Of a stretch of DNA of 64,000 nt, positions 1-64,000 are shown piece by piece. The position numbers and the translations under genes were made by a program. The stretch is from positions 3,232,001 to 3,296,000 of the forward strand of contig OZ241744.1 in the NCBI GenBank assembly GCA_965200965.1, given 5' to 3'. Below the pieces are notes generated by a model, which saw only the letters and a list, made by a program, of their open reading frames with translations, ran no database searches and had not been told where the DNA came from. The stretch comes from an uncultured Candidatus Binatia bacterium (GTDB lineage Bacteria; Desulfobacterota; Binatia; Bin18). The number at the start of each line of letters is the position of its first letter. The stretch's first letter is position 1.

Positions 1-362
1 GTGGCTCGCCTGATGGGCGAAAAGCACGCACCTACCATCGTCCCATCGGCGGCAGCCACCAACTGATTATTAACAATGAGCTCCTCGTCCCGCTTGTCCC
101 TGCCCTCAACCTCAAAGGGGTGTTGTTCAACGATATTGGAAACGCTTTTACTAACATCCAAGGCATTGACCTCGGCGATTTACGCTATTCTGTCGGAGCC
201 GGGGTGCGCTGGAAATCGCCGTTTGGTCCGATTCGCATTGAGTTGGGAAGACCGCTGAATGCCAAGAAGGATGAGCGTACCAGTAGCGTTCACTTTTCGT
301 TTGGTGGTTTTGGCGGTATCGGCCAGGGCGGTGGAGGCAACCGTTTTAGTTCGCTGTTCTAG
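1..362 (+). CDS. bamA: Outer membrane protein assembly factor BamA, C-terminal part (5'-truncated by window)
   Basis: Frame open from nt 3. Omp85 C-terminal motifs ...PIGG..LIINNEL, F.DIGNAF and LRYSVGAGVRWKSPFGPIRIELG. Lies upstream of fabZ-lpxA. Confidence 0.9.
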   Translation, partial: GSPDGRKARTYHRPIGGSHQLIINNELLVPLVPALNLKGVLFNDIGNAFTNIQGIDLGDLRYSVGAGVRWKSPFGPIRIELGRPLNAKKDERTSSVHFSFGGFGGIGQGGGGNRFSSLF

Positions 363-389
363 CCCTCACATGTGCAACTCCTCGCTTAT

Positions 390-863
390 ATGGATACCAC
401 CGTTACGGCCCTGCTGCCCCACCGCTACCCTTTCTTGCTTGTCGATAGGGTCGTGGAGATTGTCGCTGCTGAGCGGATTGCGGCGCTCAAAAACGTGACC
501 ATCAACGAGCCTTTTTTCCCCGGCCATTTCCCCGACTATCCCGTTATGCCTGGAGTCTTGCTGTGTGAAGCCGTTGTCCAGGCCGGAGGCATTCTGGTCT
601 GTTCGTCCACGCCGGAAAGTGGTCGGCCCCAACACGCGCTGCTGACAGCGCTTGACAAGGCACGCTTTCGGCGGCAAGTCACCCCGGGCGATCAGCTCCG
701 TTTGGAGGCAGAGACCATCTACCGGCGGGGAAAATTCTGGAAGATGCGTGGCACCGCATCAGTGGACAATACGGTGGTGGCCGAACTCGAGTTTACGCTT
801 GCCGAGGCCGACCCCCAGGACGGCCGCCAAGCTGCCCGGCGAAAAGATGAAGAGCGACCATGA
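390..863 (+). CDS. fabZ: 3-hydroxyacyl-ACP dehydratase FabZ
   Basis: LPHRYPFLLVDR and GHFP.YPVMPGVL..EA motifs; between bamA and lpxA. Start ATG 390 (alternative 372). Confidence 0.95.
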   Translation: MDTTVTALLPHRYPFLLVDRVVEIVAAERIAALKNVTINEPFFPGHFPDYPVMPGVLLCEAVVQAGGILVCSSTPESGRPQHALLTALDKARFRRQVTPGDQLRLEAETIYRRGKFWKMRGTASVDNTVVAELEFTLAEADPQDGRQAARRKDEERP

Positions 864-1687
864 CGGCAGCCACGCACATACACCTCTCGGCAGTCGTTGC
901 GCCGGGTGCCGAGCTCGACAGCGGGGTCAAGGTTGGGCCGTATGCGGTCGTTGGGCCCCACGTCAGGCTCGGGCGGGAAACCCAGGTCGGTCCGCACGCT
1001 GTTATTGAGGGCCGGACGACAATCGGACGGCAGAACCATATTTTTCAGTTTGCCAGTATCGGGGCAACTCCCCAGGATAAAAAGTACGCCGGCGAAGACA
1101 GTCGGCTGATTATTGGCGACTACAATACCATTCGGGAGTTCGCTACTCTCCAACCCGGCACGGCCGGAGGCGGCATGGTCACCCGGGTCGGCGACCATAA
1201 TCTGTTTATGGTCTATTCACACATTGCCCACGATTGCACGCTGGGCAACTATATTGTGATGGCCAACAGCGCCAATTTGGGCGGCCATGTGACGCTTGAA
1301 GACTGTGTGGTGGTGGGTGCTCTGGTCGGCATCCATCAATTCGCCCGGATTGGTGAATCGGCGATTGTCGGTGCCGGTGCCATGGTCTCTCTCGATGTTC
1401 CGCCGTACTGCATGGCACAGGGGGACCGGGCCTATCTGTTCGGCCTGAACCTGATCGGGCTCAAACGGCGTGGTTTTACGATCTCCCAGTTGGAGATACT
1501 GAAAAAAGCCTATCGGACCCTGTTTGCCGAGGGCGAACCGCTCAAACAGGCTCTCGCCCGCGTCAGTCAGGAGTATAGTGGCTGTCCCGAGGTCGCTCAC
1601 CTCGTGGAGTTTATCTCGCACTCCCAGCGCGGGATTTGCCGGCCGCGGAGTTGGGTGTCTGCCGACACCGACGAGGCTTCCGCTTAG
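860..1687 (+). CDS. lpxA: UDP-N-acetylglucosamine O-acyltransferase LpxA
   Basis: Hexapeptide repeats, PQDKKY, NTIREF, HIAHDC, GIHQF, GLNLIGLKRRGF. Confidence 0.97.
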   Translation: MTAATHIHLSAVVAPGAELDSGVKVGPYAVVGPHVRLGRETQVGPHAVIEGRTTIGRQNHIFQFASIGATPQDKKYAGEDSRLIIGDYNTIREFATLQPGTAGGGMVTRVGDHNLFMVYSHIAHDCTLGNYIVMANSANLGGHVTLEDCVVVGALVGIHQFARIGESAIVGAGAMVSLDVPPYCMAQGDRAYLFGLNLIGLKRRGFTISQLEILKKAYRTLFAEGEPLKQALARVSQEYSGCPEVAHLVEFISHSQRGICRPRSWVSADTDEASA

Positions 1688-1716
1688 GGTCCGGCAGACT
1701 CTCGCTGGCAGACAGG

Positions 1717-2553
1717 ATGGCTCAATTAGCACTGATTGCCGGTAACGGCCGCTTTCCCATCCTCTTTGTTGAGGCGGCCCGCGCCCAAGGGCTCGACATT
1801 GTGGCGGTCGCCCATCAGGGCGAGACACTGGAGACGCTCAATGACTTGGTGTCTGATCTGCGCTGGGTTCGGGTTGGAGAACTGGGTAAAATTATCGACA
1901 TCTTCAAGGCCGCCGGCGTTACCCAAGCTGTCATGGCTGGCGGGATCCACAAATCCGGAGCGCTGACCAATATCCAACCCGACGCGCGCGGCTTGGCGTT
2001 CATCAGTCGGCTGCCGAGTCTGAAGGACGATGTGATCCTGCGTGGCATTGCCCAAGAGTTGGAAAGCGAGGGCATCAGGGTAGTGGAATCCACCCGCCTG
2101 CTGCCCGACCTGGTTCCCCAGCCGGGAGTGCTCACCCAAGCCGCTCCAGATGACAAGCAGTGGCAGGACCTCCGGCTGGGGGCCGAGGTGGCCAAGGAAA
2201 TTGGCCGCTGGGACATTGGCCAGAGCGTAGTGGTCAAGCATGGCACGGTGTTTGCCGTCGAAGGGCCAGAGGGAACCAATGCCACGATTCGGCGCGCTGG
2301 AGAGCTGGGTGGACCGGGACTGGTGATTGTCAAAGTGAGTAAACCCCACCAGGATTTGCGCTTTGATGTGCCAACGGTTGGACCGGAGACGATTCAAGAG
2401 ATGCGGGCCGTCGAGGCTCGTGTGCTTGCCGTCGAGGCCGAGACCACATTGATTGTGGACAGACCCGCGGTTGTCCGCCAAGCTGATGCCGCGGGGCTGT
2501 GCGTGGTGGCCATCGCAAGGCCCAAAACAGACCGGGGTTTTCGTGCCACATAA
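1717..2553 (+). CDS. lpxI: UDP-2,3-diacylglucosamine diphosphatase LpxI
   Basis: LALIAGNGRFP, DIGQSVVV, AVEG.EGT and QDLRFDVPTVG motifs; follows lpxA. Confidence 0.93.
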   Translation: MAQLALIAGNGRFPILFVEAARAQGLDIVAVAHQGETLETLNDLVSDLRWVRVGELGKIIDIFKAAGVTQAVMAGGIHKSGALTNIQPDARGLAFISRLPSLKDDVILRGIAQELESEGIRVVESTRLLPDLVPQPGVLTQAAPDDKQWQDLRLGAEVAKEIGRWDIGQSVVVKHGTVFAVEGPEGTNATIRRAGELGGPGLVIVKVSKPHQDLRFDVPTVGPETIQEMRAVEARVLAVEAETTLIVDRPAVVRQADAAGLCVVAIARPKTDRGFRAT

Positions 2554-2574
2554 GGGTTCAGGGAGGGGCGGAAA

Positions 2575-5500
2575 ATGACACATATCCTGCGCCGATTCAG
2601 CGCCGTGCTCTTGTGGAGTGGGCTGGTGTTTGTTTTGCCCCGCAGTGGCCTGACCGCTATTGAATTCTCCTTTGAAAACCCGGCGCAGGCCCAAGTCATC
2701 AGCGGGGTGAGCGTGATATCGGGCTGGGCTTTCTCGACCGTGCCGGGCGCGTCGGTCACTGTCCGTTTACGTATTGATGCTGGAGAAGCCAGTCGGCTCC
2801 CGTGCTGTTCCGAACGGGGGGATGTGGTGGATGCCTATCCCGATCATCCCCAAGCCCTCCAGAGCGGATTTGGGCAGGTCTTTAATTTTGGTTTACTCGA
2901 ACAAGGTACGCATACCCTTACCCTTGAGATTGAGGATACGACCGGCACCCGAGAGATACACGAGCACAGCATTGAAACCGTGAGGCCCGGTGGGTTTGAA
3001 TTTCTCAGTCCGCTTGATCTCACCCAGGCCGAGGCAGAACTGAGCGAAGACAAACAGCAGATTGTGATCGAAAGCGCGGTCGCCCGGGATAAAGCCAGCG
3101 GCGCGTCCGAGGAAGTCCGCTTCAACTTGGCTTGGCAGGAAAACCTCCAGGCAATGGGTATTGTCGCCTCGCAAAACACAAGCGAGCAAGTCACCTCTGC
3201 TGCTGTACAAAGCACGGCCCTCCAGGCTGTTCAGGTGGCTACCGAGGACCGGGCTGCTGAGCGTATGCAGGTGGATGCCGAGGGCCAGGCTGCCCAGCCC
3301 GATTGGGTGCAAAACCCGGCCCTCATTCGGATTGACCCGGTCAGTGGCAGTCGAACGATTGTGTCCGATGTGAACATCCCGACTGAAGAAGACCTGAGCG
3401 ATGCACAGACCGACCCTGGGCCGACTTGGCTTATCCCCCAAGGAGTCACGGTTGAGCCGGACGGCCAGATCGCCGTGACCGATTTTGGCCGCCAGGCTCT
3501 GGTCCGGGTTGATCCTGTGACCGGTCGACGACAAGTCGTGTCTCGAACCGGGCCAGCCTTTCTGCGGCCAAATGGGGTTGCGGCCTATGGCGAAGCGTCG
3601 GGCCTGGACAGCACGCTTGTGATTGCGGATTCCGGCCAATCAGGCATCATTGAAATGAATGACGACCGCCAGACCATTATCTCGGATATCGGGTTTGAGG
3701 GCGAACCGGTCAACCTGAGGGCACCGTTTGGTCTTGCGATTGAGCCCAATTGTACGCAAGAGGACTGTCGGATCGTGGTGGCCGATGCCGGCTTGGCGGC
3801 GATTGTGCGTCTTGATCGGGCCACCGAAGAGCGGACCATTATTTCAGATGAGGGCTGGATGACCCCGGTTGATATTGATGTCGCGCCTGACGGCCAGTTG
3901 GTCGTTGTTGATGTTGGTCTCAACGCTCTTGTCCGGGTCAATCCAGCAAACGGGAATCGGACGGTCGTGTCGGGTGCCGGGGCTGGCGGCGGTCCGCCTT
4001 TCAGCCGAGTCCGCGCCCTGGTCATTGAGTCCGATGGTCAGCTAGCGGTCCTGGATGAAGGCGCTCGGACCGTGTTCCGCGTTGATCCAGGCAACGGTGA
4101 GCGCAGCATCATCTCAGGGCCGGACACCGGTAGTGGGCCTGAATTGCGGCTGCCGGTTGATATCGCCGTCGAGTCCAACGGCCAGCTGATCGTCGTTGAT
4201 AGCGCGCCTCTGTCGTCCGTTCTTGAAAATCCGTCTGGAGATTTTGCCGGCGGTATCGGTTTGGTGTCAGGCTGGGCCTTCGCCAATGCTCCGGCGGCTA
4301 CGCCGAGCACCATCGAACTCAGGATTGACGACAACGCGCCCATAGATGTGCCGTGCTGTTCTTCTCGTGGGGATGTCCAGGCATTTTTCCCCGAGCGGCC
4401 GTGGGCACCTGAGAGCGGTTTTGGACTTGTCACCAACTTTAATCTCCTGCCCAGCGGGCCCCACATTTTTGAGTTGACCGTTGAGGACAAGAACGGCGCT
4501 TCACACACCCAGAGTCGCCTCGTGGAGACCGTGAGGCTGGGCGGCTCGGAGTTTCTGGACCGCTTTGACATGACAAACGCAGAAGTGAGCCTGTCTTCTG
4601 AAATCGTATTCATCGATCAGGTCAAGGTGCGAGACAAGGCCAGCCAACTCAGCCGTGATATCAACGCCAGTTTTATCTGGCAGGAGAGCTGTCAGTGTTT
4701 TGTTGTGCAGGGCGAATGTGGCAATGGGAGTGTCGAATCCAACGAAGAGTGCGACGGCGCGGCCTTTGGCGGACAAACCTGCCAGAGCTCAGGGTTTTCT
4801 GGTGGCAGCCTGAGCTGTGGTGCGAGGTGCAATCTTGACTTCAGCCAATGCACGGGGGGGAGGCCGGTTTTGGTTGCTAATAGCGGAGACAATACTGTTT
4901 CCGTGGTCAGCCCCACGACCTATGCGGAGGAACTCACCATACCTGTCGGCGAAAATCCCCGGGCAATAGCCGTCAGCCCGACCCACCCGGTCGCGTATGT
5001 GACCAACGCCGACAGTGCCTCTGTGTCGGTCATTGACCTCAACACCAGGACCGCCGTAGATGACATTGCCGTTGGCGGTACGCCCGTCGGCGTGGGCTTT
5101 GCGCCGGATGGCAAGTATGCCTATGTGGTCAACGCCGGCCACGGTCGGGTCAGTGTGATCAACACGGCGTCACGCGCCGTTGAGACATACATAGGCGTCG
5201 GCCATGAACCTCAGGAGATCGCCATCAATAGCGCCGGCACCCGGGCCTATGTCACAAACTATGGGGACGGGACCGTGTCGGTTCTTGACCTAGCGACACG
5301 CAAGCTGCTGAGCACGATCGACGTTGGCAACGAACCCAACGGTATTGCAGTCCGCCCGCACGCCGCGGAAGTGTATGTGGTCAACTTCGGGGATAACAGC
5401 GTCTCAATCATTAACACGAATACGGGCAGCGTCGTGCAGACCCTCACCAGAGAAGCGGATGAGGGCCGCATTGGACTCCTGCCCCAGAAGGTCGCGTTTT

Positions 5501-5799
5501 CGCCCGATGGACACAAGGCGTTTATCACCAACGCGCTTGACTATACGGTGTCAATTCTTGATGCGGTGACACGAACCAGCCTCGATAAGCTCTCTATCGC
5601 CAGACAGGGCTACAGCTCGGTGTACGACGAACCAAACGGCATCTTTATCCCTCCAAATGGACTGCGCTTCTATGTCTCGCTGTTCGGTCGGAGTGGACAG
5701 GGCAGATATCTCGGCGTGTATGGCGTGTTGAACCACCGGTTTGAGGCCTCCGTTCAGGTCGGGGATGGGCCGATCGGTCTGGCGGGTGGCCCGGGCTAG
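2575..5799 (+). CDS. Secreted multidomain surface protein: two copies of an Ig-like 'ENP..SGWAF..PCCS.RGDV' domain, NHL-like propeller, Cys-rich repeat, YVTN beta-propeller
   Basis: Signal peptide; duplicated domain; RVDP..G.R..VS repeats; CGNG..E..EECDG...TC...GF.GG.L.C motif; AYVTN/VSVID repeats. Confidence 0.8.
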   Translation: MTHILRRFSAVLLWSGLVFVLPRSGLTAIEFSFENPAQAQVISGVSVISGWAFSTVPGASVTVRLRIDAGEASRLPCCSERGDVVDAYPDHPQALQSGFGQVFNFGLLEQGTHTLTLEIEDTTGTREIHEHSIETVRPGGFEFLSPLDLTQAEAELSEDKQQIVIESAVARDKASGASEEVRFNLAWQENLQAMGIVASQNTSEQVTSAAVQSTALQAVQVATEDRAAERMQVDAEGQAAQPDWVQNPALIRIDPVSGSRTIVSDVNIPTEEDLSDAQTDPGPTWLIPQGVTVEPDGQIAVTDFGRQALVRVDPVTGRRQVVSRTGPAFLRPNGVAAYGEASGLDSTLVIADSGQSGIIEMNDDRQTIISDIGFEGEPVNLRAPFGLAIEPNCTQEDCRIVVADAGLAAIVRLDRATEERTIISDEGWMTPVDIDVAPDGQLVVVDVGLNALVRVNPANGNRTVVSGAGAGGGPPFSRVRALVIESDGQLAVLDEGARTVFRVDPGNGERSIISGPDTGSGPELRLPVDIAVESNGQLIVVDSAPLSSVLENPSGDFAGGIGLVSGWAFANAPAATPSTIELRIDDNAPIDVPCCSSRGDVQAFFPERPWAPESGFGLVTNFNLLPSGPHIFELTVEDKNGASHTQSRLVETVRLGGSEFLDRFDMTNAEVSLSSEIVFIDQVKVRDKASQLSRDINASFIWQESCQCFVVQGECGNGSVESNEECDGAAFGGQTCQSSGFSGGSLSCGARCNLDFSQCTGGRPVLVANSGDNTVSVVSPTTYAEELTIPVGENPRAIAVSPTHPVAYVTNADSASVSVIDLNTRTAVDDIAVGGTPVGVGFAPDGKYAYVVNAGHGRVSVINTASRAVETYIGVGHEPQEIAINSAGTRAYVTNYGDGTVSVLDLATRKLLSTIDVGNEPNGIAVRPHAAEVYVVNFGDNSVSIINTNTGSVVQTLTREADEGRIGLLPQKVAFSPDGHKAFITNALDYTVSILDAVTRTSLDKLSIARQGYSSVYDEPNGIFIPPNGLRFYVSLFGRSGQGRYLGVYGVLNHRFEASVQVGDGPIGLAGGPG

Positions 5800-5805
5800 A
5801 CGCGC

Positions 5806-5834
5806 TTGACTCCTGAGACAGAAAGTGGCACCTT
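5806..5834 (+). promoter_or_regulatory. Putative sigma70 promoter for tRNA-Ala(GGC)
   Basis: TTGACT-17 bp-(TGG)CACCTT just upstream of the tRNA. Confidence 0.5.
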
Positions 5835-5846
5835 CGCTTAGCTTGT

Positions 5847-5919
5847 GGGGCCGTAGCTCAGCTGGGAGAGCGCTTGACTGGCAGTCAAGAGGTCGGCAGT
5901 TCGATCCTGCTCGGCTCCA
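5847..5919 (+). tRNA. tRNA-Ala(GGC), CCA not encoded
   Basis: GGGGCCG/CGGCTCC acceptor stem with G3:U70; anticodon arm CTTGA-CT GGC AG-TCAAG; TTCGA T-loop. Confidence 0.97.
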
Positions 5920-6051
5920 CTCGTCCAATCCTCCGCCCGTCCTCCTTGCCGACCAGACCCTGCCGACCCCCTCCCTGAGCGTAGCCTGTCCCTCCTGACC
6001 GGAAGTGGCCGGCCAATGCCGCCGCGACAGGGAAAACACCAGAGAGCCGCG

Positions 6052-6945
6052 GTGCGCGCCTTCAGTTCTGCCGACTACACCGTTCCGCTGGGGCGTCACT
6101 CATATCCGATGGACAAATACCGCCTGGTACCGGAGCGTCTCCTGGCCGATGGCATCCTCACGCCGGATGAAATCCTTGCCCCCCAGCCAATACCGCACGA
6201 CGACATCTTGCGCGTGCATACTCCAGGGTATGTCTACGCCTTCTGTAGCGGCGGCCTTGAGCGCCGCGCCCTGCTGCGGCTCGGTCTGCCCTGGTCAGCG
6301 GCTCTCGTCCGCCGTGCCTTTATGGGTGATTGGCGGGACCCTGGAAGCGACCCGCGCCGCCCTGTCCGGCGGGCTCGGGGTGAACTTGGCCGGCGGCACC
6401 CACCACGCCTTTGCCGAACACGGTGAGGGCTACTGCATTTTTCACGATATGGTCATCAGCCTGCGGCGGCTCCGGCGCGAGGGCGCGGCGTTCTCTGACT
6501 ATTGACCTCGATGTCCACCAGGGCAACGGCACCGCTGCCCTGTGTCAGGCCGACCCGGATGTCTGTACTTTCTCCATGCACGCCCAAAACAATTACCCCG
6601 CCCGCAAAGAGAGAACTCGTGGGACATTGCCCTGCCCGACCGGACCACGGATGATCCCTATCTCGATTGCCTCTGCGCCGCCCTCCCCCGCCTCCTGGAA
6701 CGCTGCGCGCCCGAGCTTGTTTTGTACCCAGGCCGGCGTCGCTGTCCTGGCCGGGGAGCGTTTTGGCAAGCTGGCCCTGACCATGCGCGGGGTCGGAGAG
6801 CGGGACCGCGCTTGTGGCCGCCTTTGCCCGGCAGGCCGGCCTGCCCCTTGTTGTGACGTTTGGCGGTGGCTATGCGCGTGATATCAGCATGATTGTTGAG
6901 GCGCACTGCCAGACGGTGGAGATTGCCAGGGTCTGTCTGGGATGA
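6052..6945 (+). pseudogene. Histone deacetylase family protein, about 5 frameshifts
   Basis: Motifs PMDKY, NLAGGTHHA, DLDVHQGNGT, FSMH...NYP and GGGYA are spread over three frames. The metal-ligand Asp of AGxD reads AGVA. Confidence 0.88.
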
Positions 6946-6949
6946 GCGC

Positions 6950-8422
6950 CTACTCATCGGCGCTGACCACCGGCAAGTCCTCCCCGAGGGCTAGGCGGGA
7001 GAGGACGGCACGCAGCTCGTCGTTCGATACGCCCGAGTCGGCAGGCGTATGAAAAAGGAGGGCCACCTGCTGGTCTTCCAGGGAGCGGCGGGCTAAGCGG
7101 GCCTGGGCACGCAGGCGGACCAGGGGGCCGATGAGCCGGGCCAGCTCGGAGGTGAAGCGGGCGGCCAGCAAGAGCGCTTGGCCGGCACTCTGCGCTCCAG
7201 CAAGAGCTTTACGATAGACGGCCACTATGCCGGCATGAAGCACAAGCCCGGTTTTTCTCTCCTCCCATAGTTCGCCCTGGACCGTTCCCCAGCTTAGGCG
7301 CATTTCGTCAAGGACCGGCCACAGCTCGGGGTGTAGGGCCGGGGCGCTCTCAGCTGCAATCAGACGGACAAAGACTGCTTTCAACTCGTCCGACAGCTGG
7401 GTCGGCTCTCGGACGTGCCACCGTCGAGGGGGGGGAGGGCGGGCGATGATTGCGCCCTCGGCACTGAGAACGAGATGGTCTTCGACCGATTGGCCGAGCA
7501 GCGTCAGGCTGGCGGTATAGCGGACATAGCCGTCCGCGGTGTGCTCCGTCCGTAAGGCGTGGGCGTTGACCGCCAGCCCGGGATGATAGTACACCCGGCC
7601 CCGGTCATACACCTTCTCAATCCCCTTGCGCAGCTGCACGCAGGTGTGGGCAGCCGGGAAGAAGTATTCATATGGGGAGGGCGTCCAGTCAACCTCAGCC
7701 TCTCGCATCTCCATGCGCAGGGCGGCTTCTTGGGTACCACGGGTGAAGCGCTCGCGCGTGCTCCCGGCTTCTCCGCCGCTGTGAAAAGCTTCGCGCAGCG
7801 TGCCAAACAGTCGTTCGCTGGGGTATGGACCACGGTAGCGGAGGACGCTTTTGCCCTGGTCCTGGCTCAGCAGCGACAAGACATTGAGCACGCTTGAACC
7901 GGCCCCGGTTGGCAGGCTGCCGGGGTCATCGACAGGCGGAATCGCTGCCACATCGGTGTAGCGCACCGCCCGAAAAAGGCTCAGGAAACGCTGCTGGCGA
8001 AAGCCGAGCTCACCGTCCAGGGTCCACAGGCAGTCCGAGATGCCCCACCCAAGATGTGAAGCCGTGGCCGCGCTGACGCCCAGGAAGCGGCCATCAAGGC
8101 CACGGACCTTAAAGCGATGAAGTGTCCGGTCACGCCCCTCGCCCTGCCAGCTGAGGAGGAGCAGCAGGCGTCCGTGTCGGTCAAAGCTTGCCAACCGCAG
8201 CGGTTTGTGAAGGGCTGGAGCATCGGGCACAAAGAAGCTCAGGCTGCCGTGTTGAGAGCGCTGGGCGATGAGGCGGGCATGGTGGCGCAGGTCCCCCGCT
8301 GGGTCGGCGACCGCTTGGCCGAGAGCATGCCTCAGGCGGCCGAGCTGCCCGGGAGCAAGGCCCTCCAGAGCGAGGGTTTTGATGGCAAGAGCCAGGCTGT
8401 CGGGAGCGATAGTGTCAGGCAT
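6950..8422 (-). CDS. Hypothetical protein, 490 aa
   Basis: Long ORF with host-like codon use, co-oriented 55 bp downstream of the helicase. No family recognised. Confidence 0.75.
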   Translation of the reverse strand: MPDTIAPDSLALAIKTLALEGLAPGQLGRLRHALGQAVADPAGDLRHHARLIAQRSQHGSLSFFVPDAPALHKPLRLASFDRHGRLLLLLSWQGEGRDRTLHRFKVRGLDGRFLGVSAATASHLGWGISDCLWTLDGELGFRQQRFLSLFRAVRYTDVAAIPPVDDPGSLPTGAGSSVLNVLSLLSQDQGKSVLRYRGPYPSERLFGTLREAFHSGGEAGSTRERFTRGTQEAALRMEMREAEVDWTPSPYEYFFPAAHTCVQLRKGIEKVYDRGRVYYHPGLAVNAHALRTEHTADGYVRYTASLTLLGQSVEDHLVLSAEGAIIARPPPPRRWHVREPTQLSDELKAVFVRLIAAESAPALHPELWPVLDEMRLSWGTVQGELWEERKTGLVLHAGIVAVYRKALAGAQSAGQALLLAARFTSELARLIGPLVRLRAQARLARRSLEDQQVALLFHTPADSGVSNDELRAVLSRLALGEDLPVVSADE

Positions 8423-8476
8423 GAACGGAAGCTGCCTTGTCTGATTCCTGGCATACGAAGCGCGCGGCTGAACGGC

Positions 8477-10717
8477 TCAGCCTGCGGCCTGCAAGGTCTC
8501 AATCTGAATGGGCGACAGGTAGGTGGCCAAGACCTCCGGGGACGCCTCTTGGACTGCCGCCGGCGAGTCAAAGCCGGCCGCCACCAGGGCGCGGACCGCT
8601 TCCCGGTCAAGGCCGGGCAACTGGGCGCGGGCGAGGGCCAAGCCGTCTGGCCCAACGCCGAAACGCACACAGTCGGCTAGGTCCTTGAGATGGTCGGCTT
8701 TGGTCCAGCCCATCACCTCAGCCACCTCGTTGGCCGCATCGGCCAGCCAGCCGATCTCGTCGGTCAGGGTTTTGATCGTTCCGGCGTAGCACCGATAGCG
8801 GCTTTCCAGGCCGGACAGGGCGTCGCCCCCGATCCATTCGCTCAACAACAGGGAGAGTTTGGCCGAGCGAACCTCCGTGCTTGTCGGGAGCATACTGGCG
8901 TGCAAGAGGCGGCCAAGCTCCTCGCCGGGCGGCTGCTCGCCCTCGGGCAGCCGCTCATTCAGCATACTTTCATACATGCGGCTGCGGTGTTCAGCGCTGG
9001 ACAGCGGCACATAGACCCGTTTGCCGTCCGCGGTCAGGCTGAACAGGTGAAACAGCTCCAGCTCGGGCACAGACCGGTCCCGGGCCCGGCTGAAAAAGCG
9101 GGCCAGCTTGACCGCGGTGGCAGCCCGAATACCCCGGCGAGCGGCGACTTCGCCCAGGCTAGAGGCTTCGAGCCGGCCGTCTTCGCCGCGGATGAGGAGT
9201 TGGGCCTGCACCAGCTCCTCAAGAGTCTGTTCGACCTCGTGGGCCGTGTCTGCGGCCTGGGGCGACTTGGCCCCGCGTCGCAGAAAACCCAGATAGGTCA
9301 GGCCACAGAATGACACCAACTCATCGGCGGTGGAGCAGACCCTGGAGGCAATAAGATTCAGCACCCGGTCGGCAAAACCGGACTGGCCGGGGGCCAGGGC
9401 AAATTGTTCCTGCTCGCCCAGAATATAGCCGTTCCACAGCAGGTCGGCCTGAAACTGGTTGACGGCGATGACAATAGAGCGGCCAAGCTCTTCACGAAAG
9501 CCCAAGCGCCCGGCACGGCCGGAGATATTTTCGTACTCGGCCCATGACACCGGGACCTCAACCGGCGTGCCGGTCCGCTCGTCGGTCTCCCACTTCATCG
9601 GCTCAACAAAGACGGTTGAAGCCGGCAGGTTGACGCCAAAGGCGAGGGTGGTGGTGCAGGCAATCACCCGCAGTTCTCCGCGCCGATAGGCGGCTTCAAC
9701 CACGCCGCGTTCCTCAGAGGTGAGATCCGCGTGATGAAAGGCCACCCCGCCGGCAAAGGCGGTTGTGAGTTGGGATTTGAGCGCGGTTTCTTCATAGCTG
9801 TCGAGTTCGGCCAGGGCGGTATGGGCGGGTGGGAGTTGGGCGCTGGCGGCCAGGGCCAGGGCGCACCGCACGGTGTCGCGCTTGCTCTTGAGGAAAATCA
9901 AGATCTGCTCGTCCCGGTGAGCTAGGTGTGTGACCGCGGCCAATAAAATCTCGGTCGGATCGTCGCTTTCGCACTCAACAAGCCGCTCCCGGCCTTCTTC
10001 TCCGGTGTTATAGGCTTTGTAGCGAAATGTGCCGTTCAGCAGGATGCCGCGGTACAGTTCGACCGGCCTCTCGTCTTGCAGTAACAGGTCGGCCTCCAGC
10101 CACTCCGCAATGTGTTCGGCCTCGCCCAAGACCGCGGACAACCCCAACATCTGCGGCCGCGGCTCAGAGCATAAAAGTTTTGCCAGGCTCAGTTCCAGCC
10201 CAGCCCCACGCTCGGCATCGCCCAGCATTTGCAACTCGTCCACCACGACCAGAGCAACGCTGCGTAGCAGATGGGGATGACGGACCAGGAGCTGGGACAG
10301 CTTTTCATACACCAGGACGGCCATCTGATAGTCGCCCTGTTCAATCGCTTGGTCAAACTCGTGACGGTCGCGGCTGGCAACCGCGACCTTGACCCCATAC
10401 GCGCCATAGCGGTCGTGGAAGGTCTGGTATTTTTCTTCGGCCAGGGCGCGCAGCGGAGTCAGGTACAAGACCCGTTTGCCGGCAAAGGCAGCCCGCATGG
10501 CGGCCATCTCCCCCACAAAGGTTTTGCCCGAGGATGTGGGAGAGGAAATGACTAGGCTGCGACCTTCAAACAGACTGTAGCGTTGCACCGCCACCTCTTG
10601 GACGGGCAGTAGAAACTCGCCCTGCTGGCGTTCCCAAATCTCCAGCAGGCTGTCCGGCAGACCGTATTTGCGTAAATCTCGAATCCGTCGCACTGGCTCG
10701 CCTCCAGACGCGCTCAT
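8477..10717 (-). CDS. Ski2/Hel308-like SF2 helicase
   Basis: SPTSSGKT, PLRALAEEK, DELQ, LSA, FHHADL, TTTLAFGVNLPA and GRAGR motifs; winged-helix/ratchet region; HhH-like C-terminus. Confidence 0.9.
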   Translation of the reverse strand: MSASGGEPVRRIRDLRKYGLPDSLLEIWERQQGEFLLPVQEVAVQRYSLFEGRSLVISSPTSSGKTFVGEMAAMRAAFAGKRVLYLTPLRALAEEKYQTFHDRYGAYGVKVAVASRDRHEFDQAIEQGDYQMAVLVYEKLSQLLVRHPHLLRSVALVVVDELQMLGDAERGAGLELSLAKLLCSEPRPQMLGLSAVLGEAEHIAEWLEADLLLQDERPVELYRGILLNGTFRYKAYNTGEEGRERLVECESDDPTEILLAAVTHLAHRDEQILIFLKSKRDTVRCALALAASAQLPPAHTALAELDSYEETALKSQLTTAFAGGVAFHHADLTSEERGVVEAAYRRGELRVIACTTTLAFGVNLPASTVFVEPMKWETDERTGTPVEVPVSWAEYENISGRAGRLGFREELGRSIVIAVNQFQADLLWNGYILGEQEQFALAPGQSGFADRVLNLIASRVCSTADELVSFCGLTYLGFLRRGAKSPQAADTAHEVEQTLEELVQAQLLIRGEDGRLEASSLGEVAARRGIRAATAVKLARFFSRARDRSVPELELFHLFSLTADGKRVYVPLSSAEHRSRMYESMLNERLPEGEQPPGEELGRLLHASMLPTSTEVRSAKLSLLLSEWIGGDALSGLESRYRCYAGTIKTLTDEIGWLADAANEVAEVMGWTKADHLKDLADCVRFGVGPDGLALARAQLPGLDREAVRALVAAGFDSPAAVQEASPEVLATYLSPIQIETLQAAG

Positions 10718-10783
10718 GTTACCAAGAGGCCGCAGTGGAGAAAAGGGTGGACAAGAGCAGGCGGCGCGGCTGGAGAGCAGCCC

Positions 10784-11245
10784 TCAGCCCGAGCGTGACC
10801 GCTCAGCCCGAAGCGCCAGCACATAGCCGCTCATCCCACCACAGCTGAGGATGTCAAGAGAGCGGTCTGACAGGTCCCGGATCGCGTAGCGCGTGCCAGA
10901 GCTGAGGTCTTTGACAATGGCGTCGTTGACATCAATGCGCAGCCGGTCATGGGCCCGAATCTCGGCCGCCTCCCACAGGGTGAGCGGGGCGAGGCCGGTA
11001 TTGATGCAGATACGGAAAAAAGGCCGGGCAAAGCGTGGGGCAATGATGGCCTCGATGCGGTGGTGGTGCAGGGCTTCGGCGGCCCGGGCTGCCCCTGGGC
11101 CGTCTCCGACCAAGCCGGTCGCCAGCAATATATATTCCCCCGCGGCACGTTCCGGCCCGGCCAGCCGGCTGACAATCGCCGCGGCCGAGACATCGCCCGT
11201 CACCAGCCGGGCCCGTCCGGTCAGAATACGCTCGTCTCTGTCCAT
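10784..11245 (-). CDS. Divergent LeuD/aconitase swivel-domain (small subunit)-like protein
   Basis: AIIAPRFARPFFRICINTGL resembles the LeuD xIAxSFARIFxRNxxNxGL motif; C-terminal ILSCGG. The GxNFGCGSSREHA motif is degenerate. Confidence 0.6.
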   Translation of the reverse strand: MDRDERILTGRARLVTGDVSAAAIVSRLAGPERAAGEYILLATGLVGDGPGAARAAEALHHHRIEAIIAPRFARPFFRICINTGLAPLTLWEAAEIRAHDRLRIDVNDAIVKDLSSGTRYAIRDLSDRSLDILSCGGMSGYVLALRAERSRSG

Positions 11246-11384
11246 ATAGTGCCCCGCTGCTCGGCGTACAGCATAGTGGTGCGGTCGTGGCTTGTCGAGG
11301 GTGGCTTGGCCTTGCAAACCCCGCTTGGATCGATGGCAATGGGGGAAGTCCGACCGAGAGGGGGAAGACGGCTGGCGAGGAGGG

Positions 11385-11830
11385 ATGTGCATCAAATTTG
11401 GGCTTCACTATCAGATGCCATGTACTGGCGCGCAGTCTCCGGTCCAGCGCTATCGGGACACAATTGAGCAGGTCGTCCACGCCGAGAGCTCGGGCTTTGA
11501 GTCGGTCGGCCGGTTGAGCAACATTTTAACCCTCAGTTGTCTATCTTCCCCGCTCCTCTGCTGCTGTTGGCAGCGGTGGCAGAGCGCACCAGGACCTTAG
11601 GCCTGGGGATTGCGATTGTCTTGTTGCCGCTCTCCCATCCGGTGCGGGTGGCTGAGGAGATTGCCGCCCTCGATGCGATCAGCAATGGCCGGGTTGAGTT
11701 TGGGATTGGCCAGAGCGAGAGTCGTGAGCGGATGATGGAGGCGCTTGACCTGATCCGCCGGGCCTGGACCTCGGAACGGGTATCCTTTGAGGGGCAGTTC
11801 TATAGTGTAGAGGACATTAGTGATGCGCAG
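11385..11830 (+). pseudogene. LLM-class flavin-dependent oxidoreductase remnant
   Basis: KFGLHYQ...AESSGFESV / EQHF / P.RVAEEIAALD.ISNGRVEFGIG, with a frameshift, an internal deletion and truncation. Strong RBS precedes an ATC that is probably a mutated start. Confidence 0.8.
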
Positions 11831-11918
11831 CATGGAACTGTTTGCGGCTGCCGCATTTTGGCAACGCGCCGTGGCCGCCACCGCACGCAGCGGACCAAGG
11901 GCGTGTTGGCGGGTGCTG

Positions 11919-12326
11919 CTAGTCAACTAGCCTGAACTTCGGCACGGCAATGTTCTCGGTCCAGTCCTCAAAGATGACCTCGACTGTCTTGCCTATCTCT
12001 AGCTGCTGGGGGGAGCAGTTGACAATGTTGCTCATCATCTGCGGGCCTTCGTCAAGCGTTATCAGGGCGACCACATACGGCACCTCGTCGGCAAACGCTT
12101 TGGTGACTGGTCGATAGACGGTGGTAAACGACAGCACGGTTCCCCGGCCCGAGGCTGTGACCCACTGCACCGCCTCGCTCATACAGGCGGTGCAGTAGAG
12201 GCGCGGGTAGAACTGACGGTGGCCGCAGGCGGTACATTGCTGGACCCGGAGTTCATGGTTTTTGCACCCGTCCCAATAGGGCTGGGTCTCGCTGGTCGGT
12301 TGCGGAATCGGTTTGCTCGCTGCCAT
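11919..12326 (-). CDS. Zn-ribbon/OB-fold protein (DUF35/ChsH2-like)
   Basis: CxxC...CxxC, G.V.SFT, PYVVAL..L.EGP.M; start overlaps the thiolase stop. Confidence 0.9.
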   Translation of the reverse strand: MAASKPIPQPTSETQPYWDGCKNHELRVQQCTACGHRQFYPRLYCTACMSEAVQWVTASGRGTVLSFTTVYRPVTKAFADEVPYVVALITLDEGPQMMSNIVNCSPQQLEIGKTVEVIFEDWTENIAVPKFRLVD

Positions 12327-13495
12327 TAGCCTCTCTCCTTTGCCAGAATCATGGAGCAGTGGGTTGACATAATGCCGCCCTGGGCGTGAACAAAGGCCAC
12401 CTCGGCATCCTGGACTTGGCGCGGGCCACACACGCCACGCAGCTGAAACACGGCTTCGGTGACTGAGAACATTGAACCCGGGTGGCCCGGATGGCAGTGG
12501 GACATCAGCCCCCCGTGGGTATTGACCGGCAGCTCGCCGCCGAGCTCAATCCGCCCGCCCTCCACAAAGCGTCCGCCCTCACCCTTGGGACAGAAGCCGA
12601 GGTCTTCGAGTTCGACAAGGAGGACCGGGGTAAAACAGTCGTACAGCTCGGCCACGTCAATATCCCGGGGGCTGAGGCCGGCCATAGCGTAGGTCCGCTC
12701 CCCGGCCTCCCTGGCCGCGGAGGTAGTCAGATTTCGGGCCTGACTGATATGCTCGTGCGAGTGGCCCTCGCCCATGCCGAGCAGATAGACCGGTGGTGTG
12801 CGGAAGTCTTTGGCTCGTTCCACGGCGGTCATGATAATCGCCGCCCCGCCGTCTGATACCAGCGAGCAGTCGAGCAGGTGCAGGGGGTCGGCGATCATCT
12901 TTGAGTTCAGCACATCGTCCACCGTAATGGGGTCGCGCATCTGGGCGGCCGGATTCAGCGAGGCGTGTTTGCGGCAGGCCACCGAGACCGCGGCGAGCTG
13001 TTCGCTGGTCGTGCCGTAGGCGTGGATATGGGCCTGGGCGATCAGGGCGTAGAAGCCGGGGATGGGGGGACCGTAGGGCCGCTCAAACTGGGCGTGGCCG
13101 GCCGTTGACATGGCCTCAATCGCCCTGTCGCGTGAGAGGCCGGAGAGCATGTTGTCGGCCATGGTGATCAGGACGGTGTTGCACACGCCGGTGGCAATGG
13201 CCGTTGCCGCGTGCTGCATGATGGCCAGGGTTGTGCCCCCGCCGGTCGCTACATTGAGGCAGTAGCGGGGAAAAATCTGCATATACTCGGCAATCATCTC
13301 GGCGTGATACATATACGGCTCAACCCACGAGTTGCAGGTGATCAGCCCATCAACATCGTCTTTGGTGATGCCGGCATCTTCGAGGGCCAGCTTGGCCGCT
13401 TTGACATACATCTGGGTCGCGCTCAGGTGGGGGACGACGCCGACCTCGGTATCGGCCGCGCCTACAATAGCGACTTTGCCTCGGAGCGATTCCAT
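12326..13495 (-). CDS. Thiolase-like protein (SCP2/Ltp-type)
   Basis: A..NP.A, PL..LDCSLVSDGGAA, ELYDCFT, LPVNTHGG. Confidence 0.9.
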   Translation of the reverse strand: MESLRGKVAIVGAADTEVGVVPHLSATQMYVKAAKLALEDAGITKDDVDGLITCNSWVEPYMYHAEMIAEYMQIFPRYCLNVATGGGTTLAIMQHAATAIATGVCNTVLITMADNMLSGLSRDRAIEAMSTAGHAQFERPYGPPIPGFYALIAQAHIHAYGTTSEQLAAVSVACRKHASLNPAAQMRDPITVDDVLNSKMIADPLHLLDCSLVSDGGAAIIMTAVERAKDFRTPPVYLLGMGEGHSHEHISQARNLTTSAAREAGERTYAMAGLSPRDIDVAELYDCFTPVLLVELEDLGFCPKGEGGRFVEGGRIELGGELPVNTHGGLMSHCHPGHPGSMFSVTEAVFQLRGVCGPRQVQDAEVAFVHAQGGIMSTHCSMILAKERG

Positions 13496-13613
13496 ATGGG
13501 TGTCCTCCAGTGTGGTGATGCCTCTTGTCTAGGAAAGTTTGTTGCGCTGGTCAAGCTGCGGCTGACTGAGTGCCGCGGGTCAGACCGCTGTCGGCAGTTG
13601 GCCGCGGGGGTGT

Positions 13614-14315
13614 TTACGACACGGGCGGGGGTTCGACAATATCAACACCGGCCGGGATGGTGAACTGAAAGAGGCTGTCCGGCAGCGGGAGGTTGCGGGT
13701 GATATTGCGAAACTGCAAACGGGTAGTATTGCCCAGCGGGTCGCTCACCGTTGCCCGGACAATATCAAAGCTCGCGGCGTCAACCGCCAGGGTCAAGTGC
13801 CCCACCGCGTCGGCGTCGCGCTTGGGGCTCAGGTTCAGGACATAGGTTTCGGCGGCCGTGTCCTGCACCCTGATCGCAAAGTCATCCTCCAGGCGTCCTA
13901 CTCCGGTCAGAAAAGCGAGAGGCGTATGAGACTGAAAAGCCTGGTGAAACGGAGTTTTGACGACTTGGCGCTCAGCCGCCTGGTAGAACCAGAAGAAAGC
14001 TCCATCCGAGATGAGCAGCTGTGCCGGCTGGCTGAAGTCCCAGCGCATCTTGCCCGGTTTCTTGAAGAACACCTTACCCTGAGAGCGTAGCGTGGAGCCG
14101 AAGGTCGCCGATTCGACCTCCTGGATAAAATCGGCCCGAAAGCCCTGGGTTTCCTGGTAGCGGGTCTGGAGCCGGGCGACAATCTCTGCCGTCCCAAGCT
14201 CTGCGGGCGGAAGTGGAGGGGCTGGTTCGCCGGCCAGCAGGGGTACGGTCGGGCGAAAAAAAACGGCCTGAACCGTCAGGCTGAGCAAGACCCAGTACGA
14301 GAGGCGTTTTGTCAT
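13614..14315 (-). CDS. lolA: Outer membrane lipoprotein carrier LolA
   Basis: ADF.Q, KKPGKMRW, ISDG...W.Y, F.F.IP.GVD; follows ftsK. Confidence 0.88.
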   Translation of the reverse strand: MTKRLSYWVLLSLTVQAVFFRPTVPLLAGEPAPPLPPAELGTAEIVARLQTRYQETQGFRADFIQEVESATFGSTLRSQGKVFFKKPGKMRWDFSQPAQLLISDGAFFWFYQAAERQVVKTPFHQAFQSHTPLAFLTGVGRLEDDFAIRVQDTAAETYVLNLSPKRDADAVGHLTLAVDAASFDIVRATVSDPLGNTTRLQFRNITRNLPLPDSLFQFTIPAGVDIVEPPPVS

Positions 14316-14342
14316 CCGGGTGTTGTTCCTTCGGCGGGTTCT

Positions 14343-16796
14343 TCACTCTTCGGCCGCGGCTTCGACCAGCACTTGGCGTGGTTTACCTGCTTCCGCGGCG
14401 GGGGCGATCAGCCCCTCACGTTCCATGCGTTCGATCATCCGGGCGGCGCGATTATAGCCGACCCGCAGGCGACGTTGGACCCAGGAAATAGACGCTTGGC
14501 GGCTTTCGATGACTAGGTCCCGGGCTTTTTCGTACATCTCGTCATAGGTGTCATCGTCGTCGGCATCAGCGCTCTTCTGGCTATGGGCCTTTTCCAGGGC
14601 GCTGACCAGCTCGGAGTCAAACACCGGCTTGGCCTGCTTCTTAATCGCCCTGACCGCCTTGCTGATCTCCGGTTCGGACACAAACGCGCCGTGAATACGC
14701 TGCGGCTTGGCACTGCCCGGCGGCAGGAACAGCAGGTCACCAGCACCCAACAGGCGCTCTGCCCCGGCGGCGTCCAGGATTGTCCGGGAGTCGATCCGGG
14801 AGGACACCTGAAAGGACACGCGGGCCGGAAAGTTGGCCTTGATCAGGCCGGTAATCACATCGACCGAGGGACGCTGGGTGGCCAGAATGAGGTGAATGCC
14901 CGAGGCACGGCCCATCTGGGCCAAACGGGTAATTGGCTCTTCTATCTCGCGGCCGACGGTCAGCATCAGGTCGGCCAGCTCGTCAACAATAACGACCAGA
15001 TAGGGCAGACGCTGGTGGGCCAACTCCCCGGTTGCTGCCCTCGTCTGCGGAGCCGGGGGCGGCTGATCGTCCAGTTCGGGCCGGCCGGCGAACTCATCGC
15101 CTTCGTCCCTCACGACCTCGGTCAGCTTGATCACCTCGTCTGTCTCGCCGTGCTCCAGGGCGTAATTATAGGAAGCGATATTGCGCGCCCCTTTGTCGCG
15201 CAGCAGTTTGTAGCGGTGCTCCATCTGTCGCACGACTTCCTGGAGGGCGGCACCGGCTTCTTTGGGGTTGGTAATGACGTGTGAGAGCTGGTGGGGGAGG
15301 TTTTCGTACAGCGAGAGTTCCAGCATCTTGGGATCGATCATAATGAAGCGCACGTCCCGCGGCCTAGCCCGGTACAGCAGGCTCATGATCATGGCGTTGA
15401 GGGAGACCGACTTGCCGGTTCCGGTGGCCCCAGCCACCAACAGGTGGGGCATGCGGGCTAGGTCGGCGACAACCGGATTGCCGATCGAATCTTTGCCCAG
15501 GGCTAGGCCGAGCGGTGATTCGGTCTGCTGGAAGCCCGGACTGTCCAGAATCTCGCGCAGGTAGACTTTTTCGCGGTCGGGGTTTGAGACCTCAATACCG
15601 ACCACCGCCTTGCCCGGAATCGGGGCCAGGATACGCACCGAGACCGCCCGCAGGGCCATTTGCAAGTCGTCGGCCACCGACACCACCCGGTTGACCTTGA
15701 CCCCCGGGGCCGGCTCGAACTCGTAGGTAGTGATGACCGGGCCGGGCCGGACGGCCACGACTTTGCCCTTGACGCCAAAGTCCTTGAGCTTACTCTCGAG
15801 AATCTGAGAGCTGGCGTGCAGGGCGTCCTCATCAACCTTGAGCCGGGATTCGGGCGGCGGGTCAAGCAACTCCAGGCCGGGCAGGGTATAGGGTGTTTCG
15901 CTGTCGGGGGTGGGGACGGTGCTCGGCCGGGTGGCCGGACGCATGGCTTTGGGCGCGGGGGCGGGTGGCGGCCGGTTAATAATAATGGGCGGCGGCTGTG
16001 CTGCTCCGGGCTGCTCCTCGGCCTTGTGGTGCGCCTTTTTGGGGATGGCGTTTTTGGCTGGCGCGATGCTCGGAGGCGTCTCCGGTTCGGGGGCGACAAA
16101 CCGGGGCCCGGTCTCTGCTTCTGGCTCGGGCGCAATAAACCGGGGTTCGGGCTCCAGATAGGGCTCGGCGGCCACTGGCCGGCCAGACTGGTGGCTGGGA
16201 ACAAGCGCCGCGAGACCGCCCAGCCCGGCACGCAGCCGCTCGGCCAGTGGACCTAGCCGGTCGGCGCAGTGCTTGCCAACAGACCGGCCAGACCTCATCA
16301 GCCGACCGCCCAGAGTGTGCAAAGACAGACGAAAAATCCCCATCAGAGAGACGACGAGAACAGGAATCAGCACCAGATAGGCACCGAGCTGGTTGAAGCC
16401 ATAGCGGAGAGACACGGCGAGCCAAGCTCCGAGCCAGCCGCCGGCCTCGACCGCTGGCCGGTCCCCGTACCACAGAGATAACAGGGCCGTACCGGCCAGA
16501 CCACAGACGCCCAGCGACAGCATCTGGGAGGGCACGGCCGGGCAGCACCACAGCCGGAACTGGAGACCCGCGGTGTACACGGCCAGGGCCGGTACACCAT
16601 AGCTCATTTTGCCCAGCGCAGAGCAGAACAGGTCGGCCAGCAGATAGCCGATGATGCCAACGAGATTGGTCTGCGGACGGGCCGGTTGGTAGGACAAAAA
16701 AGCGATGCCTAAAAAAATCGCCACCACGACCAGGGCGATCCCCACTATCTCATAGCCAACGGAATGTTGCCCGGACTCCGGCTTGGATGCCGACAC
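14343..16796 (-). CDS. ftsK: DNA translocase FtsK
   Basis: N-terminal TM domain, Pro-rich linker, MPHLLVAGATGTGKS, DELADLM, ATQRPSVDV, gamma domain GYNRAAR. Confidence 0.97.
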   Translation of the reverse strand: MSASKPESGQHSVGYEIVGIALVVVAIFLGIAFLSYQPARPQTNLVGIIGYLLADLFCSALGKMSYGVPALAVYTAGLQFRLWCCPAVPSQMLSLGVCGLAGTALLSLWYGDRPAVEAGGWLGAWLAVSLRYGFNQLGAYLVLIPVLVVSLMGIFRLSLHTLGGRLMRSGRSVGKHCADRLGPLAERLRAGLGGLAALVPSHQSGRPVAAEPYLEPEPRFIAPEPEAETGPRFVAPEPETPPSIAPAKNAIPKKAHHKAEEQPGAAQPPPIIINRPPPAPAPKAMRPATRPSTVPTPDSETPYTLPGLELLDPPPESRLKVDEDALHASSQILESKLKDFGVKGKVVAVRPGPVITTYEFEPAPGVKVNRVVSVADDLQMALRAVSVRILAPIPGKAVVGIEVSNPDREKVYLREILDSPGFQQTESPLGLALGKDSIGNPVVADLARMPHLLVAGATGTGKSVSLNAMIMSLLYRARPRDVRFIMIDPKMLELSLYENLPHQLSHVITNPKEAGAALQEVVRQMEHRYKLLRDKGARNIASYNYALEHGETDEVIKLTEVVRDEGDEFAGRPELDDQPPPAPQTRAATGELAHQRLPYLVVIVDELADLMLTVGREIEEPITRLAQMGRASGIHLILATQRPSVDVITGLIKANFPARVSFQVSSRIDSRTILDAAGAERLLGAGDLLFLPPGSAKPQRIHGAFVSEPEISKAVRAIKKQAKPVFDSELVSALEKAHSQKSADADDDDTYDEMYEKARDLVIESRQASISWVQRRLRVGYNRAARMIERMEREGLIAPAAEAGKPRQVLVEAAAEE

Positions 16797-16809
16797 GCTG
16801 ACCTCCTCC

Positions 16810-18477
16810 TCACATCTCCGTCACAAACGCTAAGACAACCGGCCGACGCCCCAGGGTACGGCGAAAATAGCGGCGGAGCGACAGCCGGACCTGCTCCTTC
16901 ACCGTCCCAATATCGGTCCGGGACTCCAGTGGCTGCTCGCCGAGTGCGCTGCGCACGACCTCTTTGGCCTCACGCAAGCCCTCACCGTTGGTGTTGGCTA
17001 AGAACCCGCGCGACAGCAACTCCGGTCCGCTGACGAGTTCTCCGGTCTGTTGGGCAATGCTGAGGATGGCGACCACGATTCCATCGCTGGCCATATGGCG
17101 GCGGTCACGCATCAGCTCTTCCTCAATGCCTGCCAAACCGTCGACAAACACCCGTCCGGCCTGAACAGGGTCGGCTTGAAACGCGCCGTGGCGGTCGATC
17201 TCCAGTACCTGGCCGTTTTCTAACAAAAAGACCCGGTCCGGCCCGACACCGACCTGACGGGCCAGGGCCGAGTGACGGACCAGATGGCGGTATTCGCCGT
17301 GGATGGGAACGAAGTAGCGGGGGCGAACCAAGTTGAGCATCAGGCGCAACTCGTCCTGGCAGGCATGGCCGGAGACGTGGACGCAGGAGATCGCCTCGTA
17401 ATGGAGATCGGCCCCGCGGCGAGACAGGTGGTCAAGCAGACGGGCGATTGTGCGTTCGTTGCCGGGAATGACTCGCGACGACAGGACCACGGTGTCGCCG
17501 GGGGCGAGCTGGACCTGGGGGTGGGTACCGGCGGCAATCCGTGACAGGGCCGACATGGGTTCGCCCTGGGAGCCGGTCGTGAGCAGGGTTACGGTCTGTG
17601 GGTCGCGCCGTGCGATCTCAGCAAGGTCAAGCAGGCTATCCGGCCTAAAAGACAAATGTCCAGTGTCCCGGGCGATACCGATATTGCTGACCAGCCGCCT
17701 GCCAACCACACCGACGGCTCGGCCCTGTTTGAGTGACAGCTCAAGAATTTGCCGAATACGGTGGATGTGGGAGGCAAAGGTGGCGACCAAGACCTTGCCT
17801 TGGGATTGGGCAATCATATTTTCGAGTGGCCGGGTCAGGCTGCGCTCTGACGGATTTGAGCCAGGACGCTCGACATTGGTTGAGTCGGCCAGCAGGAGTA
17901 AGACGCCGCGTTCTCCCCATTCGGCCAAACGCATCAGGTCGGTTTGCTGGTCGTCAACAGGGGTATGGTCAATCTTGAAATCGCCGGTGTGGATAATGGT
18001 GCCAAGGGGAGTTGTAATGGCTAAGGCCGAGGCATCCACAATGCTGTGCGTCACCGGAATGCCCTCTATGCGAAACGGCCCGATTTGCCATTCCTGACGG
18101 GGACGAAACTCGTGGAGAGTCGTCTGCTCAAGCAAACCCCGTTCGACCAGTCTGTCGCGGAGCAGCCCCAGGGTGAAGGGGGTACCATAGACCGGGACAT
18201 CAAATTCCTGGAGGAGATAGGGCAGGGCACCGATATGGTCCTCGTGGCCGTGGGTGAAGATGACCGCCTGAAGATGGTGGTGCTGGCGCAGATAGCCGAA
18301 ATCCGGGATGACCACGTCAATGCCGAGCATCTCCTGCTCAGGAAACATCAGGCCACAGTCAACGGCAATTGCCGTTGGGCGACCGCCTTCGGCTGAGCAG
18401 TATTCGATCAGCATGAAGTTGAGGCCGATCTCGCCCAGGCCGCCGAGGGGAATAATACGCAACTGGCCCTCACTCAT
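16810..18477 (-). CDS. rnj: Ribonuclease J
   Basis: PLGGLGEIG.N, THGHEDHIG, HTGDFK, HVSGHA, PIHGEYRH. Confidence 0.96.
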   Translation of the reverse strand: MSEGQLRIIPLGGLGEIGLNFMLIEYCSAEGGRPTAIAVDCGLMFPEQEMLGIDVVIPDFGYLRQHHHLQAVIFTHGHEDHIGALPYLLQEFDVPVYGTPFTLGLLRDRLVERGLLEQTTLHEFRPRQEWQIGPFRIEGIPVTHSIVDASALAITTPLGTIIHTGDFKIDHTPVDDQQTDLMRLAEWGERGVLLLLADSTNVERPGSNPSERSLTRPLENMIAQSQGKVLVATFASHIHRIRQILELSLKQGRAVGVVGRRLVSNIGIARDTGHLSFRPDSLLDLAEIARRDPQTVTLLTTGSQGEPMSALSRIAAGTHPQVQLAPGDTVVLSSRVIPGNERTIARLLDHLSRRGADLHYEAISCVHVSGHACQDELRLMLNLVRPRYFVPIHGEYRHLVRHSALARQVGVGPDRVFLLENGQVLEIDRHGAFQADPVQAGRVFVDGLAGIEEELMRDRRHMASDGIVVAILSIAQQTGELVSGPELLSRGFLANTNGEGLREAKEVVRSALGEQPLESRTDIGTVKEQVRLSLRRYFRRTLGRRPVVLAFVTEM

Positions 18478-19270
18478 GGGCTTGTCCGATCACGCACCGC
18501 ACAAGACGATCCACGCTCCGAGTGTCCGGGAGCGGCAGGCCGAGCGGGCCGCTGTCCGCCGCATCATGGTGTTGGGCAATCGCTTTTTCGACCTGGACCA
18601 TGAGGTCCTGTCGGGCCGTTTTTTTGGCCACTGCCGGCTCTCTGGCAATAGGCGGGCTGAAGACGACACTCATCCGCCCAGACCGGATCTTCCAACTCCC
18701 CGAAGGGAGAATATCCCGCCCGCCATTTACCGTCACCGGAACAACCGGGCTGCCGGTCTCCACCGCAACGGCGAATCCTCCAGGTTTGAACGGCAGCAGG
18801 CGTCCGTCCCGGCTGCGGGTCCCTTCAGGAAAAAACAGGACCGAGATCCCGGCGTGCAGCAGTGCTTTGACTTTCCTGATCGTTGTCACCGCCTGGGTTC
18901 TGCTCTGGCGGTCAACCAGGACCTGATGCGTCCGAGCCATGCACAGACCCAGGAGTGGAGCCTTGCGCAGTTCGTGTTTGGCGACCCAACGCAACTGAAA
19001 CGCCTCAAGGCTGACCATCAGCACCAGAATATCAAACATGCTCTGATGATTGGCCATGAAAACATAGGCTTGGCGGGGATCAAGCTGTTCCCGACCACGG
19101 ATATCGACCTTCACCCCACACACGAACAGGTTGCTCTTGGCCCAGAACCGAATATAGCGGGCCGCACATTGGGCGTACCTGTCGAGAGGTGCGAGCAGCA
19201 GAACCGGCACACTCCAGAATACGGTGTTCAGGGCGATGAAGACAAGACGCACGATAGCTAGCAGAATCAC
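18470..19270 (-). CDS. plsC: 1-acyl-sn-glycerol-3-phosphate acyltransferase (PlsC family)
   Basis: NHQS..D and FPEGTRS motifs; GTG start 19270 has an RBS (GGGGAG). Confidence 0.88.
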   Translation of the reverse strand: MILLAIVRLVFIALNTVFWSVPVLLLAPLDRYAQCAARYIRFWAKSNLFVCGVKVDIRGREQLDPRQAYVFMANHQSMFDILVLMVSLEAFQLRWVAKHELRKAPLLGLCMARTHQVLVDRQSRTQAVTTIRKVKALLHAGISVLFFPEGTRSRDGRLLPFKPGGFAVAVETGSPVVPVTVNGGRDILPSGSWKIRSGRMSVVFSPPIAREPAVAKKTARQDLMVQVEKAIAQHHDAADSGPLGLPLPDTRSVDRLVRCVIGQAHE

Positions 19271-19304
19271 GCCGCTCCCCGGTGCTGAGGGCCAGATTCG
19301 CACC

Positions 19305-19369
19305 ATTATAGTTCCTCTTGTGACTTGCCGTCAATGTAGTTGATTTTTCTGCACTTCTTTCTGTACAAT
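19305..19369. promoter_or_regulatory. Back-to-back divergent sigma70 promoters
   Basis: Minus strand TTGACG-18-TATAAT (19334-19305); plus strand TTGATT-18-TACAAT (19340-19369). Confidence 0.7.
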
Positions 19370-19394
19370 GGATCGCTCTGGCGGAGGGGCTGTT

Positions 19395-20471
19395 GTGACG
19401 GTTGAATGTCCGGCGTGCAAGACGCGCTACCGGGTTGACGCGAGCTTGGTGATGGCAGGAGAGACATCGTTTGAGTGTTGTCAGGAGGACTGTGGACACA
19501 TCTTTGTCTATACGCCTCCGGTGATGTGGAAGGGAAACGGTCCAGAACCCGATACCGAGCCTGTGCGCTCCTCGTCTCGGCCCGAGTCTGCCCCCAACAA
19601 TGGACAACAGGTCAATCTCGAAGCCGAGCCCAGCGTCAAGGCTGCCGATGTGCTGGACCGTGTCCCGGCATTTGTCCATCAAGAAATCGAGCCGCCCCCA
19701 CTGGCCGCGATGGAGGACCACGCTGAGCAAGCGAGGCAGGATGAGTACGACACGCAGACCGAACCGGATGTCGGGCCGGTCTCTGAAGACGCCCCGGACA
19801 TCGGGGCTGAGCCGCTGGAGACACCAGAGAAAGCGCCGAACGCCAGACAGCCTGTATCCAATCCCGCCGAGCCGGCCCTCCACATGATCCCCGCCTCCAC
19901 GGATTCGTCGCCTGCTGACAAGCCAGATGCAGCCCTTCTTTCGGTTCGCGGCGTGTTTATCCTTATCGGGTCTTTTGTGTGCGGTTATGCCCTGCTGAGC
20001 TATGCGGCGCTTTCCTACCCCCGGCAGACAAAGCTGGCGCTCCGCCAGCTTCCTGTAGTGGGTCAATTCTTTGCCTCCGAGCCGTTCTCCGCCCGCCATA
20101 TTCGGCTGGACAAGCTGAGCGGCAGTTTTTGGCTGAGCAAAGATAACCGTCGCGTGTTTGCCATCGCCGGTACGGCGCGGAATACCGCCAGCGTGTCTGC
20201 TAAGCTGGTGCAGATTGAGGGCACGCTCTACAACGGGGTCGGCAAGCAGGTTGGACAACAACTCGTGTTCTGTGGTCACGAGGCCAACGCTGCGCTGCTC
20301 GAAAGCCTAACGGTGCGTGATATGGATACCCTCCAGAAACTTGTGCCGCCAAGAGACTTCCACATCCCCGCCGGCCAAGCCGCAAACTGCCTGTTGGTCT
20401 TTACCCGGCCGCCCGGCTCTGTCTCGGAGATTTCAGGACGGGTAGTGTCTGTCCAGTTTGAAGACGCCTAG
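19395..20471 (+). CDS. MJ0042-type zinc-ribbon / DUF3426 membrane protein
   Basis: N-terminal CPAC..RY...C...CGHIF, acidic linker, one TM helix, Ig-like C-terminal domain; RBS GGAGG before GTG 19395. Confidence 0.8.
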   Translation: MTVECPACKTRYRVDASLVMAGETSFECCQEDCGHIFVYTPPVMWKGNGPEPDTEPVRSSSRPESAPNNGQQVNLEAEPSVKAADVLDRVPAFVHQEIEPPPLAAMEDHAEQARQDEYDTQTEPDVGPVSEDAPDIGAEPLETPEKAPNARQPVSNPAEPALHMIPASTDSSPADKPDAALLSVRGVFILIGSFVCGYALLSYAALSYPRQTKLALRQLPVVGQFFASEPFSARHIRLDKLSGSFWLSKDNRRVFAIAGTARNTASVSAKLVQIEGTLYNGVGKQVGQQLVFCGHEANAALLESLTVRDMDTLQKLVPPRDFHIPAGQAANCLLVFTRPPGSVSEISGRVVSVQFEDA

Positions 20472-20556
20472 AGAATGGCGTGAGGACGCCGGGACTGGAC
20501 CGCCATGAGGGGGGATTGCCGGACCGATCGTCTGAGAAGATAGCGGTCCTCTCTTC

Positions 20557-20748
20557 CTATCTGCCATCACCGCTGTCTTTTGTCTCGCCGTCTGGAGTGA
20601 CATCAATTTCTGGCGACTTGACCGATTTCCGAAAGTTCTGAATCCCCTTGCCCAGACCCTCGCCAATAGCCGGTAATTTCCCTGCACCAAAAATGATCAG
20701 GACAATGACCAGGATGATCAGCAATTCTCCCATACCAAGACCAAACAT
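20557..20748 (-). CDS. tatA: Twin-arginine translocase TatA
   Basis: [35 protein letters not shown]. Confidence 0.95.
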
Positions 20749-20805
20749 AGTTTTTCCAGTATATGCGATGTCTCCGCCCGTGAGCAAGGCGGGTGAACCT
20801 TTTTC

Positions 20806-20834
20806 TTGCAGGCTCTGGTCAAGCAGGCTAGAAT
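20806..20834 (+). promoter_or_regulatory. sigma70 promoter, probably for a leaderless transcript
   Basis: TTGCAG-17-TAGAAT, with ATG 7 nt downstream and no SD. Confidence 0.6.
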
Positions 20835-20841
20835 GCGGCCG

Positions 20842-21972
20842 ATGTCAACAGCCACCCTCACCCTTGCCCACCCCCAGCAACGCGACCCGCTCGTCCTGTT
20901 TCTGCTCTTCTCGCTCCTCTTCCACCTGATCCTGTTCCTCTTGTTTCCCGCACTCAGGCCGGTAGTCCCGCCCGAGACAGAACGGTTGACCGAGGTGGAG
21001 TTGTTGCCGGCCGAGGAACCCGAGCGGCTGGCCGTTGATCTGGACATTCCTGAGGAAGCGCCGAAAGAAGAGCCGGTTGAAGAGAATAGAGCCCAACCGC
21101 CGCCTCTGCCCGAGCAGATCGTCAATCCGCCTGATGTCATCAATGAGCAGTTCCCGGACCAGACCCGCTTCCTGAGCGACCGGAATACCACCGCGGAGGA
21201 CGAAACGGTTGCCGCTGGTACGCCGCTGCCGGCCTCGAACACCGAGCAGGAAACCCCGGACAGCCAGCCCCAGCCGTCCCAAGAGCCTACCCGGCTAGCC
21301 GCCCTCAAACCGCTTGACAAGGCGCTGAAGCAGAAAAAGGCCCCTGACCCTGACGCACCCACGGCCCTGAAACGCGCCCCCCGGTTGTTTGCCAGTCCTG
21401 CCGATCTGTTAGCCCAGGGGTTTATTAAAGACCGTGGCACACAGCAGGAGCAGCAGGACGAACAGCGCGCCCCAACTGGCAACGAGCTCCTGAGCATGGC
21501 CCCTCCGGCCCGGCGGAATCCCTTGTCCCTGCCCGGCCCGAGCGGAACGCCGGATCACCTGCCCGATGTGCGCCGTGGCAACATGACCTTCCTCAACACC
21601 AAGGCGCACCGGTTTGCTCCGTTTGTCCGCCGGGTGGCCCAGCGCGTGTTTGAGCATCTGGTGATCGATCAGCGCAGAAACCTCAGGCTCGACGATGTGA
21701 TTGCGGCCCGCGACTGGGTGACTATCGAGGCCAAGCTGTCGGTAGATGGCGAGCTGGTCGGACTGGTCTTACGCAGCCGCTCCGGCAGCTATTCAATTGA
21801 CGAGTCCTTGATGAACGCCTGTGAACAGGGTGCCTGGGACCAGAATCCTCCGCCGGAAGCCCAGGCCGAAGACGGTTTGATTCATTTCATCTTCCGCTCC
21901 GATATCAACGCCCAGTACGATAACCTGGGCCTCAGAGCGATTGTGACCTTTCTGCAAGTCGGTCTGAGTTGA
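20842..21972 (+). CDS. TonB/TolA-like energy transducer
   Basis: TM anchor with SLLFH, Pro/Glu-rich spacer, TFLNT....A.F..RV, SG...ID and NPPP C-terminal domain. Confidence 0.75.
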
Positions 21973-22019
21973 GCCGCTTTCCCTCTGCCAAGTCCCCGCC
22001 TCTCTGGGTATGCCTCGGC

Positions 22020-22048
22020 TTGCACAACCCTCACCCGGCTGTTAGGAT
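22020..22048 (+). promoter_or_regulatory. sigma70 promoter upstream of the hairpin element and tRNA-Ala(CGC)
   Basis: TTGCAC-17-TAGGAT with extended -10 TG. Confidence 0.65.
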
Positions 22049-22062
22049 CCAGGGCATCAATT

Positions 22063-22113
22063 GAAGGTAAATCGTCTCATCCGGTCGAGAGGAAAGCAAG
22101 ACGATTCACCTTT
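22063..22113 (+). repeat. Palindromic hairpin element, copy 1 (REP-like or structured RNA)
   Basis: AAGGT-A-AATCGTCT / AGACGATT-C-ACCTT stem around loop ATCCGGTCGAGAGGAAAGC; homologous to 57675-57723. Confidence 0.7.
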
Positions 22114-22115
22114 GT

Positions 22116-22169
<54 letters not shown>

Positions 22170-22188
<19 letters not shown>

Positions 22189-23933
22189 TTTCCCTTCCTA
22201 TCAGTTCGCCCTGTGGCCGGGATGCGGATGTCTTCCACCATGTCCTGTATGGTTTGGGCCGGGGGGTGGGTGAGGGACGCGACGAGGACCGCTACCCCGA
22301 AGTTGATCGCCATGCCAACCCCGCCAATGCCTTCCGGCGAGATGCCCCACAGCCACTGGGCGGCGGTGTTGGCCTCGGGGCTGATGAACTTGAAATAGAT
22401 GATGTAGACGCTGGTGAAACCCATCCCGCAGACCATCCCGGCCACCGCCCCCCAGTGGTTCATGCGCTTGGAGAAAATGCCCAAGACAATGGCCGGGAAG
22501 AAGCTCGAGGCGGCCAGACCAAAGGCAAAGGCCACGACCTGGGCGACAAAGCCCGGCGGGTTGATGCCGAAATAGCCGGCAATACAAATCGCCACGACCG
22601 AGGCCAGCCGCGCATAGCGCAGTTCTTGCCGCTCGCTCATCTGGGGGCTGAGCACATTTTTCATCAGGTCGTGGGAGATGGAGGTGGACAGCACGAGCAG
22701 CAGGCCGGCGGCTGTAGACAGGGCCGCGGCCAAGCCACCGGCCGCAACTAGGGCCACGAGCCAAGCCGGCAGCCGGGCAATCTCCGGGTTGGCCAGCACG
22801 ATGATATCGCGGTCAATGTGCAACTCATTGCCCTTCCAACCCAGGGCACTCGCGCGCTCGGCAAAGGCCGGATTGTGGTCGTTGTAATATTGGATATGTC
22901 CGTCCTGGTTCTTGTCCGAGAAGCGAATCAGGCCGGTCTCCTCCCACTTGGAGAACCAGTCGGGAACCTGGGCATATTCGGCATTGTGGACGCTGGTCAA
23001 GAGGTTGGTGCGGGCAAACGCGGCCACGGCCGGCGCGGTCGCGTACAGAATGACAATAAACAACAGCGCCCAGCCGGCCGAGATGCGCGCGTCTCTCACC
23101 CGGGGAACGGTAAAAAAGCGGGTGATCACATGCGGCAGACCCGCGGTCCCGACCATAAGCGACAGGGTGATAAAAAAGACATCAACCACGGTTTTGCTGC
23201 CGCGACCCGTGTACGCGGCAAAGCCGAGTTCCTGACTCAGCCCGTCGAGTTTATCGAGCAGCGAGACGCCAGGCTCGGCTTTCAGTTCCGCGCCAAACCC
23301 GAGCTGCGGCAAGAGCGTATCGGTCATCACAATAGAAAGAAAAAAGCTCGGTAGCATATAGGCAAAGATCAGCACACAGTACTGAGCGACCTGGGTATAG
23401 GTAATGCCTTTTTGTCCACCGGCCACCGCGTAGATGAGGACGATAGCCATGCCAATGACCACGCCCAACTCGATCGGCACTTCCAAAAACCGGGCAAACA
23501 CCACCCCCACCCCGCGCATCTGACCGGCCACATAGGTAAACGAGACAAAGATGGCACAGACCAGGGCGACTATGCGGGCGGTCTGCGCGTCATAGCGCTC
23601 GCCGACAAAATCCGGCACGGTGTATTTGCCGAACTTGCGCAGATACGGTGCCAGCAACAGCGCTAACAACACATAGCCTCCAGTCCAGCCCATGAGATAC
23701 ATGGCACCGTCACGGCCCAGGAAAGACATCATGCCGGCCATTGAGATAAACGAGGCGGCGCTCATCCAGCCGGCCGCAGTTGCCATGCCGTTGGCTACCG
23801 CGCCGACCCGGGAGCCGGCGACATAAAAATCACTGGTTGACTCGGCCCTGGCGCGCCAGGCGATCCCGATATACAGGGCAAATGAGAGTCCGACGATGAT
23901 GAAGGTCCATAGTTTGACCGGATCGATGTCCAT
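22170..23933 (-). CDS. Sodium:solute symporter, ActP-like (cation/acetate symporter family)
   Basis: FYVAG, NGMATAA.WMSAASFIS, GWTGGYVL, GTAGLPHV..RFF; downstream of a DUF4212 gene. Confidence 0.92.
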
Positions 23934-24232
23934 CACTGGGCCGCTCCTCCACGCCTCGGGTCGTGTTCGTGTACGCCGTAGGCCCGGTCCAAGCGGTTCA
24001 TCAGCCACACATATACGAAGATCAGGAGGACAAAGACATACAGTGAGCCCTGTTGGGCCATCCAGAACCCCAGCCGAAAGCCCCCCACCCGGACGGTGTT
24101 GAGGGCGTCAACAAAGAGGATCGACAGGCCAAAAGATACACTGAACCAGATACTCAACAAGGCCGCCACAATCGTCAGATTGTCGCGCCAATAGCCGCGA
24201 CGGCGCGTCTCAGACAGGGAGTTGTTTTTCAT
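23933..24232 (-). CDS. DUF4212 family symporter small subunit
   Basis: YW..NL, GF.LGFW.AQQGS, MNRLD motifs. Confidence 0.9.
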   Translation of the reverse strand: MKNNSLSETRRRGYWRDNLTIVAALLSIWFSVSFGLSILFVDALNTVRVGGFRLGFWMAQQGSLYVFVLLIFVYVWLMNRLDRAYGVHEHDPRRGGAAQ

Positions 24233-24790
24233 GCCAGTAGGCTAGCATAATCGTGGTAGCGACGTAACAGAACGGCCCCCGGCAGGCGTCGGGGGACGCC
24301 CTATCATCCCCGCTGACCCGCTTGTCAGAACCCGCATTGCCCTTGGCACAGTCCTGACCCTGTGCCCCGGCTGTGCGGCCCTCGTCTACACCGAGGCGTA
24401 TTTCACCGCAATGATGGCACTCCGGGCGAGCCATCCTCGCCTAGCCGCGGCTGGGCTGAGCAGTTGTACCAGACCTGGGCGGTGAGCGGGAGGCTGGTGG
24501 GAAGCGGCCTAGCCGTCCTGCTGGCTCGCTTTGCTGTCCGGGTCCTCCGGTCCGGCCACACCCCACCGTCGGGTATGCGGGTGGCGTTTCCAAGCAGGCT
24601 CCGAACCGGCAACAACGCCACCCTGATCGCTAGCACGAGCCTGGCCTCGGCGGTCGTGCGCTGCTCGGCTATCGGCTGTGGACCGTGGCTCTGGAATATG
24701 GGGTCTTGTCGGGGCCGTTTCAGCGGACCTAGAGCGTTGCTCGGTGGCGGGTCTCGCCGCCGGTCGGCCAGACTGTCCCGCGGTGTGTCT

Positions 24791-25030
24791 CTACGCTAGG
24801 CTGCCCGGCAACACGCCGAGCCAGACCGGCCTGTTGCGGTCGCCACCCTGAAACAGCAGCCAGACCGTTTCTCCGACACCAGGCAGGGTCTTCACGCCGG
24901 GCGGCAGGCACGGCAGTGCCCAGTCGGCCACGCCGGGCACTTCAAAAACCTCGACTTTGAGCCGCAGCCGCCCTTCCGGGTCCCGGTTCTCCCGGACTAT
25001 GCCCTGATAGACTCCGACGACATGATCCAT
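24791..25030 (-). CDS. Stand-alone Gp5/VgrG-type OB-fold (phage baseplate assembly protein V-like), 79 aa
   Basis: Y.G.V..NRDPEG..R.KV.V, WALPC.P, P.VG..VW..F.GGD...PVW.G. Confidence 0.8.
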   Translation of the reverse strand: MDHVVGVYQGIVRENRDPEGRLRLKVEVFEVPGVADWALPCLPPGVKTLPGVGETVWLLFQGGDRNRPVWLGVLPGSLA

Positions 25031-25454
25031 TGTGGCTTCCCTATCGCATCCTGCAAAGAAAAGACATCAGGCTCGGCCAAGACTTGGCGCGGCTCGCCGT
25101 GGCCGATTGGAGCGCCCTGTCTGAGCACGCTCAGAGCAACACGCCCATGTCCGGGGGCTCTTTTTTCCAGATTTTCCGCTAAGATGCCCAGCCGTGCCGG
25201 CCGGTCCGCTGAAGCCACGCCCCGACTCCAGCCGAATACAGGATCCTCAACCAGCCGGGAGCGGCCACGCCGGCCCGGCACTGTATCAGGATGGCCGGCT
25301 GTTCAGTCTGAAAACCCCGCGGGGATATCTTTAGGGGTCTGGTCTCGGCCATGGTGTCTCTGCCGCCGGCCCTAGCCTCACGAAGGCGAGAGAAGTGGCC
25401 TGAATACAGACAGCGAGGCCGGCACCGCGGCAGCCACAGGAAGGGAGAAACGCC

Positions 25455-26375
25455 ATGAAACGATGTATGCCTATCACGGCTTGGCTTGGGATGGTCCTGT
25501 TCAGCGCCGGGGCAAGCCTGGCTCAGCAGGACTTCAGCGGCGTCGATATCTCGGCCACCGCCCTGCGCGGCCCCATCCATATGCTGACGTCCAGCGCCCC
25601 GGCCGGGAATATCGGGGTATCGGTCGGCTCAGATGGGCTGCTGATTGTTGATGATCAGTTCGCGCCCCTGGCCGACAAGATACAGGCCGCGCTGAGCGGC
25701 CTGGGCGACGGGCCGCTCAGATTCATTCTGAACACCCACTGGCACGGCGATCATACCGGCGGCAATCCGGTATTTGGCAAGCAGGCCCCGATCGTCGCCC
25801 ATACTAACGTCCGCAAGCGGCTGATGACCGAGCAGCGGATCGGCACCCGGGCCGTTCCCGCCGCTCCGCAGGCCGGCTGGCCGGTCGTCACCTTTGACGA
25901 GTCGGTGTCGATTCACTTCAACGGCGAAGAGATCAGGGTTGTCCACTTCCCCCGCGGCCATACCGACGGGGACAGCGTGGTGTTCTTTACCGGCTCAAAC
26001 GTCGTCCATCTGGGTGACCATTTTTTTGCCGGCAGCTTTCCGTTTGTTGACCTCGACAGCGGGGGCGATGTTGAGCAGTTCACCGCCAATATCGCCACTG
26101 TGCTCGCTCAGCTCGCCGACGATGTGCAGATCATCCCCGGCCACGGCCCCCTGTCCAGCAAAGCCGACCTGCACGCCTATCACCGGATGCTGGTCGCAAC
26201 GACCGAGTTCGTCCGCCAGCAGGTTGCCGCGGAGAAGAGCCTGGAACAACTCCAGGCGGCCGGCCTGCCCGATGAGTGGAAGGACTGGGGCAGCGGCGCG
26301 ATCACCGCCGAGCGCTGGATGGCGATGGTCTATCGCAGCCTGACCCGAGCGGGTAGCGGGCGGTCGGGGAGTTGA
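25455..26375 (+). CDS. Secreted MBL-fold metallo-hydrolase (cyclase-like)
   Basis: Signal peptide; NTHWHGDHTGGN, GHTDGD, PGHG. Confidence 0.9.
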   Translation: MKRCMPITAWLGMVLFSAGASLAQQDFSGVDISATALRGPIHMLTSSAPAGNIGVSVGSDGLLIVDDQFAPLADKIQAALSGLGDGPLRFILNTHWHGDHTGGNPVFGKQAPIVAHTNVRKRLMTEQRIGTRAVPAAPQAGWPVVTFDESVSIHFNGEEIRVVHFPRGHTDGDSVVFFTGSNVVHLGDHFFAGSFPFVDLDSGGDVEQFTANIATVLAQLADDVQIIPGHGPLSSKADLHAYHRMLVATTEFVRQQVAAEKSLEQLQAAGLPDEWKDWGSGAITAERWMAMVYRSLTRAGSGRSGS

Positions 26376-26457
26376 GCGCCCGCAGAACAGCTTGACCCGC
26401 CTGACGGCCGCGTGTCATACGAGAACCACCAGCCGGACCGAGCATGAGGAGACGCCC

Positions 26458-26631
26458 ATGAAAGCCACGGCACTGGCGCTTGTTTTTGTTGGCTGCTACT
26501 GGATTCTGAACGGATACCAGAGCATGGACCAAGGGGGGTCGGCTGGCATCTGGCAGATTGCCCTGGGTCTCGCAACCCTGCCCGTTGCCAAGTTCCTGTG
26601 GGACCGGGATATCGGGCCCAGGGAGTCTTAG
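26458..26631 (+). CDS. Small two-TM membrane protein, 57 aa
   Basis: RBS GAGGAG, ATG start, two hydrophobic helices. Confidence 0.6.
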   Translation: MKATALALVFVGCYWILNGYQSMDQGGSAGIWQIALGLATLPVAKFLWDRDIGPRES

Positions 26632-26652
26632 CAGCCCTGTCGGCTTACCTGC

Positions 26653-27063
26653 TCATACATCAGCACCGATTGCGGCCAAGCCGGCCTCGGAGTACTCAAT
26701 GTCTTCGTCTTCCGTTCCACCGCTGGCCCCAAGGCCGCCGATCAACTCACCGCCGACGATGAGCGGCAAGCCGCCGGCCAGCAGCAGGGGGCGGCAGACA
26801 ATGTTCATCACACTGTCGATCAACTGCGGTCTGGCCTCGGCCCAGCTTGCCAACCTCTCTTGAGTTGCGCTTAAACGTTGCTGCGGTAAACGCCTTGCTC
26901 TGGGCGATGCCGGCGGTCATCCAGCGTGCTCCGTCCATACGCGCGAAGCGACCGGATTGCCGGCGGCGTCAACCACCACAAAGCTCATCTGCCAGCCCTG
27001 GTCGTGGGCTTTTTCTTCGCACACGATCATACCCTTCCGGGCCAGGGCTAATGTCAGTGCCAT
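26653..27063 (-). pseudogene. GlcG/HbpS-family heme-binding protein, two frameshifts
   Basis: VVD..G, RMDGA, IA.SKA.TA and GGLP....G..IGG.GASGG split over frames. Indels near 26947 (missing T) and 26854 (extra G). Confidence 0.85.
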
Positions 27064-27076
27064 TGCTTTCCTTATC

Positions 27077-27982
27077 TTAACGCTGGTGGTACAGCGGATG
27101 GCCGTTGACCGAGGTCTGCACACAACTGAAATGGTCGCCCTCCAGGTTGGCAAAGTACAGGGTCTGGAGGCCCGGCCCGCCAAAGGCGCAATTGGTCGGA
27201 AAGTTGAGCTTGTGGCCGGCTGGATCATTGACCAGCATGGTCCACTTGCCGTTGGTATCGACCTTGATTATCTGATGGGCTGGGGTCATGCCGCCGTTTT
27301 CAATCCGGGCCGGCAGGGTGATGTACAGGTTGCGGTCGGTGTCAAAGGCCATGCCGTCGGGCAGGGCCGGGAAGCCCTCGGAGTAGACTTCGGGCTTGCC
27401 GAAGGTCCCGTCCTTGTTGATCTGGATACGCAGACAGTCGTTGCGGGTGCTCTCCAGCACATACACGGCATCTTCGTTGGGGTCAATGGCTGTGCCGTTG
27501 GCCAGATACAGGCCGGTGACGACCACATCGCCCTGGCCGTTGGGCCGGACGCGCACTAGGGCACCGTTGGGAGCCGGGGTTTTCATCTCGTTCAGGACGG
27601 ACTCAATGGTGGCCGTGCTGGAGTTGGAGATGTACAGATTGCCCTCGCCGTCGTAGCTGGCAAAATTGGGCAGGCTCAGCTTGACATCGCCCACCCGGTC
27701 GGCCACCAGTGAGACTTGGCCACTCTGGGAGACCTTCATCACCGCTTGCTTGCCGAGGTCGCAGTAGACGATGTTGCCCTCCTGGTCCAGGGTGATGCCG
27801 TTTGGAATTGAGCCTTCGGGCAGCCGCGCGCACTCGCTGACCGCACCGTCTGGCGTGACCTTGTACATGACGCCGTTGCGCCCACCGCCGTAGACATTGC
27901 CGTCTGTATCGACCACCACGCCCTCGGCCTGCACCACGCCTTTACCAAAAATTTCCACTTGATCGACTGAAAATATCGCCAC
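27077..27982 (-). CDS. SMP-30/gluconolactonase/LRE family protein
   Basis: EG, PNG, PDGMAFD..NLY and PTNCAFGG..L.TLY motifs. Confidence 0.9.
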   Translation of the reverse strand: MAIFSVDQVEIFGKGVVQAEGVVVDTDGNVYGGGRNGVMYKVTPDGAVSECARLPEGSIPNGITLDQEGNIVYCDLGKQAVMKVSQSGQVSLVADRVGDVKLSLPNFASYDGEGNLYISNSSTATIESVLNEMKTPAPNGALVRVRPNGQGDVVVTGLYLANGTAIDPNEDAVYVLESTRNDCLRIQINKDGTFGKPEVYSEGFPALPDGMAFDTDRNLYITLPARIENGGMTPAHQIIKVDTNGKWTMLVNDPAGHKLNFPTNCAFGGPGLQTLYFANLEGDHFSCVQTSVNGHPLYHQR

Positions 27983-28003
27983 GGATATTCCTCCTTGTGT
28001 GTG

Positions 28004-28993
28004 TCAGTAGGTTGATTCGGGTTGTGCGTCGTTGATCTCGACAGTATAGCGTCCGGCCAGAATGTCGGCCTTGAGCTGCTTGACCCTGGCCTTGGCCGCG
28101 GCAGGGATGCGGTCCTCGAACTCGTAATAGGGGGCAAGCCTGGCCCCGCCCCGCCGCATCATGCTCCATTCCCGGTAGTCGGCAGCCTTGAAACGGCCCT
28201 CCCTGACCGCTCGAATGGCCTGGCTGATGGCGGCATTCATATCCCACACCGCGGAGGTGACCACCACGTTGTGGCCGTTTTCCTCTTTGTTCATGTCGTT
28301 GACATTGCCGAAGGCGATCAGGCCGTGCTCGCCGGCGGCCTCGACCACGCCGGTACGCTCGGCGTACAGTGCGTCAACGCCGGCTGTGATCTGGGCCAGG
28401 GCGGCCGCCTTGGCCTTGGGTGGGTCATACCAGGAGTTGATAAAGGCCACCTTGAACTCGACCTGGGGGTTGACCGAGCGGGCACCGTTCATAAAGGCGT
28501 GAAACAGACGGTTGACCTCGCCGACTGGGTAGCCACCGACCATGCCGAGCCGGTTTGATTTGGTCATGGCACCGGCCAGGACGCCCATCAGGTAGCACGG
28601 TTCGTGGAGCCAGTTGTCGAAAACCGCAAAGTTGGCTCCGTGCGGCTCAAAGGGGTCGCCCATCAGGAAGGCGACCTGGGGGTAGGCGTCGGCCAGCCGG
28701 CGGGCCTCCTGGCTGAGACCAAAGGTTTCGCCTACGATCAGCCTGACGCCGCTCTCGGCGTAGTCGCCGAGCACGCGAATATAGTCGGCGGTCAAGACCT
28801 GCTCCGAAAAGACATATTTGATCTCGCCGCGAGCCGCGGCCTCAGTCAATGCCTGGTGCAGACGGGCGTCCCATTTCTGATGAATCGGCTGGGTGTAGAC
28901 GCCGGCGACTGTAATCGGGTCGGCCGCGGCCCTGTGGCTATCGAAGGCAGTCAGCGCGACCACGGCGAGGGCCGCGGCAAAAATCCTGGACAT
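28004..28993 (-). CDS. BMP family ABC transporter substrate-binding protein
   Basis: YL.G.LAG.MTKSN.LG.VGG, F..GA..VNP, SWYDP.KA; signal peptide; no permease adjacent. Confidence 0.88.
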   Translation of the reverse strand: MSRIFAAALAVVALTAFDSHRAAADPITVAGVYTQPIHQKWDARLHQALTEAAARGEIKYVFSEQVLTADYIRVLGDYAESGVRLIVGETFGLSQEARRLADAYPQVAFLMGDPFEPHGANFAVFDNWLHEPCYLMGVLAGAMTKSNRLGMVGGYPVGEVNRLFHAFMNGARSVNPQVEFKVAFINSWYDPPKAKAAALAQITAGVDALYAERTGVVEAAGEHGLIAFGNVNDMNKEENGHNVVVTSAVWDMNAAISQAIRAVREGRFKAADYREWSMMRRGGARLAPYYEFEDRIPAAAKARVKQLKADILAGRYTVEINDAQPESTY

Positions 28994-29003
28994 GGCTCCG
29001 AGT

Positions 29004-29444
29004 TCAGGCGGCCTTGGTGCGGGTAAACGTCACCTCGCCGACCTCAGGGCCGCTCAGCACGACGAGCAGGTGGCCGTCTTTGTCACCGATATTGCGGAAG
29101 CCCTCGTTGGTTCGGGCGGGAAAGGATATCGTGTCCCAGGGGCCGAGCTTGACCTCGTGCTCGCCGTTCTCCCCCCAGAAAAACGTCCACTGACCGTCCA
29201 TGACCACAAACACCTCCGGCTTGGGATGGCTGTGTAGGGGAGCCCCCTTGCCTGGGCTGACTTTGTTGATGGCCATGTAGAAACCGTGGTCGCCGGCAAT
29301 AGGCGACTTAGTCTTGCCGGCCTTGCCGATCAGGGCATAGCCCTGGGTGCCGTCCGGCCTGTAGTCCTTGATGAAGCTGGAGTAGTCAATCGGTTTGAGT
29401 TCAGCAAAACGCGCCACCGTGGTGCTCATGGGTGTTGAAGCCAT
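29004..29444 (-). CDS. Cupin domain protein
   Basis: PG.GAPLHSH...EVF, L.PWD.IS.P, F.N. Confidence 0.85.
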   Translation of the reverse strand: MASTPMSTTVARFAELKPIDYSSFIKDYRPDGTQGYALIGKAGKTKSPIAGDHGFYMAINKVSPGKGAPLHSHPKPEVFVVMDGQWTFFWGENGEHEVKLGPWDTISFPARTNEGFRNIGDKDGHLLVVLSGPEVGEVTFTRTKAA

Positions 29445-29613
29445 ACTGTCCCTCCTTGCTGTGACATTGGGCGACAGCATGGAACATCTGGCCGGGCGGT
29501 GTCAAGACATGGCCGCCCGGCCCAGGCAGCGATCAAGGTTGGCGAGTCATGCCTCGCGCCGTCTGTTCCATCAGCACCGATCGTACACCGGCTGACCTTT
29601 GCGGCACGCCCGT

Positions 29614-30099
29614 CTACCGCCCCATTTTGAGACGATCTTCCTGGGCCCAGCCCTCTTTCAGCGGCACGGTGAAGTACGGGGTGAGGTGCATTTTTTTGAA
29701 CTTCCAGCGGCCGTTCTCCTTGGCGTACTCGTCGGCGTAGCGGGCGGCCACTAGGTAGGGCTCACCCTTGGAAATCGTTTTGGCTTCGAGGTAGCTCAAG
29801 CCGGTCCCGGTGTCCTCCTTAAGTTCAACGGCGTGGTTGTGGACGAACTGCTTGACAAACGACAGGAGATGGGAGACGCCGCCGAAAAATGTGGTCAACT
29901 CCTCCCGGCCGTGCGCTTTGCCCAGATAACCAAAATCCAGGTCGCCGTCTTTGGTAAATAGAGCGGGAATCTCGGCCAACTTCCCTTCGTTGATACACTC
30001 GTGATAACGATAGCGCAGTGCCCGGACCGCCTCGCGGTCCTGCAATGCCTGCACCTGGGCTTCCAGGGCTTGAATGCGGGCTTCGAGATCGTGTGCCAT
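29614..30099 (-). CDS. SnoaL/NTF2-like (LinA-like) protein
   Basis: L.DRE...L..RY, LFT.DG, Y.DEY....GRW.F. Confidence 0.85.
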   Translation of the reverse strand: MAHDLEARIQALEAQVQALQDREAVRALRYRYHECINEGKLAEIPALFTKDGDLDFGYLGKAHGREELTTFFGGVSHLLSFVKQFVHNHAVELKEDTGTGLSYLEAKTISKGEPYLVAARYADEYAKENGRWKFKKMHLTPYFTVPLKEGWAQEDRLKMGR

Positions 30100-30180
30100 A
30101 ATCCTCTCTCCTCGTGTGTCGGACGAATACGGACCCCGGTCTGTACAACGCCCTGGGCCGCTGTGGGGTCAGCGCCGGCT

Positions 30181-31245
30181 TCAGGCGTAATGGCTGCGCC
30201 GTTTGGCCACCATCTCGCGCTCCAGATAGAACACTTCGCGCCGGTCCCAGCCGCCGTCTTTTTCCACAAATTTATGGCCGCGCAGGATCGTTGCCACAAT
30301 ACCCAGGTCGGGCCGGCCGGGATAGTCGCGCCGGTCGCTGATCTCGGTGGAGGCAAACACGGTATCGCCGACAAACACCGGGCCGGTATGACGGCCGCGG
30401 GGATAGATCATATCGCCGACGGCGTTGTCGCCTATGTCGGGGCAGGACAGCCCTAGGCACAGGTTAAATACCAGGCCGCCGTAGACGATCAGCCGTCCAC
30501 CGATATATCTGGTCGGATTCTGGTCAATCAGGTGCTGGTTGGTGTGGACCTGAGAAGTGTTGTCGAGCATGGCGGTGAGGGCCATGTGGCTGGCAGTCAC
30601 GGTCCTGCCCCGCGAGTGCTCAATAGTCTGAGCGGGGGTCAGGTCCTCAAAATAGGTATCGGCGTTGCTCAGGTGCGCCAAGCTGGGATAGTCCCGGCTC
30701 GCGTCATAGGCCGGTACGCCCAACTCGCATCGAATTTCTGGAATAGCCGCCAACTCGCCGGCCTCAACCGGTGCGTCGGTATCTTTCCAGACCTGGACCT
30801 TGCGGCGCAGGGTCAGTACGACCTCGTTGTTCTGGTTGCGACCGGTGGTCTGCACATGAACAACCCCCCGGTCCGGGTCACGCGACGAGGGCGTGAGGCC
30901 GATGATGTGGGTCTCGACCTCAATTGTATCACCAATATACACCGGTGTGCCAAAGCGTATGTCCTGATACTCCAAGTTGGCCCGGGCATTCTCGGAAATA
31001 TCCTCGACGCTCTGGCTGAAGACCATGTTCATGACCAGACCCGGCGGAGCAACCAAGCCGCGGTAGCCGTAGCGGGTGGCGTAGCGCAGGTTTTTGGACA
31101 GGGGGTTGGTGGTCATGCCGAACTCGGTGAAGGCGTTAAACAGGCCCTCGGTGAGTGTCTTGCCGACCTTATGGCGAAAGTGCTGCCCGGTCCGAAAGTC
31201 TTCAAGGAAATTGCCGCGTTTCTTGCGGGTTGGCATGGCTAGCAT
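30181..31245 (-). CDS. Double-hotdog MaoC dehydratase, mesaconyl-CoA hydratase (Mch)-like
   Basis: GNF.EDF, S..DIS.NA.ANL.Y, YFED....T..H, PVF.GDTV.A; two hotdog domains. Confidence 0.8.
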   Translation of the reverse strand: MLAMPTRKKRGNFLEDFRTGQHFRHKVGKTLTEGLFNAFTEFGMTTNPLSKNLRYATRYGYRGLVAPPGLVMNMVFSQSVEDISENARANLEYQDIRFGTPVYIGDTIEVETHIIGLTPSSRDPDRGVVHVQTTGRNQNNEVVLTLRRKVQVWKDTDAPVEAGELAAIPEIRCELGVPAYDASRDYPSLAHLSNADTYFEDLTPAQTIEHSRGRTVTASHMALTAMLDNTSQVHTNQHLIDQNPTRYIGGRLIVYGGLVFNLCLGLSCPDIGDNAVGDMIYPRGRHTGPVFVGDTVFASTEISDRRDYPGRPDLGIVATILRGHKFVEKDGGWDRREVFYLEREMVAKRRSHYA

Positions 31246-31925
31246 CCCAGTGCGGACAGAAATTCCTGAAGGCTGCGTGTGGTCAGGTGCAGATACATGT
31301 TGTGTTTTTTCTGGTTGCCCAGCGTATCGGACGGCTGGCCGCCATAGTTGTGGCCGGGAAACAGCTTGGTCTCGTCCACGAGTTTTGAGAGTGTCTGCAA
31401 GCTGTGGTACATGTCCTCCGGGCTGCTGCCGGGCAGGTCAACCCGACCGCACGAGTTGATGAACAGGGTGTCCCCGGCTACCAAGCTGTGGCCGATCAAA
31501 AAACACTGCGAGCCTGGAGTGTGGCCGGGGGTGTGAATGAATGTGACTGCTATGTTGCCGACCTGGGTGGTATCGCCGCCCTCCACTTTGACCAAGTCGG
31601 AGTCGGACAGCCCGGCGATCCGGTGCAGGAACTCGGCCTCGGCCTTATGAATATAGACTTTGGCCTTGACCTGATTGAGCAGTTCGGCCGCGCCTTGAAT
31701 ATGGTGGCCGGAAAACTCGCCGCCCAGATGGTCTTGATGATAGTGGCTGACCAGGGCTTTGCCGATCGTGTAGCCGTCCTGTTGGGCGATATTGACTAGG
31801 GCCGGAATATCCCACGCCGCATCAATTACCAGCGCCTCGCGGGTCTGTGGGTCGCCGATAATATAGGCGAAGTTCTGCATCGGCCCGATTTCAATCTGCT
31901 TGAAATAGAGAGGCATTTCAGCCAT
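31239..31925 (-). CDS. MBL-fold hydrolase (glyoxalase II-like)
   Basis: SHYHQDH, HTPGHTPGS, GDTLF, PGHNY. Confidence 0.88.
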   Translation of the reverse strand: MAEMPLYFKQIEIGPMQNFAYIIGDPQTREALVIDAAWDIPALVNIAQQDGYTIGKALVSHYHQDHLGGEFSGHHIQGAAELLNQVKAKVYIHKAEAEFLHRIAGLSDSDLVKVEGGDTTQVGNIAVTFIHTPGHTPGSQCFLIGHSLVAGDTLFINSCGRVDLPGSSPEDMYHSLQTLSKLVDETKLFPGHNYGGQPSDTLGNQKKHNMYLHLTTRSLQEFLSALGC

Positions 31926-32568
31926 TACTCGGCCTTTCTCCTTTGGGCTCGGGTGTCGTGGTCCTGGCCCGGTCGTGGCCGCGCAGGCCTCGCTCCCACA
32001 GATACTCCGGCTCGCCCAGGTGGGTACTCACCCAGCGCGACAGCACAAACAGCAGGTCGCTCAGCCGGTTGAGGTATTTCAACGGCCAGGGACTGAGGGT
32101 TTCTTCCCGTGACAGCCGGACAAGGTCGCGCTCCGCCCGCCGACAGACGGTCCGTGCCTGGTGCAGAAAGCCGCCGACTTTTCCGCCGCCGGGCAGGACA
32201 AAAGAGTTCAGCGGTTCCAGGTCTTTCTGGAGCCGGTCAATCGTCCGCTCCAAAGCCCTGACTTCCCGTGAGCCGGCCCGAAACATGCCCTGGTAGGAAA
32301 AATCCGGCGGGGTGGCCAGCTCGCTGCCCAGGTCAAAGAGTTGGTTTTGCAGCCGGCGGAAAATCTGCTCCAGGGCTTTGGACGCTCTGAGGCTGTCTTT
32401 GAGTTCGTCGTTAAAGACCCGAGCCAGTCCAATGACGGCGTTCAGTTCATCAACTGTACCGTAGGCTTCAACCCGGGCGGCGTCTTTGGCGACTTTCTGA
32501 CCGCCGACCAGCCTAGTGAAGCCGGTGTCGCCGCTGCGGGTGTAGACCTTGGTAATGCGAATCGCCAT
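31918..32568 (-). CDS. Cob(I)alamin adenosyltransferase, PduO type
   Basis: KVYTRSGD.G.T.L, YGTVDELN, ARTVCRRAER, YLNRLSDLLF. Confidence 0.93.
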   Translation of the reverse strand: MAIRITKVYTRSGDTGFTRLVGGQKVAKDAARVEAYGTVDELNAVIGLARVFNDELKDSLRASKALEQIFRRLQNQLFDLGSELATPPDFSYQGMFRAGSREVRALERTIDRLQKDLEPLNSFVLPGGGKVGGFLHQARTVCRRAERDLVRLSREETLSPWPLKYLNRLSDLLFVLSRWVSTHLGEPEYLWERGLRGHDRARTTTPEPKGERPSNG

Positions 32569-34313
32569 TACATGCCAAGCCGATGTTTCAGCGATGTGTG
32601 TTCTTGCCACATGGCCTGCGGCATACGATCCCCGAACTGGCTAAAGAATTCCTGCTGGCCCTCGGTGGCGTGCTGCCAGCCCTCGCGGTCAACCGCCAGG
32701 AGTTCTTCTATGATCTCTGGGGTCACATTCAAACCGCTGGTGTCGATGTCTTTGGCGTAGGGCAGATAGCCAATCTCGGTTTCACGAGCGTCAGCCTCGC
32801 CGTGGACGCGGCTCAGCACCCAGCGCAGGGCACGCAGGTTTTCGCCAAAGCCGGGCCACAGATAGTTGTGGTTTTCGGACATGCGAAACCAGTTGACGCG
32901 AAAAATTTTGGGCGGGTTGGCGATCCGGGCACCCATGGCCATCCAGTGGCCAAAATAATCGCCCATGTTGTAGCCGCAGAAGGGCAGCATGGCCATTGGA
33001 TCACGCCGGATCACCCCGACTTTGCCGGTGGCCGCAGCGGTGGTCTCGGATGCCATGGTCGAGCCCAGAAAGACGCCGTGCTGCCAACTCAAGGACTGAA
33101 AAATCAGGGGGATCAGGTCGGCCCGCCGACCGCCAAATAAAATAGCCGAAATCGGTACGCCCTGGGGGTTCTCCCACTCTGGTGATATCACCGGACACTG
33201 ACGCGCTGGGGTGGTGAAACGGGAGTTGGGATGGGCGGCCTTGGTCTCGCTGGCCGGGGTCCACGGCCGGCCCTGCCAGTCCAGGGCTTCAATTGGGGCT
33301 GGGCCGTCCATACCTTCCCAGTAGGGACAGCCGTCCGGGGTCAGGGCCACATTGGTAAACAGGGAGTTGGAGCCGACCGTGGCGATCATATTAGGGTTGG
33401 TGTGGGAGTTGGTGCCCGGCGCGACGCCAAAAAAGCCGGCCTCTGGGTTAATCGCCCACAGCCGCCCGTCGGGACCGATATTCATCCACGAGATATCGTC
33501 CCCGACCGTCCAGACTTTATAGCCCCGCTGGCTGCCCGGTGGGACGAGCATGGCCAGATTGGTTTTCCCACAGGCGCTCGGAAAGGCGGCCGCCATATAG
33601 GTCGTGCGGCCGCTCGGCTCTTCAATGCCGATAATCAGCATATGCTCGGCCAGCCAGCCCTCTTCGCGTGCCATATAGCTGCCCAGTCGCAGGGCAAAAC
33701 ACTTTTTGCCCAGCAGCGCGTTGCCGCCGTAGCCAGAGCCGACCGACCAGATCGCCCGCTCTTCGGGGAAGTGCATGATATAGCGTCGGTCGGGGCTCAG
33801 GTCGCCTAGCGAGTGAAGTCCTTTGACATAGTTGTCGGACGAGCCGAGACGGGCCAGGGCGGCCTTGCCCATCCGGGTCATGATCCGCATACTGGCGGCC
33901 ACATACGGGCTATCGGTGATTTCCACCCCGAACTGGCTGTAGGGTGAGGCTTGGGGTCCCATGATGTAGGGCACCACATACATGGTGCGGCCTTTCATCG
34001 CCCCGCTGAACAGGGTACCGGCTGTCTCTTTGGCCTCAGCCGGCGGCATCCAGTTATTATTCGGACCGGCGTCTTGTTGCTCGGCGGTGTTGACAAAGGT
34101 GAGGTGTTCGGTCCGCGCGACATCGTTGGGGTCGCTGCGATGCAGGTAACAGTCGGGATACTTTTTGCGGTTGAGCTCAATCAGGGTGCCGGAATCAAGC
34201 ATCTCTTCGAGCAAGCTTTGGTTTTCTTGCTCAGAGCCGTCACACCAGTGGATACGCTTGGGTTTGGTCTGGGCGGCGGTTTCTTCAACCCACTGTTCTA
34301 AAGGTGTTGGCAT
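32568..34313 (-). CDS. pckG: Phosphoenolpyruvate carboxykinase (GTP)
   Basis: GYGGNALLGKKCFALR, FPSACGKTNLAM, VGDDI, HPNSRF, DPMAMLPFCGYN. Confidence 0.97.
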   Translation of the reverse strand: MPTPLEQWVEETAAQTKPKRIHWCDGSEQENQSLLEEMLDSGTLIELNRKKYPDCYLHRSDPNDVARTEHLTFVNTAEQQDAGPNNNWMPPAEAKETAGTLFSGAMKGRTMYVVPYIMGPQASPYSQFGVEITDSPYVAASMRIMTRMGKAALARLGSSDNYVKGLHSLGDLSPDRRYIMHFPEERAIWSVGSGYGGNALLGKKCFALRLGSYMAREEGWLAEHMLIIGIEEPSGRTTYMAAAFPSACGKTNLAMLVPPGSQRGYKVWTVGDDISWMNIGPDGRLWAINPEAGFFGVAPGTNSHTNPNMIATVGSNSLFTNVALTPDGCPYWEGMDGPAPIEALDWQGRPWTPASETKAAHPNSRFTTPARQCPVISPEWENPQGVPISAILFGGRRADLIPLIFQSLSWQHGVFLGSTMASETTAAATGKVGVIRRDPMAMLPFCGYNMGDYFGHWMAMGARIANPPKIFRVNWFRMSENHNYLWPGFGENLRALRWVLSRVHGEADARETEIGYLPYAKDIDTSGLNVTPEIIEELLAVDREGWQHATEGQQEFFSQFGDRMPQAMWQEHTSLKHRLGM

Positions 34314-34453
34314 GAATCTTGTCCTCTCTGCTTAGAGTTGGGATACACACGAAATTTGTGAGGGAGCCGTTTTATCCATCGCCCTGTAGGGCATCAAGAC
34401 AGGATACCACAGGCGGCAGCCAAAGCGAATGGTGAGAGGATGGGAAAGGACTG

Positions 34454-35938
34454 CTATTGCGTCGGGTGTGTGGGACGACAGCGTTGCAGGATGATTTCCT
34501 TGAGTTTCTCTGGATCGAGCGGTTTTTTGAACACTACTTCCTGCAAACCTTCGAGCTTGCTACGCTTGATAACATGGTCTCTGTCAAAGAAATAGGCCGT
34601 CATCAGGACAACCGGGATATCGGGAAAGCGCTCCCGGACCTCCATATATAGGTCATAGCCGTCAAGGTCGGGCATGACCACATCGCTGATGACGAGATTG
34701 ACCATTTTGTAGGTCAGGATGTTGAGCGCCGGCAGGCCGCCTGTGGCGACTTCGACCTGCGCGCCGTCTTCCTGCAAGACGTCGCGCAACGAGTAACACA
34801 CGCCCAGATCGTCATCGACGACCAGAATCGTCAGACCGGCCAAATCCTGGCTGGGCGCTTTCTGGTGACTGTGGTGGGGGGCGATAATCTGCTCGTCACG
34901 GCCGAGGTCGGCCATCCGCGAACCGTGGAGGTATTCGGTGGTATCGTAGCGTGCACCGTGGGCCATCTCGTCAATACGGCCAATAATCGTCCGAATCTTC
35001 AACATCTCGCGCTGGATAGACTCCACCCGCTCCTCCTGGACGACGTATTCTTCGTCGGGGAAGGTCTGGGCCATGTGTTTGTTGAGGACATCGAGGTTGT
35101 TGAAAACGATCTCCAGCGGATTGTTAATCCGGTGGGCCAGCCCAACCGCCAACTCGCCCAGGGTAGCCAGTTGGTCACGCCGGCGGATGTCGCGCAGATC
35201 CTTGATAAAGCCGACCGAGCCGACCTCATAGCCCCTGCTGTCATAGATGAGCGAGCCGGAGATGGAGGCCGGAATGTGCTCGCCGTTTTTGCACACCAGG
35301 GCTATCTCAAAGTTTTTGACCTTGCCCTTTTCGCCGCTCTCTTCACTCCGCATGGCTTCCATGACACGGCGCGCTTCCTCCAGGCTGGGATAAATCGTCG
35401 GCCACACCCGCTTGCCGTGGATTTCGGCCGAGGTATAGCCCAGGGTTTGATGCGCACCGTCATTGTAGAAGACGATCTGACCCCTGCGGTCCACCGCAAT
35501 GACGATATCGAGCGAGCTTTCGAGCAGACGCTCGAAGTATTCCGGGGGTAGGTGGATCCCTCGCATGTCGCGATGGAAACCGATTGAGCCGATCTCCTCT
35601 CCCCGCTCGTTATAGATGAGCGAGCCGGAGAACGAGACAGGAATCTGTTGCCCGTTCTTGGCCACCAGCATGGTCTCAAAGTTTTTGACCTTGCCCTTTT
35701 CGTCAAACTCCTCGCCACGCAGCGCCTCCAAGACTCGCCGGGCTTCGGTCAGGTCGGGATACAGCATTACCCGATGGCCACGGCGATGTGCCTCCCGCAA
35801 CTCCTCAAAGGTATAGCCCAGGGTCTTGCTTGCGCCGTCGTTGTAGAAGATGATTTGGCCTCTGCGATCAACGGCGATCACGATGTCGGGGAAGCTTTCG
35901 AGAAGATGTTCGAAGTACACCGGAGGAAGCTGGAACAT
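34454..35938 (-). CDS. PAS-PAS-HisKA-like-REC signalling protein without HATPase domain
   Basis: Two near-identical PAS repeats, LAHRINNPL H-box, then receiver domain (VVDDD, SDVVMP, T, KP). Confidence 0.85.
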   Translation of the reverse strand: MFQLPPVYFEHLLESFPDIVIAVDRRGQIIFYNDGASKTLGYTFEELREAHRRGHRVMLYPDLTEARRVLEALRGEEFDEKGKVKNFETMLVAKNGQQIPVSFSGSLIYNERGEEIGSIGFHRDMRGIHLPPEYFERLLESSLDIVIAVDRRGQIVFYNDGAHQTLGYTSAEIHGKRVWPTIYPSLEEARRVMEAMRSEESGEKGKVKNFEIALVCKNGEHIPASISGSLIYDSRGYEVGSVGFIKDLRDIRRRDQLATLGELAVGLAHRINNPLEIVFNNLDVLNKHMAQTFPDEEYVVQEERVESIQREMLKIRTIIGRIDEMAHGARYDTTEYLHGSRMADLGRDEQIIAPHHSHQKAPSQDLAGLTILVVDDDLGVCYSLRDVLQEDGAQVEVATGGLPALNILTYKMVNLVISDVVMPDLDGYDLYMEVRERFPDIPVVLMTAYFFDRDHVIKRSKLEGLQEVVFKKPLDPEKLKEIILQRCRPTHPTQ

Positions 35939-36083
35939 GAACAGATGCCCACTCTTTGGCCCGGTTCTGGGGTTGTTCGATCGTCTCGGTTACACTCGGT
36001 CTGTTGACCTTTTCTCTATGTTAGGCTCGGCTTTCCGTGATCGTCAAGACCTCCGGCACAATTGTCGATGTGAGAACGCCGCG

Positions 36084-36485
36084 ATGGTGGCCTGTGCGTT
36101 CGTCGTGTGTCTCAGCCTCAGCGGCTGCTACTGGCTCAAATACCCCAAGCTGATGCGGACCCACGTCGAACTCTTGCTGGCCATGACCGATAAAATGGGC
36201 AGCTTTTTGGAGGATGGCAGGGTCATTACGCCGGGAATGATGAACGAGTTTGTGTACCCCTTGGAGCGCGCCCAAGATTTTGTCCCAATTGTCAAACGTT
36301 TCTACGCCGGCCGGACCTCGCTCCAGCAGTTTGAACACTTGCTCGCCGTGTACGCCGGCTTGGTTGAGGAGACTGAGCGTCTGCGGATCCTGAAGGGAGA
36401 TCTGACCGACTTTCACGAGCGGGCCGAGTTGTTGCGCGAATGGGCGGGGCGGGTAGAGACGGCCTTAGTCAAAGAGGCAGCCTGA
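36084..36485 (+). CDS. Hypothetical lipoprotein
   Basis: Hydrophobic segment ending in LSGC lipobox; helical mature part; start uncertain. Confidence 0.6.
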   Translation: MVACAFVVCLSLSGCYWLKYPKLMRTHVELLLAMTDKMGSFLEDGRVITPGMMNEFVYPLERAQDFVPIVKRFYAGRTSLQQFEHLLAVYAGLVEETERLRILKGDLTDFHERAELLREWAGRVETALVKEAA

Positions 36486-37015
36486 CACGCCGAACGATGA
36501 GAGGGGTGTGAGTGGCTGTGGGCCGGAAGCTTGATTACCCGTTTCTCGTCGTCCAACTCAGCCAGCAACTCGGCAACCGTCCGCCGGAGGTGGGGATGAT
36601 AAAAGTCGGGGGCAATCTCACACAAGGGTTTGAGCACAAAACGCCGCTTGTGCAGTTCGGGGTGAGGGATGTGTAACTGAGGGGTGTTGATACGCTTGTC
36701 GTCAAAGAACAGGATATCGAGGTCCAGGGTACGCGAGGTCCAGTGCTCGGCCGAGCGCACACGGCCGAGCGCGCGTTCGATGGCTTGGAGGCGGTCGAGT
36801 AAAGCCCCGGCTACCAGTTCGGTGCGGATTTCGATCACCCCGTTCAGATACCAGTTCCGTGCCTCACCGAGCGGCTGGGTTTCATATCGGGAAGACTGAG
36901 CAACGATGGTGGTGGCGGGGAGGGCGGCAAGGTGCTTCACAGCGTGTCGGTAATGCGCCTGTCGATCGCCGAGATTGGAGCCTAGGGCGATAAAGACCTG
37001 GTGTGTCGTGCTCAT
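36413..37015 (-). CDS. folK: 2-amino-4-hydroxy-6-hydroxymethyldihydropteridine diphosphokinase
   Basis: ALGSNLGDR, YET.P, RTLDLDIL, IPHP....RFVL.PL. Confidence 0.94.
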   Translation of the reverse strand: MSTTHQVFIALGSNLGDRQAHYRHAVKHLAALPATTIVAQSSRYETQPLGEARNWYLNGVIEIRTELVAGALLDRLQAIERALGRVRSAEHWTSRTLDLDILFFDDKRINTPQLHIPHPELHKRRFVLKPLCEIAPDFYHPHLRRTVAELLAELDDEKRVIKLPAHSHSHPSHRSACQAASLTKAVSTRPAHSRNNSARS

Positions 37016-37076
37016 GACGCAAAGAGCGGTGTCCTGACTTCTTGGCGGCCGCTGTCTGCCCCGAAGGAGACCGCCC

Positions 37077-38286
37077 CTACAGTTCAAATGCCTGCACGGC
37101 TCGCTCGACAATCATCCGGCCGATCGCCAGCGAAGCGGTCGCACCGGGTGACGGAGCGTTCAGGACATGGAGCGCATTGCCAGTCTGGGAAATTACAAAG
37201 TCATCCACCAGCGCGCCGCTAGAGGCAATCGCCTGCGCCCGCACCCCGCTCCCGCCCGGCTGGAGGTCAGACTCAACTAGGTCTGGCAGCAGCCGTTGCA
37301 GGGCGCTGAGAAACGCCCGTTTGCTGAACGAGCGGTACATTTCCCCCAGGCCGGTCCGCCAATACTTGCGAGCCATGCCCCAAAAACCGGGGAAACTCAG
37401 GCTTTCTCGCGTATCGCGCCAGTTGAAGTCGGATTTGCGATAGCCCTCACGGGCCAGGGCCAAAACGGCGTTCGGGCCTGCCTCAACCATGCCGTCGATC
37501 GTCCGGGTGAAATGCACCCCAAGAAACGGCAGAGCCGGGTCGGGAACCGGATAAATAAGATTGTTCACCAGCCCGTTGACGCTGGGTCGCCAGGGTATAG
37601 TATTCGCCCCGAAAGGGGACGATTTGTAACTTGGGCTGCGCCCCGACCAAGCGCACCAAGCGGTCACAGAACAGCCCCCCGCAGTTGATCAGACAGGTGG
37701 TCTGAATGGCGTCGCCGGTGGTTTCCAGGACCAGCTTGCCCTGGGTGTGGCGCAGCGTCTGAACCTGATGGTTGAGCAGAATGTTGCCTCCGCGGTCGTG
37801 GACAAGTCGGGCATAGGTCTGCGCCACCCGGGAAAAATCGATAATGCCGGTGCTCGGCACCTGGAGCGCCCTCAGGCCGGTAGCGTGCGGTTCGAGCTCC
37901 TGTAAGCGTTCCGGCCCAATCATTGCCAAGCCCTGCACCCCGTTGGCCGTTCCGCGTCGGTGGAGTTCCTCAAGCCGGGGCAACTCGGCCGGCGAGGTGG
38001 CGACGACGACCTTGCCGCAGCGTTCGTAGGGAATGTCGTGTTGTTCACAAAAAGCGATCAAATCCTGGGCACCACGCACACAGGTCTGGGCTTTGAGGGA
38101 GCCGGGCCTGTAGTAGATGCCGGAGTGGATCACGCCGCTGTTGTGGCCGGTCTGGTGGCTGGCCAGCCGGTCTTCTTTCTCCACAATGGCGAGTTTCACC
38201 TGAGGCAGGCGTTGGGTGAGTGCCAGTCCGGTGGCCAGACCGATAATGCCTCCGCCAACAATGCTGACATCGAACTGCCGTGTCAT
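37077..38286 (-). pseudogene. lhgO: L-2-hydroxyglutarate oxidase LhgO with one +1 frameshift (pseudogene or sequencing error)
   Basis: GGGIIG, HQTGHNSGVIHSGIYY and FRGEY in one frame; LIYPVPDP, GVRAQA and NAPSP.AT in another. Extra base in CCC 37572-37574. Confidence 0.85.
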
Positions 38287-38498
38287 ACGCTGTTCCCCAA
38301 GCAGTGTGTCGCCCCGACCATGCGGTCTCCGCTCAGCCTGACCGAGTCGGGCCGGAGTGTCAAGCGTGGCTGACCCCTACGGTGAACGAGGCTCTCTTCC
38401 TCAATGCCCGTGGTCCTCGGTGTTCACCGTGTTGCCATTCCAGCGGCGAGGCAGTACCCTGCGACTAGTGTGCCTGTCCGTTGCTTGCGGGCCTTGAC

Positions 38499-39137
38499 AT
38501 GAACGCCCACCACTTCATCAGAATTCACAACCAATCCCATCCCCTGGCTGCCGTGGCCTTTGACCTCGACAGCACGCTGACCAAACCGTATCTCGACTTT
38601 GCCAAACTGCGAGCTGAGCTGGGACTTGCCGACGGGGACATTCTTGACTGGCTGGGTCGGCTGCCGCCGGCTGAGCAAGAGCCGGCCAGGGCCATAATTG
38701 AAGCCTTTGAGCAGGATGGAGTGGAGCATGTGGAGTGGAATGACGGAGCGGAACACACCTTGCGCGCGGTGCAGGCGATGTCTTTGCCAGTGGCCATTAT
38801 TACCCGCAACAGTCGGACCTCGCTGCGGGCGGTGTGTCGTCAGCTCGGCATTCGGGTTGACCTCTTGGTCGCCCGGGAAGACGCGCCGCCAAAGCCCGAT
38901 CCGGCCGCCCTGCGTTTCGTCGCCCGACGGTTCGGAACTGGCCCGGAGTGTCTGGTAATGGTTGGCGACTTTCGGCATGACACCCAGGCTGGCCGAGCGG
39001 CCGGAGCCTGGACAGTCTTGCTCACTAATGGACGCGAGCCGTCCTGGCCGGTTGAGGCCGATATCCTCATTGAACGTCTGCCCGGGTTGCTCGGCTATCT
39101 TGGCTGGAAAGAGGAAACGGGACCTCCAACTCCCTGA
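38499..39137 (+). CDS. HAD family hydrolase
   Basis: FDLDSTL, TRN, KPDP, VGD...D..AG. Confidence 0.88.
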   Translation: MNAHHFIRIHNQSHPLAAVAFDLDSTLTKPYLDFAKLRAELGLADGDILDWLGRLPPAEQEPARAIIEAFEQDGVEHVEWNDGAEHTLRAVQAMSLPVAIITRNSRTSLRAVCRQLGIRVDLLVAREDAPPKPDPAALRFVARRFGTGPECLVMVGDFRHDTQAGRAAGAWTVLLTNGREPSWPVEADILIERLPGLLGYLGWKEETGPPTP

Positions 39138-39186
39138 AAACGCTGACACGTTTACTCTTTGTGAATGTCTTAGGAGGAAGAATACG

Positions 39187-40251
39187 ATGGAGTTTGCGAT
39201 TGCCTATCCCGCCCGGCCAGACGCCTGGAAAGACTTGGTGATTGCCGAAGACCACGGCTTTTCTCACGCCTGGTTTTATGACTCACAGATGCTCTACAGC
39301 GATGTCTATGTGTGCATGGCCCTGGCCGCCGAGAAGACCACAACCCTGACCTTAGGTACCGGAGTGGCGATTCCCGCTAACCGGATTGCGCCCGTTACCG
39401 CCCATTCGATTGCGACGATTAACCAACTCGCCCCGGGCCGCGTGATTCTTGGCCTCGGCACCGGCTTTACCGGCCGCAATACTATGGGTTTGCCGCCCTT
39501 GCCGCTCGGCGCGCTGCGCGAACAGACCGAACAGTGTCGGGCTCTGCTGCGGGGCGAAGAGGTGTTGTATCGTGATGGCGAGTGGCAGCGCTGGATCAGA
39601 TTTCTGCATCCCGCCCGCGGCTACATCAATCTCGACGATCCTATTCCGATCTACATCGCCGCCAACGGCCCCAAAGCCCTGGCCCTGACCGGGGAGCTGG
39701 CCGACGGCTGGATTACGACCCTGAGCGACTCTGACAGCTTTCAGAAAAACCTGGCCCGGGTCCAACTCGGCGCGGATAAAGTTGGTCGTCAAGCCAGATC
39801 CCTGCCCAACACGATGTTGACAACGAGCTGTGTCTTGCAGCCCGGAGAGTCCGCGGCCGCGCCGCGCGTGGTGGAGCGGGTCGGCCCGTTTGCGGTTGTT
39901 GCCCTGCACGCCCTGTGGGAGCGCTCTGCGGTGGCGGCCGATCTGCCCCCGGGTCTGCAACAGCTCTATGAGCGCTACGACCAGGAATACGTCGCCGGTC
40001 TGAGCACGCCGGCCGACCGGCTGTATCTGAAGATCCACGAGGGTCATTTGATCTATACGAAGCCGGGCGAAGAAAAATATCTGGACGAGACACTCATCCG
40101 CGGCTTTTCGCTGACCGGAACCGGAGAAGAAATTATCGCCCGCCTCAGAGCCTTGGAGGCCGTCGGGCTGAAGCAGGTTGCGATTCAGGTCGTGAGCGAC
40201 GGCCGGCAGACGATTGAGGAGTTTAGTCGCCAAGTGATTGCCAAATACTAA
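39187..40251 (+). CDS. LLM-class flavin-dependent oxidoreductase
   Basis: AE..GF..AW.YDS, APGRV.LG.G.G, PIYIAA.GPK.L...GE.ADG. Confidence 0.9.
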   Translation: MEFAIAYPARPDAWKDLVIAEDHGFSHAWFYDSQMLYSDVYVCMALAAEKTTTLTLGTGVAIPANRIAPVTAHSIATINQLAPGRVILGLGTGFTGRNTMGLPPLPLGALREQTEQCRALLRGEEVLYRDGEWQRWIRFLHPARGYINLDDPIPIYIAANGPKALALTGELADGWITTLSDSDSFQKNLARVQLGADKVGRQARSLPNTMLTTSCVLQPGESAAAPRVVERVGPFAVVALHALWERSAVAADLPPGLQQLYERYDQEYVAGLSTPADRLYLKIHEGHLIYTKPGEEKYLDETLIRGFSLTGTGEEIIARLRALEAVGLKQVAIQVVSDGRQTIEEFSRQVIAKY

Positions 40252-40398
40252 TGAGGAAGCCCCATGCCACTTATCACAAAGGACCGCAGCGGCCCATCGC
40301 CCTGCGGTCAAGGACGATGAGAGCGACGAGGCACGGGTGGCTGAAGCACAGCCCCTCTATCCCGGTCCGTTTTGGACGGAGTAGCGAAAGGAGCAGTT

Positions 40399-41229
40399 AT
40401 GGGACGTTTGGACGGAAAAGTGGCGCTGGTCACCGGCGGAGCGTCGGGTATTGGCCGGGCGATTTGTCTCAGTTTTGCCCGCGAAGGAGCGACCGTGGTG
40501 TGTAACGATCTGCGGGTTGAGAACGCCCGGCAGGTTGTTGAGGAGTGTGGCCAGCAGGGGCACGGCCTAGCGGTCAGGGCCGACGTGTCCAAAAGCCGCC
40601 AGGTGACCCAAATGTTTGCCAAACTGGCAGAGCGCTACTCGCGGCTCGACATCCTGGTCAATAATGCCGGGATTGGTCTGGATAACCCGACCGTTCGGGC
40701 ACGTTTTAACCGGGTGTTGGCCAAGCAACAGGCCGAGTTGGCAAAGACGGGCAAAATCAGGACCGCGCTTGAAGCCACCCAGAATATGACCGATGAAGAG
40801 TGGCGGCGGATGCTGAGCGTTCATCTTGACGGCACGTTTTACTGTAGCCGAGAGGCGCTCAAAATCATGCACAAACAGAAATCGGGCAAAATTATCAGCA
40901 TTGCTTCGATCTGCGGGATGACCGGCTGCGCCGGCGCGCCACACTACAGCGCGGCCAAAGCCGGCATCCTGGGCTTTACCCGGGCGCTGGCCCGTGAGGC
41001 GATTGTCAGCGGGGTGCAGGTCAACGCGATTGCGCCCGGCTATATTGATACGCCCATGACCGAAGGGCTGAACGATAACGTCCGGCGGGCGATCGCTATG
41101 GCGACACCTGCCGGTCAGTTTGGCTCACCCCAGGACATTGCCACTCCGGCCGTCTATCTGGCGTCTGAGGAGTCGAACTTTGTGGTCGGCCAGGCCATCA
41201 GCCCCAACGGCGGGTATGTCATTGCATAA
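40399..41229 (+). CDS. Short-chain dehydrogenase (FabG-like)
   Basis: [24 protein letters not shown]. Confidence 0.92.
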
Positions 41230-41314
41230 TCAATCGAAACCGTTGGCTGGATCCCGGCAACCGGCGGCAAGAACCCGGACGGTTGACACGCGCCTGCCTT
41301 CGCGTGAGAGGGGT

Positions 41315-42733
41315 ATGGACAGCTACCTGTCTGATGAGGACTATACCCGCCTGATTGCGCGTCTGGATCGTCGTCTGTTCAAGAAATTTGAACAGGCCTT
41401 CGTTGCCGACCCGGCGTTGACAAGACCGCTGGTCAGCTTTCAAGCGAATAAACAGCGCCCGGTTTATCGCTGGTATAAGTTTAAGGAAGGCTTCTCCCAG
41501 AAATTGGTGAAATATCTGGTGGAGTCATGGAAGGCGGGAGACAGGGGAAAACTCCTGGACCCGTTTGCCGGATCGGGAACGACCCTATTTGCCGCAAGCG
41601 AGCTTGGCTTTTCGGTTGACGGTATAGAGTTGCTGCCTGTCGGCCAAGAGATTATCAACGCGCGACATTGTGCTGAACGCGAGTTGGACGAGAAGGATAT
41701 GGAGAGCCTTCGACGATGGCAGCGGGACAAGCCCTGGACGCAGGCGGAGCGCCGACAATTTCTCAATACCTTGCGAATTACCAACGGGGCGTACCCCGTC
41801 GAGACGCACTGGAGTATTGAGCGGTATCTGACACAGAGTGAGAAAGAGAATACCCGTGTCAAGATCATGTTGAAGTTAGCGCTTCTGTGTGTCCTTGAGT
41901 CGGTAAGTTATACGAGGAAAGATGGGCAGTATCTCCGCTGGGATCATCGTTCTGGACGGCGATCGGGCAAGAAACTTTTTGGCAAAGGATGTATCCCTAG
42001 TTTTGACGAAGCCATCTGTCAAAAAATTGACGAGATATTATCTGACCTTGATCAGAAGCACCTAGGCGGCGATCTCTTTGAAGAGCGAGATAGGATAGCC
42101 GGTCCTGTCACCTTATTCCGCGGTTCCTGCCTCGATATCCTTCCTACCCTGAGTGGAGAAAGATATGACGCAATTGTGACCTCTCCACCGTATTGTAACC
42201 GTTACGATTATACCCGCACCTATGCTCTCGAACTTGCGCTTTTAGGCACTGACGAACAGGATCTCGCTGCTCTTCGGCAGCGAATGCTCAGTTGTACAGT
42301 CGAGAACAGAGAAAAGGCTCTGATGCGTATCAATCCCAAATGGAAGAGCGCAGTAGAAGTGGCCGATAATCAAAGTCTGCTCCAGACAATCATCGAATAT
42401 CTTGAAGCCCAGAAAACCCACAAGAGGCTGAATAACAACGGCTTGCCACGAATGGTGAAAGGCTATTTCTACGAGATTGCCTGCGTTATTTATGAATGTA
42501 CCCGCGTATTGAAAAAAAACGGTCTGATGTTCGTCGTAAACGATAATGTCCGGTATGCCGGCGTAGGAATTTCAGTCGATATGATTTTGTCCGATATAGC
42601 GTCCGAATTGGGTTTACGGATGAAAAAAATCCTTCTGCTTCCCAAGGGAAAAGGAAACAGCAGTCAACAGATGGGCGTTCATGGGAGAGAAGCTTTACGC
42701 AAATGCGTCTATGTATGGGAGAAACAGTCTTGA
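41315..42733 (+). CDS. N4-cytosine DNA methyltransferase (M.AvaI/M.BsoBI-like)
   Basis: [19 protein letters not shown] (motif I), TSPPY (motif IV); lower GC; coupled to the REase. Confidence 0.88.
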
Positions 42734-43701
42734 ATAATCGTCGTGCCTATGAACATCACTTGAAATCCTCCAGAGATCTGGTCACTCCGCACGAGGCTAC
42801 CCGATCTGGATTTGTCTCTCTCGCTCTGGAAAAGAACAGAAAAGCGACTCCACTCGTTACGGAGGCCAGAGCACTCAAATCCGTTGCGTCTCAAGCAATC
42901 CGCCCGCGTCAACTGTTAGAGTTGGAATTTTTCCCTGCCAGGAATTCCTTACTTGCCGCGGCTGGTGTCTCACACAAAGCGACAAACCATCTGTCTGATA
43001 AGGACAAACTGGAAGCAATAGAAGGACTCATCGAGAATTTTCTGGAACCATCTGGAGCCGATTTTGTTGAAGAGCTTGTGTATAGATTTCTGCTTACCAA
43101 GGGCGATGCGCTTGGTGGTTCGATAAGGAATCTTGCCGGGGCCATGGGTGAACGAAAGCTGACAAGAGGACTCATTTCGGCACTCAACATTTTTGGTTCA
43201 GATTATTGCTGGCTTCCCCTAAAAGGCAGAGAATGGATTTGGATCTCAAAAGATGATGAAAGTAATGTAAAAGGAATCAGTTGGATCGCGAATGATATAC
43301 CTAGGACCTTGATCTATAATCTCACCGTTCCGATAGTTGGGAAGAACGTGGATATATGTATTTTTAATTCACCTCCCGAAGATATGATTTTCAGAAACAA
43401 TACATACTCGGTACACCATAAGCCAGAAAAATACATCGCGCTTGGAGAGCTAAAAGGAGATATTGCTCCCGCCGGTGCTGACGAGCATTGGAAGACTGCA
43501 AATTCAGCATTGGGAAGAATCAGGAAAGCATTTTCATCGAGGAACCTCAGACCCCACACGTTTTTTGTAGGTGCCGCTATAGAAAACGATATGGCGAAGG
43601 AGATATTTGTGCAATTACAATCTGATATTATGGATAATGCCGCGAATTTGACGAATGACGATCAATTAGCGTCTCTTTGCAACTGGATAGCGAGATTGTG
43701 A
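42730..43701 (+). CDS. AvaI/BsoBI-family type II restriction endonuclease
   Basis: [50 protein letters not shown]; TTG start overlaps the MTase stop; AT-rich. Confidence 0.88.
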
Positions 43702-43922
43702 TTGCCTATCCTACGCGGTTGGGGGACATAATAAAAGCCTGGTTGCGCACAATGATGCGCCGCCGACAGTTCGGCACAGAACATCCTCCCTTCGAGTAGC
43801 CAGAAATCAGAGAATGGGTTACATTCATCCTATGGCATCAAAGCGGACTTTGCGGACAGTCGACACCCTGCCTGTCTCTCAACTTTGTCCTTTCCCCGTT
43901 GGCGTAACAGAGGGGTGGCGAG

Positions 43923-45236
43923 ATGACGAAGGCTGAGGAGAGCATTGCGGCGAGGGTCTGTCGGCTGTGGCCGCTGTGCGTCCTCGGTCTCAGCCTGCTG
44001 GGCGCGTCGAGCGTCCCCGCTGAGTTGCCGCCGGACCCACTGCCCCTGGCCTGGTGTCTTGATCGGGCTGAGGACGCCAACCCTGACCTGGAGGTCGCCC
44101 GGATGAACGTCGAGGCCGCCGAGCACCGCGTCTATCCGGCCGGCGCACTGCCCGACCCTCGCTTTCACTACGATCTCAGTAATGTGCCGACCAGCGATTT
44201 TGACCTGAGCTTGACCCCGCTTTCCGGCCAGCAGTTCGGCCTGAGCCAACGTCTGTTCTTTCCCGGCCTCCTCAGCAGCCGGCGCGCCGTGGCACGCTCC
44301 GCGGCCGCGGTCGCTCAAGAGACGCTCGGCGACGAGACCCGACGGATCGCGGCCACGGTCGAACGCGCCTGGGTTGAGCTCGGCTTTGCCCAGCGCGCGC
44401 GTGATGTCACCGCGGAGAACATTGACCTTCTGCGCCAGTTGGCCAAGATCGCCGAGGCCAAGTACCGGGTTGGAGAGGGCCTTCAGCAGGATGTCATCCG
44501 CGCTCAGGTCGCGCTGACCGAACTGCTTGACGAACGCCTGCGGCGCGAAGCGACTATCCGTTCTGCCGAAGCTCGGCTGGCCGGCCTGCTCGACTTGCCT
44601 CCCAGCCTGTCGTTTCCCCTGACGGCGTCGCTCCGCGACTCGGTACCGCTGCCGGTGCCGGACCTGGACCTGCTCCTCGCTCAGTTGGAGTCAAGCAGCC
44701 CGCGGCTGCGCGCCCTGGCCGGACGTGTTGAGGAGGCCGAGCATCGCCAGCGTGTCGCCAGGCTGGAGGGATACCCCGATTTCGACCTTGGCTTTGGCTA
44801 CCGCCTGCGCCGGCGGGTCAGCGGGGACCCGGTGAACGGTGACGACTTCCTCGGCGCGAGCCTCGTGATCCGGCTCCCGATTGACCGCCGCAAGTGGCGG
44901 GCGCAGATCGCCGAGCGAGACGCACTCATCCGCAGAAGCAAGGCGGAATATCGCAAGGTCCGCGCCGGCCTGCGTAACGCGGTGCGGGCGCGCTATGCGG
45001 ACCTGGAACGCGCCGACCAGACGATCTCCCTGCTCGAGGACGGCTTGGTGCCCCAGGCGCGTCAATCGCTGAATTCGAGCCGTTCGGACTATACTGTGGA
45101 CAAGGGGAGTTTCCTGAGCCTGATTGACAGCCAAGTGCGGCTGCTTAACGCTCAGCTCCGGCTCGAACGGACCATCGCTGACCGCCGCGCCGCCTTCGCA
45201 GCGATTGAGGCCAGCGCTGGGGTATCGTTGCGATGA
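43923..45236 (+). CDS. cusC: TolC/CusC-family outer membrane efflux protein
   Basis: LPDP, KY.VG...QQDV.RAQ, helical repeats; first gene of the CBA operon. Confidence 0.82.
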   Translation: MTKAEESIAARVCRLWPLCVLGLSLLGASSVPAELPPDPLPLAWCLDRAEDANPDLEVARMNVEAAEHRVYPAGALPDPRFHYDLSNVPTSDFDLSLTPLSGQQFGLSQRLFFPGLLSSRRAVARSAAAVAQETLGDETRRIAATVERAWVELGFAQRARDVTAENIDLLRQLAKIAEAKYRVGEGLQQDVIRAQVALTELLDERLRREATIRSAEARLAGLLDLPPSLSFPLTASLRDSVPLPVPDLDLLLAQLESSSPRLRALAGRVEEAEHRQRVARLEGYPDFDLGFGYRLRRRVSGDPVNGDDFLGASLVIRLPIDRRKWRAQIAERDALIRRSKAEYRKVRAGLRNAVRARYADLERADQTISLLEDGLVPQARQSLNSSRSDYTVDKGSFLSLIDSQVRLLNAQLRLERTIADRRAAFAAIEASAGVSLR

Positions 45237-46645
45237 AGGCCAGGCACTGGATCACGATGCTTGCGACTGTTGTCGTGGCAGCGCTCGGCGGCTGGTGGGT
45301 TGGCGTGCGGCTCGGGCCGGACTACCCAGGGCCTTTGTCCGCGTCCAGCCCGGACGGCCCTTGCCCGAACGGTGCCGACCCCCTCTACTGGAAGGCACCA
45401 ATGGACCCGACCTATATCCGCGGCGAGCCGGGCCAGAGTCCGATGGGCATGGACTTGGTACCTGTCTGCCAGGGTGAGACAGCCGCAGTTGGCGCAGCCG
45501 GTGTCCGCATAGACCCGATGCTCGTCCAGAGCATGGGCGTCCGCACGGAGCCGGCCGCCCGACGCGACCTCTCTCGCAAAGTCCGCACCGTGGGCCGCGT
45601 GACCTATGACGAGCGCCGCGTGAGCCATGTTCACACCAAGGTGCAGGGCTGGATCGAGCGCCTGTTTGTCGGCTACGAGGGCGACTTGGTCACACGCGGC
45701 CAGCCCCTGCTGGAGATATACTCACCCGAACTGGTCTCTACCGCAGAAGAGCTGCTGTTGGCGAAGCGTTACCGCGACTCCACACGCCATAGCCGCTTTG
45801 AGGATGTGGCGCGCGCGGGAGAGGAACTCTTCCGGGCCGCGCGGCGGCGCCTCGAACTGTGGGACATCGCCGAGCGCGACATTGAACGCCTGCTGGAAAC
45901 CGGACAGGTGCAAAAGACCCTGACCCTCCACGCCCCCACAGAAGGCGTGGTCACCCACCTCATGGTGCGCCAGGGCATGGAAATTGGGCCGAACAACAAC
46001 CTGTACACGATTGCCGACCTCTCCCGGGTATGGCTCTACGCCGATGTGTACGAGTACGAACTGCCCTGGGTCCGAGAGGGCCAGAACGCGGTCATCGAGT
46101 TGAGCTATCTGCCCGGACATAGCTTTGAGGGGACCGTGACCTACATCTATCTGTTCCTTGACCCCAAGACGCGCACCGCCCGCGTTCGGATTGAACTCGA
46201 CAATCCCAGCCTCCTGCTCAAGCCTGACATGTTCGCCAACGTGATAATTGAGACCGGGGCCCGCGAGGATGCCCTCGCCATTCCAGAGGAAGCTGTCATC
46301 CGTTCTGGCCGACGCTCGATCGTTGTTGTCGCCAATGGCGATGGACGCTTCGCGCCTCGGGAAGTCCGGCTTGGCATTGACAGCGGTGACGGCTGGGTCG
46401 AGGTGCAGGGTGGCTTGGCCGAAGGCGACCGGGTCGTGACCTCCGGTCAGTTTCTCATTGACAGCGAAAGCAAGCTTCAGGAGGCCATCAAGAAAATGCT
46501 GGTGGCGACGCCGGCGATGGAGCACGAGGAGGCCGGGACGCAGGTGTCCGCTCCAGCCCACGCCGACCATACGCCGTCCAGGCATGGGATGGCCGACCAT
46601 GCCGGTCACACAATGGCCGGTGCCACGCCCGGGGCCGGGGAGTAG
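45233..46645 (+). CDS. cusB: CusB-type RND periplasmic adaptor
   Basis: APMDP...PG.SPMGMDLVP, YSPEL, LKP.M, FLIDSES; His/Met-rich tail. Confidence 0.9.
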   Translation: MKARHWITMLATVVVAALGGWWVGVRLGPDYPGPLSASSPDGPCPNGADPLYWKAPMDPTYIRGEPGQSPMGMDLVPVCQGETAAVGAAGVRIDPMLVQSMGVRTEPAARRDLSRKVRTVGRVTYDERRVSHVHTKVQGWIERLFVGYEGDLVTRGQPLLEIYSPELVSTAEELLLAKRYRDSTRHSRFEDVARAGEELFRAARRRLELWDIAERDIERLLETGQVQKTLTLHAPTEGVVTHLMVRQGMEIGPNNNLYTIADLSRVWLYADVYEYELPWVREGQNAVIELSYLPGHSFEGTVTYIYLFLDPKTRTARVRIELDNPSLLLKPDMFANVIIETGAREDALAIPEEAVIRSGRRSIVVVANGDGRFAPREVRLGIDSGDGWVEVQGGLAEGDRVVTSGQFLIDSESKLQEAIKKMLVATPAMEHEEAGTQVSAPAHADHTPSRHGMADHAGHTMAGATPGAGE

Positions 46646-46648
46646 CCC

Positions 46649-49600
46649 ATGCTGCGCCAGCTCATCGCCGGCTCGGCGCGCAATCCCCTGCTCGTCGGCC
46701 TAGCCACACTCGTGCTCGTCCTGTGGGGCGGCTATGCCAGCTACAACATGCCGCTCGACGCCCTCCCCGACCTGTCCGATGTGCAGGTCATCGTCTTCAC
46801 CGAATACCCCGGCCAAGCCCCGCAGGTAGTTGAGGACCAAGTCACCTACCCGCTGACGACGGCCATGCTGGCCGCCCCCTTTGCCAAGAGGGTGCGCGGC
46901 TACTCCTTTTTCGGCTTCTCGTTCGTGTATGTGATCTTTGAGGACGGGACTGACCTGTATTGGGCGCGCTCGCGGGTGTTGGAGTACCTGAACTTTGTCT
47001 CCGGCCGGTTGCCGGCCGGCGTGACGCCCTCCCTGGGGCCGGACGCGACTGGGGTCGGCTGGGTGTACGCATACGCCCTGGTTGATCGCAGCGGTGCGCG
47101 TGACTTGGCCGAGCTGCGCTCAATCCAGGACTGGTACCTGCGCTACGAACTCCAGACAGTTCCGGGCGTGGCCGAGATCGCCTCGGTCGGGGGTTTTGTC
47201 CGCCAGTATCAGGTGGAGGTTGCCCCCAACGCGCTGGCCGCCTATGGCATTCCTCTCTCGCAGGTGCGCCATGCCATCCAGCGCAGCAACAGCGATGTCG
47301 GCGGGCGGCTGATTGAAATGGCCGAATCCGAGTTCATGGTCCGGGGCCGGGGCTACCTCAAGTCCATCGCCGACCTGGAGCAGATCGCTATTGGCACGGA
47401 CGGACGCGGCACGCCGGTGCTGCTGCGCGACGTGGCCCATATCCATACCGGCCCTGAGCTGCGCCGTGGCCTGACGGAGCTGAACGGCGAGGGCGAGGTT
47501 GTTGCCGGCATTGTGGTGATGCGCTTCGGCGGCAACGCCCTTGAAGTCATCCACAACGTCAAGGCCAAGCTCCAGACCCTCAAGGCCGGGCTGCCCGCCG
47601 GGGTTGAACTCGTTGAGGTGTACGACCGGTCGGGGCTGATCAACCGGGCCGTAGACACCCTCCGGGAGAAGCTGCTCGAAGAGATTGCCATTGTGGCCCT
47701 GGTGTGCGTGGCCTTCCTCTTCCACGCCCGCAGCGCCTTTGTGGCCATTCTCACCCTGCCGCTCGGCATCCTGGTGTCGTTCATCGTCATGTACCACCAG
47801 GGCCTCAACGCCAACATCATGTCGCTCGGCGGCCTTGCCATCGCCATTGGGGCGATGGTTGACGCCGCAGTCGTTATGGTCGAGAACGCCCACAAGCACC
47901 TGGAGCGCAGCGCCGGTACAAAGCCCAGGACCGCAATCCTGATTGACGCGGCCACCGAGGTCGGCCCTTCGCTGTTCTTCTCGCTGCTCATTATCACCGT
48001 CTCCTTCTTCCCCGTCTTCAGCCTCCAGGCCCAGGAGGGCCGGCTGTTCTCACCCCTGGCCTTTACCAAGACCTACGCAATGGCCGGGGCGGCCGTTCTG
48101 GCCATCACCATCGTGCCGCTGTTCATGGTCTGGTTCATCCGCGGCCGGATTGTGCCCGAACACCGCAACCCGCTGAACCGCTTTCTGCTGTGGGCCTACG
48201 CCCCGCTCATCCGCCTTGTCCTGTGCCGTAAGGTGGTCGTCATCATCGCCGCGGCCGGTGTGCTGGCGGCAACGCTCGTGCCGCTGCGCCAGCTCGGCTC
48301 CGAGTTCATGCCGCCGCTCAACGAGGGCGACCTTCTCTACATGCCAACCACCCTGCCCGGCCTGTCCATCACCAAGGCACGCCAGATTCTCCAGCAGACC
48401 GACCGCATGATCCGTCAGTTTCCCGAAGTCCAGCACGTCTTCGGCAAGGTGGGCCGAGCCGAAACGGCCACCGACCCAGCCCCGCTGTCGATGATTGAGA
48501 CCACCATCACCCTCAAGCCGCCCGAGCAGTGGCGGCCTGGCATGACGGTCCAGAAGCTCATTGCCGAACTCGACCGGGCCGTGCGCCTGCCCGGCGTGAC
48601 CAACGCCTGGACGATGCCAATCAAGACGCGCCTCGACATGCTCTCGACCGGCATCAAAACGCCGGTCGGCATCAAGGTGGCCGGGCCCGATCTGCCGACC
48701 CTCCAGGAACTCGGCGAGCGGATTGAATCGATCCTGCGCAAGGAGCCGGGGACGCTCGGCGTGTTCGCCGAGCGGGTGGTCGGCGGCAACTACCTCGACT
48801 TTGCAATTGATCGCCGCGAGATCGCTCGCTACGGCCTGACGGTCGGTGATGTCCAGGATGTCATCGAGTCGGCGATTGGCGGCCGCAACGTCACCTTTAC
48901 CGTCGAAGGGCTGGAACGCTACCCGGTCAACCTGCGCTACCCACGCGAGCTGCGCGACAACCTGACCATGTTGCGCCGCGTCCTGGTGCCGACCCCGACG
49001 GGTGCCCAGATTCCCCTTTCCCAGCTCGCCGCCCTTGAGATCAAAAAAGGCCCCCCGTCAATCAAGAGCGAGAACGCCCGCCTCAACGCCTGGGTCTATG
49101 TGGACCTTGACGGCGTTGATATCGGCACCTGGGTGAACCGGGCCAAGGCCACGCTGGAGCGTCAACTTCGGCTGCCGGCCGGCTACAGTCTGGCCTGGAG
49201 CGGGCAGTACGAGTATATGGAGCGGGCCGCGCAGCGCTTGCAGATTGTGGCCCCCCTCACCCTTGGCCTCATCTTCCTGCTGCTGTTCCTGAACTTCCGC
49301 CGGCTGTCGGACACCTTGATCGTCATGCTGACCCTGCCGTTCGGCCTGATCGGTGGCGTGTGGCTGCTGTGGGTGCTCGACTATAACCTGAGTGTCGCCG
49401 TTGGTGTGGGTTTCATCGCTCTGGCCGGCGTGTCTGCCGAGTTGGGTGTGCTGCTGCTTGTCTTCCTCAACGAGGCGGTGGCCCGTTTCCGGCGCGAGAA
49501 TCGCCTCCACACCCGGGGCGATGTGCTTGAGGCGGTACGCGAAGGGGCCGGGCTGCGCGTCCGGCCGATTATGATGACGGTCACGTCCACAATTGCCGGG

Positions 49601-49783
49601 CTGCTGCCCATCATGTGGGGGACCGGGACCGGGGCCGAGACCATGCGACGGATCGCCGCCCCAATGGTAGGCGGGCTGGTCTCGGCGACCGTGCTTACCC
49701 TGGTGGTGATCCCGGTCATTTTTGCCCTGGTGCGCGGCTGGGGCCTGCCCAAGCGCGCCACCGGCCCGGCCTCTTTTGCCTGA
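46649..49783 (+). CDS. cusA: CusA/CzcA heavy-metal efflux RND transporter (Cu/Ag type)
   Basis: DALPDLSDVQVI, GPDATGVGW, ENAHKH, GSEFMP, TDPAPLSM, RIAAPMVGG. Confidence 0.95.
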   Translation: MLRQLIAGSARNPLLVGLATLVLVLWGGYASYNMPLDALPDLSDVQVIVFTEYPGQAPQVVEDQVTYPLTTAMLAAPFAKRVRGYSFFGFSFVYVIFEDGTDLYWARSRVLEYLNFVSGRLPAGVTPSLGPDATGVGWVYAYALVDRSGARDLAELRSIQDWYLRYELQTVPGVAEIASVGGFVRQYQVEVAPNALAAYGIPLSQVRHAIQRSNSDVGGRLIEMAESEFMVRGRGYLKSIADLEQIAIGTDGRGTPVLLRDVAHIHTGPELRRGLTELNGEGEVVAGIVVMRFGGNALEVIHNVKAKLQTLKAGLPAGVELVEVYDRSGLINRAVDTLREKLLEEIAIVALVCVAFLFHARSAFVAILTLPLGILVSFIVMYHQGLNANIMSLGGLAIAIGAMVDAAVVMVENAHKHLERSAGTKPRTAILIDAATEVGPSLFFSLLIITVSFFPVFSLQAQEGRLFSPLAFTKTYAMAGAAVLAITIVPLFMVWFIRGRIVPEHRNPLNRFLLWAYAPLIRLVLCRKVVVIIAAAGVLAATLVPLRQLGSEFMPPLNEGDLLYMPTTLPGLSITKARQILQQTDRMIRQFPEVQHVFGKVGRAETATDPAPLSMIETTITLKPPEQWRPGMTVQKLIAELDRAVRLPGVTNAWTMPIKTRLDMLSTGIKTPVGIKVAGPDLPTLQELGERIESILRKEPGTLGVFAERVVGGNYLDFAIDRREIARYGLTVGDVQDVIESAIGGRNVTFTVEGLERYPVNLRYPRELRDNLTMLRRVLVPTPTGAQIPLSQLAALEIKKGPPSIKSENARLNAWVYVDLDGVDIGTWVNRAKATLERQLRLPAGYSLAWSGQYEYMERAAQRLQIVAPLTLGLIFLLLFLNFRRLSDTLIVMLTLPFGLIGGVWLLWVLDYNLSVAVGVGFIALAGVSAELGVLLLVFLNEAVARFRRENRLHTRGDVLEAVREGAGLRVRPIMMTVTSTIAGLLPIMWGTGTGAETMRRIAAPMVGGLVSATVLTLVVIPVIFALVRGWGLPKRATGPASFA

Positions 49784-49814
49784 CCCCAATAGCTGATAGC
49801 ACAAGCCGAGAGCC

Positions 49815-50507
49815 ATGAACGAAACCCTGATTATCGCCGCCGGCTGGCTGCTGTTCGCCGGTAGCCACCTGCTGCTGTCCTCGGACTGGGTCCGGCCCAA
49901 GCTGGTGGCTGGCTGGGGCGAGCGGCTCTTTCAGGGCGTCTACTCGCTGGTCGCGCTGGCCACCTTCGTGCCCCTGTGCGTGTATTATGGCCGGCATAAG
50001 CACGTCGGGCCGCAGTTGTGGATCACCCTGGAGCCGTATCTGCTGGCGCGTGACTTCAACATCGGCTGTATGCTGCTCGCCTTTGTCCTGCTGCTGGGGG
50101 GCGTGCTGGACCGCCCGCCCAGTTCCCTGCTGGCCCAGGGCACGCCCCGGGCCTACGGCCTGACCCGCATTACCCGTCACCCGGTTCTTGCCGCGGCCTT
50201 CCTGTTTGGTCTGGCCCATATGGCGGTGATTGGCGCGCTGGGCGATCTCGTCTTTTTTGGCGGCTTTGTAGTGTTTGCCTGGGCTGGGGCCAGACATCAG
50301 GATCGGCGCAAGAGCAGAGACATGCCCGGCTATGCCGCGTTTCAGGCCGCGACCTCGTTTGTCCCCTTTGCCGCGATTGTGGCGAAAAAACAGCCCTTCC
50401 CTGGTCGCGAACTGCGCTGGGGCATGATTGTGCTTGCCCTGATCGTCTTCTATGTCGTGCGCTTTTATCATCCCGCGGTATTTGGCGGAGTGTTGATGAC
50501 CCTATGA
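49815..50507 (+). CDS. NnrU family membrane protein
   Basis: F..SH, YSL, RITRHP, AH....G, QDRRK, TS..PF.A. Confidence 0.85.
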
Positions 50508-52714
50508 GCGGGGAAGGCTCCCACACCACCGCATCGGCCGCTCCGCTCGCTGAGCCACTGGTACTTGACCCGGCCCTCCAGCACCACTTTGGCTTTGATT
50601 CGTTCCGTCCGGGCCAGCGTGAGGTGATTGAAAGCGTACTGGCCGGTCGTTCAACGGTCGCCATTATGCCGACCGGGGGCGGCAAGTCGCTGTGCTACCA
50701 ACTCCCGGCCCTGCTCAGCCAGGGCGTCACCGTGGTCGTCTCTCCGCTGATTGCGTTGATGAAGGATCAGGTTGATCAACTCCACGCCCGAGGCATTCTG
50801 CACTCTGCGGCCCTGAACTCCAGCCTGTCACGCGCCGAGGGTGAGCGGCGGATTCAGCGGCTGCTCAGCCAGCAGTTGAAGTTGCTCTATGTTGCTCCGG
50901 AGCGCTTTGGGGTGCCGGGTTTTCTTGAGCTGCTCCAGCGCGTGCCGATCGGGCTGTTTGTGGTTGACGAGGCCCACTGCGTGAGCCAGTGGGGACACGA
51001 CTTTCGGCCCGATTATCTCCAGTTGCGGGGGGCGATCCGCGCGCTCAAGCCCCGCGCCGTGCTGGCGCTGACGGCAACCGCTACGCCCGCGGTCCGGCGC
51101 GAGATTGCCTTCCAGCTCGGCTTGGCCGACCCGTTTCTGCTGGTCAATTCCTTTGATCGTCCGAATCTGTTCCTGGGCGTGGTGCCGTGTGTCACCAAGG
51201 CCAAGCCCGAAACCCTAGTTGCTCTCCTGCGGGGCGTTGACGGCAGTTGCATTGTGTATGTCTCACGCCAACGGGACGCCGAAGCGCTGGCCGCGACCCT
51301 CAACGAAGCGCAGATTGAGGCCGTTCCCTACCACGCCGGTCTGGAGCCGTCGCTACGCCGCCAGAACCAGCAGGTCTTTATTGACGGCACCACACGAGTC
51401 ATCGTGGCCACCGTCGCCTTTGGCATGGGCATTGACAAATCCGATGTCCGGGCGGTGATTCACTATCAGCATCCCGGCTCCCTGGAGGCGTATTATCAGG
51501 AGGCCGGCCGGGCCGGCCGGGATAAGCAGCCCGCCCAGTGCATCGTGCTGTACGACAAGCGCGACAGCGGCTTGCAGCGGTTTTTTATCAACCAGCGCTA
51601 CCCAGACTCCGGCGAAGTGCGTGCCATCTATCGTCTGCTCAGCGACGCGGTCGCGCCGCGTGACATCCCGCTGCGCGCCCCTGGGCTGAGTGAGGAAAAG
51701 GTCAATGTCGCCCTGACCCTGCTCCAGGCGCAGGGCTATATCGAATGGACGGGTGCAACGGTCCGCGTCCTCGGCCAGACCGGTGCCCGGGACCTGCGGC
51801 TCGATTTTTCTCTGGTCAGGCAGCGGCACCGGGCCGATTACCGCCGGCTTGACGAGCTGATCGAGTATCTGACGACCGAGGGCTGCCGGCGAACCGTGAT
51901 CCTGCGCTACTTTGGGGAAAAAGTGACGGTCGGTCAGCAGTGCGGGAACTGTGACAGGTGCCGTGCCGAGCGGCCCACCACAGTCGGCCTGCCAGAAGAG
52001 CCGTCCGCTCCGTCCCTGCCCGACAGCCGTCCGATTATTCTGGCCGCGGTCGCCGACCTTCAGAAACGCGGTCTCGGCCGGTCCGGCTTAGCCCAGGTCT
52101 TGTCCGGCAGCAGGTCACAGCGGATGCGCCAACTCCAGCTCGACTCTTCGCCACACTACGCGGCCTTGGCCCGCTTCACCCAGGAGCAGATCATTGAGCA
52201 GATTGACGCCTGTATTCAGGCCGGGGCGCTGCGTCTGATTCCCGGCCAGTACCCGCGCGTTGTCCTGCCACCGACCCAAGCCAAAAAGGCCGCTTCGACA
52301 CCGACCGAAACGCCGGCCTCCGAGCCCTCCCCGCCTCCCCAGGCTCGTCCGGCCCTCGGCACCTCCTCCAGCCTGTCTGACTCGGTGCCGGCTGAGGTCT
52401 GCCGGGCGGTGTTAGCCCTTATACGGACGCAGGACGGCCAGTTGTCGCGCTCTGAGGTGGCCCATATTCTGCGCGGCACCACAGCGCCGGGCGCACCTCC
52501 GGCGGACAAGACCGCCGCGGTGCCGGGCTATCGCTCTTTGGCCCGACATTCCCACCAGGACCTGCTGCGCGCGGTCGATGTACTGATTGAGCAGAAGCTG
52601 CTGGTGATAGAAGCCTCCGAATATCTCCATCTGTGGCTGACCCAGCGGGGAGCGGCCAGCCTCAAAACGATCAAGGCCCCAACAGAAATTGCGCTCCGGG
52701 CGGATGGGATATAG
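50504..52714 (+). CDS. recQ: RecQ-family ATP-dependent DNA helicase
   Basis: [37 protein letters not shown]...CGNCDRC Zn motif; two RQC-like segments; no HRDC seen. Confidence 0.9.
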
Positions 52715-52760
52715 TCATCGGCAGTCCTCCGCCAGCGTCTTGAGGCATGAGAGAGTACCT

Positions 52761-53807
52761 ATGGGCAGGCTTATCAGCTTGGAGGAAGCTGTAGATATAC
52801 GCCGGCAGGCCAAACAGGCAGGGCACCGGGTTGTGTTCACCAACGGCTGCTTTGACCTGCTGCACCGCGGCCATGTCGAATATCTCGGGCAGGCAAAAGC
52901 CTGCGGACAACTCCTCATGGTTGGCCTCAACAGTGACCGCTCGGTCCGTGTGCTCAAAGGTCCTGGCCGCCCTGTGTCGAACGAGCACGACCGGGCCGCG
53001 GTGCTCTCCGCTCTGGCCTGTGTCGATCATGTGCTGATTTTTGATGATCCAACCCCGGCCCGGGTTATTGCACGACTGGTGCCGGACGTGCTGGCCAAAG
53101 GGGGAGACTGGCCAGTTGAACAGATCGTGGGCCGTGAGGCGGTGGAAGCCAAGGGCGGACAGGTGGTGTCCATTGGCAGCAGTGTGCCTGGGCAGTCGTC
53201 AACCCGTCTGCTGGAGCGGATGGACGCCGAGTTGGTGATCCGACGGCTGCGGGAGAGCGCGCTGACCAAACAGGCGGTGGCCCAAGCCCTGGCCGACGAC
53301 ATTGTGACCGCTGCCCAAACCGTGGCGCGGGCCTTGCAGCGCGGCAACAAACTTCTGCTGTGCGGCAACGGCGGCAGCGCAGCCGATGCCCAGCATATCG
53401 CGGCCGAACTGGTGGGGCGGTTTGAGGTCGATCGGGAAGGCTTGGCGGCGATTGCGCTGACGACCGATTCCTCGGCCCTGACCTCCATCGCCAACGACTG
53501 CGGTTTTTCCGTGCTGTTTGCCCGCCAGCTCGCCGCCCTGGCCACGGCCGGCGATGTGTTGCTGGCGATCAGCACCAGCGGCAATTCTGCCAATATCGTG
53601 CGGGCGGTTGAGGAGGCCAAGCGCCGGGGTCTGACCACTGTCGGCCTGTTGGGCAAAGGCGGCGGGCGGCTGGCCGGGCTGGTGGACTTGGCACTGACCG
53701 TGCCGGCTTCAAACACGGCCCGCATCCAAGAGGCGCATATCACCATCGGCCATATTGTGTGTGAATGGGTCGAGCGCGCCTCCAGCGGGCAAAGTGAACG
53801 ATGGTGA
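52761..53807 (+). CDS. Fusion of heptose-1-phosphate adenylyltransferase (RfaE2/HldC) and sedoheptulose-7-phosphate isomerase (GmhA)
   Basis: N-half FTNGCFDLLHRGH, GLNSD.SV..LKG..RP, KGGD; C-half CGNGGSAADAQH, ISTSGNS, RIQEAH. One ORF. Confidence 0.92.
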   Translation: MGRLISLEEAVDIRRQAKQAGHRVVFTNGCFDLLHRGHVEYLGQAKACGQLLMVGLNSDRSVRVLKGPGRPVSNEHDRAAVLSALACVDHVLIFDDPTPARVIARLVPDVLAKGGDWPVEQIVGREAVEAKGGQVVSIGSSVPGQSSTRLLERMDAELVIRRLRESALTKQAVAQALADDIVTAAQTVARALQRGNKLLLCGNGGSAADAQHIAAELVGRFEVDREGLAAIALTTDSSALTSIANDCGFSVLFARQLAALATAGDVLLAISTSGNSANIVRAVEEAKRRGLTTVGLLGKGGGRLAGLVDLALTVPASNTARIQEAHITIGHIVCEWVERASSGQSERW

Positions 53808-53850
53808 CCACCTCATCCAGAAGAACTCATCGCTCACTCTGGTTAAACCC

Positions 53851-54813
53851 ATGTATAAGTCTGTCAAGCCGATTGACCTGGGCCGGGTGACGACCTATCC
53901 GCTGGCCGAGCGTCGCAACAAGGTCAGCGTACAGGACTTTGCCACCGTGTATGAGCCACGGGGCGGGCTGCGATCCTTTCTTGACAGCCTGCCCAAGATT
54001 CTGCTCGGGCAGGATTTCCCCGCGGTTGTTCGGGCTATTGTTGCCGCCCGTCGGGCTGACAGGCCGGTCATCTGGGGTATGGGCGCACACCTGATCAAAT
54101 GCGGCTTGAGCCCGTGGATTATCGAGCTGATGCGTCGGGGGGCTATCAGTGCCATCGCCATGAACGGAGCGGGCCCGATTCATGATGTTGAGATTGCCCT
54201 CCTCGGCGAGACCTCCGAAGATGTGGCCTCGGGTCTGGGCGACGGCAGCTTTGGCATGGCAGCCGAAACCGGTCAGTTGATAAATGACGCCCTGGACCGC
54301 GCCGAGGTGCGAGCCGGCCAGATGGGGCTCGGCGAAGCCCTGGGCCAGAAACTCGCTGCGCTGAGTCCGCCCTATATGGCCCACAGTCTGCTGACGGCTG
54401 CCTTTCGGCTCGGCGTGCCGCTGACGGTCCATGTTGCGCTGGGGACCGATATCATTCATATGCGGGACAACGCCGCCGGCGGCCTGTTAGGGCAGGCCAG
54501 CTTTACCGATTTTCGGCTGTTGAGCAGCCTGCTTGCCGGGCTGTCGGACGGTGTGTATCTGAACATCGGCTCGGCGGTGATTCTGCCCGAGGTGTTCTTG
54601 AAGGCGTTTACCATCGCCCAGAATCTGGGCGCGAATCTCAGCCGGTTTGTGACCGTTAATCTCGATATGCAGCAACACTACCGCCCGCTCCAGAACGTTG
54701 TGGGCCGGCCGGCCGGGGTCGGGGGCCGGGGCTACGCGATCACCGGTCATCACGAGTTGATGGTGCCGCTGCTGGCCGCAGCCGTACTGGAGGCGTTGGC
54801 CGAGGAGGGCTAG
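53851..54813 (+). CDS. Deoxyhypusine-synthase-like conserved protein (GSU2086-like)
   Basis: GAH.IK.G, AMNGA..IHD.E, SEDV...L..G.FGMA.ET, GTDIIHM, GSAVILPEVFLKA, GHHE.M.P. Confidence 0.75.
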   Translation: MYKSVKPIDLGRVTTYPLAERRNKVSVQDFATVYEPRGGLRSFLDSLPKILLGQDFPAVVRAIVAARRADRPVIWGMGAHLIKCGLSPWIIELMRRGAISAIAMNGAGPIHDVEIALLGETSEDVASGLGDGSFGMAAETGQLINDALDRAEVRAGQMGLGEALGQKLAALSPPYMAHSLLTAAFRLGVPLTVHVALGTDIIHMRDNAAGGLLGQASFTDFRLLSSLLAGLSDGVYLNIGSAVILPEVFLKAFTIAQNLGANLSRFVTVNLDMQQHYRPLQNVVGRPAGVGGRGYAITGHHELMVPLLAAAVLEALAEEG

Positions 54814-54962
54814 GGGCGACGGTGTGTGTCTGCCCGGTTTCCACCCAAGGAGGAGGACATCGATGGTGAAAAAAACTGGCCGCCATGAACCTGATGATCG
54901 TGGAGGGAGAAGACTGAGCGGCCACATTCTCTGCCCGCCGCGGGTAGTGTATAGTACCCGCC

Positions 54963-57041
54963 ATGAAGGCTGGAAGGTATCGGCTAGGGATAGATATTGG
55001 CGGCACATTTACCGACTTGGTCCTGCTGTCGGACGACGGCGCGGCGGCTGTCGGCAAGGTGCTGACAACTCCGCACGACCCGGCCGCGGCCGTACTCCAA
55101 GGGCTAGGCGAGCTGTTGGACCGGGCGGCTCTCAGCCCCCGGCACGTCTCGCACCTCGTCCACGGCACGACGCTCATCACCAACGCAATTATTGAGCGCA
55201 AAGGTGCCAGGACGGGTCTTATCACGACCGGGGGCTTTCGGGATGCGCTGGAGATTGGCCGCGAGCGACGCTACGATATTTACGATATTTCGCTGGAAAA
55301 CCCCCAGCCCTTAGTCCCGCGTTTTCTCCGACGCGAGGTAGCCGAACGCTTAGACCACAACGGCCAAGTGCTCATCCCGCTGGATGCAACACAAGTCCGG
55401 GCGGTGATCCAGGAGCTAGTTGATGCTGGTATTGAGGCCCTGGCCGTATGTTTCCTCCACTCGTTTCGCAATCCGGCCCATGAACAGATGGTGAAGCGGG
55501 TTGTGACCGAGCATTTTCCACACCTGAGCTGCTCGCTGTCGTCCGAGGTCATGCCGGAAATCCGGGAGTATGAACGGACCTCAACCACAGTCGCCAATGT
55601 GTATGTAAAACCCCTGGCCCGTCGCTATCTGGATAAACTGAACACCGCTCTGCGTGCCCTGGGTGTGCCGCGTGATATGTTCGTCATGCTGTCGAACGGT
55701 GGCATTACGAGCTGTGAGGTGGCCGGCGAATATCCGATCCGGCTGATCGAATCCGGTCCCGCGGCCGGCGCGCTGGCGGCCAGCTTTTACAGCGCCGAGC
55801 AGCAACTTGACCGGGTGATTTCGTTTGACATGGGCGGCACAACGGCCAAAATCTGCCTGATTGATAGGGGCCGGCCCATGCTGACAAGCGACTTTGAGGC
55901 GGCCCGGGTATACCGCTTCAAAAAGGGCAGTGGCCTGCCGCTCAAAGTGCCGGTGATTGAAATGATCGAGATCGGTGCTGGCGGGGGCAGCATTGCCCGG
56001 ATCGATAGGCTCGGGCTGCTCAAGGTCGGCCCGGACAGCGCCGGATCTCAGCCCGGGCCGGTGTGTTACGACCGGGGCGGAACCGAGCCGACCGTGACCG
56101 ACGCCGACCTGGTGCTGGGCTATCTCAGCCCGGACTATTTTCTGGGCGGCACGATGCGGCTCAACCGGGGAGCGGCCGAGCGGGCGATTGCCGACACGAT
56201 CGCAGGGCCGCTCAAGCTCGACACGCTGCGGGCGGCCTGGGGGATTCATCAGGTGGTGAACGAGAACATGGCCAACGCGGCGCGTATGCACCTAGTTGAA
56301 AAGGGCCGCGACCCCCGCGACTCGCACCTGATCGCCTTTGGCGGGGCCGGCCCGGTCCACGCCTGCCGGGTGGCCGAGCGGCTGAAGCTCACAACGGTGG
56401 TGTGCCCGCTGGCGGCCGGCGTGACCTCGGCCTTTGGGATGCTGACCGCGCCGCTGGCCTTTGATTTTGTGCAGAGCTATGTGACGACTCTGTCAGCGTT
56501 GGACCTTGCCAGCCTGGAGCGGTTGTACGCCGACCTGGAAGAGCGTGGCCGGGCACTGCTGACCGCGGCCGGGGTAGAGGGGGATATCAGCCTCAGCCGC
56601 TCCGCGGACATGCGCTATGTCCAGCAGGGGTTTGAGATTCGTGTGCCGCTGCCCCCGGTCCTGAACGCTGAGCAGTTGCCGGCCCTGCGCCGGGCCTTTG
56701 CCGAGGAGTATGAGCGGCTCTACAAGCGGCTCAACCCGGGCGTTGAGATTGAGGTGGTGAACTGGCGGCTGCTGGCCTCGGGGCCGCGGCCCCAGGTAAC
56801 GCTGCCGTCGGCGGACAGGTCGGGCCAGACCCTCGAAGCCGCCCAAAAGGGCGAGCGGCAGGTCTACTTCCCCGAGTATGAGGGCTATGCCCTATGTCCG
56901 GTCTACGACCGCTATGTGTTGCCGGCCGGCGTGCCCTTTCCCGGCCCAGCCATTGTCGAAGAGCGGGAATGCACGGTCGTCATCAGCCCCAAGGGCCAGG
57001 GGCAGGTAGACGCCCAGCAGAATCTGGTGATTCGCCTCTGA
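54963..57041 (+). CDS. Hydantoinase/oxoprolinase family, A subunit
   Basis: GIDIGGTFTD, HGTT..TN, SGPAAG, DMGGTT, IGAGGGS, TVTDA. Confidence 0.93.
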   Translation: MKAGRYRLGIDIGGTFTDLVLLSDDGAAAVGKVLTTPHDPAAAVLQGLGELLDRAALSPRHVSHLVHGTTLITNAIIERKGARTGLITTGGFRDALEIGRERRYDIYDISLENPQPLVPRFLRREVAERLDHNGQVLIPLDATQVRAVIQELVDAGIEALAVCFLHSFRNPAHEQMVKRVVTEHFPHLSCSLSSEVMPEIREYERTSTTVANVYVKPLARRYLDKLNTALRALGVPRDMFVMLSNGGITSCEVAGEYPIRLIESGPAAGALAASFYSAEQQLDRVISFDMGGTTAKICLIDRGRPMLTSDFEAARVYRFKKGSGLPLKVPVIEMIEIGAGGGSIARIDRLGLLKVGPDSAGSQPGPVCYDRGGTEPTVTDADLVLGYLSPDYFLGGTMRLNRGAAERAIADTIAGPLKLDTLRAAWGIHQVVNENMANAARMHLVEKGRDPRDSHLIAFGGAGPVHACRVAERLKLTTVVCPLAAGVTSAFGMLTAPLAFDFVQSYVTTLSALDLASLERLYADLEERGRALLTAAGVEGDISLSRSADMRYVQQGFEIRVPLPPVLNAEQLPALRRAFAEEYERLYKRLNPGVEIEVVNWRLLASGPRPQVTLPSADRSGQTLEAAQKGERQVYFPEYEGYALCPVYDRYVLPAGVPFPGPAIVEERECTVVISPKGQGQVDAQQNLVIRL

Positions 57042-57064
57042 GGCCAGGATTGCTGAAGAGTTCC

Positions 57065-57245
57065 TCATTGAGCCTGGTAAAGTGGAATGTGCTCAGTGCG
57101 CTCTTGGGAGGATTTTGCCTGTTGCGACAGACTGAACGTGTTTGAGGATTTCGGCGCTGTAGTAGCGATTGGCGCACCTATCACAGGCTCCAATCAGAAC
57201 ATCCTCCAGGATGACAAAGCTGGTTCTGTGTTTGAAAGGGGAATT
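57065..57245 (-). pseudogene. YgiT/MqsA-type zinc-finger remnant (N-terminal CxxC lost, frameshift)
   Basis: FKH...FVILEDV.IG.CDRC..RYYSAE.LK; with one base removed continues ..PERTEHIP. Confidence 0.6.
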
Positions 57246-57668
57246 ATAGCCCAAACGTGGCACGGGGCTTTTCGGCACACAATCCTGGAATCGGAATGAG
57301 GACAAAACCGTGTTCGTCGACGCTCATGGCTTGACCTCTTGCAATCGTATTCGTTCCTTAACGTTCCGGTCATGCTGCCAAAACAGCGCCTTGGCGAGCA
57401 CTTTCGGGTCCTCCGGCATAGGGTGGGGCAGAGTGCGTGCGCTTGGATTGTTTCGTGGTCTTCTCAGCCGCCATTTCCGTTCTCCTTCCCCTCTATTACA
57501 TGACTCGTGACGAGCATTTTTCCAGCGGGGCATAATTAATCATGCTTTGGTTCCCTGCTGATGTGTCTCCCATCATTGAGCCAAAAGATACGCATGTCGA
57601 TTCTCCTTATCAGAATGGTATGGCCGGCGGGGTCTTGGGTCTGGTGGTCTTCTTCGCTCGTACCATGT

Positions 57669-58007
57669 TCATTGAGGAGTGAACGTGTCGCCTTCCTCTC
57701 GATCTGATGACACGTTCACTCCTTTACTCCTGTCCTGTGTTGTCGTCCCGGTAGAGCTGTCCGCGGCCGTTTCGTTGTCCATGTAGGCACGCGCCGAGGA
57801 GAAGGATGAGACGCTGTAGGGGACGAGGAAGGTCAGCCCGATTTTGGCCAGTAAACGCGGCGAGAAGTCGAGGCTCAGCAGCACGTCATACTGGTTGATG
57901 AGGGTCAGGATCGGCCCGACGATGCCGGCGACCTTGAGTGCCCGCAGGACGGTCTCGCGGCGAAACAGGTGGTGGACAAAGCGACGCAGGGAACTGGCGT
58001 ACTGCAC
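57669..58007 (-). CDS. NrtS-family small membrane protein
   Basis: RALKVA.IVG.ILTLINQ and K..LTFLVPY.VS motifs. The C-terminal tail is derived from the hairpin repeat. Confidence 0.8.
   Translation of the reverse strand: MQYASSLRRFVHHLFRRETVLRALKVAGIVGPILTLINQYDVLLSLDFSPRLLAKIGLTFLVPYSVSSFSSARAYMDNETAADSSTGTTTQDRSKGVNVSSDREEGDTFTPQ
57675..57723 (-). repeat. Palindromic hairpin element, copy 2
   Basis: Perfect 15-bp inverted repeat AGGAGTGAACGTGTC/GACACGTTCACTCCT around a 19-nt loop (minus strand ATCAGATCGAGAGGAAGGC). Confidence 0.8.
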
Positions 58008-58260
58008 ACGAACGAGACAATCAGGCACGCAGCCATTTGTCCAGACATCGGCCCCCCAAGCGTTTGCCCGCCCGGGTGACTTCTACAGGAGGGAGAGGCA
58101 GCAATTGAGGATCACCAGCCAGACGATTCATACCAGTGCCGGGGCGGTGTGTAGGCGGAGCCGGCCCGCTCGTTGCCAGCCGCCTCGCTGCTCTATACCG
58201 CCGCTTGCCGTGGAGGTGCGGGGACCCGTTCCTGATTCAGCAGCTTCAGGCACAGGGTGT

Positions 58261-59133
58261 TCACGCCCGCTGGGCGCGTTCCACAACAGGGGCCAGGCTC
58301 TTGACCGCTTCCACCCCGCTGCCGCTGGCCGCGGCCCAGGCCAGGACGACCAGCCGACTCAGGCCGGCTTCTGCATAGGCTTGCATCGTATCGACCGTCG
58401 GCCCGTCTCCCTGGACCATGAGCAGGGTTGAGAACTCCAGGCGGTCCGGGTCGCGGCCGGCTTGTGTAGCCAGGCGTTTGATTTCAGGAATCGACGCTGC
58501 GGCCTGCTCGGGACTCAGGTTGCCCGGACACCAGCCGTCGGCGTACTGGGCCACCCGCTTGACGGCGTATTGGGGGTCGTGCGCGCCGAGCAGAATGGGC
58601 GGGTAGGGCTTCTGGACCGGCTTGGGGAAGAGTCTGACCCGCGGGAAGTTGACGAACTCACCCGCATAGCTGGTCTCGTCGGTGCTCCACAACGCACGCA
58701 GGGCCTCGATCGATTCGCGCAAATGTTTCCAGCGACGATTGAAATTGACGCCCATAATTGCGGCCTCTTCCGGGAACCAGCCGGCCCCCGCACCAAGGAT
58801 CACCCGCCCCTTGGAATACAGGTCAAGCGTGGCCACCGCCTTGGCGGTCGTGATGGTATCACGCTCCGGCAGCAGGCAGACGCCGGTTCCGAGTTTGATC
58901 GTGCTCGTCGCCTGAGCCGCGGCGGCCAGGGCAACAAACGGGTCGGCCAGATGGGCGTAGAACTCCGGGACCTTGCCGTCGGGCGAGCGGGGATAATAGG
59001 TCGTATAGGAGGCGGGAATGACCAGATGCTCGGCCACCCACAAGGACTCAAAGCCGAGCTGCTCCGCGGTCTGGGCAATAGCCCCCGGCTCGCCCGACTG
59101 TTCTGTCAGAAATACCGAAACCCCGATTTTCAT
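58261..59133 (-). CDS. LLM-class, probable F420-dependent oxidoreductase (Rv2161c-like)
   Basis: GFESLW..EH, DPF..L, LGTGV, GAGW..EE, PKPVQ.P.PPI. Confidence 0.88.
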   Translation of the reverse strand: MKIGVSVFLTEQSGEPGAIAQTAEQLGFESLWVAEHLVIPASYTTYYPRSPDGKVPEFYAHLADPFVALAAAAQATSTIKLGTGVCLLPERDTITTAKAVATLDLYSKGRVILGAGAGWFPEEAAIMGVNFNRRWKHLRESIEALRALWSTDETSYAGEFVNFPRVRLFPKPVQKPYPPILLGAHDPQYAVKRVAQYADGWCPGNLSPEQAAASIPEIKRLATQAGRDPDRLEFSTLLMVQGDGPTVDTMQAYAEAGLSRLVVLAWAAASGSGVEAVKSLAPVVERAQRA

Positions 59134-59231
59134 AGCGCTGTCCTCCCTGGTCAGCTGAGTCTAGCACAGGAGGCCGACAGGAAGACAGGACGCGGTTTGT
59201 GTTGGCCGCCCACCTCGGTTATAGTCTGGCC

Positions 59232-60137
59232 ATGCTGCAAGCCGGTGGAGCAACGGTTCATTTCTTGAACGCAGGCTTCTGGTATGACGACGGCGGGGCC
59301 CAGTTCGGCATTGTGCCGCGCGAGCTGTGGGCCAGAGAAAAGCCGCCCAACGACCGCAACCGGATCAGGCTGAGCCTGAGTTGCCCGCTGATCGTCTGCG
59401 GTCAGGACGTGATCCTGGTCGATACCGGCATCGGCAACCGCCTGAGCGAGCGTGAAGTCCAGGTCTACACCCCCGACCCGGCCGACAGGCTGGTCAAGGG
59501 ATTGGCTACGCTCGGCTTTGCGCCCCAGGATGTGACCCATGTGGTGATCTCGCACCTGCACTTCGATCATGTCGGCGGGCTGATTGACAAGACGCCTGAC
59601 GGTGAAGCGCGGCTGATTTTCAGCCGGGCCCAGGTTCTTATCCAGAAAGCCGAATGGGAGTTGGCCACCCAGCCGCCAGACGAACGCCTGGCCGCGGCCT
59701 ATCGCCACGCCCCGGAGTGCCTGCCCCCGCTCAAGCGCGTCGAACTCCTTGACGGCGATACACGGCTGACGCCGACGGTCCGCACCGCAGTCTCGGGCGG
59801 GCATACCGCCCCGCACCAGTGCGTGATTGTCGAGGCCGGCGGAACCGGCCTGATCCACTTGGCCGACATTGTGCCGACCACCTCGCACCTTCGGCCGGCC
59901 TGGAACGCCGCCTATGATACCGACCCGCTGACAACTCTTGCGGCCAAGAAGCGCTTTCTGGACGAAGCCCGGACCAAGAACCTGTGGGTGTCGTTCTCGC
60001 ACGATGACACGGTTGCGGCCGGCCGCCTCGCCCCCTCAAGGAGCAAAAGGCCGGAGCTGGCAGAGACCATAGCGATTGCAGCGACGGAGAGGCAGGAGAC
60101 ACAGGCGGGAGAGGTTGAGCAATGGCCACACTGCTAA
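59232..60137 (+). CDS. MBL-fold metallo-hydrolase (YtnP-like)
   Basis: DGGA.FG.VP..LW, DTGIG, SHLHFDH.GG, GHT..H, YD..P. Confidence 0.88.
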   Translation: MLQAGGATVHFLNAGFWYDDGGAQFGIVPRELWAREKPPNDRNRIRLSLSCPLIVCGQDVILVDTGIGNRLSEREVQVYTPDPADRLVKGLATLGFAPQDVTHVVISHLHFDHVGGLIDKTPDGEARLIFSRAQVLIQKAEWELATQPPDERLAAAYRHAPECLPPLKRVELLDGDTRLTPTVRTAVSGGHTAPHQCVIVEAGGTGLIHLADIVPTTSHLRPAWNAAYDTDPLTTLAAKKRFLDEARTKNLWVSFSHDDTVAAGRLAPSRSKRPELAETIAIAATERQETQAGEVEQWPHC

Positions 60138-60184
60138 AACACGAGAGAGCGAGCCACGGCCGCGCCGCCTGCTGAGCGTCTGCT

Positions 60185-61600
60185 ATGGCCTACGCAACAA
60201 GCATTCGATCCGAGCGCTTTGTGTTTGCCGACCTGCGCGAGGTCCTGGCCAAGGCCAATGAGGACAAATCAGGCGATTGTCTAGCTGGGATCGCGGCCTG
60301 CTCCGAACAGGAACGGGTCGCCGCCAAATGGGTCCTGGCCGACATTCCCCTGTCTGATCTGCTTGCCTGCCCCTTGATTGATCCCGATCAGGACGCGGTC
60401 AGTCGCCTGATCCTCGACAGCCTGGACCACGAGGCGTTTCACACGCTGGCCCATTTGACCGTTGGGGAGTTTCGGGAATATCTCCTTGACGACGCAACGG
60501 GTCAGCCACAACTCCAGCGCCTGCACGGGGCTATCCCGCCCGAGGCCGCAGCTGCGGTAGCCAAACTGATGAGCAACAAGGACTTGGTGCTGGCCGCGGC
60601 CAAAGTCCGCACCGTCACCCGCTGTCGCAATACAATGGGTGGGGCCGGGGTGCTGGGTATCCGTCTTCAGCCCAACCACCCCAGCGATGACCTGGGGGGT
60701 ATTCTGTTATCAGCCGTAGACGGCCTGCTGTTTGGCTGTGGGGATGCGGTGATTGGCGTCAACCCGGCCACCGAATCGGTTGACACCGTGTCAGCCATCT
60801 TGCACGGCCTCGACCGGCTGATCGAGACCTGTCAGATTCCGACCCAGGCCTGCTGCCTGGCCCATATCAGCACCCAACTGGCCAGCCTGGAGCGGGGCGC
60901 GCCGGTTGACCTGCTGTTCCAGTCGATTGCCGGCACGGAGGCGGCCAACGCCAGCTTTGGCATCACGCTGGAGCTGCTGCGTGAAGGACAACAACGGGTG
61001 CTGGAGCAGCATCGTCGGCGCGATGTGGAATGGGTCGGGGACAACGTGATGTATTTTGAGACCGGCCAGGGCAGCGCCCTGTCGGCCGATGCCCACCACC
61101 GGGTTGATCAGCTGACCCTGGAAGCCCGGACGTATGGGCTGGCACGGGTCTTTCAGCCCTTTCTGGTCAACAGCGTGGTCGGCTTTATCGGACCCGAATA
61201 TCTGGCTGACGAACGCCAGATCGTCCGCGCCGGCCTGGAAGATCACTTCATGGGCAAGCTGCTCGGTCTGCCGATGGGCTGTGATGTGTGCTATACCAAC
61301 CACGCTGCCGCGGACCAGAACTCGGCAGACAATCTGCTACTCCTGCTGGCCGCGGCCGGCTGCAACTATTTCATGGGCGTGCCGGGCGCAGACGACATCA
61401 TGCTCAACTATCAATCGACCAGCTTCCACGACGCGCTCGGCGTGCGCCGGCTGTTTCAGCTCACACCCGCCCCGGAGTTCCTGGCTTGGCTTGAGCAGAC
61501 CGGCATTTTTCACAATCGGCAGCCGGCCGAGGCCGACAGCCCGCTCCGCCAGCAGCTCGTTCGCCGTGTGCAGACAATTGAAGGGAGCCTCGGCGTATGA
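60185..61600 (+). CDS. eutB: Ethanolamine ammonia-lyase large subunit
   Basis: RLQPNHP.DD, GDAVIG.NP, MYFETGQGS, VVGFIGPEYL, GCDVCYTNH. Confidence 0.96.
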   Translation: MAYATSIRSERFVFADLREVLAKANEDKSGDCLAGIAACSEQERVAAKWVLADIPLSDLLACPLIDPDQDAVSRLILDSLDHEAFHTLAHLTVGEFREYLLDDATGQPQLQRLHGAIPPEAAAAVAKLMSNKDLVLAAAKVRTVTRCRNTMGGAGVLGIRLQPNHPSDDLGGILLSAVDGLLFGCGDAVIGVNPATESVDTVSAILHGLDRLIETCQIPTQACCLAHISTQLASLERGAPVDLLFQSIAGTEAANASFGITLELLREGQQRVLEQHRRRDVEWVGDNVMYFETGQGSALSADAHHRVDQLTLEARTYGLARVFQPFLVNSVVGFIGPEYLADERQIVRAGLEDHFMGKLLGLPMGCDVCYTNHAAADQNSADNLLLLLAAAGCNYFMGVPGADDIMLNYQSTSFHDALGVRRLFQLTPAPEFLAWLEQTGIFHNRQPAEADSPLRQQLVRRVQTIEGSLGV

Positions 61601-62376
61601 AACCTCCTGCTCACCACCCCCGTCAGGCCGACCTCATCCGAGCCGTTCGACACCGGACGCCGGCCCGCATCCTGATCGGCAGGGCCGGGCCCGCCTATCG
61701 GACCCATACCCAGCTCGCTCTGCGCCGGGATCATGCCGCGGCTCTTGATGCAGTCCAGGCCGAGCTTGAGCTTGAGCGAGACTTCGCTCCCGAACTGGTC
61801 AAGGGCTGGGGCTTGTTTATGGTGACGACCCGGGCCGAGACCAAGGCCGACTACCTGCTGCGGCCAGACCTGGGACGGCGTTTGAGTCCCCACGCTCGGC
61901 AACGCATCCAGGAGCGATGTCCACGCCGGGCTGACCTCCAGCTCGCCATTGGCGACGGTTTATCGGTGGCCGCGGTCAAAGCCCAGGTGCCGACGCTGCT
62001 TGATGAGCTGGCCCGGGGCGCGCAGCAGCAGGGCTGGCGCTTTGGTCAGCCGTTTGTGATTCGCCACTGCCGGGTGGGGGTGCTGAACGATATCGGGGAG
62101 ATTCTTGAGCCGAGTGTGGTGGTGTTATTGATTGGTGAGCGGCCCGGGCTGGCCACCGCCCGGAGTCTGTCGGCGTATATGGCCTATCAGCCACGCGCCG
62201 GCCATACCGACGCGGAGCGGAATCTCGTCTCGAATATCCACCACCGGGGCGTGACGCCCATCGCCGCGGCCGGACGCATTCTTGGGCTGGCGGAACGTTT
62301 GCGCCGCGCCCGGCACAGCGGGGTCAGTGTCAAGGAGCAGATCGCTGAACACCCGCACACGGGCCTGACAGGCTGA
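61597..62376 (+). CDS. eutC: Ethanolamine ammonia-lyase small subunit
   Basis: TPARI..GRAG, YL.RPDLGR.L, DGLS, LIGERPGL, RNLVSNI. Confidence 0.95.
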   Translation: MKPPAHHPRQADLIRAVRHRTPARILIGRAGPAYRTHTQLALRRDHAAALDAVQAELELERDFAPELVKGWGLFMVTTRAETKADYLLRPDLGRRLSPHARQRIQERCPRRADLQLAIGDGLSVAAVKAQVPTLLDELARGAQQQGWRFGQPFVIRHCRVGVLNDIGEILEPSVVVLLIGERPGLATARSLSAYMAYQPRAGHTDAERNLVSNIHHRGVTPIAAAGRILGLAERLRRARHSGVSVKEQIAEHPHTGLTG

Positions 62377-62412
62377 GGCCGAAGAGGGTGTCTGGACGAG
62401 AAAGGGGGAGCG

Positions 62413-62748
62413 GTGGAAGACACGCGCCAGGCTCAGCAGGAATCACAGCCGGCCCAGGAGTTGCCGTTGTGTCCCATCTGCAACCTGTACGCCGCCCAAC
62501 TGCGCCGCGGCAAGCTTCAATGCAGAAACTGCGGGTTTATTGAATCGTGACATGACTGTTCGTCCTCTGGCAGAGGACAGGCCGAGTGGATTCGGGCCTA
62601 TAGCGCCGAAGGCTTTGAGGCGCATGTGGAGCAACAGTTGGGGCTGCTTGACCGTCTCGCCGCGGCTGTACAGCGGCCGAGCGCGAACGGCTGGTCAAAC
62701 ATTTACGAATACCTGTTCCGGGAGCAGGCCTATCGCCAGGAGCAGTGA
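62413..62748 (+). CDS. Candidate selenoprotein, 111 aa: zinc ribbon (CxxC...CxxC) plus U-x-x-C motif, with TGA 62548-62550 read as Sec
   Basis: GTG after a purine-rich SD (AAGGGGG). Reads ...CPIC...KLQCRNCGFIES[TGA]HDC...; frame open 65 codons past the TGA; SECIS-like hairpin follows. Confidence 0.65.
62556..62580 (+). promoter_or_regulatory. Putative bacterial SECIS element
   Basis: Stem GTCCTCT/AGAGGAC (62562-62578) starts 11 nt after the TGA; small GG-containing apical loop; lower CT/AG pairing possible. Confidence 0.6.
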
Positions 62749-62850
62749 CCGGTCTAGGAGCAGTGATGAACTTTGGGACAATTGCGGCCAGAGCGATGGC
62801 CGTGGCCGAGCGAGCAGCGACTCCGTGGTGCCGAGGTCCCGGCCACCTTG

Positions 62851-63354
62851 TTATGTGCGTTGACCGAGGTAGCGCCGCAGGACATACAGCCCGTCGGGCG
62901 TATACGGCTCGGTCTGGGCATGGCGCAGGGTGTCGTGTGGCGTCAGCAGGATGACGCTTTCGATCTCTTCTACCTGGAGGCGCAGCGCTCCGTCGTAGAC
63001 GCAGGTGAAGGCACCGCCCCAGACATGATTGTGCTCGTCCTCAAAGGAGAACTCAAACAGCTTGGTCAGCGGCACGTCCCGAATGCCCAACTCCTCTTCC
63101 AGTTCGCGGACCGCCCCCTGTTCGTAGCTTTCGCCAGCCAGCACCACGCCGCCCGTAGCCAGGTCGTACCAGCCCGGAAAGACATCTTTGGTCATCGTCC
63201 GCTTCTGGACATGGAGTTGCCCCTGAGAGTTGAACACCAGGATATAGGTGCTGCGGTGCGGCAGACGCTTGGCCCGCATTTCACTGCGCGGGGCCGTGCC
63301 AACCAGCCTGTTGCGCTCATCCACAATGCCAACGATTTCGTCTGCGACGGTCAT
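62851..63354 (-). CDS. NUDIX hydrolase (YfcD/IDI-like)
   Basis: HR...I.VFN, QKR...KD..PG..D, GG.V..GE....A.RELEEELG; promoter TTGACA-17-TACCGT (63393-63365). Confidence 0.9.
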   Translation of the reverse strand: MTVADEIVGIVDERNRLVGTAPRSEMRAKRLPHRSTYILVFNSQGQLHVQKRTMTKDVFPGWYDLATGGVVLAGESYEQGAVRELEEELGIRDVPLTKLFEFSFEDEHNHVWGGAFTCVYDGALRLQVEEIESVILLTPHDTLRHAQTEPYTPDGLYVLRRYLGQRT

Positions 63355-63462
63355 GCCGGCGGCAACGGTACTGGGGCGCGCTAAGCCTGTCAAGCGAGCA
63401 TTACCCCGGGCCGGCGCGCTACAAACCAGGCAGAGCGCATTATTCACTCAGAGGACCGCGTC

Positions 63463-64000
63463 ATGTCAAACGCCCTTGCGATTTTTGCCAAAGCGCCGGT
63501 CGCCGGTCAGGTCAAAACCCGCCTGTGTCCGCCCCTGACACCCGAGCGTGCCGCCGAGCTGTCTCGGTGTTTTTTACTGGATACGCTTGAACGGATGTGT
63601 GGGCTGGAAGCGGTTGAGGTGTTCGTGGCCATCAGCCCGACCGACAGCGAGTCGCTCTTTCGCTCCTTGATTCCCTTTCCGGTCCGCTATCGGCCTCAGC
63701 GCGGTGCCTCGCTTGGCGAGCGCCAGCTCAATACGCTGGGCGATATGATGAGTGCCGGCTTCTCGCGTGCCCTCATCATTGGCAGCGATATTCCGACCCT
63801 GCCCGTGGCCTACGTTCAAGAAGCCTTCCGGCGGCTCGAAGACCCGGCCTGTGACGCGGTGTTCGGCCCCAGCCATGACGGCGGCTACTATCTGGTTGGC
63901 GCTCGCCAGCCACACCGCCGGCTGTTTGAAAACATTGTGTGGAGTACCCCACAGGTGTTACAGCAGACCCTGGCACAGGCGCGCAAGTACGGCTATGCGG
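63463..64000 (+). CDS. DUF2064/TIGR04282-family glycosyltransferase-like protein (3'-truncated by window)
   Basis: IFAKAP..G.VKTRL, Q.G..LGER, IIGSD.P.L, GP..DGGYYL.G, I.WST..VL..T. Missing from the ORF track because the stop lies outside the window. Confidence 0.88.
   Translation, partial: MSNALAIFAKAPVAGQVKTRLCPPLTPERAAELSRCFLLDTLERMCGLEAVEVFVAISPTDSESLFRSLIPFPVRYRPQRGASLGERQLNTLGDMMSAGFSRALIIGSDIPTLPVAYVQEAFRRLEDPACDAVFGPSHDGGYYLVGARQPHRRLFENIVWSTPQVLQQTLAQARKYGYA

Follow-up and report, generated by a model that had tools for sequence, protein, structure and literature searches.

The leader of a tRNA-Ala gene in a Candidatus Binatia genome contains a hairpin of about 50 nt that has a counterpart elsewhere in the same 64-kb window (the whole stretch of DNA that was analysed), which raises the question of what kind of unit it is: a small structured RNA, a REP-like repeat or some other mobile DNA. 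Both hairpins, which the initial annotation had described, do exist and their 19-nt loops agree at 16 of 19 positions. The features of the window considered here, including a third copy, are listed in Table 1.

Table 1. Copies of the element and neighbouring host features in the 64-kb window
Feature	Position	Strand	Remarks
Putative sigma-70 promoter of the tRNA, host feature	22020..22048	+	TTGCAC-17-TAGGAT, from sequence
Copy 1 of the 51-bp element	22063..22113	+	16-bp inverted arms, 19-nt core; tRNA-Ala leader
tRNA-Ala(CGC), host gene	22116..22188	+	Rfam tRNA match
Third copy, 53 bp, 54-bp type	39108..39160	-	Sole copy of that type found in G000
119-aa host ORF, C-terminus read through copy 2	57669..58028	-	No Pfam match
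Copy 2 of the 51-bp element, nearest to the consensus	57674..57724	-	Last codons of the 119-aa ORF

A dispersed palindrome read as DNA or as RNA

To begin with, the genome containing the window (G000, 3.62 Mb) was searched for further copies, as had been proposed, using an iterated nucleotide profile, with which 104 copies reached E<0.01, compared to none in the reversed-genome control. Of those, 91 ungapped near-full-length copies were taken as the analysis set, while 13 gapped or partial ones were set aside. All 91 copies differ in sequence, and the unit consists of a 16-bp arm, a 19-nt core and a second 16-bp arm. Copy 2 was correctly placed on the minus strand by the initial annotation, although its true span is longer by one base at each end than 57675-57723. 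The C:G/G:C swap reported between the stems of copies 1 and 2 is real; the T:A pair thought to be inserted on both arms was an alignment choice, since both copies are 51 bp long and align without gaps. Their folding z-scores were -3.7 (copy 1) and -6.2 (copy 2). Moreover, copy 2 is also found at the orthologous site in the sister species G007, and site comparison showed the third copy to be partly deleted in G007 and missing from the relatives G004, G005 and G006. The 119-aa ORF that ends in copy 2 presumably resembles an NrtS-type small membrane protein, and short ORF remnants at 57320-57620 (-), just downstream of copy 2, resemble what we take to be small genes accompanying IS1595-type elements; no IS1595 transposase was found in G000.

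The stem covariation that had been proposed from the two copies was confirmed in 55 aligned copies, in which 90.7% of the stem cells were paired and 13 of the 16 pairs changed on both sides, with observed values not reached in any of 500 shuffles, these counts being inflated by the relatedness of the copies. The covariation is real, yet by itself it is no sign of RNA. In an RNA stem, G·U would be expected in excess on one strand, whereas the stem mismatches here were G·T in 60 cases and A·C in 68 (p=0.54), with no G·U bias. Regarding orientation, the 59 copies outside gene interiors included 38 between co-oriented genes (17 sense, 21 antisense), 11 between convergent genes and 10 between divergent ones; inside genes, however, 25 copies were sense and 7 antisense, while open frames predict 60% sense (p=0.046), an excess that could be explained by peptide tolerance. 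The suggested Rfam scan matched no family to the element: only tRNAs passed the gathering threshold in the window, and in four loci the element itself drew no match at E<=5.

Copy 1 ends 2 nt before the tRNA, as had been noted. The promoter upstream of it, which had been called good, shows a -10-like hexamer kept at the same place in relatives, but it matches only 8 of 12 consensus bases and falls below the promoter-scan threshold. In G005 and G006, the distance from the -10 to the tRNA is shorter by exactly 51 bp than in the leader with copy 1, and the leader of G004 likewise lacks the element, while in G007 a reversed copy appears in the same leader, ~3 nt off the position of copy 1. A second G007 copy (L059, ~2700-2880) lies ~130 bp from the leader copy, upstream of the promoter. 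Within the species, copy 1 is kept in contigs of runs X2, X3 and X11, and contigs of a run labelled as a sponge metagenome (one study) span the locus with 1-2 differences over ~800 bp.

The initial reading as a functional small structured RNA, which RNase P would free from the tRNA leader and which might imitate the sarcin-ricin loop, can draw on the covarying stem, on the plausible promoter on one side and the tRNA on the other, and on the retention of copy 1 in conspecific strains. Nevertheless, it has to be considered extremely improbable, given that the leader lacks the element in three relatives and bears it reversed in a fourth, that the stem has no G·U bias, that the loop varies in relatives and that one third of the copies lie within coding sequence, using five of the six frames. 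Sarcin-ricin mimicry is not supported, as element positions 27 and 28 keep their G and A in just 53 and 55 of the 91 copies, respectively, and the loops of the 54-bp relatives are unrelated. The hairpin is very probably selfish mobile DNA, and the copy in the tRNA leader is most likely neutral; its transcription and its trimming with the leader would be merely a by-product.

Furthermore, the terminal bases of the element are mismatched by preference (A..C in 30 copies, G..T in 26, A..T in 18 and G..C in 4; p=2e-5). Reading the same ends on the other strand turns A..C into G..T, which means that about half of the A..C/G..T copies have their core flipped with respect to the ends. If joined, the element ends would read C|A in 56 of the 91 copies, while the target dinucleotides vary.

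Insertion sites and copies inside genes

A total of 26 sites (10 + 16) were judged by eye against the orthologous loci of relatives, 18 of which showed an exact empty allele with the flanks joined directly, including sites of 42-, 50- and 53-bp variants. Among the other eight, three were consistent in net length and ambiguous by 1-3 nt, three were uninterpretable and two had no empty orthologue. One ambiguous site, at the stop codon of thrS, presented GAT on both sides of the copy. There was no systematic target-site duplication, as the flanks matched in at most 11 of the 91 copies at 2 bp and in 6 at 3 bp.

The target motif is one-sided: on one strand, a C stands four bases 5′ to the insertion point. 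Of the 91 targets, 85 had this C at -4 on one strand or both and only 22 on both, the two sides being anti-correlated (p=4e-5); for the 54-bp type, 113 sites gave the same anti-correlation (p=0.001). Pairing of -4 with +4 in a target hairpin was ruled out by the anti-correlation of the two sides. The target bias also reached +5 and +6 on the far side, and the motif showed no leading/lagging bias (29/63). In the flank profiles of the 91 copies, neither a conserved target dinucleotide nor a GTAG or CGTC tetranucleotide at the hairpin foot was observed.

According to the uncurated gene calls of this analysis, 32 of the 91 copies were gene-internal, 22 overlapped a gene end or start and 37 were intergenic. 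Since gene interiors make up 66% of the genome, coding insertions are depleted (p=2e-9). Of the host and flanking ORFs, 69 were listed, of which 40 were searched against NCBIfam and 40 against Pfam in overlapping sets. In-frame copies were found in ThrS, MurJ, DnaX, MurF, AddA, a FabG-like reductase and a lytic transglycosylase, and multiple in-frame copies in the CCA-adding enzyme (two), a PhoR-like kinase (two) and Cas3 (three). In the alignment with Escherichia coli MurF, the insert appears as a gap of 18 residues; in the C-terminal 185 aa of ThrS modelled by AlphaFold2, it lies between the strands 134-139 and 162-166 with a pLDDT of 52-53, compared to 95 on either side. In 384 kb of G433, a carrier genome, the length was divisible by three in 13 of 14 coding copies versus 24 of 42 non-coding ones. 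At 51 and 54 bp, which correspond to 17 and 18 codons, copies would be able to persist within the surface loops of proteins, and the copies amount to a natural loop-insertion scan of essential proteins. Two further observations concern these genes. The cas3 gene at L019:3129-5942 (-) carries its three copies separately in an unbroken frame of 937 aa, and the PhoR-like kinase gene (L015:4147) has a 9-bp insertion in runs X3, X11 and X12 that is absent in G000 and X2.

Local spread and distribution among relatives

Copies are clustered along the genome, with 29 of the 90 gaps between them shorter than 3 kb versus 6.5 expected, and neighbours resemble each other. Those within 3 kb differed at 10.8 positions, compared to 15.9 for distant pairs (a difference reached in 0 of 10000 permutations), and for 21 of the 91 copies the closest sequence relative lay within 20 kb (null mean 3.2, maximum 12). 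In the case of copy 2626785, the site is empty in five relatives and the copy has derived letters in common with a neighbour 653 bp away. G007 has local subtypes of its own. Part of the resemblance between neighbours could come from gene conversion. Moreover, copies are enriched near dnaA (2.70 Mb), with 32 of 91 within 300 kb (KS p=3.5e-7), the cumulative GC-skew minimum of G000 being at 2.48 Mb; this enrichment may alternatively stem from older core DNA near the origin.

Two other features of this genome were observed. Beside dnaA, at G000:C1:2702776-2702978, at least 12 perfect DnaA boxes form an unusually regular origin array, the first nine at a spacing of 11 bp, and the GC-skew minimum is found ~220 kb from this array. 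In addition, two regions of ~33 kb (G000:C1:271700-305600 and 1132400-1165300) contain large internal repeats with a period of ~2.5 kb and ~90% identity, and are probably giant repeat-protein genes.

Neither presence/absence polymorphism nor an element-sized deletion was detected in the contigs of five runs over two stretches, contigs being prone to drop rare variants. In run X11, a near-identical copy occurred on another contig, without an assigned position.

A spread via an RNA copy and reverse transcription would agree with the stable hairpin, with the many copies in transcribed DNA and with the sense excess inside genes. This route seems very unlikely, as there is no strand bias in the stem mismatches or between co-oriented genes, the ends are blunt and exact, and copying is local rather than genome-wide.

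The covariance model, with at most 108 candidates scored, matched 28 of the 55 genomes of the family, namely G000, 6 of the 7 other genomes of its genus (g1) and 21 of the 28 genomes of a second genus (g8), and none of the 19 genomes in eight other genera. Close relatives in one genus differed sharply, G004 having no match and G006 at least 85. No match was found in 132 genomes from other families of the class, nor in a phylum sample of 400 other genomes searched with the 51-bp pattern, and collection scans of viral contigs gave no element. In metagenomes, the 51-bp pattern found nothing, while a two-arm pattern matched 94 stretches; three outliers among these were checked and were unrelated to the element. 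Outside G000 and G007, the arms are nearly identical and the core is variable and 20-23 nt long, so that the 16-bp arms are the only part conserved between the two genera, the core of 19-23 nt varying freely. In 384 kb of G433, picked for density, 40 of the 64 copies are 54 bp long. With exact empty alleles, carriers and non-carriers in one genus, two length classes and a measurable target rule, a hunt for the mobiliser by gene-content comparison is feasible.

Candidate mobilisers, mechanism and known systems

The search for a mobiliser covered PF01797/RAYT, TIRYT, IS1595, IS110, ISAzo13, DUF559, GIY-YIG and tyrosine recombinases. Neither G000 nor G007 yielded an HUH Y1 gene, the proposed RAYT- or IS200-type gene flanked by copies was not found in G000, and arms flanked none of the 30 fetched PF01797 loci or of 37 further loci (a subset of the family matches). 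By protein query, G000 has no TIRYT, and the TIRYT genes of the family have their own unrelated TIRs; the matches in the carriers G457 and G441 are truncated, the one in G457 ending in an unrelated TIR. IS110 was missing from G000, G007 and G433. For GIY-YIG, G000 and G007 gave one UvrC-sized match each, and none of 23 small-protein loci was flanked. The tyrosine recombinases found were two genes of XerC/D size. Furthermore, no multi-copy IS-sized repeat was present in G000 among the matches listed. In G433 and in metagenome loci, the genes lying between two close copies were housekeeping by eye, except for one DUF559 gene, among the matches listed.

DUF559 was rejected as the mobiliser, being absent in the carriers G000, G006, G007, G443 and G451 and present in the non-carriers G014 and G449. 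An element copy lay within ~1.5 kb in 6 of the 30 fetched DUF559 loci, and the g8 genomes showed insertions of the element into DUF559-associated repeats at two symmetric positions, each one base in from the foot of the hairpin. These repeats are read as targets, because DUF559 genes do not track the carriers. At L166:7190-8700 (G433), L380, L381 and L382, a DUF559 nuclease gene is flanked by its own family of hairpin repeats, with the element inserted at the hairpin foot. The four copies of L166 were probably amplified with the DUF559-type repeat, as their flanks are identical. IS1595-family elements apparently lie inside the same DUF559-type hairpin repeats at L396, L400 and L406.

The element could also be a minimal MITE with the arms as its terminal inverted repeats, mobilised by a DDE-type transposase whose target cuts are not staggered. 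That the 16-bp arms are kept across two genera while the 19-23 nt core is free to vary speaks for it, as does a target bias reaching +5 and +6 on the far side. We regard it as unlikely, as the element makes no target duplication and 51 bp leaves very little room for a two-ended complex. Moreover, no solo arm borders a transposase gene in G000, where 28 weak solo matches compare with 14 in the control, or lies beside one in the 384 kb of G433. IS1595 does not track the element and the IS1595 ends of 25 fetched loci bear no likeness to the arms, and ISAzo13 was not found in G000 or in the other 27 genomes searched of the two carrier genera.

With no candidate mobiliser tracking the element, a dedicated enzyme might be dispensable, the hairpin being copied by host replication or repair into nearby nicks or breaks through template switching. 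The clustered, locally similar copies enriched near dnaA would suit such a process, and so would the symmetrically placed g8 insertions, one base in from the foot of the DUF559-associated hairpins. However, the ends are base-exact at unrelated sites with no microhomology, the arm sequence is the same across genera, the target motif is specific, and close relatives contrast as sharply as G004 and G006, so that this possibility is judged quite unlikely.

With a confidence slightly above even, the 51-bp palindrome, with its ~100 copies and blunt insertion, is taken to be a likely non-autonomous selfish DNA, likely copied nearby, for which single-stranded hairpin transfer in trans is predicted. 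This mechanism fits best because of the exact blunt ends, the one-sided motif, the conserved arms, the occurrence in either orientation and the short-range copying. An enzyme would recognise the 16-bp arms, as suggested by their being the only part conserved between the genera; the hairpin would form on single-stranded DNA, be cut out or copied, and then be joined to a nearby single-stranded target, as in the chemistry of IS200/IS605 and REP. Template switching between the arms, rather than selection on RNA, may account for the arm covariation and the flipped core. The absence of an HUH gene in G000 and G007, of a fixed target dinucleotide and of a strand bias counts against hairpin-transfer chemistry, as TnpA-REP is described as cleaving fixed C|T or C|A sites (PMC8266576) and IS608-type elements as preferring the lagging-strand template (PMC6006769). 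Counted against the explanation as a whole were the sense excess inside genes, the sequence differences among all 91 copies and the lack of polymorphism in five runs. A more far-reaching reading, to which we give a rather low probability, is that the element represents a class of ultra-short mobile DNA with its own unrecognised chemistry, blunt, base-exact, local and with a one-sided target, whose enzyme would fall outside the usual transposase families or be the host replication machinery, and whose unit would step in codons (54 to 51 bp) and keep adding loops of 17-18 residues to essential proteins across two genera.

In-frame palindromes are already known as a phenomenon. The Rickettsia palindromic elements (RPE) are described as dispersed palindromes with terminal inverted repeats, many of them in frame in unrelated conserved proteins and some associated with RNA genes, and their mobiliser as not established (Ogata et al. 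2000, as reviewed in PMC10969869, PMC2229807 and PMC3184786). They work in the same manner as the present element, being multi-copy palindromes inserted in frame where orthologues have none, and also at RNA genes. They differ in measuring 105-146 bp and occurring in Rickettsia, compared to 51/54 bp in Candidatus Binatia, in two genera of one family; moreover, Table 1 of PMC2229807 lists their target duplication as unknown, whereas the exact blunt ends of the 51-bp element are known from empty sites. Judging from these descriptions, the 51/54-bp element is a smaller and separate family, RPE-like in kind and set apart from RPE by size and host range.

The bacterial MITEs Correia, ERIC and RUP, as presented in PMC2229807, are alike in being non-coding units with terminal inverted repeats and a variable core; the present element, unlike them, has no TA ends, no target-site duplication and no cognate IS found in G000 or, for five transposase families, in the parts of other genomes examined, and is half their size. 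Compared to TIRtrons, the inner end of the arm matches the TIRYT motif GGGGWSAS (PMC3733652; bioRxiv 10.1101/279083, subclass 2.1) at 6-7 of 8 positions, but this motif points the opposite way relative to the element ends and the TIRYT genes of the family have unrelated TIRs. The literature searched contained no description of the 51-/54-bp family, although a related TIR family may be present among the TIR sequences that accompany PMC3733652.

As for REP and REPIN-RAYT systems, the likeness lies in short palindromes of ~100 copies, sometimes in frame, and their HUH chemistry would insert without duplication, as described in PMC3733652 and PMC8266576; CGTC repeats are reported there (PMC3733652) without a dedicated transposase. 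The name of undescribed REP-like element given by the initial annotation held in that the repeat is palindromic, dispersed and covarying and matches no Rfam family, but not as regards the hallmarks of REPs: the element has no GTAG foot, no RAYT in G000 and no fixed C|T or C|A target, occurs as single units rather than dimers and is not concentrated downstream of genes. The RAYTs of relatives carry their own, different REPs rather than the 51-/54-bp element. Thus, L149, L150, L152 and L153 are ordinary RAYT genes of relatives with their own flanking repeats, which are of the GTAG type in L150, L152 and L153 and unrelated to the element.

Follow-up and report, generated by a model that had tools for sequence, protein, structure and literature searches.

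The window analysed here, a 64-kb stretch of the one 3.62-Mb contig that constitutes the host genome, contains towards its end a reading frame that opens at GTG 62413 (+), meets an in-frame TGA at codon 46 (62548–62550) and continues to its next stop, also TGA, at 62746–62748. Retranslation reproduced exactly the frame given in a first-pass annotation of this DNA; the ORF list used there, said to miss the locus entirely, does contain a shortened 45-aa ORF at 62413–62550. The neighbouring genes are ordinary, namely eutB and eutC (60185–62376, +), a YfcD-type Nudix hydrolase gene (62851–63447, −) and a TIGR04282 glycosyltransferase-like gene (63463–64000, +). Elsewhere in the window, short ORFs without a Pfam match lie at 57093–57533 (−); the part at 57093–57305 (−) we take to resemble the second half of a YgiT-type zinc finger, possibly from a decayed toxin-antitoxin locus.

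The first 49 codons (62413–62559, +) form the coding region of a family of small proteins, as judged by homology, conservation and a structure model. A Shine–Dalgarno-like run (AAGGGGGAG; 62402–62410, +) is seen ahead of the GTG start and presumably acts in ribosome binding; a similar purine run precedes the GTG in four relatives of the same genus. The encoded protein comprises a variable polar N-terminus, a CPxC pair (C20, C23), K34, a CxxCG motif (C37, C40) and the terminal residues S45-U46-H47-D48-C49, where U46 is the selenocysteine (Sec) predicted at the in-frame TGA (+) from the constancy of this codon in the family and from Cys in relatives. Codon 50 (TCG, 62560–62562, +) stands at the position of the family's true stop, which, to judge by the stops of relatives, has been lost in this lineage. 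A SECIS-type hairpin follows (62562–62578, +), with a 7-bp stem and a GGC loop, and beyond it are the junction of a deletion (62580–62581, +) and the decayed 3′ remnant of a tenA (thiaminase II) gene (62581–62757, +). We consider it very probable that codons 1–49 represent a real, apparently uncatalogued selenoprotein family in which the TGA is read as Sec.

The TGA, the His-Asp-Cys codons after it and the stem are identical in contigs spanning 62300–62900 from three sequencing runs of three studies (X2, X4 and X11), of which X2, a sponge metagenome, is possibly the source of the assembly. Run X13 gave no contig at the locus, and runs X14, X15 and X18 gave none spanning it. Constancy across three runs indicates that the TGA is not a sequencing error for TGC or TGT, a possibility that the first-pass annotation had raised.

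Removal of two broken loci (G004 and G018) and seven duplicates left 31 distinct intact loci, and each of these keeps the first TGA. At the three codons that follow, His is encoded in 29 loci (CAC 18, CAT 11), Asp in 31 (GAC 27, GAT 4) and Cys in 30 (TGT 15, TGC 15), with free variation at third positions. A second stop is then reached at +4 or +5 in 30 of the 31 (TAG in 25, TGA in three and TAA in two), the exception being the window genome. The earlier suggestion of conservation past the TGA holds, therefore, for the H-D-C residues, with their synonymous changes and second stop, and fails for the tail beyond, which is no family protein. Over a core of 30 codons, the window genome differs from four same-genus relatives by 7–9 synonymous and 1–2 non-synonymous codon changes. 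A search pattern placed upstream of the TGA retrieved 23 metagenome loci, and these too have TGA at this position without exception.

Of 56 genomes in the order, 17 gave a match; the TGA is present in 15, and the other two hold a degenerate copy (G004) and a copy broken after C-G-Y (G018). The G004 copy (L084; G004:C1:3160710–3160802) has TGG at the Sec position, has lost the first CxxC and shows no clear hairpin, and is likely to be a pseudogene. The search of the order found no family gene in the near-complete congeners G002 and G007 or in 28 genomes of the sister genus g8. The family is lost or degenerate in three of the seven other genomes of the genus and, on this pattern of loss, the gene is dispensable in the clade concerned. 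In a class-level search of 251 genomes, TGA forms are confined to the family f1, and other families carry Cys forms (22 read); a phylum-wide search of 401 genomes gave no family-level match outside the host's own taxonomic family.

These data could in principle be explained if the TGA were a real stop, closing a 45-aa zinc ribbon with four Cys, and if the downstream conservation reflected an RNA element or terminator. Such a ribbon is complete without the residues past the TGA, TGA is the genome's most frequent stop, closing 1002 of its 1823 long open frames, and 69 of the 70 database proteins have E-S or D-S as their last residues, immediately ahead of the Sec position, although their own stop codons are not visible in protein records and gene callers halt at any TGA. 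The explanation is nevertheless very improbable, as the three following codons vary only synonymously in nearly all loci, the second in-frame stop varies amongst TAG, TGA and TAA whereas the first TGA is constant, the Cys and Asp of a sister family align on U and D, and no terminator-like site was called at the hairpin. Two of the database proteins are hypothetical proteins at NCBI. Also amongst database proteins are P0011, which has a Sec-branch-like core with Cys at the Sec position and lacks the Asp at +2, and P0072, apparently a frameshifted family member.

The hairpin described in the first-pass annotation (GTCCTCT-GGC-AGAGGAC, 11 nt after the TGA, with G first in its loop) was located at 62562–62578. 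According to the text of PMC13188914, the bacterial SECIS consensus has a loop of 3–9 nt with G within its first two positions and a spacing of 16–37 nt; the criteria drawn from this source also include a stem of 4–16 bp and an energy of at most −7.5. The locus hairpin agrees with these, its 7-bp stem and GGC loop folding alone at −8.6 kcal/mol, with the first loop G after 18 nt from the TGA. A Watson–Crick stem of at least 7 bp with a loop starting in GG, 16–22 nt downstream, accompanies 45 of the 113,131 TGA triplets in the genome (0.04%). The wider 76-nt stretch is no more stable than shuffles (z = +0.62), so that the signal lies in the local hairpin and not in overall folding. A genome-wide scan for TGA plus hairpin was too noisy to list the selenoproteome.

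In relatives, the first base of the hairpin coincides with the final base of the true stop, which leaves the hairpin 3′ untranslated; the distance to the loop G is 18 or 21 nt. Amongst 26 distinct rows, 95.6% of cells are paired, and four of the seven pairs show two-sided changes, in 15 such cells; none of 500 shuffles reached this level, in a test that kinship inflates, that derives the structure from the same, related sequences and that excludes L042, where the hairpin is absent. Slid registers pair at most 78.6%. A second covariation measure, the number of further pair types, gave no support (6 versus 7.3 in shuffles). Under a single rule the hairpin is found at 30 of 32 TGA loci versus one of 114 Cys loci; the two TGA loci that fail are L042, which has none, and L109, which has a broken pair. 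The SECIS-like hairpin proposed earlier is thus conserved and covarying in relatives, and SelB would very probably bind it and deliver Sec-tRNA at U46. A ribosome translating the gene of a relative would insert Sec, followed by three or four more residues, and stop just before the hairpin; in the window genome, translation would continue through the hairpin and yield 111 residues. As the hairpin of relatives lies outside the coding sequence, their alignment amounts to a clean natural mutagenesis experiment on a bacterial SECIS.

The machinery for Sec insertion, which the first-pass annotation had advised looking for, is encoded in the genome. Profile searches identified selA (E 3e-156), with selB and selD both above cut-off, and a tRNA-Sec (72 bits; anticodon TCA, read as UCA) sits beside selA. 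The selD gene carries its own TGA, with the same GGC triloop 17 nt after it; TGA also occupies TxxU or UxxC sites in five redoxin genes, where hairpins follow at a similar distance. The redoxin/peroxiredoxin gene at 1301688–1302050 (+) of the contig has a TxxU TGA and a hairpin, yet an in-frame TAG 11 codons later, and is probably a selenoprotein pseudogene. Four other redoxin genes with an in-frame TGA (TxxU or UxxC), at contig positions 2709335, 1317287, 3312768 (+) and 444373–444744 (−), are of known selenoprotein kinds. In CMD and molybdopterin searches of the genome, the matched parts were free of internal TGA codons. Since 54 of the 56 genomes from the order possess selA, its co-occurrence with the family is non-discriminating at this level.

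An altered genetic code in which TGA stands for Cys or Trp would be in keeping with the Cys that aligns to it and with the TGG of the degenerate G004 copy. It is extremely improbable, given that ordinary genes adjoining the locus end in TGA, that TGA is so common a stop in the genome, that the tRNA with the UCA anticodon is called as tRNA-Sec and lies next to selA, and that the hairpin is specific to TGA forms. Insertion of Sec remains the preferred reading of the TGA.

The 65 codons past the TGA were described in the first-pass annotation as protein-like, which is true but misleading, as codons 57–111 are a tenA remnant. A search of 61 genomes splits the query, residues 1–49 matching the small gene and residues 56–111 matching the ends of frames of 220–350 codons. 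In four same-genus relatives the gene order is eutB, eutC, the small gene and, directly downstream, an intact tenA of 223 aa. Comparison by blastn with L022, L024 and L025 shows that 494 nt have been lost at 62580/62581, taking with them the intergenic region and most of the tenA gene; contigs of runs X2, X4, X11 and X12 span this junction. The remnant has undergone further losses of 1 nt and 17 nt, and a change of TGG to TGA at 62746–62748 ends the frame ahead of the old stop, TAG, at 62755–62757. Against the TenA model TIGR04306 the tail scores 17.8 bits, with 130 required, over model positions 144–186 of 208. The genome retains an intact tenA paralogue, near 97360–98016 of the contig. As read from these alignments, the 111-codon frame is a chimera whose 62-codon tail is real DNA and not a conserved family protein; the tail is probably neutral baggage. 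The 111-aa product put forward earlier cannot stand as the family protein, since relatives stop at U-H-D-C or one residue later and the tail matches the TenA C-terminus, and the peptide suggested for proteomics is TenA-derived and nearly unchanged in the intact TenA of relatives, making it a poor family marker. A lost stop combined with a deletion can in this way mimic a long selenoprotein.

Strains X11 and X12, from one study, have also lost the stop, as TTG, and share the deletion, with tails that differ by indels. The product is 111 residues long in the window genome and 114 or 180 when the strain differences are applied; identity of the tail to that of the window genome is 28/62 residues in X11 and 45/62 in X12, versus 32/33 in the core. 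This argues against a functional fusion, in which the tail would have been recruited and placed under selection, and the fusion is moreover absent from all relatives: the full 111-aa query gave no full-length homologue (none of eight candidates, proteins of 61–196 aa) and otherwise N- or C-terminal pieces only. Such a fusion is improbable, although neither the loss of the stop nor the 494-nt deletion nor the pair of compensating deletions of 1 and 17 nt has closed the frame, a mild oddity inseparable from chance, and although X11 regains the same C-terminal frame.

A loss of stop and the destruction of the adjacent gene, in a genus where three of seven other genomes have lost the family or retain it in degenerate form, might also be expected if the family were a real selenoprotein and the copy in the window genome a young pseudogene, decaying with tenA under relaxed selection. 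We regard this as unlikely, while allowing it a real chance. The window genome, X11 and X12 all retain the four CxxC cysteines, the Lys, S-U-H-D-C, a perfect stem and the ribosome-binding run, and the core has an excess of synonymous differences from congeners. In addition, C-terminal extensions of about 20 residues are carried by some Cys forms and by a TGA form from the Chloroflexota, described below, so that a free C-terminus is not obligatory. A probably functional 49-codon gene with a probably neutral tail is the reading adopted here. Neighbours of the small gene outside the genus include genes for enoyl-CoA hydratase, NIPSNAP, CoA-transferase III, Glu/Leu/Phe/Val dehydrogenase and cytochrome c assembly; as these vary, no pathway is indicated.

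A large homologous family has Cys at the Sec position, as the first-pass annotation had indicated. A pattern scan of GTDB genomes, blind to TAA or TAG at this position, gave at least 119 matches, with Cys in at least 115, TGA in at least three and one chance match. Amongst the matches listed, the Cys form occurs in small proteins as CxxC-x8-C-K-x2-CxxCG-x3-S-C-x-D, the Cys codon being TGC or TGT, and its hosts are mostly Acidobacteriota, with Chloroflexota, Planctomycetota and archaea also represented. Profiles of the Sec and Cys forms align over 30 columns with 96% probability (E 9e-10), placing U on the last Cys, with the Asp likewise aligned. In 43 jointly aligned rows, every sequence keeps the four CxxC cysteines together with the Lys, Gly, Ser, Cys/Sec and Asp. 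The two branches can be told apart in 144 distinct cores, amongst which kin are not independent: Cys precedes the Lys in 119/120 Cys forms versus 0/24 Sec forms (Gly33 at the locus), and the Sec forms have His at +1 (23/24 versus 0/120) and Cys at +3 (22/24 versus 0/120). The UxxC motif emphasized earlier therefore holds for most Sec forms but is not strictly required, two of the 24 having Arg at +3. The sole Cys form without Cys before the Lys, L281 (G760:C11:8600–8695), ends S-C-C-D-TGA, and no SECIS-type hairpin is seen there. Two Cys-form copies lie within 1 kb at L240 (G487:C4:870404–871361), the second with a long divergent tail.

A TGA form is also found in the Chloroflexota, in a genome assigned to Candidatus Limnocylindria (L118:1156–1309), where U-H-D-R is followed by 19 residues. 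Its stem is unrelated in sequence and has the same spacing, and selA and selB are present in its genome; three Cys-form genomes of its class have no selB over cut-off. The L118 frame overlaps the start of the next gene, presumably one for a macro domain protein. In this class the family is present in 55 of 251 genomes, with TGA only in G468, and no TGA form was found in 60 relatives of G468. The U-H-D pattern occurs in one of 351 Chloroflexota genomes, alongside two unrelated matches with one mismatch. L118 thus stands as a lone record, possibly a misbinned one. In a tree of 69 cores (29 columns), the 23 other Sec forms group at 100/100 and L118 is a long branch of unsure placement, so that one and two origins of the Sec form are not separable.

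The structure model is a small beta-ribbon of two strands with a mean pLDDT of 83 (67 for the last five residues). A profile search of solved structures retrieved zinc ribbons (best E 1.3e-5); Foldseek gave no match at E 0.001, and VIA, likewise without a significant match, reached a best Z of 3.1, in rows that are mostly zinc ribbons. A FYVE match (Pfam, E 6e-4, below cut-off) was rejected as generic Cys spacing. With good confidence, C20, C23, C37 and C40 are predicted to bind one Zn (or Fe) ion in this beta-ribbon, a rubredoxin-like iron site being possible. The Lys, Ser, Cys/Sec and Asp are invariant in both branches yet lie outside the four-Cys site, which suggests that U46 is the reactive residue. 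Sec normally marks a chemically active residue, and its predicted presence at U46 suggests which residue is functional across a large class of zinc-finger microproteins.

The mechanism favoured here, with a confidence that falls a little short of even, is a redox switch. In the Cys branch, the Cys before the Lys would face the last Cys across the beta-hairpin, the two forming a cross-strand dithiol/disulfide pair. In the Sec branch, this Cys would have been dropped and replaced in function by a selenenyl-sulfide of U46 and C49, acting as a faster switch that modulates partner binding. The placing of residue 33 opposite U46 is inferred from zinc-ribbon geometry, and the lack of the +3 Cys in two of the 24 Sec forms means that a U–C ring is not universal. 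More tentatively, the reactive pair may have been relocated within one of the smallest folds known, from a cross-strand Cys–Cys pair found from haloarchaea to Acidobacteriota to a terminal Sec-His-Asp-Cys, in Binatia and perhaps independently in Chloroflexota. If so, the last Cys of HVO_2523-like microproteins would be redox-active and this widespread class would consist of redox switches.

Alternatively, Sec is inserted but U46-H47-D48-C49 forms a second metal site, for Zn, Cu or another soft metal, and the protein is a metal carrier or sensor with no redox switch. Sec, His, Asp and Cys are common metal ligands, His at +1 appears exactly with Sec (23/24 versus 0/120), and the Asp at +2 is invariant in both branches; one subgroup, moreover, lies directly after a cytochrome c assembly gene (L039), with similar ORFs in L040, L042 and L043. 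Against this, it is unusual for four residues in a row to hold a single ion within a monomer, and most neighbours are unrelated metabolic genes. A second metal site is somewhat less probable than a redox pair moved to U-x-x-C, which is preferred; what remains is taken up by other uses of a reactive selenol.

The 49-aa protein has no match in NCBIfam 20.0, and no selenoprotein model there matches any of 16 members, including the models for FmdB, UXX-star and KCU-star selenoproteins, which no family member matches. None of the 119 prokaryotic selenoprotein families in a 2026 inventory (PMC13188914 Table 1) has an S-U-H-D-C motif. A literature search found no description of the family, although it may be listed in the family table of BSepDB (PMC13326102) or the figures of deep-Sep (PMC12013277). 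The first-pass annotation had not recognized the family, in agreement with the catalogues checked. Zinc-ribbon selenoproteins are known as a kind, and the S-U-H-D-C family is apparently uncatalogued in these inventories; it adds a selenoprotein family missing from the PMC13188914 inventory and from NCBIfam 20.0.

Several known selenoproteins share features with the family. The dual CXXC motif small (seleno)protein OS_HP3/DW (NF041197) is likewise small, with two CxxC pairs and one Sec (PMC13188914), but has an RxU/GxU motif and, by its model name, Sec between the CxxC pairs; the locus is unscored by it at E up to 1 (40 bits required). Zinc ribbon-containing (seleno)protein DG (NF049953) also combines a zinc ribbon with Sec, but its model spans 172 positions with a GUxG motif and leaves the locus unscored (130 bits required). 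The FmdB-family putative regulatory selenoprotein (TIGR02605) has a zinc ribbon and Sec in a different motif, UxxU. In UXX-star and KCU-star selenoproteins, to judge by their names (PMC13188914 Table 1), Sec lies a few residues from the C-terminus, implying a SECIS beyond the stop as in the present family, but the motifs differ. TenA (thiaminase II; TIGR04306, PF03070) is the source of codons 57–111, where about a quarter of the gene is left, partly out of frame, and no functional TenA is encoded.

The closest comparison is with the HVO_2523 family (NF041914), one-domain zinc finger microproteins, which is the top family for all 18 bacterial Cys-form relatives tested, at 25–27 bits (best E 7e-7, with 27 bits for the first) versus a cut-off of 60. 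Deletion of HVO_2523 in Haloferax volcanii is described as impairing growth on glycerol and swarming and as raising biofilm formation (PMC6562870; PMC12949519), phenotypes that fit a regulator; the consulted text of these two papers gives no molecular function. The Sec family consequently bears on a large zinc-finger microprotein class whose archaeal member has deletion phenotypes and, in that text, no mechanism. No selenoprotein form of the HVO_2523 family appears in PMC13188914 Table 1. The Sec form is unscored by NF041914 at E up to 1, and differs from the HVO_2523 family in lacking the Cys before K and in having U-H-D-C instead of C-S/A-D-aromatic. On these profile comparisons, it is the predicted Sec branch of the HVO_2523-like zinc-finger microproteins, related to NF041914 without being a member of it.
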